A stretch of 42,865 bases of DNA from a virus (lineage: Duplodnaviria > Caudoviricetes): positions 1 to 42,865 of the IMG/VR virus record IMGVR_UViG_3300031605_000006. One strand, 5' to 3'. Shown here piece by piece: positions 1 to 42,865 of the stretch. The translations under genes and the position numbers were made by a program. A model generated the notes under the pieces. It did no database searches, was not told the origin of the DNA, and saw only the letters and a program-made list of their open reading frames with translations. Every line of letters begins with the position of its first letter. Position 1 is the first letter of the stretch.

Positions 1-127
1 GAGTCCCCGCAATCCTTGTGGTCCCGACTTGTTGGAGTTGGCCAGAATCCAGACTCTATCCCGTCTGTGGGGGGCGTTGACGGCACAAGCTGGAAGTACA
101 ATCGCCCCTGCGGTGTACCCATCGGTC
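1..127. repeat. Terminal direct repeat, left copy (identical to 42739-42865); indicates a circular contig
   Basis: Exact 127-nt identity with the end of the window; 127 is a common assembler k-mer, and an ORF reads through the junction. Confidence 0.95.
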
Positions 128-518
128 TCCAACTCAGAAAGCACTTGGTCGAGTGCCATGTGGATGATTCCAACAACATTCTCTGCCAAGATGAAATCCG
201 GTCTGGCCCCGTTAATAACCCTCCGCATTTCTGGCCAGAGGAAGCGGTCATCATCGGTCCCCTTTCTCCGTTTGCCGTTTGCGTGAGAAAAGGGTTGGCA
301 GGGGAATCCTCCTGTGAGCAGTGAAGCTCCCCGGTATTCGCTGGGGTCAAAGTCTCTGATGTCTCCGATGACAGGGACATCTGACCAGTGTCGCCCAAGT
401 ATCTTCTGGCAATACTTATCTTTTTCGCAGAAGGCAACTGTTCTCCATCCAACTGCTTCTGCGGCAAGGGAGAATCCCCCAATTCCGCTGAAGAGATCAA
501 TGTGAGTTGGTCGTGCAT
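1..518 (-). CDS. Alternate-frame (+1) partner polypeptide of the methyltransferase, N-terminal part; continues to 42561
   Basis: Frame is stop-free from ATG at 518 through the join into ORF 42561-42860; true start uncertain. Confidence 0.55.
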   Translation of the reverse strand, partial: MHDQLTLISSAELGDSPLPQKQLDGEQLPSAKKISIARRYLGDTGQMSLSSETSETLTPANTGELHCSQEDSPANPFLTQTANGERGPMMTASSGQKCGGLLTGPDRISSWQRMLLESSTWHSTKCFLSWRPMGTPQGRLYFQLVPSTPPTDGIESGFWPTPTSRDHKDCGD

Positions 519-525
519 CTTTCAA
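1..525 (-). CDS. DNA (cytosine-5) methyltransferase, N-terminal part; continues across the origin to 42535
   Basis: Manual translation from TTG at 525: THIDLFSGIGGFSLA (motif I), GGFPCQPFS (motif IV), ENVVG (motif VI), HRRDRVWI (motif VIII). Missed by the ORF track because it spans the contig join. Confidence 0.92.
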   Translation of the reverse strand, partial: MKDARPTHIDLFSGIGGFSLAAEAVGWRTVAFCEKDKYCQKILGRHWSDVPVIGDIRDFDPSEYRGASLLTGGFPCQPFSHANGKRRKGTDDDRFLWPEMRRVINGARPDFILAENVVGIIHMALDQVLSELETDGYTAGAIVLPACAVNAPHRRDRVWILANSNKSGPQGLRGL

Positions 526-809
526 AGGTGTACCCGTAAGAACCGCAAGAACCCCTTCAGTTCTGCCTTCTCGTACTTACTGGATTTAACCCGTTCTGAA
601 ACAACCTTGACCCCATAATAAACCGCCGTCCGGTCAAGTCCCCAATACCTCGCAATGTCAGACTTCTTATATCCTGCATCACTTGCAACCCATTGGCAGG
701 TGTGTCGGGGCTTGGTATATGCCGCCTCCCTGCAAGGACTCTTGAGTTTCCTAAATGGAACCTCATAATATTCAGCGGCAGCTTTTGCCAACTTGTCTAA
801 CTTTCCCAT
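522..809 (-). CDS. DnaA C-terminal (domain IV)-like HTH DNA-binding protein
   Basis: AAEYYEVPFRKLKSPCR...PRH...IARYWGLDRTAVYYGVKVV resembles the Bac_DnaA_C pattern. Confidence 0.7.
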   Translation of the reverse strand: MGKLDKLAKAAAEYYEVPFRKLKSPCREAAYTKPRHTCQWVASDAGYKKSDIARYWGLDRTAVYYGVKVVSERVKSSKYEKAELKGFLRFLRVHL

Positions 810-823
810 TGCTTCTGTAAATT

Positions 824-902
824 AAAAAAGGAATGGCACTGGCGGGGGTCCAGCCGCCTCCCAAACAACCATGAACACATACCCGTTGTTTCGTGCCATT
901 CC
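824..902 (-). ncRNA. Putative structured small RNA (three-way junction ending in a U-tract)
   Basis: Perfect 10-bp outer stem 830-839/893-902 enclosing hairpins 841-858 and 863-891; A6 at 824-829 reads U6 on the minus strand. Confidence 0.5.
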
Positions 903-964
903 CAAAATTAAGACTCCCCCTGCCGCATCAAACCTTCGCAGGGGAGGGACAAGGGGAGTCACCA

Positions 965-1153
965 TCAAGAGGAGGAGGTTGGAGTTGCGGTTTCCAGTTC
1001 CCTCACCCTCTTTGAGAGCAAGCCAACCACAATTGACTGCTCATCTACCCTGTCTTGTAGACAGGAAACTTCTCCTAAAGCATCTTTCAGCTTTGCCCTT
1101 AATTCCTCTTTGCTTTCAGTCGTCATTTTTTTATTGCAGTATTCCTTGCTCAT
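965..1153 (-). CDS. Small coiled-coil hypothetical protein
   Basis: Co-oriented with neighbours; heptad-like sequence. Confidence 0.55.
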   Translation of the reverse strand: MSKEYCNKKMTTESKEELRAKLKDALGEVSCLQDRVDEQSIVVGLLSKRVRELETATPTSSS

Positions 1154-1298
1154 TTTTTACCTACCAAATTCTCCCCCGATGTGCCGTATGTCGCCCAGCC
1201 ACCGGGGGAAGGTCTCCCGGCTACACGCCGGGGACATGGGGTTAGAACCAGTTGGTTAGGGGAACCTCCCATGCTGTTATTGACCAAAGTTAGCCCCA

Positions 1299-1625
1299 TC
1301 ACTTAAACATCTGGATTCCAGTTTCCCTGCCGACCTCCCCGACCATTTCACGAATCTTCTTGTCGTTCTCGCATCTCTCCTTCAATACGCGAATCCCATA
1401 GGAGACCGTGGCGTGGGTTCTGTTGAAAATAGCCGCAGTCTCAGTGAAAGACCGCACTTCCCTCTGGATCAGCGCATACATCAAATGTCGCGCCCAAGCT
1501 GTCCGCTGCGGCCCTCTGGTCTCCCAAAACAGTTCCTCTGGTCGAACCATGAAAACCCTGCAAACAACACTGATCCAGTTATCAAACTTCTTACCGTATT
1601 TCTTTGGTATTCTTGTACTCCCCAT
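1299..1625 (-). CDS. Second DnaA domain IV-like HTH protein
   Basis: VVCRVFMVRPEEL...ARHLMYALIQR...TAAIFNRTHATVSYGIRVL matches the DnaA R-D-H-T-T-V-like signature. Confidence 0.75.
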   Translation of the reverse strand: MGSTRIPKKYGKKFDNWISVVCRVFMVRPEELFWETRGPQRTAWARHLMYALIQREVRSFTETAAIFNRTHATVSYGIRVLKERCENDKKIREMVGEVGRETGIQMFK

Positions 1626-1855
1626 TAGAATACCTCCTTCTCGGTTTGGACCATTTGCTTCGTCTTCTCACAACGGCAAGTTGCCTTGTCCTTGCAATAT
1701 CTCCGTATTGCTATTGACCCAGACATCTCCATGTCGGCATAGACCGTATCTTTCAGTTCCTTTATTACCCTTGGGTTTTTATCCCCAAGCTCCTTCAGGT
1801 CTTTCCGAATCTCTTTAGCGAGCTTCTGATCATCTATAAAGTTGCGTATCCACAT
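1625..1855 (-). CDS. Hypothetical protein
   Basis: Preceded by AAGAAAGGAACTAAA; stop overlaps the next start. Confidence 0.7.
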   Translation of the reverse strand: MWIRNFIDDQKLAKEIRKDLKELGDKNPRVIKELKDTVYADMEMSGSIAIRRYCKDKATCRCEKTKQMVQTEKEVF

Positions 1856-1881
1856 TTTAGTTCCTTTCTTTGGTTAAAACT

Positions 1882-2082
1882 TCATTTAGTTTGTTTTGCC
1901 GTGTGAGTGGTCACTCGCTGCTCGATCCTCGGTGCGTTGGGGTAAAGCGTCCCCAGACACTTAACCAAGCAATCCTCAATAACCTTCGTGCAAGTCACCT
2001 TCCTCCTCTTGCTCTCCTCATCCAACATATTGGATGCCCACCAGTTAAACCTAAACGTCCTTACTCTGTCTTTGCTGCGCAC
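1882..2082 (-). CDS. Ribbon-helix-helix (Arc/CopG-like) regulator, first gene of the leftward operon
   Basis: VRTFRF beta-strand then two helices (NMLDEESKRRKVTCTKVIEDCL); GTG start just after the predicted -10, so probably leaderless. Confidence 0.6.
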   Translation of the reverse strand: MRSKDRVRTFRFNWWASNMLDEESKRRKVTCTKVIEDCLVKCLGTLYPNAPRIEQRVTTHTAKQTK

Positions 2083-2089
2083 GAACGAC

Positions 2090-2134
2090 AGTATTCAGGA
2101 CAACGTAATACTTTGCAATACCTAAACGTAATAT
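2090..2134 (-). promoter_or_regulatory. Leftward sigma70-like promoter with operator
   Basis: -35 TTGCAA (2113-2118), 17-bp spacer, -10 AATACT (2090-2095); GTATTACG at 2104-2111 and ATATTACG at 2127-2134 (minus-strand reading). Confidence 0.6.
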
Positions 2135-2197
2135 AATCAGTTACTTGTGAATAAGTGCTTCCTTATTACCATATTGTAATGCAAACCTCCTCCCGCC

Positions 2198-2467
2198 ATG
2201 AGTGATACCAAGCAAACCATGTCCTTCCGCATTAGCTCGCCCCTCATCGCTATGCTCAAGGATGCCGCACACCGTAACAACGTCACGGTCTCCTCCTACA
2301 TCGAGGCAGCTATCAAGCAACAAATCGGGAGCATCGTGGATCAAGTCAAAGACTCAGAACGCAAACCAACCATCCTCAAGTTCCAAGGTGGCTCAATCAC
2401 CCTGCCGCACACCATCAAAGTCCCCCACACCGGACTCCTTATCCTCGACCCCCAGCTGGGCAAGTAA
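2198..2467 (+). CDS. Ribbon-helix-helix protein, candidate prophage repressor
   Basis: KQTMSFRISSPLIAMLKDAAHRNNVTVSSYIEAAI is a typical RHH pattern; divergent from 1882-2082. Confidence 0.7.
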   Translation: MSDTKQTMSFRISSPLIAMLKDAAHRNNVTVSSYIEAAIKQQIGSIVDQVKDSERKPTILKFQGGSITLPHTIKVPHTGLLILDPQLGK

Positions 2468-2629
2468 ACATTGCCGCACCACCTCCTCCACACTCCAACC
2501 CAGGTGGAAGGCATAGTCATCCACTATTTCCGCAAGCCCCTCATCCATCTTTAGCCGCACCTCCCGCATGAACCGCACAGCATAAAACATCCACTCCTGC
2601 ATGTACCCCAAAAAATAAAACCACTTCAT
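2393..2629 (-). CDS. Third RHH-like protein (start probably at MREVRL)
   Basis: MREVRLKMDEGLAEIVDDYAFHLGWSVEEVVRQCL; its 3' end overlaps 2198-2467 in antisense. Confidence 0.45.
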   Translation of the reverse strand: MKWFYFLGYMQEWMFYAVRFMREVRLKMDEGLAEIVDDYAFHLGWSVEEVVRQCLLAQLGVEDKESGVGDFDGVRQGD

Positions 2630-2642
2630 CTCTTGAAATGAC

Positions 2643-2672
2643 TTGACGGGGCCAAAAAGAGGTCATTAAAAT
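2643..2672 (+). promoter_or_regulatory. Sigma70-like promoter with no ORF downstream
   Basis: TTGACG (2643-2648), 18-bp spacer, TAAAAT (2667-2672). Confidence 0.5.
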
Positions 2673-2758
2673 TGCGGCATCGCCGCACACTAATTAGTCT
2701 AATTAGACCCAATAAGCCGCCCCGGTCCCTCCGGGAAGGAGGGGCGGCAATCGAGTGG

Positions 2759-2806
2759 CACTCAATACCACTCAATACCACTTAATATACTTAATATACT
2801 TAATAT
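2759..2806. repeat. AT-rich tandem repeats
   Basis: CACTCAATAC twice, CACTTAATAT once, ACTTAATAT twice. Confidence 0.85.
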
Positions 2807-2844
2807 GCAGTTTACCCAATTAACCACCTAATCTGCATGAATCC

Positions 2845-2873
2845 TTGACCTTATGCCGTTTCTACGCTAGTTT
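2845..2873 (+). promoter_or_regulatory. Promoter of the candidate antisense sRNA
   Basis: TTGACC (2845-2850), 17-bp spacer, TAGTTT (2868-2873). Confidence 0.6.
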
Positions 2874-2880
2874 TAATCCC

Positions 2881-2962
2881 AGCGTGAGAGTTTCCATGAT
2901 CACGCTTTAGTTCCTGCCCATCCCCTTCTGGTTAGTTCCCTTTAGGGGGTGGGCATCTTTCT
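2881..2962 (+). ncRNA. Candidate trans-acting antisense sRNA with two hairpins
   Basis: Stem 2881-2887/2900-2906 and 12-bp stem 2915-2926/2944-2955 followed by TCTTTCT; unpaired GTTTCCATG and TTTAGTTCCT are reverse complements of early-gene start regions. Confidence 0.65.
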
Positions 2963-3148
2963 GCCCTAATCCCCTAAAACCTCCTCACATCGCATCCTCA
3001 TGTCCCTGCGGCACACCGTAGGTATGTGGCGAGGTGTGGGGGGACCGTTAGTTGCAAAATTTCACGGGGGGTTGGATCGATAACAATATCCAACCCCAAG
3101 GCAAAAGCTCGACCCCCCCCGCCCCCCCTCAGACCGACTGCCAATGAA

Positions 3149-3598
3149 TCACCCAGTTTCTGCGGGTTCCGGTAGCAATTGGGGGCTGTGTGGGGCTGCG
3201 GTAGTCGGGAGGGTAGTCGGGAGGTCTATTGCGCTGGCTAGTTGCTCGCGGAGGGCCGCAGTGTCGCTGCGGACATGCTCAACTCGTGAGGTTGCGCGAC
3301 CACTCAGCAAAAGGCGTTTATCAAGAGAGACTGCTGAGACAACCGAAAGGTCTCTTGGTTTTACGTCACCGTCAATAATCTGACCCTCAAGCTTTTCCAA
3401 TGCGAGCGCACTGATTCGCCCCAACTTAATTGCTAGCTCTCGGTCCTCATCAAAACCATCGCGGACCATCTCGTCGCGGACGCTCAATATCATTGAATCC
3501 CCGCAGCCGGTCAGCGAGGCAATTGACTTCCAAGGAATATGCTCACTTAACAAATCCCGCACTTTTTGACGTTTAACAGTATCCTTTGCCCTTGGCAT
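3149..3598 (-). CDS. Terminase small subunit-like HTH protein (start MPRAK at 3598)
   Basis: N-terminal HTH (KSIASLTGCG), helical middle and a DKRLLLSGRATSRVE tail typical of phage TerS-like proteins. Confidence 0.55.
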   Translation of the reverse strand: MPRAKDTVKRQKVRDLLSEHIPWKSIASLTGCGDSMILSVRDEMVRDGFDEDRELAIKLGRISALALEKLEGQIIDGDVKPRDLSVVSAVSLDKRLLLSGRATSRVEHVRSDTAALREQLASAIDLPTTLPTTAAPHSPQLLPEPAETG

Positions 3599-3613
3599 GA
3601 TTTGATTCTTAAA

Positions 3614-3661
3614 CCACAATATCTAGTGGTTGCCCACCAGGCGTCCTACCACATCTTGTGG
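3614..3661. promoter_or_regulatory. Tandem NrdR-box-like palindromes
   Basis: CCACAATATCTAGTGG (3614-3629) and CTACCACATCTTGTGG (3646-3661), 32 bp start to start; NrdR consensus is acaCwAtATaTwGtgt. Confidence 0.65.
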
Positions 3662-3743
3662 ATTGAACGCTTGGCATGTTTGCCCTTGCGAACCTTGCCA
3701 ACTGGTAACACAAAAAAAAAGACAGTTTTAGACAATTAAACGC

Positions 3744-3772
3744 TTGCTATCGTATTACGCTCACGCAATATT
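3744..3772 (+). promoter_or_regulatory. Early operon promoter with operator
   Basis: TTGCTA (3744-3749), 17-bp spacer, AATATT (3767-3772); spacer holds GTATTACG (3752-3759), as in the 2090-2118 promoter. Confidence 0.6.
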
Positions 3773-3818
3773 CGCCCCGTTGGCCGTCTACTGGTCAATT
3801 CAATAGGAACTAATAAAC

Positions 3819-4166
3819 ATGGAAACCAAAACATTAAACGTTGGAACCAACCGGGGCAAACGCCGCGTGTGGGTTGAAGGTAAAGCACTTGAGCGCCTCG
3901 GATGGGTCAAGGGCGTAACATACACGCGCAAAGAGTTGCTGCTTCAAAGCGGGTTCACTCTTACGCGGGATAATGGCGGTAGCTTAAAGGTTGCCGGGGG
4001 TGAAGGTCGCCCAGTGTTAGACCTCTGCGGGAATTACGTTGCCGCAGCCCTTGAGGGGTTTGAAAAGGTGACGGTCACAATCACCACGAACAAGATCACC
4101 ATAACCGGCAAAGCTGCGGCACTGTTGCTCCCGGTATTGCTCAAGGCATTGGAGGTGGCAGCGTGA
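3819..4166 (+). CDS. Early hypothetical protein, possibly AbrB/SymE-like beta fold
   Basis: AGGAAC RBS; RVWVEGKALERLGW motif. Confidence 0.7.
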   Translation: METKTLNVGTNRGKRRVWVEGKALERLGWVKGVTYTRKELLLQSGFTLTRDNGGSLKVAGGEGRPVLDLCGNYVAAALEGFEKVTVTITTNKITITGKAAALLLPVLLKALEVAA

Positions 4167-4507
4167 ACACGTTCAACCCCGCAACCTACAAATACACGCC
4201 GCAGCTAATCCCCAAAAGGTCTCTCTCCGGGGAGTCTCATTATATTGGGGTGCATTGGGACCAATCAAGCCACGTTTACCGGGGCGAGTTAATAGGAACG
4301 CGGCGCAACGACTACGGGCAGTCTTTTGGGACAGTCTTGGCAAGGGGCGAAGGTTCGACCCCTCAAAAAGCGGCAAGCCGAACCATTGGCGACCTTGACA
4401 GGCAAGCGAGGCAAGCGGCGTTTGACAGAACAGACGCAAAAAAAGCAAAGGAACTAGTCGCGAGTGAGTACGTTCTCACATTGAAAAGAGCGGGGGGGAA
4501 AGCATGA
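4163..4507 (+). CDS. Early hypothetical protein
   Basis: GGAGG RBS; GTGA overlap with the upstream stop. Confidence 0.7.
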   Translation: MNTFNPATYKYTPQLIPKRSLSGESHYIGVHWDQSSHVYRGELIGTRRNDYGQSFGTVLARGEGSTPQKAASRTIGDLDRQARQAAFDRTDAKKAKELVASEYVLTLKRAGGKA

Positions 4508-4698
4508 GCTACCGCATTGTCCGCAGTTACCAAGACCCAAACAAGCGAAGCCGCACGATTGAAGCAAGGGTGACGCTTGAAGAGGCAAGGGCGCACTGTA
4601 GTGACCCAGAAACAAGCTCCCGCACTTGCACCAAACCGTATCCGCAAAGCTTGACCAAAAAGCACGGTCCTTGGTTTGACGGTTACGATGAAAACTGA
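4504..4698 (+). CDS. Small early phage protein
   Basis: ATGA coupling; TLEEARAHCSDPETSS...PWFDGY. Confidence 0.7.
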   Translation: MSYRIVRSYQDPNKRSRTIEARVTLEEARAHCSDPETSSRTCTKPYPQSLTKKHGPWFDGYDEN

Positions 4699-4701
4699 GC
4701 T

Positions 4702-5190
4702 ATGAAAACACAAAACAACATCAGCAAAAGGGAAGCAAGCAAGCGACACAAAACGCGGCACTTGGACGCTTTGGCTTTGCTTTGGCATTGTCACGTTGAA
4801 TGGGGCAAACCGCCCGGCTGGGTTGCGGAGTTCAAGCCAACCGTGACCAAGGGAAGCCCCGCAGCAATGGAGGCAATAGGCGATTGGTTACACCGCAAAC
4901 TTGGATTGCTTGAGCGTAGGGCACACAGGGCGGCAACCAACCTTTGCAACGTCCCAGACTACCAAGCCAAGTGCGACCGGATACTTGAAAAGGTAGCGGG
5001 GGAAGTACGGACCCTTTTCGGGGGCAACCTCCCCGCAGGGTTCATAATCAACCGTGACCCCCGTGGCTACGCCTTAAAGCTTGAGGCGGGACCACTGCGG
5101 AGGCATGCGGCGTCCTCAAGGTCCTCGCTTAACAACCTCCACCGTGATTGGGGCGGAGATTTCATTCTTGCACCTTCAAACTTTAATTGA
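4702..5190 (+). CDS. Early hypothetical protein
   Basis: Operon spacing; INRDPRGYALKL...HRDWGG motif. Confidence 0.75.
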   Translation: MKTQNNISKREASKRHKTRHLDALALLWHCHVEWGKPPGWVAEFKPTVTKGSPAAMEAIGDWLHRKLGLLERRAHRAATNLCNVPDYQAKCDRILEKVAGEVRTLFGGNLPAGFIINRDPRGYALKLEAGPLRRHAASSRSSLNNLHRDWGGDFILAPSNFN

Positions 5191-5192
5191 AC

Positions 5193-5297
5193 ATGAAAAG
5201 AGATTCAATTGGTTGGCTTTTGGACCTTGCAACCTTGCTTGGCATTGTTGCCCTGCTCTTTTGGGGCGAGTGGCTTTTGCCCCTATTGCTGCCGTGA
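5193..5297 (+). CDS. 34-aa single-pass membrane peptide (not in the ORF track)
   Basis: MKRDSIGWLLDLATLLGIVALLFWGEWLLPLLLP; starts 2 nt after the upstream stop. Confidence 0.55.
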   Translation: MKRDSIGWLLDLATLLGIVALLFWGEWLLPLLLP

Positions 5298-5413
5298 CCA
5301 CTCAGCAGGAATTCACCTTGACCTTGCCAAAGCCGCGCAAGGTCCGGGCAACAGAGCGCGAAGCGCAAGTATGGTTTGCGCTACTCAAGCGCAAGCTGCA
5401 GGGGGGCAAATAG
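5294..5413 (+). CDS. 39-aa basic peptide
   Basis: GTGA coupling to the previous ORF; ends within a terminator hairpin. Confidence 0.45.
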   Translation: MTTQQEFTLTLPKPRKVRATEREAQVWFALLKRKLQGGK

Positions 5414-5424
5414 CCCCCCTTTTT
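5401..5424 (+). terminator. Intrinsic terminator inside the early region
   Basis: GGGGGGC-AAATA-GCCCCCC followed by T5. Confidence 0.7.
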
Positions 5425-5484
5425 CCCTTTCCCTTTTCAAGCTTTAAAAGGGGACAGGGGCAAAGGAACCCCCAAATAAACATC

Positions 5485-5643
5485 ATGGAAAAACCTAAAA
5501 AAAGAGAATGCGCCTGTTGTGGTTCAACAGTAAAGGAACCCTACACCGGGACCATCAGCGCGGAAGGCGTCCTTCTTTATTGTGACGAATGCGCCAACGC
5601 GATGCCATACACTTTCGGAGAACCTACCCACGAACCCAGATAA
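5485..5643 (+). CDS. Small zinc-finger protein
   Basis: MEKPKKRECACCG...YCDECAN (two CxxC motifs). Confidence 0.6.
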   Translation: MEKPKKRECACCGSTVKEPYTGTISAEGVLLYCDECANAMPYTFGEPTHEPR

Positions 5644-5821
5644 TAAACTCACCTGGCCATTGTTCAAGGGCAGAGAGTGTTTCCCTTGAATTGGCCAAAA
5701 ACAACGAATTTGCCAAAAAGCGCAAAAAACATGCCCCACACTTTCGCTCTACGGGACTTTTGAAAAGTCAGAGGGTAGAGAGTGCGGGGATATTAACCAA
5801 AAAAAAGAAAGGAACTAAAAC

Positions 5822-6250
5822 ATGGAAACGCAGAGAGTCAGAGAGTCAGAGACGCAGAGAGTCAGAGAGTTCAAGCGTGGATACATTACCGCAGCATTAT
5901 GGTCATCAGTTGACCCAGAGGAAACGCCGCTTGATGACCCAGAGAAATACGGTGAGGAAAAGCTTGCCGCAGAGACCGTGCAAAAGATGGAAAGCGATTG
6001 CGACAAGTTCATTCAACTGAATGACGATGACCTCAGAGAGTACGCCGAGAAACGGGCAATCCCAATCGGGGCAGAGTACACCGCAGACGAATGCGCGGGG
6101 CACGATTTCTGGTTAACCCGTGCCGGTCACGGTACTGGCTTTTGGGATCGGGGACTTGGGGAACTTGGGGAACGTCTGAGCAAGGCAAGCGCAAGTTTTG
6201 GCGAGTGCTGGCTTTATGTCGGCGACAACGGAAACCTTTACACTGAGTAG
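5822..6250 (+). CDS. Acidic early phage protein
   Basis: AGGAACTAAA RBS; GYITAALWSS...GHDFWLTRAGHGTGFWDRG. Confidence 0.8.
   Translation: METQRVRESETQRVREFKRGYITAALWSSVDPEETPLDDPEKYGEEKLAAETVQKMESDCDKFIQLNDDDLREYAEKRAIPIGAEYTADECAGHDFWLTRAGHGTGFWDRGLGELGERLSKASASFGECWLYVGDNGNLYTE
5831..5870 (+). repeat. Five tandem 8-bp units, consensus CAGAGAGT
   Basis: Read directly; lies within a CDS. Confidence 0.9.
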
Positions 6251-6259
6251 GAACTAAAC

Positions 6260-6553
6260 ATGAAAATTGAAACAATAAAAGACCTGAAAAAGGCACTACG
6301 AGATTATCCGGGCGGACACGCTTGGCCCGGTGGTTACCAATGTTACTTTGTAACCGATGCCGGTGAGGCACTGAGCTTTGAAACGGTGAGAGCTGAATTG
6401 AAGTTAATCATGGGGGCAGTCAGAGACCATGACCACAGTGGTTGGCAAGTGATAGGGTTGGATGTAAACTATGAAGACCCCTCACTCTTTTGCGCTCACA
6501 GTAATGAGCGCATCCCCTCGGCATACGCAGAGGATGAAAGGGACCCCAGGTGA
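6260..6553 (+). CDS. Early hypothetical protein
   Basis: AGGAACTAAA RBS; AWPGGY...VNYED...CAHSNERIPSAY. Confidence 0.8.
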   Translation: MKIETIKDLKKALRDYPGGHAWPGGYQCYFVTDAGEALSFETVRAELKLIMGAVRDHDHSGWQVIGLDVNYEDPSLFCAHSNERIPSAYAEDERDPR

Positions 6554-7707
6554 AGTCCCTAGGTAAAAAGTTGTACCGTAAAAACGGCAATTATAACGGG
6601 CGCGTAAAGTTGCCCTCTGGGAGTTGGACTTTCCGGGCAATAAAAAACCGGGACGGGTCAGAGATCACCTCAGAGACCGCAGCCAGAGACCGTTTAATTA
6701 TTCTCCAAGCAGAGATCAATTCAGGGGAAGTCAGAGAGTCAGAGACTCAGAGAGACTCAGAGAATCAGAGAGTTGATCCAATCCTTGCTGGTTACGCTTC
6801 AGCAGGATTTCCGACGAAGCGATACCAGAGAGTCAGAGAGTCGGTTGACCTGCGGACCTCCTTTGATCACTTGCAGAGGTTCTTTGGGGGACTCATCCCA
6901 GAGAACATTGGACTCCCAGAGTGTGATGATTATGTGGTGTACCGGAAACGGGTTGCCGCAGAGAATGGCAGAGGGACAGGTGAGAGGGTTGCGGAGATTG
7001 ACCTTCAGAACATGTCATCAGCGTTCAACTGGGCAGTTCGCAAGCGTAAGCTGAGAAAGAACCCTATCAGAGAGAGGGAACGCTACCAAGACCCAGCCAC
7101 AGTGGTCCATTGCACGGCCCACATGCCAATGACCTCAGAGGCACTGCATGACATTGCGGCTGAACTCTCCCCGGTCCTGCGGCATCAATGTCTCCTTGAA
7201 GCGTTCACGGGAGGGCGCACAGGCGAGATTTTGAAGCTCAAAGCTGAACCGGAGATAAACACACCGGGATTCTACAATGAGGATTACCTGTGGATAGACA
7301 GGTCGAAGGGCGGCATCAACCCGTTTGTAGTGATGCACGAACCCTTGAAGCGTCTGCTGAGTCATGCCAAAGCGTATCGAGACCAGCACCATCCCCATTC
7401 AGCGTACCTGTTGCCGGGGAAAGATGGGATTAGCTCAGTCCACGGTGACTCATTGACTCAAGCACTGAGGGGAGCTTGCAAGCGAGCAGGACACCCCAAG
7501 GTCATCTCACATGGTTTGAGGGCATTTTATGTTCGGTGTCTGCGGTCCAAGGGACTGAGTGACACTGAGATTGCAATTCGATTGGGACACCGCAGTGGAG
7601 TGCGGCTTATTGAATCAACCTACGGGTTGGCGGAACCCAAGTGGATAGGAGAAAACAAACTGGATTTTATGCCAAAGGATGTCCCCGCGGCATGGGAAAG
7701 GAACTAA
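6550..7707 (+). CDS. int: Tyrosine recombinase (phage integrase)
   Basis: Catalytic R (GGRTGE), HGLR, LGH and TY motifs; attP nearby. Confidence 0.9.
   Translation: MKSLGKKLYRKNGNYNGRVKLPSGSWTFRAIKNRDGSEITSETAARDRLIILQAEINSGEVRESETQRDSENQRVDPILAGYASAGFPTKRYQRVRESVDLRTSFDHLQRFFGGLIPENIGLPECDDYVVYRKRVAAENGRGTGERVAEIDLQNMSSAFNWAVRKRKLRKNPIRERERYQDPATVVHCTAHMPMTSEALHDIAAELSPVLRHQCLLEAFTGGRTGEILKLKAEPEINTPGFYNEDYLWIDRSKGGINPFVVMHEPLKRLLSHAKAYRDQHHPHSAYLLPGKDGISSVHGDSLTQALRGACKRAGHPKVISHGLRAFYVRCLRSKGLSDTEIAIRLGHRSGVRLIESTYGLAEPKWIGENKLDFMPKDVPAAWERN
6732..6773 (+). repeat. Five tandem CAGAGA units inside the integrase gene
   Basis: cagagagt cagagact cagagagact cagagaat cagagagt. Confidence 0.85.
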
Positions 7708-7708
7708 A

Positions 7709-8062
7709 ATGAAAACAATAATAACAATAGCGACGATTGGAATACTCGCGATGGTCTCAGACCCTCCCAAGAGGACGCTGACGGCATCATGGTATGGTGA
7801 ACGGTACAACGGTAGGAAAACGGCTTCAGGGCAGGTTTTTGATGCCGCAAAGCATACGGCAGCAAGCTGGGACTATCCGCTGGGGACGAAACTCCGCATC
7901 TGGAATGGACCCCGGTTTGTAGTTGTAACGGTTAACGACCGGGGACCGGCGAAGAGGTTACTGAAGACCAGACAACTTGATTTGTCTTGGGCAGCTTTCT
8001 CGCGCCTAGCTGATCCAGACGCAGGACTCCTGCACAATCTGAAGGTGGAGGTGATGAAATGA
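7709..8062 (+). CDS. RlpA-like lytic transglycosylase (double-psi beta-barrel) with an N-terminal hydrophobic segment
   Basis: ASWYG...GRKTASG..FD....TAA...P.GT...VTVNDRGP...LDLSWAAF; ATG at 7709 follows AGGAACTAAA. Confidence 0.85.
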   Translation: MKTIITIATIGILAMVSDPPKRTLTASWYGERYNGRKTASGQVFDAAKHTAASWDYPLGTKLRIWNGPRFVVVTVNDRGPAKRLLKTRQLDLSWAAFSRLADPDAGLLHNLKVEVMK

Positions 8063-8421
8063 GCAAAAAAATAGCAGATTGGCAGAAGATTGCTGCCCGG
8101 AAGAACATTGATGGGTTCGTTGGCAAAGCAGGGAGGTGGACCCTCTGCATTAACGATGTTAATGATGCGTCATTCGGGCATGCCGGTGACAGTGTTTACA
8201 AGGACGGTCGCGTCCTGACCTTCCATGACTCTGAGATTGTCAGGGAGCAGTGGCCGATTGGCCAACAGGTGAGTGGTTACTACATCCGGACCCTACTTGA
8301 GGACAGGGAGCAACTGGAAGAGGGAGGACTCAACCTTGAGGGTGGAGTTGAAGCTTGGAGTGCTACCCCAAGTGAAATGAAAAAGGTGTTCAAGTTGATA
8401 GACAAGGAGTCTCCTTCCTGA
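8059..8421 (+). CDS. Hypothetical protein
   Basis: GGAGG RBS; ATGA coupling. Confidence 0.75.
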   Translation: MSKKIADWQKIAARKNIDGFVGKAGRWTLCINDVNDASFGHAGDSVYKDGRVLTFHDSEIVREQWPIGQQVSGYYIRTLLEDREQLEEGGLNLEGGVEAWSATPSEMKKVFKLIDKESPS

Positions 8422-8436
8422 GTCACCGGACACTTC

Positions 8437-8464
8437 AAGACCCTCTTCGGAGGGTCTTTTTTTT
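8437..8464 (+). terminator. Intrinsic terminator ending the early operon
   Basis: AGACCCTC-TTCG-GAGGGTCT followed by a T run. Confidence 0.9.
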
Positions 8465-8470
8465 GCCTAT

Positions 8471-8707
8471 TCGTCTACCAACTCGTCTACTCGCCCGATT
8501 TGGTAAGGTGTCAGTAAGGTGTCGATTGGCTGAAAGTAACTGTAGCCATTGGGGGAAAGATGGCGGGAGTGACGAGACTTGAACTCGCAACCTCCTGCGT
8601 GACAGGTACTCAGTGAGTGAGAGCAGTCAATGTTTATAGGGCCAAAACCAATTCAAGTATTACCCAAAGTAGACGAATACGTCTACAACTCGTCTACTCC
8701 CGTCTAC
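8471..8707. repeat. Integrase arm-type site candidates (CGTCTAC) flanking the attP core
   Basis: Copies at 8471, 8483, 8669 (inverted), 8679, 8690 and 8700; GTAAGGTGTC twice at 8503-8523. Confidence 0.7.
8561..8606 (-). other. attP core: 3' half of tRNA-Asp(GTC)
   Basis: Minus strand reads CCTGTCACGCAGGAGGTTGCGAGTTCAAGTCTCGTCACTCCCGCCA: anticodon loop, T-arm and CCA, with no 5' half. Confidence 0.88.
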
Positions 8708-9221
8708 CGTCACCCATTGCGTCAATCTCTTTAAGGTCGTCAACAGTGAATTGACTGATCTGATCGACCCCAGACTTCAACGCTCTCATCAAAGTCTCCT
8801 CCGGGTAGTCATTTTTTATGGCGTCAATTTTGTCGGCGAGGTTAGTGAACTGCTCACCGTATTTTGTCCCCTTACGATTCCGCAGTTCCGCAAGCATCTC
8901 AGAGATAGGGTCATCAGATGCAGAGTCATCAGATGCAGGGGGTTTTGCCGCAGCGATCTGAACCCCCAGGTCAGAGACATCCTTGTCGTACTTTGTCACC
9001 TTCTTATCGAACTCATCAACCCCCTTGCTGTAACTCGCCAGAGAGTCCCCGATGGTCGCCAGTTGCTTGTCTATGGCAGAGAGTTGGGCAGACACACCCT
9101 CAGTGTCCCCAGATTGCGGCTGAGAGGGTTTTTTCTTCCCTTTGCCCCGATGACGCTGACTGCCCTTTGGCGAGCGCGTGGGGGTGCTTGTGCCTCCCGT
9201 GTTCTTGAATATGCTACTCAT
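8694..9221 (-). CDS. Hypothetical coiled-coil protein, last gene of the late operon
   Basis: Overlaps the upstream stop; ends within the att arm repeats. Confidence 0.7.
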   Translation of the reverse strand: MSSIFKNTGGTSTPTRSPKGSQRHRGKGKKKPSQPQSGDTEGVSAQLSAIDKQLATIGDSLASYSKGVDEFDKKVTKYDKDVSDLGVQIAAAKPPASDDSASDDPISEMLAELRNRKGTKYGEQFTNLADKIDAIKNDYPEETLMRALKSGVDQISQFTVDDLKEIDAMGDGRRE

Positions 9222-12200
9222 TGTCTATCATCTGTTGAAACTCATCATTGGGTTTGATGCCCTGCTCTTTCCGCATGGCATCCAGATACATCCAGAACTC
9301 CTCCGGTCCATCCATGTCCTCTGCTGCTGCGCGGAGTACGGGAGCAGTTAAGAGCAACGACTTGTAGAGCATTGGCATCTCACCCCATTGGTAGGAACTT
9401 GCTGCCCATTTCCGCAGAGACTTTGAGGAGACAATTGCCGATGCCAACCAATACTTGCTGAGTTCGTACCCTGCACCTATCTTGCTGGTCCCACTGTCCG
9501 CTAGAATCTTCCGCATCAGACCACCGCCGACCAGAGAACCCGCCACTCCACCAAGTTCATCTCTCTTCTCAATACCCGCAGAGATTTGACCTATGGATTT
9601 AATCATAACAAGTTGTTCAGGGTCTAGTATTGTTTCATAAAACTCCTTCTTGTCTTCCAGTTCCTTGGCCAAGTTCTTTCCACTGACAACCTGTGAAGGG
9701 ACTCCAGAGTAACCTTCGTCAATCTCTTTCCCTTTGATACCCCAACCTCTTGTGGCGATAAATTTTGTATCTCCCTTGCGCGGGTCTACGGTCTTCTTAA
9801 AGAGCTTAACGATTACTTTCCGCTGTATCTCCTCTGCCATCCGATCCCCGTCTGGCATGGACTTAACCCTGTCCATGAAACCCTCAATCGCACCTTTATT
9901 TTGCCCTCGCTCAATGAACCGATCAACCAACCTGTCAACCGGGACGTTCTCAAGCGCACCATCATCCCCCTGCATGAAGGGTCCGATTATATCATTCTTG
10001 AGTTGGTTATCCCGCGCCTTCTGCAAATCAACGTACTCACTCAACGCCTTTCGGGTTGTTGTTCGCTGCCCCAGGTAATCCATAATCAAATCCCTGTCCA
10101 AAACTAAATCCTGCTTTTTCGCTTCTTGCATCAGGTTGGATATTTTCTGAACCTTGGGCAGTTTCCCGCCAAACGCTTCCTTGACGATGTTTGGCGCTTT
10201 GTCCCCAACCTTGGCTAGATTTTTAATTAACTGACCAGCGTCCACCTGTCTCCCAAAAGGGTCAATGGTGGACTTGGATATGATTCCATCAACATACGAA
10301 AGCTTCAGTGACTCCCAAGCATTCAGCATCTCCTTTGAAGGTGCTTCTGTTACCCCTTTGGAGTTCTTCATGCCCTTGGTGAAATAATCACGCAGGTTGT
10401 TCCACATGTCTCCATCACTCTTCTCAATAAGTTCGTTGACAATTGCCATGTCACCCAGATACCCAGATTGGTCCGGGGTCTTAAAATACTTGGCAACGCG
10501 AAGATCACGGAACTGACTGTGGTTATTCCGGTAAAGTGAGTTTGCTTCCTTTAGCGCATTCTTGAGTTGCTTGTCTGGAATCTTGTCAACCCCCTTCTCG
10601 ATGGACTTCGTAATTGCTGAACTAATTCTGCGAAGGTTCGCTGAACCCACTCCGGGCATTGCCGTGTTGTCGCGAATGGCATCGTTGACAACGGTCCGCA
10701 TGGTCCGCAACTGACTCAGGGTTTGCTTCTCCCCAAGACTCTGCATATTGAGGAACTTCCTTAAACTGTCGGGATAATACGCAGGATGGATGTTCTCTCC
10801 CTTCGCGTTTTTCCCAATGACCTGACTCAGTTCACCGAACTCGTCATAACCCATGTCCTCCGCTTCATCTACGATGGTCTGGACGTTTGCCCCGCTCTTG
10901 TCCTTGTGGACTGCGGTTTTCTTGTAAGACTTGACACCAGACGCAACCGTTGACTCTGTGTCCTCGACAATTGTGCGGACAAGCTTCCCTTTCTTGTCGA
11001 ACACATTCCTTGTCTTGGTCCCCAGCTTGGTTGTTGGTGTCGGGGCGACACTCATCGTCGGCAGGTTCTTCTCAATGTCTGCCGCAACCCTCTTGATCTC
11101 GTCCGTGTTGAATATCCTGCCCCCGTCCTTCTGTTGGGACGCTAGGTTCTCCACATTGTCATAAAGCGCACTCCACCTTTTCTTCGCTACATCCCGCTTA
11201 TTGACCACTGCCGCACGGACCATTGCCCCCACCTTGTCACGGGCAAGACCCCCATCCTTTCCAGCTTGGCCAAGCAGGGTTTCCTTTATTTCAGCGGAAC
11301 CAATTTGCTGCACGTTCCACTTCGCCTTCTTAACCTTCTTTCCTGACTCGTTAAGAACCTCCTGCATATTGGCAACAATCTTCGCCCCAATGTCGTAATC
11401 AGTTGGTAGTTTCTCCTTTCCTACCACCACATTCATTGCGTCAGAAAGAGTCTTTATGAGTTCTTTTTCACTTTTCCCTAATGGTCCTGACCCAGACAGA
11501 ACCTTGCCCACAAATGTCTCACCACGGGCAAGCATCTGGTTTCCTGTGGTCGCACCAACCGGAAGATGGTCGAGAATCTTTACATGCTTGCCGGTGGCAG
11601 GGTCCACAAGTTTACTCTCCATATAGAGAGCAGCAGCAATCATATCGTTTTCTATCTCTCCCCTGCCGCGAGCAAACGGGTTCTTGACCATGTTCTTTGC
11701 CCTGTTGATTGCAGCACCCGCACCCTCCATCACTCCTCCGGTGGCAGTGTCTATCAGACCCATCTTCAGACGATGCTCAACGATTTCTCCGGGGTTTATC
11801 CGGTCCCAGATGTCGCCCAACCCTTCATTGGTCAAATTCCAATCGTCGGGCATGTCTTGAAATCTGGTTGAAACATCAGCAATGCCCCCGGCGGTTTGCC
11901 CTCCCGCTGCGGCAATTGCAGATTGCGTCAAAAAGTGTTTTGTTTTGCCTAACCAACCTTTTGGCATCATGGCTTTGCCTCCGGCTCGCCCCCGGCTTGC
12001 CGCAATGAGCGAGACAATTGAACCCACAACCTCTGGGATCACAGAACTCATGTCGGAAAGGTCTTTCAAGGTTAGATTGTCCTCGTCCACAAGAACATCC
12101 CTCTCCTTGCCGGTGTCTGAATCCAGCACCCTTACAACGGGAGTGTCACCGACCATTCGGACAGTGTTCTTCCCGTACCCAAGTGTATCCTCCAGGTAAT

Positions 12201-12456
12201 TTATTTGATCTTCCTCGGTGCGACGAAAAGATAACCCCGCACGTTCCAGCCCACTCAATGGCGACTCGTCAACAGAGATCGGTGTGCCGTCAGATGACAC
12301 ATACTTTGCCTCTGATGCTTCCCTTCTCCTGTCTGCTATTGTCCTTTGTCTTTGTCCTGCCGCAGAGATGTTAAGGTCGGGTGGTTGGTTCCGGTTGGTC
12401 GTGGAGGAACCTGCCCCCATTATCATCTGTTCAAATTCTTCAAGTTCCGTGGGCAT
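9214..12456 (-). CDS. Large internal virion (DNA ejection) protein
   Basis: 1080 aa, helical, Gly/Ala-rich hydrophobic segments; typical podovirus position. Confidence 0.65.
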   Translation of the reverse strand: MPTELEEFEQMIMGAGSSTTNRNQPPDLNISAAGQRQRTIADRRREASEAKYVSSDGTPISVDESPLSGLERAGLSFRRTEEDQINYLEDTLGYGKNTVRMVGDTPVVRVLDSDTGKERDVLVDEDNLTLKDLSDMSSVIPEVVGSIVSLIAASRGRAGGKAMMPKGWLGKTKHFLTQSAIAAAGGQTAGGIADVSTRFQDMPDDWNLTNEGLGDIWDRINPGEIVEHRLKMGLIDTATGGVMEGAGAAINRAKNMVKNPFARGRGEIENDMIAAALYMESKLVDPATGKHVKILDHLPVGATTGNQMLARGETFVGKVLSGSGPLGKSEKELIKTLSDAMNVVVGKEKLPTDYDIGAKIVANMQEVLNESGKKVKKAKWNVQQIGSAEIKETLLGQAGKDGGLARDKVGAMVRAAVVNKRDVAKKRWSALYDNVENLASQQKDGGRIFNTDEIKRVAADIEKNLPTMSVAPTPTTKLGTKTRNVFDKKGKLVRTIVEDTESTVASGVKSYKKTAVHKDKSGANVQTIVDEAEDMGYDEFGELSQVIGKNAKGENIHPAYYPDSLRKFLNMQSLGEKQTLSQLRTMRTVVNDAIRDNTAMPGVGSANLRRISSAITKSIEKGVDKIPDKQLKNALKEANSLYRNNHSQFRDLRVAKYFKTPDQSGYLGDMAIVNELIEKSDGDMWNNLRDYFTKGMKNSKGVTEAPSKEMLNAWESLKLSYVDGIISKSTIDPFGRQVDAGQLIKNLAKVGDKAPNIVKEAFGGKLPKVQKISNLMQEAKKQDLVLDRDLIMDYLGQRTTTRKALSEYVDLQKARDNQLKNDIIGPFMQGDDGALENVPVDRLVDRFIERGQNKGAIEGFMDRVKSMPDGDRMAEEIQRKVIVKLFKKTVDPRKGDTKFIATRGWGIKGKEIDEGYSGVPSQVVSGKNLAKELEDKKEFYETILDPEQLVMIKSIGQISAGIEKRDELGGVAGSLVGGGLMRKILADSGTSKIGAGYELSKYWLASAIVSSKSLRKWAASSYQWGEMPMLYKSLLLTAPVLRAAAEDMDGPEEFWMYLDAMRKEQGIKPNDEFQQMIDNE

Positions 12457-12459
12457 GAC

Positions 12460-14013
12460 TTACTTTGTTGTGTTGCGTAGTGCTTTCAGTTTCGCTTTGT
12501 ATTTGGCTGGATACATCATCTTCACCCTGTCCTTTATCTCTTGCAGATCATCGGCAGATGTCCCCTGCAATTGACCAAGAACATCTTCCAGCGACAGACC
12601 CAGCCAAGCGGCGTAGTCCGGGTGCATCCTTCCCATCCACTGTTCCGCATCAATGATGTCCATTGTGCCGTCCTCAACCTCCTCGCGAATCATTGAGGGT
12701 GTCTTTGCAAAGTCAGGGTAGTCTGGTCTGCCCAGTTCCCTCAACTTCTGCCTGGCGTTTCTCTGGAACGTCTCGCGCACCAACCCCATGCTGGTCGTTG
12801 CCTTTGCATAGGTTGTCCACATGTCCGGGTTTGCCGTTATCTTCTCAATGGCATTTCTGTCAGGAACACTGAACCTTGTGTCCCCGGACACAGACCGCAA
12901 GACCTCCTCAGACCAAAGTCTCATTGCCTGACGGGTCTTAATTCTTTTCCCTGCGGTTTTCCTTATTTCACTGTTGTTGGGAAACCAATCAACTAGGAAA
13001 TTATCTATGAGCGTTTCACTCAGTTGACCTTGAACACCCAGTTGGCTTGGCTTGATCTTGTCAAGGAAAGTGTCAAGAGAACCTACGCCCCTCTCGAATG
13101 CGAAAAGGTACTTCTCAGATTCTGCTTTTTGAGACATGGAAATCCCAATGCCCGTTGATTCTTCATATATTATATTGCCGTTCTCATCCCTTATGATGCG
13201 AGTTGAACCACTTGGAGTCACCTTCCTGTGTGCCGCTTCCTCCAAGTGCTTGAGAATGTTTTGAGCATTGAGGTTGTCAGGGTCTGCGGCAACAAGTGCT
13301 TTGGCTTCAGCAAGGTCTTTCGCAAGAATTGCTTCTGGTGATTTCCTGTCCTCTTCAGAGGGTAGGTTCATCACCTGCTTTTTGCCATTAACATCAAACC
13401 CAATCAGACCCTTTGGCAGTTCAACCTTGTTGCCATCCCGGTCAACACCTGACGTGGTTACGCCTATGGGGAGATCGTGCATGAACTCCGACCTCATGCC
13501 GTCCACTCTTCCGGTGAGTTCCTTCCTGTCCTCTCTGGACAGGTCATACCGCATCACATAGCGTTCCCTCTCCTTGAGTTCTTCAAGGTTCTCAACTGCG
13601 TTTCCATCAAAAGGTTTAAGCAGCACCTCGTTGGCAACATTCAGGAACTCCCCGGAATACTTTATATTCTCATCCTCGGCTAAATCACTTGCAACTTTTT
13701 TAAGCGTCAACCCTGTCTGGAATGCCGGGAGCAACCTTGACTTGGCTGAATCAGTTAAACCCTTGTATTCATCTCTGGAAACCTTGTTCCACTTGAGGAT
13801 TTCATCCCCCATATCGGAGTTGATGTACTGGTCAGCAACAGCCGCACTGTCCTTCTCCTTCTTGGTCTGCACATACCTCTCAGTAATTGCATTGCCGACC
13901 TTCTCACCTGCACTGGCAAGACCCCTAGCGACTGCTCCTGTGTCTATTTGTGCAAACAGACCTGAAAGATCGGTTGCCGCTGGACCTCCTTGGAAAAAAT
14001 TATATTTAGCCAT
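12460..14013 (-). CDS. Internal virion/ejection protein (start MAKYNF)
   Basis: Synteny; helical and charged. Confidence 0.6.
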   Translation of the reverse strand: MAKYNFFQGGPAATDLSGLFAQIDTGAVARGLASAGEKVGNAITERYVQTKKEKDSAAVADQYINSDMGDEILKWNKVSRDEYKGLTDSAKSRLLPAFQTGLTLKKVASDLAEDENIKYSGEFLNVANEVLLKPFDGNAVENLEELKERERYVMRYDLSREDRKELTGRVDGMRSEFMHDLPIGVTTSGVDRDGNKVELPKGLIGFDVNGKKQVMNLPSEEDRKSPEAILAKDLAEAKALVAADPDNLNAQNILKHLEEAAHRKVTPSGSTRIIRDENGNIIYEESTGIGISMSQKAESEKYLFAFERGVGSLDTFLDKIKPSQLGVQGQLSETLIDNFLVDWFPNNSEIRKTAGKRIKTRQAMRLWSEEVLRSVSGDTRFSVPDRNAIEKITANPDMWTTYAKATTSMGLVRETFQRNARQKLRELGRPDYPDFAKTPSMIREEVEDGTMDIIDAEQWMGRMHPDYAAWLGLSLEDVLGQLQGTSADDLQEIKDRVKMMYPAKYKAKLKALRNTTK

Positions 14014-14017
14014 TATC

Positions 14018-14851
14018 CTAGCTCCACCTGCCGCCCTCGCCAAAGCCCGGAGCCAGCACATTGCTTACTGCACTCAGCCCCGCACCCCACATTTGGTTCT
14101 TGGCGTTTGCCTTGGCAATGTTGTAACCCATTTCACCTTGTAGATTCTGGTTGTGCAATGACCCAGCATACTGGGATTCTGCGTTGAACAACTGACCGGG
14201 GTTAAACGATGCACCCTGACCAAACACTCCGCTGCTGACACCCGCACCAACCGTGCTGGGTCTTCCTGTTATCATCAGTGCGGCATCTGCTCCAGTTGCT
14301 TTGTTGATACCTGACATCTGCGCCGCTTGTGCAAACCCCTGCTGCTTGCGTCTCTCGCGACCTTCCTGCACTATAAGTTCCTCAATGCCCAATGCACCTA
14401 TGTCCCCAGGTGAGATGCCTCTTGCTCCAAGGTTTGCCCTTGGGCTTTGCCGCAGTTGTCTCTCACTGTAAGCATCAAGCTCGCCTCCCCTGTCGAGGTC
14501 TGCCATCACGTTCTTGTTCATCTTATCAAGCAACGCTTGCTGGGCCGGATCGCTTCCACGAATGGCATCAACTGCCCTCTTGCCGTAGGTCTCGATGTCC
14601 TCAACGTCCGCTCCGCGCCGCATCCTTGCAGTGTCAATGTCCTGCTGCTGCAACTGCGGGCCGAGTTCACCCATCATCTCGACGATCTGCGGTGAGATCA
14701 TCTTGGCAATATCAACATCGTTTTGTGCGAACCTCTTCGCCCACTCCTCCTGAAGCGGCCCCAGCCGCTTCATCGCCATCTCTTGAGCGTTGATGTTCTC
14801 CGTGTACTCTTCTGACAGGTTTCTGTCTTTATGTCTTTTTGGACTGCTCAT
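14018..14851 (-). CDS. Internal virion/DNA pilot-like protein
   Basis: Gln/Ala/Gly-rich with a C-terminal GAGLSAV segment; synteny. Confidence 0.55.
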   Translation of the reverse strand: MSSPKRHKDRNLSEEYTENINAQEMAMKRLGPLQEEWAKRFAQNDVDIAKMISPQIVEMMGELGPQLQQQDIDTARMRRGADVEDIETYGKRAVDAIRGSDPAQQALLDKMNKNVMADLDRGGELDAYSERQLRQSPRANLGARGISPGDIGALGIEELIVQEGRERRKQQGFAQAAQMSGINKATGADAALMITGRPSTVGAGVSSGVFGQGASFNPGQLFNAESQYAGSLHNQNLQGEMGYNIAKANAKNQMWGAGLSAVSNVLAPGFGEGGRWS

Positions 14852-15206
14852 TTTTCGTTATCCTTATTGCTCTCTCAAATCCTTTCCAAGTGTACCACCT
14901 GTCCTTGTCATCCTTATCTTGTCGGTGGAACAAAATCCATTGCAGCTTGAACGGTGCAAGATCGAGAAACCTCTCAAGCTTCCCGACTGCCAAGTAGCAA
15001 AACCATGTGTCATATTCCTTGGGATTGTATGTGAACTTCTCATCTAAAACAAAACTGGCATACCTTCTCGTAATAGGTCGGGCCATAATGAATGTATCTT
15101 CTCCTGAATAAACATATCCTCTGGTCAGGTAATAGCGTAAATCGTCGTTGAGGGTCGTTTGGCATGACTTATCATAGAATTGAAGCGCATTTGCTATGGG
15201 TCTCAT
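14829..15206 (-). CDS. Small virion-assembly protein, possibly GNAT-like (start MRPIAN)
   Basis: ATGA coupling at 15203-15206; position before the ejection genes. Confidence 0.5.
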   Translation of the reverse strand: MRPIANALQFYDKSCQTTLNDDLRYYLTRGYVYSGEDTFIMARPITRRYASFVLDEKFTYNPKEYDTWFCYLAVGKLERFLDLAPFKLQWILFHRQDKDDKDRWYTWKGFERAIRITKNEQSKKT

Positions 15207-18200
15207 CCAATAACCGTGATCGCCCACGTTCCCGCTACGTTGGCATCTGCCACTTGCATTATCTTGCAAGTGTTAGCCCCGTTTGCAATTATCCAAAATG
15301 GGTCAAACCCAACATCCGCAAGTTCGTCCTCTTCGTAAGCTATGTTATTTGTCCCATCATCGTCCTCGACGGCGCGAACCGAGACCACTATATCCTTGGT
15401 TCCTAAACCGTGAGTGAGTGTCCCATACTCTGAAGCTCCACTGCCAGTAAAATATAGCTGGGAAGGGGTGGAGGTTTCATCCGTCCCCCACACAAACTCC
15501 AGTGCAAATTTATGTTCAGAAAACCCGTTAGCTAGTGTGGCATAAAACGTAACTAAATATGAAATTATTTTAGACGCACTCCAGACATCGGTTGACAGGG
15601 CACTGGAATCGTCAATATCAAAGGTTGAATACTGGGAATGCGCGTGATCCCCAGCCGCAACTTTACCGGCAGACGCCCCCACATCGAGTCGGTCCGTATC
15701 AATCGTGCCGCTGGTTATGTCACCTCCTGCGTGATTATGCGACGAAGGCGCAAACGTGGATGGTACACCCGCTATACTGCCGTAACTAATGTCGGCATCA
15801 TTGATCATGGTCGTATCAATGTGACCTTCAGAATCCAGCTTAATCAGTTTCCCAGCCGCCCCAGCACCGCCGGTATTAACAACACCTGTAATCGTCCCTA
15901 TCGCATGATTGTGTGAGTCATCATCTACTGTGCAATCAATTGATGTTGTCCCTGACCCGCTAACATCTCCGCCCAACGTGATCGTCTCATTCGCAGTTGT
16001 GTCGGTGTAGTTACCGGCGTGGATGTTTGTTGCACCCCTGTCGGTTGTCCAATCGAGGTGTTGATCTGCGTCAATGCTCGTCAGGTCGGCGTGGGCGTGC
16101 GTGTGATTCCCCTGCGCTACCTCATCACTGGCAGTCCCTACATCTTTCTCTGCCGCACCCCCCAAACCTGTCAGCGTGGCGGTGGAGTGAGAGTGGGAGT
16201 CATCAACAACCGCACAAGTTATCGCAGTGGACCCCGTCCCGATAACATCTCCGCCCAAGGTGATGCTTTCGTTTCCACTGATGTAGGATGAATGCGTGTG
16301 GTCCCCTGCCGCTACCTTGTCACTGGATGCCCCTACATCCTTTGCTGCGGAGTCGCCTAGAGTGGGTTTGTTTGAAATAAGAGCATCACCACTGCTGGCG
16401 TTCCAATCGGATAAGACGTTAACTTCCGCACCGGCATCTACGCCGTCCAACTTCGTTTTGTCAGTGCTAGACATTAAACCTCCCACACTGGTTGTGGCAT
16501 CTGCTATGGCACTGGTGTATTGGATGGTTGGCTTGTTTGAGATTACAGCATCGCCAGTAGTGGCATCCCAGTCGGATAAGACATTAACCTCCGCACCGCC
16601 TGCCACTCCATCCAGCTTTGTTTTATCCGTACTAGACATTAACCCCGCAACACTGGTTGTCGCGTCTGCAATGGCAGATTGGTATTGGACGGTTGGCTTG
16701 TTAAGTATTGCTGCGTCACCAGTGGTTGCGTCCCAGTCGGGTGACACATTGACTTCCGCACTGCCTGCCACTCCATCCAGCTTTATCTTGTCCGTACCGG
16801 ACATTAGCCCAGCCGCACTGGTGGTTGCATCCGCAATCGCGGATTCGTATTGGACGGTTGGCTTGTTGAGTATTTTTGCATCACCAGAGGATGCATCCCA
16901 ATCTGATTGCACATTTACATACGCAGAATGTGTATGGTCATCCGCTGATGCACCAATGTCAGATGGGGAGAGTGCGTCGGCGGCGTCGGTTGCGTGGGTT
17001 GACCTGTGAGCAAGCGTTGACGATGGAGTTCTTGTATCGGTTAAACGTGTGTCGCTTCCCTTAACCACTTCCCCGCTTGCAGCATCGCCCGAAGCGGGAA
17101 CATTCAAAGGTGCTGCCGTTCCAGAGTCCGTGATTGCGCTCAACAGGTGAGTGTGGGTGTAGTTCGTTGCGTGGATTGTCCCTGCGCTTGCTGCCGCCCA
17201 ATCAACGTGTTCATTGGCAACGAAATCTGAAAAGCCATCATGCGTAAGCGTTACAATGCCGGTTCCGCCATTGACACTGGTCACCGCAGAAGCGGGTGTC
17301 GCCAGCAAGGTGAAGTCGGCCATTGTGCCAGCGGTTCCGCCGTTATGAATGTACGACTTGTTTTCATCGCTGCGGACAACGATGTCACCCTCTGCCGTCG
17401 ATAACGCCAAATGCGCTGTCTCGTCCGCCGCAACCTGAACGCTGGTTATTGCAAGCGCAGGAAGGTTGGTGTTGTGAATCGTTCCCGCGCTCGAAGCCGT
17501 CCAGTCGATGTGTTCGGCTGTGACAAAATTGGTCAGCGCGTCATGGTCGACCGAATCGCTGCCTGTTGCTGCGTGCGATGCTGCATGGCTATTGGGGTCA
17601 CGGTCGTCAGCCAAGCGGCTGTCGTTGCCTACGCAGACTTCCCCACTGGAATTTCCAAAATCCTTGTTGAATGCGGCGTTCTTGGTGAATGCCGCTTCCG
17701 CCCCTATGTCCGCTGGGGACAAGGCATCCAACCCTCCCGTTTCGTGGGTTGACTTATGGGTGAGTGTGGATGATGGGGTTCTTGTGTCACTTAACCGAGT
17801 GTCGCTCCCCTTAACCACTTCCCCAATTGCAGCATCACCAATTGCTGGGACGTTAAGTGGCGCGGCAGTTCCAGAATCAGTAACGTCTGTTAAAGTGTGA
17901 GAGTGGCTGGATGCGGCTTTCGTCGCTAGTAAAGTGTCGGCTTCTGTCTCGGTGTAGTATCTGTCATCGTGGGTGTGACTTGAATCCGCCTTCGTTGCCA
18001 GTAAGGTGTCTGCCTCGGTTTCAGTATAATACCGGTCATCGTGGGTGTGACTCGTTGCCGCTTTAGTTGCTAGTAAGGTGTCAGCTTCCGTCTCGGTATA
18101 ATACCTATCATCGTGGGTATGACTTGTTGCCGCTTTCCCAGTAAGCAGAGTGTCTGTCTCTGTCTCGGTGTAGTATATGTCGCCGTGCGTGTGACTTGTT

Positions 18201-18910
18201 CCCGATTTAGTTGCCAGTAAAGCGTCGGTTTCCGTTTCTGTATAATACCGGCCATCGTGTGTATGTGTAGTTGCCGATTTTGTAGCCAGCAGGGTGTCTG
18301 CCTCTGTCTCGGTATAATACCTGTCATCATGGGTATGGCTGGTTCCCGATTTGGTCGCTAGTAAAGTATCGGTTTCAGTCTCGGTGTAGTATATGTCACC
18401 GTGCGCGTGGCTAGTTGTGGAGTAGGTCGAAGTATCCACATCGTAAGTCTCGGCTCCGGTGCGCTTAATAAATCCCGTGTCGCTATCTGGCACATCGGTA
18501 TGCATTACTGCACCAGCAGCGTTTACGTTTGTTGCCGTTACCGTTGCATCACTCCCGGCAGTGCCGTTAGTCCCATCAGTACCATCAGTACCATCAGTAC
18601 CATCAGTGCCATTAGTGCCATTAGTTCCGGCAGTACCGTTAGTACCCGCTGCCCCAGGTGTTCCAGTTGCTCCAGTAGCTCCCCGCCCCCCAGTTGCTCC
18701 AGTAGCTCCAGTTGCCCCGCTCCCGGTTTGAACGAGGGAATCTCCGCTGGAAGTTGTTACGAGGTTCCCCGGTCTAAATTTCCCGTCTGTTCCTGCAATC
18801 AGCACCTGACCCGGAGTGGCACGCGCCAACTTGGTTGGGTTAATCTTTGCCTCTTTACTGATCTTACCGTCAGTGATTGAGAGGGGAAAGATGTCAGTGG
18901 TGCTTGGCAT
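15203..18910 (-). CDS. Long tail fibre with collagen-like and His-rich repeats
   Basis: G-x-T triplets, seven HTHDDRYYTETEADTLLATK-type repeats, SDW...NKPT and GLMSSTDKTKLDG repeats, C-terminal THGLGTKDIVVSV. Confidence 0.85.
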   Translation of the reverse strand: MPSTTDIFPLSITDGKISKEAKINPTKLARATPGQVLIAGTDGKFRPGNLVTTSSGDSLVQTGSGATGATGATGGRGATGATGTPGAAGTNGTAGTNGTNGTDGTDGTDGTDGTNGTAGSDATVTATNVNAAGAVMHTDVPDSDTGFIKRTGAETYDVDTSTYSTTSHAHGDIYYTETETDTLLATKSGTSHTHDDRYYTETEADTLLATKSATTHTHDGRYYTETETDALLATKSGTSHTHGDIYYTETETDTLLTGKAATSHTHDDRYYTETEADTLLATKAATSHTHDDRYYTETEADTLLATKADSSHTHDDRYYTETEADTLLATKAASSHSHTLTDVTDSGTAAPLNVPAIGDAAIGEVVKGSDTRLSDTRTPSSTLTHKSTHETGGLDALSPADIGAEAAFTKNAAFNKDFGNSSGEVCVGNDSRLADDRDPNSHAASHAATGSDSVDHDALTNFVTAEHIDWTASSAGTIHNTNLPALAITSVQVAADETAHLALSTAEGDIVVRSDENKSYIHNGGTAGTMADFTLLATPASAVTSVNGGTGIVTLTHDGFSDFVANEHVDWAAASAGTIHATNYTHTHLLSAITDSGTAAPLNVPASGDAASGEVVKGSDTRLTDTRTPSSTLAHRSTHATDAADALSPSDIGASADDHTHSAYVNVQSDWDASSGDAKILNKPTVQYESAIADATTSAAGLMSGTDKIKLDGVAGSAEVNVSPDWDATTGDAAILNKPTVQYQSAIADATTSVAGLMSSTDKTKLDGVAGGAEVNVLSDWDATTGDAVISNKPTIQYTSAIADATTSVGGLMSSTDKTKLDGVDAGAEVNVLSDWNASSGDALISNKPTLGDSAAKDVGASSDKVAAGDHTHSSYISGNESITLGGDVIGTGSTAITCAVVDDSHSHSTATLTGLGGAAEKDVGTASDEVAQGNHTHAHADLTSIDADQHLDWTTDRGATNIHAGNYTDTTANETITLGGDVSGSGTTSIDCTVDDDSHNHAIGTITGVVNTGGAGAAGKLIKLDSEGHIDTTMINDADISYGSIAGVPSTFAPSSHNHAGGDITSGTIDTDRLDVGASAGKVAAGDHAHSQYSTFDIDDSSALSTDVWSASKIISYLVTFYATLANGFSEHKFALEFVWGTDETSTPSQLYFTGSGASEYGTLTHGLGTKDIVVSVRAVEDDDGTNNIAYEEDELADVGFDPFWIIANGANTCKIMQVADANVAGTWAITVIG

Positions 18911-19302
18911 TATGTCCCTAGATCGAGTTCAATTAACCCGCTATACTTGGGATCATTTATCCCCCCCGTTACTTTGACTTGGTATCCTGCCGTCACATCT
19001 GCGCTGGCCAAGTTGGTTATCCTGTGAGTTGTCCTCCCAGTTGCCGTGTCAAAGGCACTAACAACATGATCCGAGTCTTCCGCAACTGTCACCCAACTAC
19101 CCCCCGCTAGCTTCCTTTCCCATATCACGTTGGCGTCCTCTATCCCTCCAGCACCCAACCCAACAACTGGGGCCGTGATTGTCGCTCCCATTGTTACGCT
19201 CCCAAGAATAGCAACTGTGTGAAGATGACTATCAAGCGCAATGCTCGGATCGTCATCATCGACGTATAGAAGGGCGATAAAAGCTGTTCGTCTAGCCAGC
19301 AT
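18910..19302 (-). CDS. Ig-like virion accessory protein
   Basis: IWERK...ITNLASADVTAGYQVKVT resembles Ig-fold strands. Confidence 0.5.
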   Translation of the reverse strand: MLARRTAFIALLYVDDDDPSIALDSHLHTVAILGSVTMGATITAPVVGLGAGGIEDANVIWERKLAGGSWVTVAEDSDHVVSAFDTATGRTTHRITNLASADVTAGYQVKVTGGINDPKYSGLIELDLGT

Positions 19303-20159
19303 TATACCGTTACTGCATAAGCGGCAACCACATCAGCGTCAGTCGCCCCAAAGGAGGTTATGGACAAGAGGGCAACCTTTGCTGCCGGTATGTTTGGTGG
19401 ACCTATATTCAAAGTCCTTTCGGGCCAACTCCAATTTGTCGGCCAATTATCTGACTCTGCACTGTCCCCAAATCGAGGTGCGGCTCCAGTTGCGGGAGCT
19501 TTAATTCTGACCGTCATGCATTTAACGGTTGTTGACGATTGGTTTGTCACCGTTATTTTGTAATCCTTGTCAGCAGTCAGAGTGATCGTCTGGAAGGGCG
19601 AGCCATCCAAGTCAACCACCAGCGTTAAGTTTGTCCCAGAACCAGTAACAAGGTCTCCTGTTATGTCGGATAGGACATACTCTGTTGTTCCAACTTTCTG
19701 GACTGCGCTTATCTTTGCCCTCTTCAACTGCACCGTGTCATCTGCCAAGTCGTCTACGCTGGTATCGTGAACCATCACATAGTCATCGACGGCAACACTA
19801 TCCAGCACTGTCAGCCCTTCGACGATGTTGCTGTTGCTGCTGCTGTTCTTCTTGACTATCAGATTCTCAGATACCACCGACTCGTTTGCTAGCTTGGCAA
19901 GCGTTACAGCATCGTCAACGATGTGGTCGGTTGTTACCGCAGCATTTGCGGACCCTGTACTGGAGTCATCCTTTAATACGGTTTGAGTTACCGAATCTGG
20001 ACCTAGCTTTGCTTCCGTTACTGACCCTGCCGCAATCTCTGTAGACGTTACGCTACCTGTCACCGCAACCGTGGGGGTAGCACCTGCATTCAGTGCCGCC
20101 CTTGTTACGTTGCCCGTTGAGAAGTCGTGTCCCTTCTGTACTGTTACTGTTAAGCTCAT
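19302..20159 (-). CDS. Short tail fibre/fibre-anchoring protein
   Basis: GSVTEAKL and DAVTLAKL fibre-shaft repeats. Confidence 0.65.
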   Translation of the reverse strand: MSLTVTVQKGHDFSTGNVTRAALNAGATPTVAVTGSVTSTEIAAGSVTEAKLGPDSVTQTVLKDDSSTGSANAAVTTDHIVDDAVTLAKLANESVVSENLIVKKNSSSNSNIVEGLTVLDSVAVDDYVMVHDTSVDDLADDTVQLKRAKISAVQKVGTTEYVLSDITGDLVTGSGTNLTLVVDLDGSPFQTITLTADKDYKITVTNQSSTTVKCMTVRIKAPATGAAPRFGDSAESDNWPTNWSWPERTLNIGPPNIPAAKVALLSITSFGATDADVVAAYAVTV

Positions 20160-20163
20160 TTTC

Positions 20164-22650
20164 CTATACCTGTTTTACTGCTGACTGACTTGCGCTTGAC
20201 CCACCAACCCCCGCGCCCAGCAGTTCTGCGCGACCATTGGTATTCTCCACCTTCAATTGGATATACTTACCCTCACCCCGATACTTATAGCGATTCTGCG
20301 ATTGCTGATGGAGGTCGGGATCGAAGCCAACGTTGTCATCCACATCAACTCCATCTGGCAGATCAATCTCTGTGTCGGGGTTCACCGAGTAGTCCTGACG
20401 GTATTGTGTGAAGAAATCGTCCCCGGACATCGAGGCGTTAAAGTCTGTTGCATGGAATGGTTTGTCGTACTTCGTCCTGTCGAACGTTAAACCTCCCGTT
20501 GGTGTAAGCACCTTTGTGTTTTCGTTTGCCCCGTCAAAGAGTGCCTTAACCGTCAGTGTCGGTTCACTGGTTGCCAACTGGACCTCCGCAACCGACCACC
20601 GTTTCGAGAGTATCAAGCCGCCAGTATAGCCACGGGTAGTAACCTCATCTGAAACCTGCTGAATTGATATGCCTCCATCGCTGGACCCTTTCTCGTCCAC
20701 AAACCCACATACCGACAGGTCATCGTCGTAAAGGTTTATGAACCCGTCTGTGGACAGGAAGAACAACCTGCGCTTCCCTTGGTAAACTGTCTCCACAAAC
20801 TTCTTCACCTTCACCACATCTACACCGTCATCGTATCCCGCCCACGCTTTCACCAGAAAGTCGTACACAAGGATTGCATTGTTCTCGGTTGCCCCGTCCA
20901 ACGGGACTGCCATGTAGAGACGGTTGTTGTGGTATGCCGCAGAAGCACCGGAAGCATAGTTCCAGTTGATCCTGTCGATGAGAGGTTGTATCGGGTCGGA
21001 CAAGGGAAGATCAACCGCAGTCACCTTTCCATTGCTCGCAATCCCCAAGCTTGTGACGCCGCGCTTGCTGGACAGAAACACCACATCACTCCCCACCTGC
21101 ACAATGGAGTTCCTGCCAACCGCACCGTACTCACGGGTAACCTCATCGAGCGTAATGTCCGATAGATTGCCATATATGTTGCTGACAATGTAGATGCTGT
21201 TTGTCTTAAAGCACGCAACCGTTGAATTGTTGATCCGCACCAACGAGACAAGCTCATCCTCACTACCTTGGTTGATCTTGAAGTTCGCCATTACGGGTTG
21301 ATAACGGGTGTAGTTCAGGTAATCACTTGCGGCAACCAAGTCCTTGTCGTGCGGTACTAAAAGTCTGTTAGAGAAGAACAACCCTGTGGACCCATTGGGA
21401 ATCGTGACAGTTCCATCCGAGTCGTTCTCGTCAATCGTCGAGTCGCTGGACTCAGGGGCGACTGACTTAAACCCTTCATCCACCCTCTCCATCACCAAAG
21501 GTTCAAGCGACTCGCCCCTGAACATGATGACAACATTAAAGCACTGCACGAACTCTACATCCGCACTAATGCTACCCCCTCCGAGTAGAACTGATGGATT
21601 CGATTCCTTGGTCGCATAAACCCCGTCCGCAGTAGCTACAAGCAGATACTCAACTGACTGCGGATCGCGGAAAATCCCCGCACCATATACTGTGCCGTAA
21701 CCGTAGGTTCTTGACCCAAGATCGCCCCAACCAGATGTTAGTGTTGAAACATTCGTGCTGGAGTTATAGGTCGCAATTGGGGGTTCTGTGCCGGGGTCTG
21801 TGGAACTGTCCCGCTGAAAGAATGGCCCTATCTGACCTGACCCCCCTGAAGGAGTGGAATTGTTGCTGGCTGGACCAGCAGTGTTGGACTGACCCCCTCC
21901 AATGGGCAGGACCGCACGAAGCAAAACCTTCTCAGGGGTCGCACCCTCCGAGATGGAGATAGTGTCAACGCGACCGTCGAAATCTTGGCTTGCTTGAATG
22001 TAAAGTCGGTCTGGGTTCTCCCCGGCAGATGTTACCGAAACCGTATGGGTGTCATTCGCGCTTAACGCTGCCGAACTCCCGGTTGTCCCTGCAAAAATTG
22101 TCACGGTTCCCGTGCTGCGGTTGGAGATGGCAAGAGTGAATGAATAATCGCACCCCAATACTGCATGAATATCTTGATAAAGATTATCAACACCACTGGT
22201 ATGCGCTACATGCTCTGCGTAGTTGCTGTCGCTACCGTCAACTGCCCACCCAGAACTACCTCCAAGTCCTCCAACCGATCCATCCACTGCCGTTAACCAA
22301 CTGGCAGAAGTGGAGAAGTCTCCATTGGCTATAATTGCATTGGTTGAATACAACGCCACCGTCCCTGTTCCACTTGTAATGGACTCACTGGTTCCCGTAA
22401 TGACTGCGGCTCGGCCACTGTAAGTCACAATGTCATTTGGGCTGTAACTCTTCTCTGCCCAAGCATCATGTGATTTGTTTGTCCACGGCATCTTCTTTAT
22501 GCCCGGACGGGTCGCCGCTTTGCCGTTGGTAAACCTCTTGTTCTTCGCCCCGGCAACATACCCAGGTGGAAGCAAGGCAGGGTTCATTCGCATGTTGACC
22601 CCGGTGAAACCGGCATCCCCATCTGCGATCACTGGCGGCTTTACTGGCAT
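20164..22650 (-). CDS. Tail nozzle/stabilisation protein (beta-propeller, P22 gp10/T7 gp12-like) with an N-terminal insertion
   Basis: FTGVNMR start, GAVGRNSIVQVGSDVVFLS, LSDPIQP, ILVYD...W patterns. Confidence 0.75.
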   Translation of the reverse strand: MPVKPPVIADGDAGFTGVNMRMNPALLPPGYVAGAKNKRFTNGKAATRPGIKKMPWTNKSHDAWAEKSYSPNDIVTYSGRAAVITGTSESITSGTGTVALYSTNAIIANGDFSTSASWLTAVDGSVGGLGGSSGWAVDGSDSNYAEHVAHTSGVDNLYQDIHAVLGCDYSFTLAISNRSTGTVTIFAGTTGSSAALSANDTHTVSVTSAGENPDRLYIQASQDFDGRVDTISISEGATPEKVLLRAVLPIGGGQSNTAGPASNNSTPSGGSGQIGPFFQRDSSTDPGTEPPIATYNSSTNVSTLTSGWGDLGSRTYGYGTVYGAGIFRDPQSVEYLLVATADGVYATKESNPSVLLGGGSISADVEFVQCFNVVIMFRGESLEPLVMERVDEGFKSVAPESSDSTIDENDSDGTVTIPNGSTGLFFSNRLLVPHDKDLVAASDYLNYTRYQPVMANFKINQGSEDELVSLVRINNSTVACFKTNSIYIVSNIYGNLSDITLDEVTREYGAVGRNSIVQVGSDVVFLSSKRGVTSLGIASNGKVTAVDLPLSDPIQPLIDRINWNYASGASAAYHNNRLYMAVPLDGATENNAILVYDFLVKAWAGYDDGVDVVKVKKFVETVYQGKRRLFFLSTDGFINLYDDDLSVCGFVDEKGSSDGGISIQQVSDEVTTRGYTGGLILSKRWSVAEVQLATSEPTLTVKALFDGANENTKVLTPTGGLTFDRTKYDKPFHATDFNASMSGDDFFTQYRQDYSVNPDTEIDLPDGVDVDDNVGFDPDLHQQSQNRYKYRGEGKYIQLKVENTNGRAELLGAGVGGSSASQSAVKQV

Positions 22651-22844
22651 TACTTTCTCTCTATCTGGTACTCAAGGTCCGCAACGGTCCTTAAAGCTTC
22701 CCTAGTCCACTCTGGTGCGTGTTGTGCTGCCCTGTGGAACTGAGGGTGATCTGTCAGGGTCTTCACTCCATTCAGTTCCCTCATTGTCCCGCACCCCACC
22801 AGCAAGACGAATAGCATTGTCGATATGAGTAAGTTTCTCATCAT
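22650..22844 (-). CDS. Lipoprotein, o-spanin candidate
   Basis: MMRNLLISTMLFVLLVG-C lipobox; overlaps 22702-22953 in another frame. Confidence 0.6.
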   Translation of the reverse strand: MMRNLLISTMLFVLLVGCGTMRELNGVKTLTDHPQFHRAAQHAPEWTREALRTVADLEYQIERK

Positions 22845-22953
22845 ATCGCCCCTTCGCTTTTGCCTCTCTGATTCCATCTGCTACCTTCAAAAAAAGCCGT
22901 TCCAGTGACGGGACGGCTTTTAACAACGCTACAATTGCGCTGACGATTCCCAT
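22702..22953 (-). CDS. Membrane-anchored protein, i-spanin candidate
   Basis: Hydrophobic N-terminus plus charged helix; Rz/Rz1-like overlap. Confidence 0.5.
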   Translation of the reverse strand: MGIVSAIVALLKAVPSLERLFLKVADGIREAKAKGRYDEKLTHIDNAIRLAGGVRDNEGTEWSEDPDRSPSVPQGSTTRTRVD

Positions 22954-23180
22954 TAGCCCTTCTTTGCTGGCTTCTTTACTGGCAAAACTGTGCTTGCTGC
23001 TTCTGCCGCAGCGTTCGCAGCAACTTCACTCTTCATCACGCCAATCCTCAAGAAAACTGCCAAGCCACTTGTCACAACAAGTTGCAGCATTTCAGCTAAT
23101 TCCAGTTCGCCCGTAAAGTATCCACCTAGTGCGGCGATTATCGCGCCAACTGCCGTCCATACTGTTTTACTTTTCAACAT
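22953..23180 (-). CDS. Holin-like protein with two transmembrane segments
   Basis: KSKTVW start, two hydrophobic helices, basic tail. Confidence 0.65.
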   Translation of the reverse strand: MLKSKTVWTAVGAIIAALGGYFTGELELAEMLQLVVTSGLAVFLRIGVMKSEVAANAAAEAASTVLPVKKPAKKG

Positions 23181-23181
23181 A

Positions 23182-23508
23182 CTATTTTACCTTATGTTCA
23201 AATTTTTCTATTGCACCCAGCTTTAACTCAACAACGTTGGTTCCAGCTTTCACCGTGAGACTTGGGAACGGTATATCCACCGCAAGATACGGAACCTTTA
23301 TGTTGACTCCATCGGGGGAGATTCCCGCATCTGGAAGCACCCCTGCCTTCGCCCCCAAACATAAGGACGGTATCGGCCAAGTGAGCTTCTGCCCAAACAA
23401 GGTGACGCTTGGCTTGGGCTTTAGTGCCGCACCAAACAGGTCACCAGCATTGGCAGTCGCCGCAGTTAGCAGCAATGCCCCGATAACAATATATTTAATC
23501 TGCTTCAT
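23182..23508 (-). CDS. Secreted beta-rich hypothetical protein
   Basis: Signal peptide ending ATANA. Confidence 0.6.
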   Translation of the reverse strand: MKQIKYIVIGALLLTAATANAGDLFGAALKPKPSVTLFGQKLTWPIPSLCLGAKAGVLPDAGISPDGVNIKVPYLAVDIPFPSLTVKAGTNVVELKLGAIEKFEHKVK

Positions 23509-23657
23509 CTGTTTATCAACTGTCGAATCTTCAAAATTATGTACACCAAGCTCGCCGCACTAATCCCGACCTTCAAAATCATATCAATATCCACAAGCCA
23601 GTTGCCCAACCCTGTTACACTCGCAAAACAAACCTTTATATCATCCAGCCAACTCAT
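23505..23657 (-). CDS. Small holin-like membrane protein (start MSWLDD)
   Basis: ATGA coupling; hydrophobic helix with a basic end. Confidence 0.55.
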   Translation of the reverse strand: MSWLDDIKVCFASVTGLGNWLVDIDMILKVGISAASLVYIILKIRQLINR

Positions 23658-23917
23658 GGGTTTATCGTGTCCAAAAACAGACCCGCATTGTAGCGGGGAT
23701 AATGGCATTGGTGACAGTTTGCCTCCTGCGGAATTGCAACAACAAATCTCCCCCTGTCAGAAATATTCATGGCGTAAGACCGAATGACCGTCATGCACGC
23801 CACCCTCTGCGCCTTCCGCTTTGCGGTGCTAACGGCAGTCAAGAGCAACGACGAAAGAACCGCGATAATCGCCACTACCACTAGCAGTTCAATCATCGTT
23901 GTTCCCCTTTTTCCCAC
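23654..23917 (-). CDS. Prepilin-type N-terminal cleavage/methylation protein with a CxxCH motif
   Basis: KRG|TTMIELLVVVAIIAVLSSLLLTAVSTAKRKAQRVAC with Glu at +5; NCHQCHY. Confidence 0.8.
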   Translation of the reverse strand: MGKRGTTMIELLVVVAIIAVLSSLLLTAVSTAKRKAQRVACMTVIRSYAMNISDRGRFVVAIPQEANCHQCHYPRYNAGLFLDTINP

Positions 23918-23925
23918 TCATGGTT

Positions 23926-24255
23926 TTATTCTTCAGCCGGTGCTTCTGGCTCCGCTGCCACAACCGTCTCATCACGCTCAAGCCCAAGCGCATTCAGCGC
24001 GAGTCCGACAATGTACTCGGAATCGGAACCGGCAGCATCTGGAGTCCAGTTGCGCCACGCATCGCCATCAACCTTGAGCAGTGTCGAGACGAGCGGCGCA
24101 TTGCCCCATATCTCATCACCGTCTGCGTTGGTGAACTTACCCCAGCCAACTACGCTGAACTGCATCGAGAACTCAGCCGCGCTGTTTAAGCTGATTCTTA
24201 CTTTCGAGACGTTGAGTCCCGCTTCAGGATTGGGTATTGTATTAACTTCAATCAT
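23926..24255 (-). CDS. Tail fibre-associated protein (start MIEVNT)
   Basis: Follows the spike cassette; acidic. Confidence 0.55.
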   Translation of the reverse strand: MIEVNTIPNPEAGLNVSKVRISLNSAAEFSMQFSVVGWGKFTNADGDEIWGNAPLVSTLLKVDGDAWRNWTPDAAGSDSEYIVGLALNALGLERDETVVAAEPEAPAEE

Positions 24256-24265
24256 CGTTCCAAAA

Positions 24266-24892
24266 TTATTCTGCCGTATCTTTCCACGGCGTTTTCTCAA
24301 CCACACTCTCGGCGCGGACAACTACTGTCTCGCTGGTTTCCTCAACCGCTTCAACGGCGGGGCTGACCTCGTAAGATTCCATCACCGGCACTTCGTGTTC
24401 GCCAATTTCCTCACCGGCTTCATCGTAAAGTTTGTGCGTCACAACTTGCGGAGTGCTGACTTGCTTGGTGACGGTTTCGGTTGTGGTCTGCTCAACAAAC
24501 TTGCCATCTACCTCGACGATTTCAGTCTTGGAGACTTCGCTTTCTTCTTCGCTTTCAACGACCACTTGCCGCTCGCCCAGCACCGCATCAACGGCGGGTT
24601 GCGCTGGCGTTACGGTTGTCTCTTTGATTTCTGCGTTCTTCGCGCCACCGGCAATCCACGCCTCAAATGATTCAAGCGCGGTCTTGTCCTCAAGTTGCGG
24701 CACATCTGCCTCTGGATACTGCTTGCGTAGTATCTCGACCTTCAGCGTGTCCTCTTTCGCATCGAGGAACTCTTGCGGGTCGGCATCTTTCGGAATGTCG
24801 CCGTGCCAAGTTTTCGCGCCGTCATAGTCGATGGAGAAGTAGACCGTTTGGTCGGTGTCGTTCTCCCGCGTGTTGTTAATTGTAATTGCCAT
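24266..24892 (-). CDS. Acidic fibre-associated/chaperone-like protein
   Basis: Glu/Val/Thr-rich; directly after the spike gene. Confidence 0.6.
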   Translation of the reverse strand: MAITINNTRENDTDQTVYFSIDYDGAKTWHGDIPKDADPQEFLDAKEDTLKVEILRKQYPEADVPQLEDKTALESFEAWIAGGAKNAEIKETTVTPAQPAVDAVLGERQVVVESEEESEVSKTEIVEVDGKFVEQTTTETVTKQVSTPQVVTHKLYDEAGEEIGEHEVPVMESYEVSPAVEAVEETSETVVVRAESVVEKTPWKDTAE

Positions 24893-24896
24893 TGTC

Positions 24897-27800
24897 TTAT
24901 CGAAGTTGAACGCCGGTGTAGTTTAGATAAACGTCTAGTGTGCCGCTACCAGACGCTTCCAACTGATATTGAAAATCTCCGTTTGAGTCGCACGGTTGCC
25001 AAGAATTATTCCGTGCTATTTTGCCGTTATCTAGTCCAGCGCACGATGCGTAAAATAATCTGTCCATATCTGAGTTTCCTTGAAGGCGCATCCAAGTATC
25101 GCTGCCTGAACTTACAGAGTCGTTTGCCTCACCCAACATAAACAACGCTGCTGCGCCTTTCGGGATTGCGCCATCGCTATCGGCTTCGGTGTTAAGCGTG
25201 GTGAACGCCACATCGCTAAACCCGGTGGCGTTTAATGCGTTTGACGGAACACGGTTCTCAAACCAAACAATCTCCCCGCTCGGTCGCGAATAATTCCCCG
25301 AGCCGATTGCGCTGCCGAATACAACCATCGGTTGGGAGATGTAAAATGTTTCAGCCGTTGCGCCAGATTTTGTGATTTGAAAAGTTACGTTAGGCGAAGG
25401 AGATGTTGATATGGACTTGGTACACTCACACCAAGTCCAAGTATTTTGTGCAACCGTTTGGGCTGAGTTAGAAACCCCACCGTCATCAATTTGCAAAAAG
25501 ACTTCTGGTGTGGCTAGAGTTGAATACACCCACGCGCCAAATGTTACTGTTCGGCCAGCGAAACGGGATACAGTTATTGGGTCGGCGGCATCCTTGGGCC
25601 AAAGAGCTACATACGCAGTTTGGCTGGCCACGCATTTTAGCGAATAAAATGAACCGTCTTTGGTGAGAGTCGCATCGTCGTGCTGTCGGTATACATCTGC
25701 CGCTGTGCGCTTCACCCACCCATCTGGCCCAAGCGAATCAGCCGCCACGCACCCCGGCGTGACTTCGTAGATGCTAATGTCGTCTATTCTAAATGTTGAT
25801 GTGGTTGTTTGCGCTTTGATGCCAATTGACATCGTTGTGGCGGTTGCCTCAACAACCACGCTGTCGGTAGCTGCACCCGTTTGGGTCGCCCCACTACCTC
25901 CGTCCGTGTAAATCGACCAACTCCCAGCGGTAAGGTTAGTGCAAGTGGCCGTGATTTTGTAAAGTTTCCCAACCACGAAACTTGTATAGTTCTGATAGAG
26001 TCCAAGCGTTCCAGAGTTAATGCTGGCAAACTCGGCTTCATAATCCCCGCCACCTTGGTCAACGATTGTAACGCCAGTCGCTTTAGTCCAACCCGTGTCG
26101 CCGCTGGTAAAGTTGCCGTTGACTGCCAACTCACTCCCAACATCCTCCAGCGTCGAGTTACTCCACACGTCAAAACCAGAATTAGAAAGAAGGTTGGATT
26201 TGAGTACGCCGTCAACCTCGACGATGCCGCCTTCCGCTGAAATCGCTGGGCCGGTTGAGTCGTTCCGAATTTGCAGACAAGTTGTGCCGGTTGCTGCCGG
26301 GTCATCATTTTTTATGTAGACCAACGAACGAGTATTCGTGCTGCTTGCGTTGCTTTTAAAATATGCAATTCGGCCATCGGTCAATGAGTCGGCGTCAACT
26401 TGAAACGCATTGTCAGTCGTGGCTGTCGCACCCGATAGATACAAACTTTTAGCATTGCCGGTCGGCGTCATTGTGGTCGTGCCAGCAGCGTCGATGGTGA
26501 GGCGGTCAACGTCTGCCGTGTGGAAGTGCATCGAATTGTCAGAATGGTCATAGCGAACTTGGCCCTCCGACTCCGCGCTGCCACTTGTGCCATCAGCGAA
26601 GAAAATTCGACCATCGCTTGATGCGCCACTTGCGATAGTCATTCCCGTGTCGCCCGTGCCAACGATGACTAAATCATCGGCCATCGCGTGGTAGTCGCTT
26701 GGCGTGCCGCCAATCCCAACGTTGCCGCCTTGCAGATTTATGACGCTGCCCGTGTTATCCCAAATTTGCAGACCGTTGTTGGTCGCTTCGCCAACTATTC
26801 GGCCACAAATGTCATTATCCCCATCTCTCGCAATCAGCGAGCTAAACGTGCCTCCCGTAACGGTGTTTTTTGTGGTAAGAAGTGTGCTGATTATCTCCCC
26901 ATCCGCCGGTGTCGCAGCACTCGTTCCTATACGAGCAGACTTGCTGTTCAACTGCTCAATCGGCGTGACTTGCACCACACCCGTTGCAGACGAAGTGCCG
27001 TCAGCCGCACCAGCCCGGTCTTGCACCATCAACGATTGGGTCGGGTTTGCGAAAGCTAGGTCGTAGTCAGCCACGCAGCCAGAGGCGACGACTGTCACGT
27101 TGTCTATTGTTCCCGCCCAACTGCCGTTTGCTAAAAAGTACAGATTGCCCTCCGTGGCTCCGGTAGTAAATTCTCCGGTTTCGGTTCCGCTGCCTGTGGC
27201 GGTTATCTCTACAATATCAACATACGCGCTTCCGGTGTGGTATTGTATCTTTAAGCTCGTACCAGAAGTTCGCGCCCAATCAACCGAATAACGATAAGTC
27301 TTTCCAGCGGCAAATCCGACATTTTGGTAAATCCTATTGTCCGAAACCCCGTCTGCCGTTGCGACACCCGACCCAATCGACCAAGAGGAATCTTTGAACC
27401 AACCTGTGTCGCTCGCAAAAGCACCATTGACGACCTTCTCCGTCTGACTCCCATACTGGTCGGCAAACGGCACGGTAGCGTTCTCGTAGCTCGCCGTGAC
27501 CTCCGCTTGGGAAAGCGTCTTGTTCCAGAATCGGGCGCGGTAGATTGTGCCGTTGAACCAACCTGTCAACCCATCATATTTAGCACCGATTACCAGATCA
27601 GCCGCTAAATCCAAAGTTGGAGTGGCTATTGTCGCCACCCCAACTTGGTTGCCGTTGTCATATAGAATCGCTGAAGTCCCATCAACGGTGATAACGATAT
27701 GGTGAACTTTTAGGTCGTCCAGAACCTTAACTCCGAACGAATGTTCACCAGTGTCATACAACCCTAAATTATAACCTATCGACGCTGCCGTATAAAGCAA

Positions 27801-28181
27801 CATTCTGCCGCTTGATCCGAAGTCAAGTACATGGTAAGTCGCACTCCCCCACTCATCCGCTTGAATAACAAACTCCATCGAGAACTTCGTTCCCAAGTCG
27901 GGCGGCGATGCAATGTCGATGTTGCCAGCCGCACCGTCGAAGTGGAGACCTTGGCCGTCATTGGTACTGCCAGATGCTCCACCAGTGACAGGAACACCGT
28001 TGACAAGCAAATCCATATTGTTGCTCGCATCCTCGCGAACCTTAACGGTGCTTGTCCCGGTCGATGCTTGCCACTCCATCACATCGGAGGATGCACCATC
28101 CGACTTGATTATGGGTTCGTTCTCAACTGTTACGCCGCCAGACTTAATCCCGCGACTGAATGTGGATACTTTTGCGCTCAT
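24897..28181 (-). CDS. Receptor-binding spike/fibre with LamG/concanavalin-like and carbohydrate-binding-like domains
   Basis: HHIVITVDG...LYDNG...IG...FNGTIYRARFWNKTLS (LamG); NGAFASDTGW and NGNFTSGDTGW modules; GNVGIG. Confidence 0.8.
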   Translation of the reverse strand: MSAKVSTFSRGIKSGGVTVENEPIIKSDGASSDVMEWQASTGTSTVKVREDASNNMDLLVNGVPVTGGASGSTNDGQGLHFDGAAGNIDIASPPDLGTKFSMEFVIQADEWGSATYHVLDFGSSGRMLLYTAASIGYNLGLYDTGEHSFGVKVLDDLKVHHIVITVDGTSAILYDNGNQVGVATIATPTLDLAADLVIGAKYDGLTGWFNGTIYRARFWNKTLSQAEVTASYENATVPFADQYGSQTEKVVNGAFASDTGWFKDSSWSIGSGVATADGVSDNRIYQNVGFAAGKTYRYSVDWARTSGTSLKIQYHTGSAYVDIVEITATGSGTETGEFTTGATEGNLYFLANGSWAGTIDNVTVVASGCVADYDLAFANPTQSLMVQDRAGAADGTSSATGVVQVTPIEQLNSKSARIGTSAATPADGEIISTLLTTKNTVTGGTFSSLIARDGDNDICGRIVGEATNNGLQIWDNTGSVINLQGGNVGIGGTPSDYHAMADDLVIVGTGDTGMTIASGASSDGRIFFADGTSGSAESEGQVRYDHSDNSMHFHTADVDRLTIDAAGTTTMTPTGNAKSLYLSGATATTDNAFQVDADSLTDGRIAYFKSNASSTNTRSLVYIKNDDPAATGTTCLQIRNDSTGPAISAEGGIVEVDGVLKSNLLSNSGFDVWSNSTLEDVGSELAVNGNFTSGDTGWTKATGVTIVDQGGGDYEAEFASINSGTLGLYQNYTSFVVGKLYKITATCTNLTAGSWSIYTDGGSGATQTGAATDSVVVEATATTMSIGIKAQTTTSTFRIDDISIYEVTPGCVAADSLGPDGWVKRTAADVYRQHDDATLTKDGSFYSLKCVASQTAYVALWPKDAADPITVSRFAGRTVTFGAWVYSTLATPEVFLQIDDGGVSNSAQTVAQNTWTWCECTKSISTSPSPNVTFQITKSGATAETFYISQPMVVFGSAIGSGNYSRPSGEIVWFENRVPSNALNATGFSDVAFTTLNTEADSDGAIPKGAAALFMLGEANDSVSSGSDTWMRLQGNSDMDRLFYASCAGLDNGKIARNNSWQPCDSNGDFQYQLEASGSGTLDVYLNYTGVQLR

Positions 28182-28182
28182 A

Positions 28183-28506
28183 TCAACCTACAAAATCAGT
28201 TGCTATTATTGTCGAAGAACCGGTCAGTGTCTTACACCAAACTGAACCCGAATAATTATCAACCGTCAACACACCGCCGTCACCCGCCTCGTCGCTGCTG
28301 GCAGGTGTCAGTATGAACGAGAACCTCTTGGTCCCTGTCAAAACTGGCGCGGAACCAAAGCGTATATAAACCTTGGTTGTGCCAATGTTCTGTATGGACA
28401 ATGAGCGTCTGTTTCTGGTTGAATATAAAACCTCACCACCGCCAGTGAGAACTGGGCTGAGTGCGTCTTGATTGATTACTGTTGTTGCTTGCTTAACTGT
28501 TCCCAT
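28183..28506 (-). CDS. Small virion protein
   Basis: RRSLSIQNIGTTKVYIRFG; structural-module position. Confidence 0.6.
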   Translation of the reverse strand: MGTVKQATTVINQDALSPVLTGGGEVLYSTRNRRSLSIQNIGTTKVYIRFGSAPVLTGTKRFSFILTPASSDEAGDGGVLTVDNYSGSVWCKTLTGSSTIIATDFVG

Positions 28507-29539
28507 GTGAATATGTCCTTACATTAAAAAATTCGTTTTGTTGTGATTGTCTTTCCTGCACATCAAGTTGCGAGACCAGTGCCGCTTGCGCTTGTTGCTC
28601 CTCGATGATCCCTATTTCCTGCTTCTCATCATGCTTGAGTAAATCTGCCGCAGAACCATGCGTGATGTAATCCCTGAATGTGTGAGGTATAGCCACAAGT
28701 TCCCAATTAGCGTTGTCTCCACCCACAGTTGGTGCGATTCCTGAAAAACTATTTAGCACTGCCGTGTAAAGATCAAAGACGCTATTATCTGCGACTGACC
28801 TATACCTGACCACATCACCCGTGTAATAGGTAGTACCAGCGTCATAGTAGGTTGTGTGGATTGTGTCGGGAAGCTTTGCCCTGAACTCTAACCAGACCTT
28901 TGTAGCTTCACCTGGGCATTGAACCCCGTTGTGGCTCAGGAAAAATCTTAAATTCGTTGCTGTCCCGTCGAGCTTGCGGTTCTTGTCCCACACAGAGGTT
29001 GCTGTTCCTATGTCTGTTGTCTCCCAGCTTTGCTCTAGTGCAATATACTTGTCGAACAAGGGAAGCTCTCCCCAATAGCTTGCGTTGGTTGGAACCGTCC
29101 CAGCAGCAACATCGGTATGCAACTGATAGATTTTGTCATCCACATAATAGTAAACCTTGTCCCCTACTGCATAATCTGTTGTCGAAACATATTTGCTGTC
29201 CGTATAGGAGGTCTCCAGTTTGCCCCAATCACTGTGGATGACAGCATCTGAATCTGACGGGGCGTTGCTTGTTGTCTTGAGTGCGACCACATACCTGTCT
29301 GCGTTGCGGTCATAAAGTTGTGAACCTGCGGCATGCGATCCCGCTGCCCAAGGTTGTTTGAATGTCCGTTCCTCAATTCGCATGAGGTCGGTCCATTCGG
29401 TCTTCTCCCAGATGGCCCTGAGTCTGGAATCAATGAATGCTTCCAGAAACTCGGCATCATCGGAACTGAGTTCCGAGTAACTTCTCTGTCCTCTCTCCGC
29501 TGACCTCTTTAGTAGGTCGCTGTATCGGACTTTACGCAT
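28493..29539 (-). CDS. Head-tail adaptor with inserted CBM5/12-like modules
   Basis: Helical N- and C-termini (IWEKTEW; IPHTFRDYI); YAVGDKVYY...W and YYTGDVVRY...W inserts. Confidence 0.65.
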   Translation of the reverse strand: MRKVRYSDLLKRSAERGQRSYSELSSDDAEFLEAFIDSRLRAIWEKTEWTDLMRIEERTFKQPWAAGSHAAGSQLYDRNADRYVVALKTTSNAPSDSDAVIHSDWGKLETSYTDSKYVSTTDYAVGDKVYYYVDDKIYQLHTDVAAGTVPTNASYWGELPLFDKYIALEQSWETTDIGTATSVWDKNRKLDGTATNLRFFLSHNGVQCPGEATKVWLEFRAKLPDTIHTTYYDAGTTYYTGDVVRYRSVADNSVFDLYTAVLNSFSGIAPTVGGDNANWELVAIPHTFRDYITHGSAADLLKHDEKQEIGIIEEQQAQAALVSQLDVQERQSQQNEFFNVRTYSHGNS

Positions 29540-29855
29540 GTTTCCACGGTGCGGCTATCGGGTTGTCTTTGGTGAACTTCTCGATGTTCTTCTTGTCACT
29601 CCAGAAGTGAGGGTCTTCCTGCTGCCACCTGAACCAAGTCCTAGCGTCAACCACAGACATCAGTTCCAATTCACACCCCGGCTTTCGCTCATAGTTCTTG
29701 AACCTCTCTGCCGTCCGCTTCAAGCGGGAGAAGGTGTTGCCCCTCTCCCGCTGAAGCTTACGATTAAGAACTCCCCCCAGACGCAGTTCCCGTTCAAAGG
29801 ACTTCTGCGTGCCGGGGGCAAGCTTGTCGAATTTAGGTATAAATACCTGCGGCAT
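29532..29855 (-). CDS. Hypothetical protein downstream of the capsid gene
   Basis: Coupled to both neighbours. Confidence 0.7.
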   Translation of the reverse strand: MPQVFIPKFDKLAPGTQKSFERELRLGGVLNRKLQRERGNTFSRLKRTAERFKNYERKPGCELELMSVVDARTWFRWQQEDPHFWSDKKNIEKFTKDNPIAAPWKHA

Positions 29856-30913
29856 TAGACACCGTGATCGTCAGCAGCAAGGATTTTGCCGTGAACCTTG
29901 GGATTTTTTACCACCAAGGTATACACCGCCTTCGCATGGCCGCGAGGTCCACCCCCACGATCCTCAAAGGTCTCCGTGTGCATCGAGTCAAGGAACTTCA
30001 ACTCCAAGGCATCAGTGTCCAAGATAAGACCGGCATCATCGTCATAGGTAAATGCCAGTGTGTCATCGGTTCCAGCAGTCCCAAGTTCCGCACCACTATT
30101 TGATCCACCAAGGAACACACTCGGAATGATGTTGATAACACCAAACGATGAATTGAAGGTCTTCACCTCCAAATTGATCGTCTTGGACCCAGAAGGTTCA
30201 TTAACGTGGTAACGACCTCTGACCGCAGTATCAACGCGAGTGAAGTTGTCAATGATGTCAACGACGATTGGGGCCATGACACCCATGTAACTCTTCTTCT
30301 CGCCGGACACCGTGAACATCGACTGAAGAACGCTATTTAACTGCGCTTCTGTCAAGTCGTCACTTCCCGCCGCCTCGACCCCATCGGAAATGGAACCAGA
30401 AGGTACACGATATGCGGCTGGAACATCAGTCGGACCAGCAGAATCAACCCAATCAAACAGCCCGCGAGTAGCATAACTGCCCGTAGTTGAGGCACGATCC
30501 TGAACACCACAAACAACTCCCTCGATGTCGCGTTTTAATTCGCGAACTGCCTTGGATTTTGCACTGTCAATTTCAGAATCGAGTCCAGCTTGATCGACCA
30601 ACTGTTGCACATCAGACACACCAAACTCGCGTTTGCTGATGTTGATGTAGTTGCCCAACCGCGCACGATCCTCGGCTTTGTTAAACCAAGTTGTGCTGTC
30701 GTGACCTTCCGCAGTTGAATCAACCTTGGCAGGTGACAAGCTGTCGCATAACCACTCCGTAAAAACGGACTTTGTAGAACCTTTAGAAATCGCACTGGTA
30801 ACAGGGGTAACTTCAGGTTCTATGATGCTGATAAAATCAGCAAGTTCCTCACGATTGGCTTTTGAAGGACCAGTCGTGGAACTGTTGTATAAACTATAAG
30901 TATTAGCTTCCAT
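29855..30913 (-). CDS. Major capsid protein (DUF5309/SU10-like)
   Basis: NREELADFI..I.P..TP, EWLCDSL, EG.D, R..NY.NI, ELKRDIE, SSFG motifs. Confidence 0.88.
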   Translation of the reverse strand: MEANTYSLYNSSTTGPSKANREELADFISIIEPEVTPVTSAISKGSTKSVFTEWLCDSLSPAKVDSTAEGHDSTTWFNKAEDRARLGNYINISKREFGVSDVQQLVDQAGLDSEIDSAKSKAVRELKRDIEGVVCGVQDRASTTGSYATRGLFDWVDSAGPTDVPAAYRVPSGSISDGVEAAGSDDLTEAQLNSVLQSMFTVSGEKKSYMGVMAPIVVDIIDNFTRVDTAVRGRYHVNEPSGSKTINLEVKTFNSSFGVINIIPSVFLGGSNSGAELGTAGTDDTLAFTYDDDAGLILDTDALELKFLDSMHTETFEDRGGGPRGHAKAVYTLVVKNPKVHGKILAADDHGV

Positions 30914-30916
30914 AAC

Positions 30917-31969
30917 TTATTTATTTTTTTCTCTATTGGCAGCGAACCAGTTTGTGAGGGAACCTCGCGACCCTGTGTTGACTAAATCCTTTGAAGCATC
31001 CTCCAACCTCATGCCGCCCGGATTACGGACAGCTTTAGGTTGAGCTTTCGGGCGAGTGGCAGTCCTTGTCGGTGTAACTTTCTTGGAAGGTTTCTTCTTC
31101 CCTTCAGTCACCATCCGGTTGTACTCATTCAACCCAAGCATATAGATGCTCACGTTTGCTTGCCAGTTGGGGCGCGTCCTTAACTCAGGTGCTTCCCGTA
31201 CCACTGACATCGCTTGCTGGTACATCGGACTCGACTTGTCCTTCCAATATGGAAAGACATCCTCGACTGCTCGACGAATGTTGCTCTCTTCCCGCAAATA
31301 CTCTTCCCGTGAAGGAACGTGTTCCTCCAGTTCGTACTCGATGTCAGACATCATGCGTCTCACATCGCTTTCAGCGTACTCGCGTTCCTCGCCCTCCTCG
31401 GTGGTGGTAAAACCGTCATGGTTCTCCCTTAACCACTTCTTCCAGCGAATGAGCTTGGACTTATGTTCCTTTAGTTCCCCCAGCGTCTTGACCTTTGATA
31501 ACGGATTGTCCCCTATTTGAAGGGGTTTTTGGTCAGGGTTTGCACTTTCAAGTTCCTGTTCAAGTTCTGCAATCCTTTCAGATTGCTGAACTCCTTGTTC
31601 TTCAGCTTCCTTGGCGCGTGCTGTTAACTTACCGATCCGTTTATTGATCTTCTTCTGGAGATTTTGGGGAACACCGTAGTCCTCCTCGCCATCGTCCTGC
31701 TGCTCAACCTCGTCGGGTTCAGCTTCATTAGACTCATCAACGACAGAATCATCCTCAACCTCCTCGATGTCCTCTATACCGACATCGTTTTCTAGTTGAG
31801 GTTCTTCAGTCTCCTCGGCAGGGTTTTCAACGTCAGGAGAGGGTTCGCTATTAGCACTCTCACCTTCATTCTTTTCGACCCTGCTGTTTTCAAAGAACCT
31901 TTTGAGGTCGTTCAGACCCGTTTCCGCAGTTGGTTGGGGGACTGCTACCCCTTCTGTTTCTGTTACCAT
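30917..31969 (-). CDS. Capsid scaffolding protein
   Basis: Acidic N-terminus, KRIGKLTARAK coiled coil; between portal and capsid genes. Confidence 0.75.
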   Translation of the reverse strand: MVTETEGVAVPQPTAETGLNDLKRFFENSRVEKNEGESANSEPSPDVENPAEETEEPQLENDVGIEDIEEVEDDSVVDESNEAEPDEVEQQDDGEEDYGVPQNLQKKINKRIGKLTARAKEAEEQGVQQSERIAELEQELESANPDQKPLQIGDNPLSKVKTLGELKEHKSKLIRWKKWLRENHDGFTTTEEGEEREYAESDVRRMMSDIEYELEEHVPSREEYLREESNIRRAVEDVFPYWKDKSSPMYQQAMSVVREAPELRTRPNWQANVSIYMLGLNEYNRMVTEGKKKPSKKVTPTRTATRPKAQPKAVRNPGGMRLEDASKDLVNTGSRGSLTNWFAANREKNK

Positions 31970-32015
31970 GCTGTTAAACCTGCAAGTAGGCGTTTATTCC
32001 GATTGTTTTTAGGGA

Positions 32016-32054
32016 ACAAAAGAAAACCCGTGCAGCGGTTACTACACGGGTTTT
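32016..32054 (-). terminator. Hairpin/terminator upstream of the scaffold gene
   Basis: AAAACCCGTG...CACGGGTTTT followed by CTTTTGT on the minus strand. Confidence 0.55.
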
Positions 32055-32124
32055 GGTGAGGTGTGAGGAGTGTGGTGGATGATTAGGGACATCAAAATCC
32101 CTGCCACACTATAAAGGTTTATAT

Positions 32125-32343
32125 TTATTCATTATCAACTGCGTCTACTATAGCTTGCAACCTTCCTTTTATCTGGTTGATGCAATCGACTCCACCTGCA
32201 CTGTGCGCGAGTGACCCATGATCTTGAGCAGTTGCTTGATGACTTACATGGGAAACCAATTCCTCCTTGACCTCATCAAGAAGATTCCGCATTGCCTCAA
32301 ACCGAGGGTCAGTGATTAAGGTCTTGAGATCGTTTTCTGTCAT
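32125..32343 (-). CDS. Small protein downstream of portal
   Basis: ATGA coupling; typical podovirus synteny. Confidence 0.7.
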   Translation of the reverse strand: MTENDLKTLITDPRFEAMRNLLDEVKEELVSHVSHQATAQDHGSLAHSAGGVDCINQIKGRLQAIVDAVDNE

Positions 32344-34397
32344 GCCCCAAGTCTCCCGATTACTGCGTTCTGTTTCTGCTGCAACTGGAACTGCAACTGC
32401 TGCATGCGCTTGTCAATGCGACCCTTGAACTCTTCGTCCTGCTGGTAGCGTTGTTGTAAGCTTGGGCTGTTCTGGATAATGTCCTGCAAGACCTGAAGGC
32501 GCATCTCATGGCTTTGACCTTCCCTGACATCCTCGTCTATCCCAGCCGACATCCTTGCAAACACATTCTTCTCATCGTCAACCTCCTTCTGGGCCGCAGA
32601 CTCCGCTGGCATCAGCAATCTCTCGCCCAGAACAGGGTCAATGAAACTGAACACCACCTGCATGAGTTCCGCACGATCAACGACACCCTGAGTGTCGAAC
32701 TCTCCCACAGCGACTTTAAGCAACTCCAACTTTCGTTGCATTAGGTCTTGGTCTAAATTTGAAACGGCGAAATTCAACTGTATGTCAAATTGGCCCTGAA
32801 TATCGTCTCTGCCAGCACTTAACATCTGCGCCTTGGACGAACCCACAACCCTGAAGAAAAACTCCTCTGAGGCAAACTGCTGCGTCAACGCAAGCACCTG
32901 CTCCATCACTCTCCTCCAGTTGTCGAGCCACTTGGACACCATGTGCTGTTGCCGCATCATGGCATACGCTTGATTCTCTGGACCTGTAACTCTACCAAAG
33001 TATCTGTCACAGGTTTCCCTAATGCTGTCCTCGATCTCTTTGCTTCCTGCGTTGTAGGTTGGGACATCGGCATATTGGTAATCATCAGACCTTACCCGTG
33101 GAACAAGTGTCCCCGGACCCCACTTGGTTGGTGGGCGACCTGGGGGATGATGAAGTGGCGGCATGGTTGCCAGTGAGTTGCGGTCAACCCTTGCGTCCCA
33201 CTCATTCTTGATCTGCTTCTGCCAAGTGAACCCGATCTCCCCGTAGCCACGCGAGTCATCAACCCTGCGGCTCAACCACTCCCTCCTGAACATTACGAAT
33301 GGATACTGGCAATGATCGTAGTTCATCAGTTCACTTACCGCATAAATATCCCTTCCGCGCTGGTCTGTTGGCAGGTGTGGCGAGAAACATGTGTAATGGA
33401 TTCCCGGCACATCCTCATCGTCCAGCTTGCGTTCGTAGCAATGGACAATCTCATAAATCTCCTTGGTATCAAAAACCATGTCCCGGCGACTTGCATTGCT
33501 GCGGGTTGCCATTGCCGAACGATCAACCGTAATGGTTTTGCCCTTGCTGTTCGCAACAACTGCTTCAACCCATTTCTTATCCCACCCCTTGCTTTCTATT
33601 CCATCATACAAAGCTTCCTTGGTGATGAACTCCTTGTAGTAGCACCGTCTGGCATCCTGCAACTCAGTAGTGTCAAGCGGCACAAAGAAATCCTCCCCCA
33701 GCCGCAGCGCAACCACGGTGGGACGGTTCTTGACCGTCATCTTGACAGGGTAAGTTGTTGCTCCTGTCTCCCGTAGTTCACGAACCATCTTACCCATCTT
33801 GGATTTCTTGACCTCTGGCAATATCAGCATACCAAGCGCGATTGCCTCATCCTCCCTTTCAGGGTCCAAAATCATCTCAGGGAACATGGACAGGTTTTCG
33901 CTTGTCTGAGAAAGTTCCCCGATTGCCTCCATGTCGATGTCCGCAATTGTCCGTTGCTCCTCCACATCCCAGAACACCCCGACAACACCAATGCCATTCT
34001 CCAGCATGTAGTTTGCTGCAAGCTCCGCTTCATCGTAGAACTCCTTGATCTGGTTGTGTAACTGGTAGCGCATCAAGTTGGTCACAAGACTTGCCTGTTC
34101 CGCATCGTTGCTCTCTGTCGGAAATGCCGAAACCTGAGATGATCGAAGGGAAGTCATCAGCATGTCGATGTCCTCGTTGATGTAGGTGTCAACAACTGGA
34201 GGGCGACTGTCTGATGCCCCGTCAAACGGAACCGGGTTTCGTCCCAGTTTTGATTTCCACTTGCGACCATCGTCGCTTTGCCCTGACCACACATTAAAAC
34301 GGGTCTCCCAGTTTAACCGTGTCCTGTCGTAGTATTCGTTTCCCCTGCGAACTATCTCATGGAACTCGTTCGCAATGTCCTTAATATCTTTGTCCAT
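32340..34397 (-). CDS. Portal protein
   Basis: 685 aa after TerL; PFDGASD, FPTESND, Gln-rich C-terminal helix. Confidence 0.85.
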   Translation of the reverse strand: MDKDIKDIANEFHEIVRRGNEYYDRTRLNWETRFNVWSGQSDDGRKWKSKLGRNPVPFDGASDSRPPVVDTYINEDIDMLMTSLRSSQVSAFPTESNDAEQASLVTNLMRYQLHNQIKEFYDEAELAANYMLENGIGVVGVFWDVEEQRTIADIDMEAIGELSQTSENLSMFPEMILDPEREDEAIALGMLILPEVKKSKMGKMVRELRETGATTYPVKMTVKNRPTVVALRLGEDFFVPLDTTELQDARRCYYKEFITKEALYDGIESKGWDKKWVEAVVANSKGKTITVDRSAMATRSNASRRDMVFDTKEIYEIVHCYERKLDDEDVPGIHYTCFSPHLPTDQRGRDIYAVSELMNYDHCQYPFVMFRREWLSRRVDDSRGYGEIGFTWQKQIKNEWDARVDRNSLATMPPLHHPPGRPPTKWGPGTLVPRVRSDDYQYADVPTYNAGSKEIEDSIRETCDRYFGRVTGPENQAYAMMRQQHMVSKWLDNWRRVMEQVLALTQQFASEEFFFRVVGSSKAQMLSAGRDDIQGQFDIQLNFAVSNLDQDLMQRKLELLKVAVGEFDTQGVVDRAELMQVVFSFIDPVLGERLLMPAESAAQKEVDDEKNVFARMSAGIDEDVREGQSHEMRLQVLQDIIQNSPSLQQRYQQDEEFKGRIDKRMQQLQFQLQQKQNAVIGRLGA

Positions 34398-34612
34398 TAT
34401 ATTTCCATTACTGCACCTTCAGGGCCAAGCTTCATAAGTTCTCTAATTGATTCCCGCAGGAACCTTCTTTGACGCTTGTCCATGTCTATCAACTTCAAAA
34501 CACCCATATCAGCTAGGTCAATGACAAGCTTCCTGTTCATGCCTGTCACTTTGCATACCTCATGGGTTCTGAGCGTTAACGGTAGATCATTAAAATTAAC
34601 CTTCATACTCAT
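34397..34612 (-). CDS. MerR/Xis-like winged HTH protein
   Basis: LRTHEVCKVTGMNRKLVIDLADMGVL...RRFLRESI. Confidence 0.6.
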   Translation of the reverse strand: MSMKVNFNDLPLTLRTHEVCKVTGMNRKLVIDLADMGVLKLIDMDKRQRRFLRESIRELMKLGPEGAVMEI

Positions 34613-36290
34613 CTCCTCCTGTTGCCGACAGGAGATCGCCATCCAAAGACAGAACTCCTGCCTTGAAAAGATACCTGTCGCAATCAACAACATCCTTCAG
34701 CGCACCTTTAAGACCATCTCTTCCGGTGTATTCCTGCATAGCGTAAATTGTTTGCTCGCACTCTTCTGAAACATAATACCGAGGGCAATTCATTGATGTC
34801 ACCGGACTCCCTTCGTCGTAGTCAAGGTAGTCGTTTATCAACTGTAATCCTTCATCTATGTGCCCCCCAGGTGCGGGTATGAAAAGCAAGCTTGGGCCGG
34901 TCACGTTGCCGTGCTTGTCTTTTTGCTCATCCTCAAGTAATGAGATGATACTGGTTCCCTCTTCAACACTTGGAACAGCCGCACCACCCATGCGGGGATC
35001 AATTAACCTCTCGTAAATCTTTTCCTTCTTCGACCCATCCCAACTCTTTGTTTCCTCATCATAAATCCATCCCTCCGCTTCAAGGAATATCTTCTTGTAG
35101 GCAACAATAGACTTACCCATGTCAAGTGTCTGTGCTGGTCCCGGCTTGCCATCGGGTTTCTCGCTGGGCAAAGCCCACTCGCCAAAGTTCTTTCGGTCTG
35201 GGTATTCCCGATAAAGGAACACCCTTCCAATGTCATCAATGATGTACCACTTAAAGAACCAGTTCTTACTTCCCGCAGGATCACAACTGACATAACGGGT
35301 TCCCTTGATTGGTATGGTGTCAACCGGAACAACGTGAACTCTGGTATCAAACTTGTTAAACACATTGCCTTCAAGTTTCTCAGCCCAACCGTATGCCCGA
35401 ATCTTAATGTCTGTTGAAGGTTTACCTTCAAGCATTCTGACGATCTGCTTGTATCCCCCGAATGGGTTGTAGTGACTATGAAAACAGATCGCCTTGGAAC
35501 TCTTCCTGAATGGCTGAAGAATGTATGGCATGTGTCCGGGGCGACATCCTTGAACATGAACAGACTCAGGGTTCAGAAGTTCCGCAGGTTCATCCTGAAG
35601 CACCTGCGCCCCTGCAACATAATCCTTCACTGTTGCACTGTATCCCCTGACAGGTGTGAACGAGATAATCAACTTCCCCGATCTGGTTACAATACGAAAC
35701 CGCAGGGTCTCGATCCAAGCAAGCGGGACAAGCTCATCACAAAGAATCATGTCGCACTCACCACCCTCAAGGACGGTGATGTTCTGAGTGTAGTTAAGGA
35801 ACCGGCAACGAGATCCATTTGGAAGAACAAAGCACTGTTCCGTAAATCCACCCTTGTCTGTCCAGTTGACATTTACCCTGCTTCCCTTCTTGCCAAGGTC
35901 TCTCCATTCAGGAGGCAGGTATTTTCTTATGACAGGTTGCTGTAACTCAATTGAGGTAGCAAGGGAGGAATGAAAGCACCACACAACGGCACTCTCGATA
36001 TTGCACAGGGTCTCAACCGCAAGCTTACAAGCGAACTCGGTCTTGCCACTACGGTTGCCGCCCAGAATCAGAAGCTCATCTGCTTCGGCAAGCAGTCGCC
36101 TTGCGTCTTTCCAGCAATCAAGCTCGAAACCGCAGCGAAGGGGATCAATGTCCCCCAGCTTGATTGCGTTCTCCCTCTTCTCGATTAACTCAACAACAAA
36201 ATCAATGCCCCGCTCTTTGGCAAGACTCTCGATTCTCTCGTCAGGTATCGTCGGAAGATACGGGTGTGGTGTCTGCTTGTACTTCGACAA
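34596..36290 (-). CDS. terL: Terminase large subunit
   Basis: Walker A GGNRSGKT, Walker B ILCDE, SFTP coupling motif, nuclease CDPAG. Confidence 0.92.
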   Translation of the reverse strand: MSKYKQTPHPYLPTIPDERIESLAKERGIDFVVELIEKRENAIKLGDIDPLRCGFELDCWKDARRLLAEADELLILGGNRSGKTEFACKLAVETLCNIESAVVWCFHSSLATSIELQQPVIRKYLPPEWRDLGKKGSRVNVNWTDKGGFTEQCFVLPNGSRCRFLNYTQNITVLEGGECDMILCDELVPLAWIETLRFRIVTRSGKLIISFTPVRGYSATVKDYVAGAQVLQDEPAELLNPESVHVQGCRPGHMPYILQPFRKSSKAICFHSHYNPFGGYKQIVRMLEGKPSTDIKIRAYGWAEKLEGNVFNKFDTRVHVVPVDTIPIKGTRYVSCDPAGSKNWFFKWYIIDDIGRVFLYREYPDRKNFGEWALPSEKPDGKPGPAQTLDMGKSIVAYKKIFLEAEGWIYDEETKSWDGSKKEKIYERLIDPRMGGAAVPSVEEGTSIISLLEDEQKDKHGNVTGPSLLFIPAPGGHIDEGLQLINDYLDYDEGSPVTSMNCPRYYVSEECEQTIYAMQEYTGRDGLKGALKDVVDCDRYLFKAGVLSLDGDLLSATGGDEYEG

Positions 36291-37938
36291 CCTCGTCCCA
36301 GTAAATCGTCCCGTCTTCTGAATGTTTCAGAAGCAGTGATTCACCTATGCCGGTGTTGTTCCCCCTTTTTGAAAATACCAACTGGAATTCGTTCGTGTCA
36401 TCCTTGCGGACAAGGACACTGACTGTGCGCGGAAAGTTCACTAACTCACTTGTCCCTGCCGCCAGATAACTCATGTCGGTATGGGACCAGTGGCTTCTAG
36501 CGTGGGAATCCACGCTTGGCTTGCCGTTGTGATGACTGACCATGATTGCACATCCATGCCGCTTTGCCAGTTCACCAAGACCGTGCCGCAGGAAACCCCC
36601 GACAACCTTTTGGTCATTGATGTTGGCATTGATATAATGCAGCAACGGGTCAATTATCAATATATCTGGCTTAATGTCAGCAAGTATTTCCTCTGCAACC
36701 TCCAGAAACGCAGTCCCAACCTTGTCATGGTTGGTAATCGTCACAAGGTTGTCCGCAAGTAATTCATAGTGCCGCTTGCGAAGCTTCAAGTGCCGCGCAA
36801 TCCCATTGAAGTTTTCAACCAGTTGCTCGTCATCGTTCTCACCGTTAATCATCACAACCTTCAGCTTGCCAGCAGGTTTTAACCCACAGAAATCACGGCC
36901 AATTGCCCAACACGTTGCCATCTGTTGCAATAAAACACTCTTGCCAATATGAGAAGCACCCGTGAACAAGGAAACGTAACCCCGGCACAACCATCGTTTG
37001 CCAACAAGATTCGTGCCGTCATCCTTCTTCACTTTCATCTTGGGAGTGAACCGCAGGACACTGCCAAACCTCTTTGACTTTTCCTTGGCTATCCACTCCT
37101 CATAAGATTCAAGCCCAAGATCAACCCCAAGCAACTCCTGCATTTGACCTCCCCGCCGAACCCCAGGTAATCGGCTCAGTCGGCTGGGGTTCTTGTTCTG
37201 ACCATCAACCCGATAGCGTTCCATCGACTTGTAAATTTCCTTAACCCTCTCATCAAAGGATTGGCGGTCTCTTGCGCCAACCTTAACCCAACCGTGCATT
37301 GATTTGCCGCCCGAATAAATCAAGGCAGACAAGGGAAGTCCGCTCTCTCTTAACACGGCATACTGCTCCTCTAATGCTCCATCATCAAACTCAACCAGAC
37401 AATGCCGGTAATCAATTACATCCTTGTCCGCAATGCCGCCGATAACAAGTGGGTTGACACAAATATAAGTTCCCTTGATTCCGAACATTTCATCACCGGC
37501 AGCACCATACATATCCAGCCACTCGTCAACCGGCTTGCATGCGCCCCTGCTTATCCCGGTGTTGCGCGGCAGCGCAATCCTCACCCCCTCACCTTCCCTA
37601 AAGCACTTCTTGAATATTGTTGTAACCGCATCTGGCATTCCTTTTGGCAGGTTCTTTTGCGGACGATGAACCGTGACCTTGGTCTGCACCATCGCTACTG
37701 CCGACACTGACTCCTCCCTTTGTTGTTTTGCATAAGCTGATCGTATTGTCGTGTCTGCCTCCCTCTCGGTTAGACCGTCCTGCAACGCCCTCTGGGCAAG
37801 CTGGTCGCTTGCCTCGTCGTAACTGTAATTGTGGTCCCTGAACTGGCATGCAGCATTGAACAGGCAATAGTTTCTGGTTCCTTCAGTTGAACCACCTTCA
37901 AGATACTCAATCGTCCTCTTCGGTAAACTTTTCGTCAT
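36241..37938 (-). CDS. Primase-helicase fusion (PriCT-like, primase, AAA_25/RepA-like ATPase)
   Basis: RNYCLFNAA...TIRSA; LVEFD, SGGKSMHGWV, NPSRLSRLPG; GASHIGKS, IIDP. Confidence 0.85.
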   Translation of the reverse strand: MTKSLPKRTIEYLEGGSTEGTRNYCLFNAACQFRDHNYSYDEASDQLAQRALQDGLTEREADTTIRSAYAKQQREESVSAVAMVQTKVTVHRPQKNLPKGMPDAVTTIFKKCFREGEGVRIALPRNTGISRGACKPVDEWLDMYGAAGDEMFGIKGTYICVNPLVIGGIADKDVIDYRHCLVEFDDGALEEQYAVLRESGLPLSALIYSGGKSMHGWVKVGARDRQSFDERVKEIYKSMERYRVDGQNKNPSRLSRLPGVRRGGQMQELLGVDLGLESYEEWIAKEKSKRFGSVLRFTPKMKVKKDDGTNLVGKRWLCRGYVSLFTGASHIGKSVLLQQMATCWAIGRDFCGLKPAGKLKVVMINGENDDEQLVENFNGIARHLKLRKRHYELLADNLVTITNHDKVGTAFLEVAEEILADIKPDILIIDPLLHYINANINDQKVVGGFLRHGLGELAKRHGCAIMVSHHNGKPSVDSHARSHWSHTDMSYLAAGTSELVNFPRTVSVLVRKDDTNEFQLVFSKRGNNTGIGESLLLKHSEDGTIYWDEVVEVQADTTPVSSDDT

Positions 37939-38107
37939 CGTTCTCGTTCTCCTCGCTTATGTCATCCAAAACCGTCACCACCAACCTCCTGAAAAGCACC
38001 CCAAGGATGCTCTCGTAAGACATGTCAAACTCATCGTAGTAACGCTGAAGCAAGGACTCCAAATCCTTGTAAAGCATTGCTTGTTGAGTTCGCTCGTCTA
38101 TTTCCAT
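37907..38107 (-). CDS. Small acidic hypothetical protein
   Basis: Operon context. Confidence 0.6.
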   Translation of the reverse strand: MEIDERTQQAMLYKDLESLLQRYYDEFDMSYESILGVLFRRLVVTVLDDISEENENDDEKFTEEDD

Positions 38108-38424
38108 ATCCCCTTATTTAACATCAAACCAATTATGCCGTAATTGGCCAAGTCACGATAGGTGTCTTCAAGGGATTCATGGTTCACCTCGCTCACACCG
38201 GACATCTGTTTCAGGAGAAGGTTACGCATTCGACTCACCTTGTCCTGTGTCCGCACCATCACTCCAAGTTCACCGTTTATGGAAATATTGGAACTGCCAT
38301 AATCAACCTGCTTGCTGTCAAACAACTTGACGCATTCAAGGGATAGACGAAGGAACTCGACCCCCATTTCTGTCTGGAGGTCGAGTCCTTTTGATAAGTC
38401 TTCTATGTTCAGTTCTTGTCCCAT
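38098..38424 (-). CDS. DUF1599/nucleotide modification-associated domain protein
   Basis: KQVDYG...VRTQDKVSR...ESLEDTYRDLANYGII. Confidence 0.75.
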   Translation of the reverse strand: MGQELNIEDLSKGLDLQTEMGVEFLRLSLECVKLFDSKQVDYGSSNISINGELGVMVRTQDKVSRMRNLLLKQMSGVSEVNHESLEDTYRDLANYGIIGLMLNKGIWK

Positions 38425-38849
38425 GAAGGCACATCCTCATCGTCGATCACCTTGCGGCTGGACCGTTCCTTGCCGACAACGTACCTCTCTATGGTGTTCT
38501 TCGTCTTGCCCTCATAGGTGTCTGTACCCACCTCTGCCCATAGATGCTCGCCCACGATGTTATTCATGTAGCTTTCATCCATTTTTGCGGACTTGCCAAC
38601 CTCCTGCCCGATGGACGGGAGGAACTGCTTGATCTTCCACTGGGCTTTTGGCGTGAAGACCAAGTTGTCCCAAATGTAACGCTTGGTCTTTGCCTCCTCA
38701 AACATGAGATTGATGATCTCGTTTCCCGCCTTACTTGTGCGGAACTCGTAATCCTTTAGTCTCAACTCGTACTCACCTTCCTCAAGGTTTCTCGGCGTCA
38801 TTGCCGCATCGCTCCGTGGAGCTTCGTCTGTGAATGTTATTTCTGGCAT
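38409..38849 (-). CDS. DUF669-like single-stranded DNA-binding protein
   Basis: EGEYEL...SKAGNE.I...WDNL; acidic DDEDVPSW tail. Confidence 0.75.
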   Translation of the reverse strand: MPEITFTDEAPRSDAAMTPRNLEEGEYELRLKDYEFRTSKAGNEIINLMFEEAKTKRYIWDNLVFTPKAQWKIKQFLPSIGQEVGKSAKMDESYMNNIVGEHLWAEVGTDTYEGKTKNTIERYVVGKERSSRKVIDDEDVPSWDKN

Positions 38850-39847
38850 TCTTTTAGTATGTTTATGTCAGGTTTCGTTTTGGTCGTTTCCAACAGTTTT
38901 CTAGCAAGCTCCCGCTTTGCATCTGTTGGTTTCATGTCATGTTTCTTGGCGTACTTCGCAACCAACGCAGTGTTGCTTACTTTACATGCGTCAAGAAATT
39001 CTTCCATTGTCAACTCGGACAACTCAAATGCTTTTGGGGTGTCCGCAATGTAGGTTGACCCTCTGCGGGACTGAAACTTGAAGTTGTCCAGTTCCTCACC
39101 CGCTTTGAGCATGTCCTTCGCTTTGTCTTCAACGTCCGCACACCATTTCCTTATGCGCTTGGCAAACACCATTGCACGATTGACCGCATCGGGTGTGACT
39201 AGGTTTTCAATTGCAAAACTGCTTGAGGGTTCAATGTCCTTGGCAACCGTTGCTACTGCCGTGGTGAATGCCTCACATTTAGTTCTCTGTTTACACCAAC
39301 CACAGTAGTCATTTGGTTGCAGAATTTCCTTCTCAATGTTCACCGTGATGGTGTCCACAATTTCCTGCGCCTCCTCCTTGGTCATGTCATAGACTTTCGC
39401 CCAGAAGAACTTGGTGTAAATCTCATGCACCCTCACGCTGGGAATCCCCGCCTTCTGGCATGTCCCCAAAACATAATATGCCATCTGCGCCTTGTAGTCG
39501 TGCTGCTGTCCGCTCTTGAAGTCCCCAAGGTTTTTCCCGTCCCAAAGGTCGCGGGTTCCAAAGCTCAACTCATTGTATTCGTTGTCCAGTATGTGGACCT
39601 TGGACTCAACCTTCAGCTTGTGGATGTCGAAGTTATCCAGAACATATTGATATGCCCAATTGACCCCGGCAAGTTCATCATCTGGCACAGGTTCCCGCAC
39701 AGGTCTACCCAGACACAAGTCCTCAAGATGACCGTGCTGCCCTAGCCCCTTCTCTGTTGCCGCAGACCCCCTGCCGTCAGGGAGATACTTGCCGCAAAGC
39801 AACTGGGCATTGCCGCTACTTGGTGGTCTTGTCTGATGGTGTTCCAT
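38837..39847 (-). CDS. PD-(D/E)XK Cas4/DUF2800-like exonuclease
   Basis: GTRD...DFKSG...QMAYY; CGWC....C cluster. Confidence 0.75.
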   Translation of the reverse strand: MEHHQTRPPSSGNAQLLCGKYLPDGRGSAATEKGLGQHGHLEDLCLGRPVREPVPDDELAGVNWAYQYVLDNFDIHKLKVESKVHILDNEYNELSFGTRDLWDGKNLGDFKSGQQHDYKAQMAYYVLGTCQKAGIPSVRVHEIYTKFFWAKVYDMTKEEAQEIVDTITVNIEKEILQPNDYCGWCKQRTKCEAFTTAVATVAKDIEPSSSFAIENLVTPDAVNRAMVFAKRIRKWCADVEDKAKDMLKAGEELDNFKFQSRRGSTYIADTPKAFELSELTMEEFLDACKVSNTALVAKYAKKHDMKPTDAKRELARKLLETTKTKPDINILKECQK

Positions 39848-40436
39848 TGTGTTCTTTTACATTCTTAATGAAAGAATCCCAGTTCTTCTCGAAATCCTTT
39901 ATCTGGTTTTCCTTCAAAGAAGTATAAACTTCTTTTACCTCGATTAACTTCTTTGCTCTCAACCAAGAGTTCAGCGTGTTCAACGTGAGACTCTTGTTTG
40001 ACAGGAACCTCTTCTTGAACGCACCCAAGATGTCCTTGTCCACCTCCTTGGTAAGCTCCACTTCCGCAGGTTGGAAATTACGCCACACCTCTGCTCCAAC
40101 CCCCAGGTAAGATGCACACTTGGTCAGGGCATCGGTTGATGCTCCCTTGTATGCGTCCCCCCTGTCAGCATTGTCATTGCCCCCAAACTGGATGACTTTT
40201 ATATCGTGTTTTTCTGCGGTAAGTGTCCCCCGAATAATAATCATTTTCGGGTTGGTGTCATCTGCAATGACTTCAGGAGTGAAGTGCCAACCTCCAACAC
40301 CAAACGCTTCGTTCAATCTGTCTGTCACATAGATAGAGTTGATGGTTGTAAGGTAGCTTCGTGATGGATGCGGCTTCAGTGCCGCCTTCGGCAAAGGTCT
40401 CATCAGTGTGTCTGTTAGTTTTTTGTTATTTTGCAT
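39816..40436 (-). CDS. Sak/Rad52-family single-strand annealing protein (start MQNNKK)
   Basis: DRLNEAFGVGGW...KGASTDALTKCASYLGVG. Confidence 0.85.
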   Translation of the reverse strand: MQNNKKLTDTLMRPLPKAALKPHPSRSYLTTINSIYVTDRLNEAFGVGGWHFTPEVIADDTNPKMIIIRGTLTAEKHDIKVIQFGGNDNADRGDAYKGASTDALTKCASYLGVGAEVWRNFQPAEVELTKEVDKDILGAFKKRFLSNKSLTLNTLNSWLRAKKLIEVKEVYTSLKENQIKDFEKNWDSFIKNVKEHNGTPSDKTTK

Positions 40437-40933
40437 GTTATGTCCTCGTCTAGTTTGTCGATGGGGTGCAAGCGTTCCCTGCTCACCCCGTATGAAATTA
40501 CTCCCGGTATGAGTTCCTTCTCCTTGTTCCACTCAAACCATTCATGGCCGCTAATCCATCCCCTTATGAAAACTAGGTTCGCCTTGTCTCGGCTGGGGAC
40601 ACACAGGATTGCATAGTCGCAATTCATTTGTTCCTGTTTCGGGAACAGAAGATAATTCGTCTGAGTTGATTTAACCTGCAAGCTGCTGCCCCGGTAACGA
40701 TAATCAACACCACCATCACCATGCAGGTGAATTTTAGGGCAATAATCAAGACCAAGATAACGGCAAACAGCAACCTCCCCCATTTGTCCCTCAAGGTTGA
40801 TCTGGAGATCGTCACGCGAACATATCCTCCTGTTCGCCACCCCGGTCTTCTCCTTGCCCAGTTGTATCTGTAAAGCCACCGCTTTTGCTGCGTACATTTC
40901 CGGGCCGGTCAGTGTGATTGCCTCGTCCCTCAT
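40415..40933 (-). CDS. Putative PD-(D/E)XK-fold protein
   Basis: GEVAV...DGGVD...LQVKST. Confidence 0.6.
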   Translation of the reverse strand: MRDEAITLTGPEMYAAKAVALQIQLGKEKTGVANRRICSRDDLQINLEGQMGEVAVCRYLGLDYCPKIHLHGDGGVDYRYRGSSLQVKSTQTNYLLFPKQEQMNCDYAILCVPSRDKANLVFIRGWISGHEWFEWNKEKELIPGVISYGVSRERLHPIDKLDEDITCKITKN

Positions 40934-41268
40934 TCAGTAGGTGGATAAAGTCCCTTAACATCGGCAAGCCAATCTGTGAGCATCATTGTCACCTTCCACG
41001 GTTCATCGTTTCGTCGATGGATGACAACAGGTATCTTCTCCTCCCCTGCCTCCTCGTCGGTCTTCTTCAACCACTCATCAATCTTGACCTGTTCCCTGCG
41101 CTTGATCTCCAACTGGTAAACATCCCCGATATGCGGAACTATTATGTCCGCACTATCCTTGGTCCCCTTGAACTGCTGCGCCCTGTGGGATTTTGTGTAA
41201 CCAGCATTCTTGAAGATTTGAACAACCTCCAACTCTGCCACCTTGCCCTTTGTCCTTGAGTTAATCAT
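40930..41268 (-). CDS. Holliday junction resolvase (Hjc-like)
   Basis: SRTKGKVAELEV...DSADI...LEIKRRE. Confidence 0.8.
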   Translation of the reverse strand: MINSRTKGKVAELEVVQIFKNAGYTKSHRAQQFKGTKDSADIIVPHIGDVYQLEIKRREQVKIDEWLKKTDEEAGEEKIPVVIHRRNDEPWKVTMMLTDWLADVKGLYPPTE

Positions 41269-41467
41269 TCGTGATAACCTCCATTATGGTCTTCATCGGT
41301 CCTTTCCCCCATTGACTCGGTTTTCTTTTCACCAGAACTTTCCTGCCGTCTTGCGTCACGGCGCGGATACTATGTTCTTCTTGGGGATTTCTGTTTATCC
41401 TCTCAATCGCATCTATCAAGTCTATGTAAGTAACAGTGTGTTTTTCCGATTTAGTCATTCCATCCAT
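41261..41467 (-). CDS. Hypothetical protein
   Basis: Operon context; start uncertain. Confidence 0.55.
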   Translation of the reverse strand: MDGMTKSEKHTVTYIDLIDAIERINRNPQEEHSIRAVTQDGRKVLVKRKPSQWGKGPMKTIMEVITND

Positions 41468-41660
41468 GTTCTTCCTGAATCTTCTCCAACTTGTTTGCCC
41501 AATCAATTAGCGCAAATGCGACCTGCCTATCCTTTTGCATAGCCCCAAAAACGTCTCCCTCCTGTGCCTTGACAATTTCAACGAGTTCTCTCTCTTCAAA
41601 TACATGCGTACATACAAACTGAAATTCCTCATGCTTAAAAATATATCTGTGACTTACCAC
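41451..41660 (-). CDS. Hypothetical protein
   Basis: Operon context; start uncertain. Confidence 0.5.
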   Translation of the reverse strand: MVSHRYIFKHEEFQFVCTHVFEERELVEIVKAQEGDVFGAMQKDRQVAFALIDWANKLEKIQEEHGWND

Positions 41661-42073
41661 CTGCCGGGATAGCGTGGACAGTTTCTTGCCAACCACCACG
41701 CCCTGCCGTCCCACCTTGCAGGGAACTCCATTGGTTCACCGTTCTTGTGTTTTAATCTAAAATTACTGTTGTCCCGCACCCTGACAATCACCTTGTTTCC
41801 GTTCTCCCGTATGCCCTCGATTACATGCTTGTTGCGGAAGTCGGCCCGACCAACCTTCATCTGCTCCTCAACCTGCGGTTTGGGTTCCACAAGCTTTGTC
41901 TCCTTCGGGAAACCCAGAACACTCAAAATCTCCTTCTCACCCTCCTTGGTATACATGATGAGTCGCCCCTCCTTCTCCCAATGCTTCCCCCTCTTGAGAT
42001 GCTTCATCCGGGCAACCCGTAGTCGGGTACGGGTAATCCCTGTCTGCTTAACTATTTCCTCTTCATGCTTCAT
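41654..42073 (-). CDS. Hypothetical basic protein, possible winged HTH at the N-terminus
   Basis: EEEIVKQTGITRTRLR...GKHWEKEGRLIMYT. Confidence 0.65.
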   Translation of the reverse strand: MKHEEEIVKQTGITRTRLRVARMKHLKRGKHWEKEGRLIMYTKEGEKEILSVLGFPKETKLVEPKPQVEEQMKVGRADFRNKHVIEGIRENGNKVIVRVRDNSNFRLKHKNGEPMEFPARWDGRAWWLARNCPRYPGRW

Positions 42074-42085
42074 TTTCTTTATACG

Positions 42086-42319
42086 TCACTTAATGTGACC
42101 ATCCTCTCCAACCTCAATCGCAATAGCATCCCCGACCTTCGGTTCACTCTCCTTCATACTGCAACTTCTCAACCCAAGTTTCCCCACCCAATTCCAAAGC
42201 TTATCGGCTTGCCCCGCAGTCATAATGCACTTTAAGACAACAAGCTTTTCTTCATCCTTTTTCAAAGGTCGCATAATCAATCTGTTTCCACGTTGGAACC
42301 TTGGGGAACCTGCTTTCAA
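42086..42319 (-). CDS. Hypothetical protein
   Basis: Operon context; start uncertain. Confidence 0.5.
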   Translation of the reverse strand: MKAGSPRFQRGNRLIMRPLKKDEEKLVVLKCIMTAGQADKLWNWVGKLGLRSCSMKESEPKVGDAIAIEVGEDGHIK

Positions 42320-42542
42320 AGTTAAGTTGTGCCGAATAAGTATCCTGCTCCTCGCTTAACCCCGTAAGCTCGACATAAAGAAAATCATCACCCGTATCGA
42401 CACGGCAGTATTTGACATCTGTTGCATCCCCAATTGTATCAAGGTTCATGTGTATGTCTTTCTCCTGACACCTAATCAAAGCGTACCGGGAACCATTTAC
42501 CCCCTTACCCCAATCACACAAAAATATGTATTTTCTACTCAT
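42252..42542 (-). CDS. Hypothetical protein
   Basis: Start overlaps the methyltransferase stop. Confidence 0.6.
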   Translation of the reverse strand: MSRKYIFLCDWGKGVNGSRYALIRCQEKDIHMNLDTIGDATDVKYCRVDTGDDFLYVELTGLSEEQDTYSAQLNFESRFPKVPTWKQIDYATFEKG

Positions 42543-42865
42543 AGCTCTTAACCAAACCTTTCAGGATTTCCCTAGCGACCTGGGGGACGATGGAGTTGCC
42601 AAGTGCGGTAATTCTGTGAATCTTTCGGGGTATCCCATGAGCCACTCGACAAAAAGGGGACTCAGACTCCCATCCTTCTTTGAGGGTCGCACTGCTCTCC
42701 CCAGCAAGCTGTTTGTCTTCACGTTCCCCAACTGAATCGAGTCCCCGCAATCCTTGTGGTCCCGACTTGTTGGAGTTGGCCAGAATCCAGACTCTATCCC
42801 GTCTGTGGGGGGCGTTGACGGCACAAGCTGGAAGTACAATCGCCCCTGCGGTGTACCCATCGGTC
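42535..42865 (-). CDS. C5 methyltransferase, C-terminal part
   Basis: RVAHGIP...RITALGNSIVPQVAREI (motif X); in frame with 1-525, giving 242 aa. Confidence 0.9.
   Translation of the reverse strand, partial: TDGYTAGAIVLPACAVNAPHRRDRVWILANSNKSGPQGLRGLDSVGEREDKQLAGESSATLKEGWESESPFCRVAHGIPRKIHRITALGNSIVPQVAREILKGLVKSYE
42561..42860 (-). CDS. Alternate-frame methyltransferase partner (beta-type), C-terminal part
   Basis: WPTPTSRDHK and LSPLFVEWLMGYPERFT (motif IX-like). Confidence 0.65.
   Translation of the reverse strand: MGTPQGRLYFQLVPSTPPTDGIESGFWPTPTSRDHKDCGDSIQLGNVKTNSLLGRAVRPSKKDGSLSPLFVEWLMGYPERFTELPHLATPSSPRSLGKS
42739..42865. repeat. Terminal direct repeat, right copy
   Basis: Identical to 1-127. 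Confidence 0.95.

Follow-up and report, generated by a model that had tools for sequence, protein, structure and literature searches.

The element at positions 2845–2962, judged by sequence comparison, is a real, conserved and clade-restricted RNA element, for which a role as a multi-target antisense regulator is credible. A small RNA read from the plus strand probably pairs through a single-stranded linker with a sequence tag, which would mask the ribosome-binding sites (RBS) of five genes and additionally cover the AUG at two of them. The DNA analysed here, referred to as the window, is a complete virus record of 42,865 bases. A first-pass annotation had described the element and proposed that one trans-encoded RNA silences the translation of dispersed early genes; the observation is confirmed, and the interpretation is partly supported.

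Profile searches of the window identify an SU10-type capsid protein, a terminase, a primase-helicase and a tyrosine integrase (6550–7707, plus strand), the last implying that the phage is temperate. A rightward block of small genes (3819–8421) opposes one long leftward arm. The element sits in a 681-nt gap between a plus-strand gene for an Arc/CopG-like (ribbon-helix-helix) repressor (2198–2467; PHROG 3180, E = 1.6e-5) and a leftward gene (3598–3149), which has 47 homologues and which we take to resemble a small terminase. A near-palindromic CGTA(A/T)TA(C/T) box, a candidate operator for the Arc-like protein, is located upstream of the Arc-like gene (2104–2134) and in the promoter-like region before gene 3819 (3751–3759), where it is kept in all five relatives that cover the site. 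Just past the terminator of the rightward block, a tRNA-like stretch on the minus strand (8556–8606) is likely the attachment core; by resemblance it is presumably the 3´ half of tRNA-Asp(GTC), and Rfam gives no tRNA match for it. A comparable tRNA-like piece lies 3´ of the integrase in the more distant record G006. Clusters of an 8-nt repeat (CAGAGAGT-like) occur at 5831–5871 in gene 5822 and at 6732–6774 and 6826–6842 in the integrase gene; they differ among strains and are possible integrase arm sites or slippage tracts.

As first reported, the tag AGGAACTAA stands just before the ATG of five genes, starting at 3805, 5810, 6249 and 7699 on the plus strand and at 1865 on the minus strand. 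Both strands of the 42,865 bases contain six copies, compared with 0.34 expected from base composition. Five of the six precede starts, and the sixth is the element itself in minus-strand orientation. In a blind scan for 9-mers with GG or GAG and at least three start-proximal copies, the tag motif ranks first, its only other copy being in the element. The first target (3805–3826, plus strand, including the AUG context) belongs to the first rightward early gene (3819–4166), and the second (5810–5829, plus strand, likewise with the AUG context) to gene 5822–6250 (PHROG 1915), which has the best predicted binding (−13.0 kcal/mol). The third (6249–6262, plus strand) precedes gene 6260–6553; the fourth (7699–7711, plus strand) precedes a gene with an RlpA/DPBB domain (7709–8062) and overlaps the integrase stop codon; and the fifth (1853–1865, minus strand) precedes gene 1855–1625, the head of the leftward arm. 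The targets had been described as dispersed early genes: the five starts are dispersed, but the one at 1855 on the minus strand heads the leftward arm and lies beyond the rightward early operon. Among relatives, the tag also stands before other leftward genes. A second motif, CATGGAAAC, spans the ATG of genes 3819 and 5822, as had been noted, and has three copies in total (3818, 5821 and the element). The partial matches pointed out at 5485, 6260 and 7709 are real but weak. Degenerate tags, AAAGGAACCCC and AAAGGGACCCC, precede gene 5485 and the integrase (5464–5487 and 6536–6552). The tag shares AAAGGA with the canonical SD, AAAGGAGG (PMC10783764, Table 1), and its ACUAA is unexplained by 16S pairing.

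Comparison of the five target genes with Pfam, PHROGs and NCBIfam yields no match to an antirepressor family, and three of the genes have no functional name. In the ESM Atlas, the sole lead for gene 3819 is a weak one to SymE (score 0.85, 13% of members), and gene 5822 has no named family. By eye, the first early gene apparently contains two AbrB/SymE-like repeats (3819–4166 in the window, 4639–4956 in L145). If its product were toxic, there would be a reason for tight translational silencing. In three relatives (L143, L145 and L146), the promoter and tag are the same but the first early gene that follows them is another one than 3819, so the window is a mosaic drawn from two lineages; in L145 this other gene encodes 384 aa and is followed by a glutamine-amidotransferase-like gene.

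The coordinates and letters first given for the parts of the element are all correct. A promoter-like site, TTGACC-17-TAGTTT (2845–2873, plus strand; hexamers at 2845–2850 and 2868–2873 around a 17-nt spacer), has a predicted start near 2880. Downstream on the same strand follow hairpin 1 (2881–2906), whose loop GTTTCCATG (2890–2898) forms seed 1, the complement of CAUGGAAAC; a single-stranded linker TTTAGTTCCT (2906–2915), which forms seed 2, the complement of AGGAACUAAA; a terminator-like hairpin 2 (2915–2955), which in the window carries a 15-nt loop insertion with TTAGTTCC at 2932–2939; and a U-rich tail (2956–2962), which is conserved in the alignment. The two-hairpin unit has a minimum free energy of −36.6 kcal/mol (z = −4.7), and equal stability is reached in 0 of 200 shuffles. 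The U-rich tail is present and conserved, but TCTTTCT is a weak U-tract. A terminator scan calls the terminator in L145 and leaves it uncalled in the window, because the 15-nt insertion exceeds the loop limit of the scan. Rfam returns no match at gathering score across the whole window, C4 families included, and a single chance match to a microRNA family at E up to 10 in 2460–3830.

The unit had also been described as free of ORFs. No ORF of at least 45 aa crosses 2782–2997, but an 11-codon ORF runs on the minus strand from 2897. Since the minus strand has the tag together with an ATG, the element might be the start region of a leader peptide (METLT...). This frame has 9, 11, 21, 22 or 44 codons among relatives and is unconserved beyond the hairpin, which makes a leader peptide highly improbable.

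The promoter assignment holds in part: the spacing is kept in relatives, but the site in the window has only 8 of 12 consensus matches and is not called by a promoter scan, which does call it in L146 (10/12) and L145 (9/12). A TTGA hexamer, a 17-nt spacer and a NANNNT hexamer are located 35–37 nt before hairpin 1 in 10/10 records, while the spacer sequence is unconserved and differs among lineages. All four one-sided stem changes produce G-U pairs on the plus strand and would be A-C mismatches on the minus strand. In its short form, hairpin 2 has a C(UUCG)G cap, and in 9/9 records the plus strand gives the better fold of the two. Together, the G-U pairs, the UUCG loop, the folding energies, the promoter-like spacing and the U-tail point to an element that is read on the plus strand. 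The same features weigh against an alternative in which the tag is the site of a phage or host RNA-binding protein, of which RegA and CsrA are examples, and the element is a minus-strand decoy that mimics a start region with the AUG in its loop. Read on the minus strand, the element does present the complete tag and CATGGAAAC, it could lie on read-through RNA from gene 3598–3149, and the unit just upstream (2643–2840) folds better on the minus strand in 10/10 records. For the SAS motifs of mycobacteriophages, binding of RNA or protein is left open in the accessible text of PMC3203893. However, the features listed above favour the plus strand, and the 24 window proteins scanned include no candidate RNA-binding protein; we consider a decoy unlikely.

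Another promoter-like site, which is stronger and also conserved, is located 209 nt upstream and could turn the element into the 3´ end of a longer RNA. The stretch 2643–2840 contains a promoter-like TTGACG-18-TAAAAT, kept in 10/10 records, and repeated CTAATTAG/CTTAATAT boxes, followed by a GC-rich hairpin (2717–2748) whose inner stem varies among relatives. Most relatives have one more hairpin in this stretch, which is absent from the window. This stretch might encode either a second RNA or the element's precursor, or else serve as a replication origin.

The binding check that the first-pass annotation had called for was run by cofold, in which the five tagged starts rank 1–5 of 44 hand-listed starts. 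Their energies are modest (−13.0 to −9.3 kcal/mol, with the next start at −8.9): the fifth target is 0.4 better than the sixth-ranked start, and the integrase start is seventh. The linker is predicted to pair at all five tagged starts over 9–10 bp with hairpin 2 intact, and for 1855 and 5822 additional pairing is predicted between the tail (2956–2962) and an AAAGA that lies upstream of the tag. Simultaneous pairing to SD and AUG, as first proposed, is predicted at 3819 and 5822, but these are just two of the five targets, and hairpin 1 must open for it. When the seeds are shuffled and the stems kept, 0 of 300 controls bind as well as the observed mean, which is reached by 17 of 200 dinucleotide shuffles of the whole element. 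Seed 1 alone is unspecific, as the starts of the capsid gene and of gene 29539 give −13.5 versus −13.2 for the start of 3819. Plain duplexfold with the whole RNA, which ignores the RNA's own structure, put untagged genes first and was set aside in favour of cofold. In sequence and fold prediction, the element shows one hallmark of a trans-encoded sRNA, namely a conserved seed that is single-stranded and complementary to the start regions of the targets; its promoter-like and terminator-like signals are conserved by position and weak in the window, and the mini-ORF is unconserved.

Relatives were gathered by primase, pattern and handle searches. The element is found in nine further contigs (L138, L140, L143, L144, L145, L146, L151, L152 and L162), which together with the window give six distinct element sequences; L138 and L151 are identical in the element, L157 duplicates L140, and L148 is the genome of the window itself. 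Of the 20 pattern loci, ten (L139, L141, L142, L147, L149, L150 and L153–L156) have neither a blastn match to the window nor a model match and were rejected. Among the matches listed, a loose pattern scan of viral contigs gave no blastn match to the circularised early region, and contigs from four DNA runs contained variants close to the promoter and no seed/target pairs that could be compared; the integrase query found no relatives. Sequencing runs with the element region are labeled mostly as seawater or marine metagenomes, and the prokaryote genomes searched contain no relative of the terminase-small-subunit-like gene and no hairpin-2 pattern.

In the seven-row alignment, the seed 1 loop is invariant (7/7 rows). 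Stem 1 contains one two-sided change, from G-C to A-U in two of the seven rows, and stem cells are paired in 99.2% of cases, compared with 37–60% in slid controls. All 77 cells of the hairpin 2 helix are paired, with U-G variants on the plus strand. A stem shuffle test reaches the observed level in 29 of 500 shuffles, and the covariation of the stems alone is therefore weak. Loop 2 had been regarded as a repeat of the seed. Its UUAGUUCC (2932–2939) belongs to the 15-nt insertion found in three of the six distinct sequences (window, L146 and L152), and a UUCG tetraloop replaces the insertion in the other three, so loop 2 lacks support as a required second seed.

The more distant records examined lack this arrangement. 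The element model has no match in 28 more distant records (TerL 42–91% identical; 11 of the records at least 90% complete), and a shared start 9-mer with GG or GAG is found in 0/18 of the more distant records scanned. G006, which is syntenic and has the integrase and the early block, contains neither the element nor a shared leader 9-mer. By these sequence searches, the element system is confined to one clade among the records examined. In another more distant phage (L171, 1–290), hairpins lie downstream of an Arc-like gene and one loop holds AAGGAACCCC; the contig ends there.

Covariation between seed and target was assessed in the six records that cover the element as well as the first early gene, which belongs to two unrelated families in this set. 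The leader of the first early gene keeps CATGGAAAC in 6/6 and AGGAACTAA in 5/6 records; in L146 the tag is degenerate, with two mismatches to the linker. Linkers that end in UCCUG, UCCUUG and UCCUUUG face leaders with one, two and four A before GGAAC, and the cognate linker-leader pairing is matched by just 4 of 720 permutations. The covariation asked for is thus visible as a linker U-run that tracks the leader A-run, but the whole-molecule cofold shows no cognate preference (162/720 permutations). These six pairs are suggestive only, because the records are related and the signal comes from about two independent changes.

This result also bears on a simpler explanation, in which the tag is a strong RBS spread by recombination or gene swapping and the element is a relic of an inverted leader, serving only as a terminator for transcripts of the Arc-like region. 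The SD-like AAAGGA, the different genes that relatives swap behind the same leader, the terminator-like hairpin 2 and the lack of significant covariation in the whole molecule are all in line with it. A terminator, however, needs no hairpin 1, no invariant loop and no conserved promoter-like site 35–37 nt upstream; moreover, the seeds are kept although the sequence around them diverges, and the U-run of the linker changes with the A-run of the leader. A relic leader is rather unlikely in view of these features.

In the antisense mechanism that we favour, an RNA of ~82 nt would be transcribed from the plus strand (about 2880–2962). Base pairing of its free linker with the AGGAACUAA tag, which overlaps the RBS in each of the five dispersed genes, would block their translation together; at 3819 and 5822, hairpin 1 would open and its loop would also cover the AUG. 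An sRNA duplex over the SD and AUG blocks 30S binding, and the duplex here is predicted to extend over the SD-like core and, at two targets, over the AUG as well. This coverage, together with a tag that is private to few phage genes, speaks against a different outcome, in which pairing with the tags stimulates or fine-tunes expression, for example by protecting the mRNA, or in which the RNA mainly targets host mRNAs with similar leaders. Such an outcome has a precedent in SviR, which acts on mRNAs of its own element via processing instead of simple repression (10.1101/2022.04.08.487710, accessible text), and is very unlikely here.

Acting after transcription, the antisense RNA would provide a second lock against leaky expression of early and leftward-arm genes, both in the prophage and upon superinfection, and it would be outrun once early mRNA is in excess. 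We infer this role because the integrase and the Arc-like repressor adjoin. We lean moderately towards a function in lysogeny and superinfection immunity, on account of the integrase, the tRNA-like attachment stretch, the sigma-70-like promoter and the adjacent Arc-like gene, over late shut-off, which is suggested by the parallel with mycobacteriophage Adephagia described below. The stop of gene 6260 overlaps the integrase start (GTGA at 6550–6553), and it is on this overlap only that control of the integrase via gene 6260, as first proposed, may be based.

The tag can be compared with the SAS, which is described in cluster K mycobacteriophages (PMC3203893, PMC11373665) and Microbacterium cluster EF phages (PMC7302621). 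According to the accessible parts of these papers, both are extended RBS-like motifs that precede non-structural genes, show conservation exceeding what 16S pairing explains and have a lone reverse copy; the tag of the window shares the SAS layout, being asymmetric and placed a few bases before starts. Four K1 phages have one reverse SAS copy away from any start, for which the function is left open (PMC3203893), and the role of the SAS was still called unknown in 2024 (PMC11373665). The SAS is unexplained since 2011, and the accessible text of the three papers assigns no mechanism to it (PMC3203893, PMC11373665, PMC7302621). In contrast to the SAS, to which it has no sequence relation, the tag has 9 nt and occurs at five genes, versus 13 bp at 11–19 in the portions of those papers available; its mirror copy is split into linker and loop seeds and has its own promoter-like and terminator-like signals. 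The tag differs from the cluster K consensus, and upstream 17-bp inverted repeats (ESAS) are absent before the targets among the 25 longest of 52 inverted pairs. In the right-hand parts of Anaya and Adephagia, the reverse SAS copy is intergenic and forms the tip of a long hairpin in fold prediction (L281:31871 and L282:18683), downstream of a second strong predicted hairpin; the right-hand parts of TM4 and Pixie, the other two of the four phages checked, have no reverse copy within two mismatches. In Adephagia, genes 92 and 93 flank the copy, and late transcription seems to start in this gap (PMC11373665). For the K1 reverse-copy hairpin, folding energy does not separate the strands. These hairpin checks are evidence on mycobacteriophages, separate from the phage of the window.

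Small RNAs of other phages differ in origin and action: c4 is processed from a precursor, sar RNA is cis-encoded, and P4 CI RNA is a trans-acting small RNA that causes premature termination in the leader of its own operon. Like c4 of P1 and P7, which binds around an RBS through loop complementarity, blocks translation and is tied to immunity, the element has loops complementary to start regions; unlike c4, which controls the ant mRNA (PMC12197685, accessible text), it has five dispersed predicted targets on both arms, with no antirepressor identified. The P22 immI region (Arc, Mnt, sar) likewise places an Arc-like repressor gene beside an antisense RNA that blocks translation initiation (PMC2629481, PMC12197685, in the parts available). 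The sar RNA has a single target, the ant mRNA, whereas the element lies 0.9–4.8 kb from its targets and has 9–10 nt of complementarity per seed, which sets it apart from cis-antisense RNAs of the sar type. In the accessible text of these sources, c4 and sar each act on one operon (PMC12197685, PMC2629481). By this analogy the element would work like P1 c4 and P22 sar, yet it is a member of neither class. With P4 CI and PLE SviR it would share action in trans on transcripts of its own element. SviR has several targets, lowering translation of helper-phage targets and affecting the processing of its own mRNAs, and a shared start tag is absent from the accessible part of its description (10.1101/2022.04.08.487710). 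We found no report of a multi-target self-silencing phage RNA in the literature covered, which is mostly outside the subscription journals.

A more general reading, to which we give slightly less than even chances, is that of a phage regulon without a protein regulator, built from a private RBS tag and one mirror RNA with two seeds that clamp SD and AUG, in which captured genes would join by landing behind the tag; the same principle would explain the cluster K SAS. If this is true, it provides coordinated translational control over scattered, often-swapped genes and a compact programmable repressor module, and the element offers a direct and cheap test of the role of the SAS.
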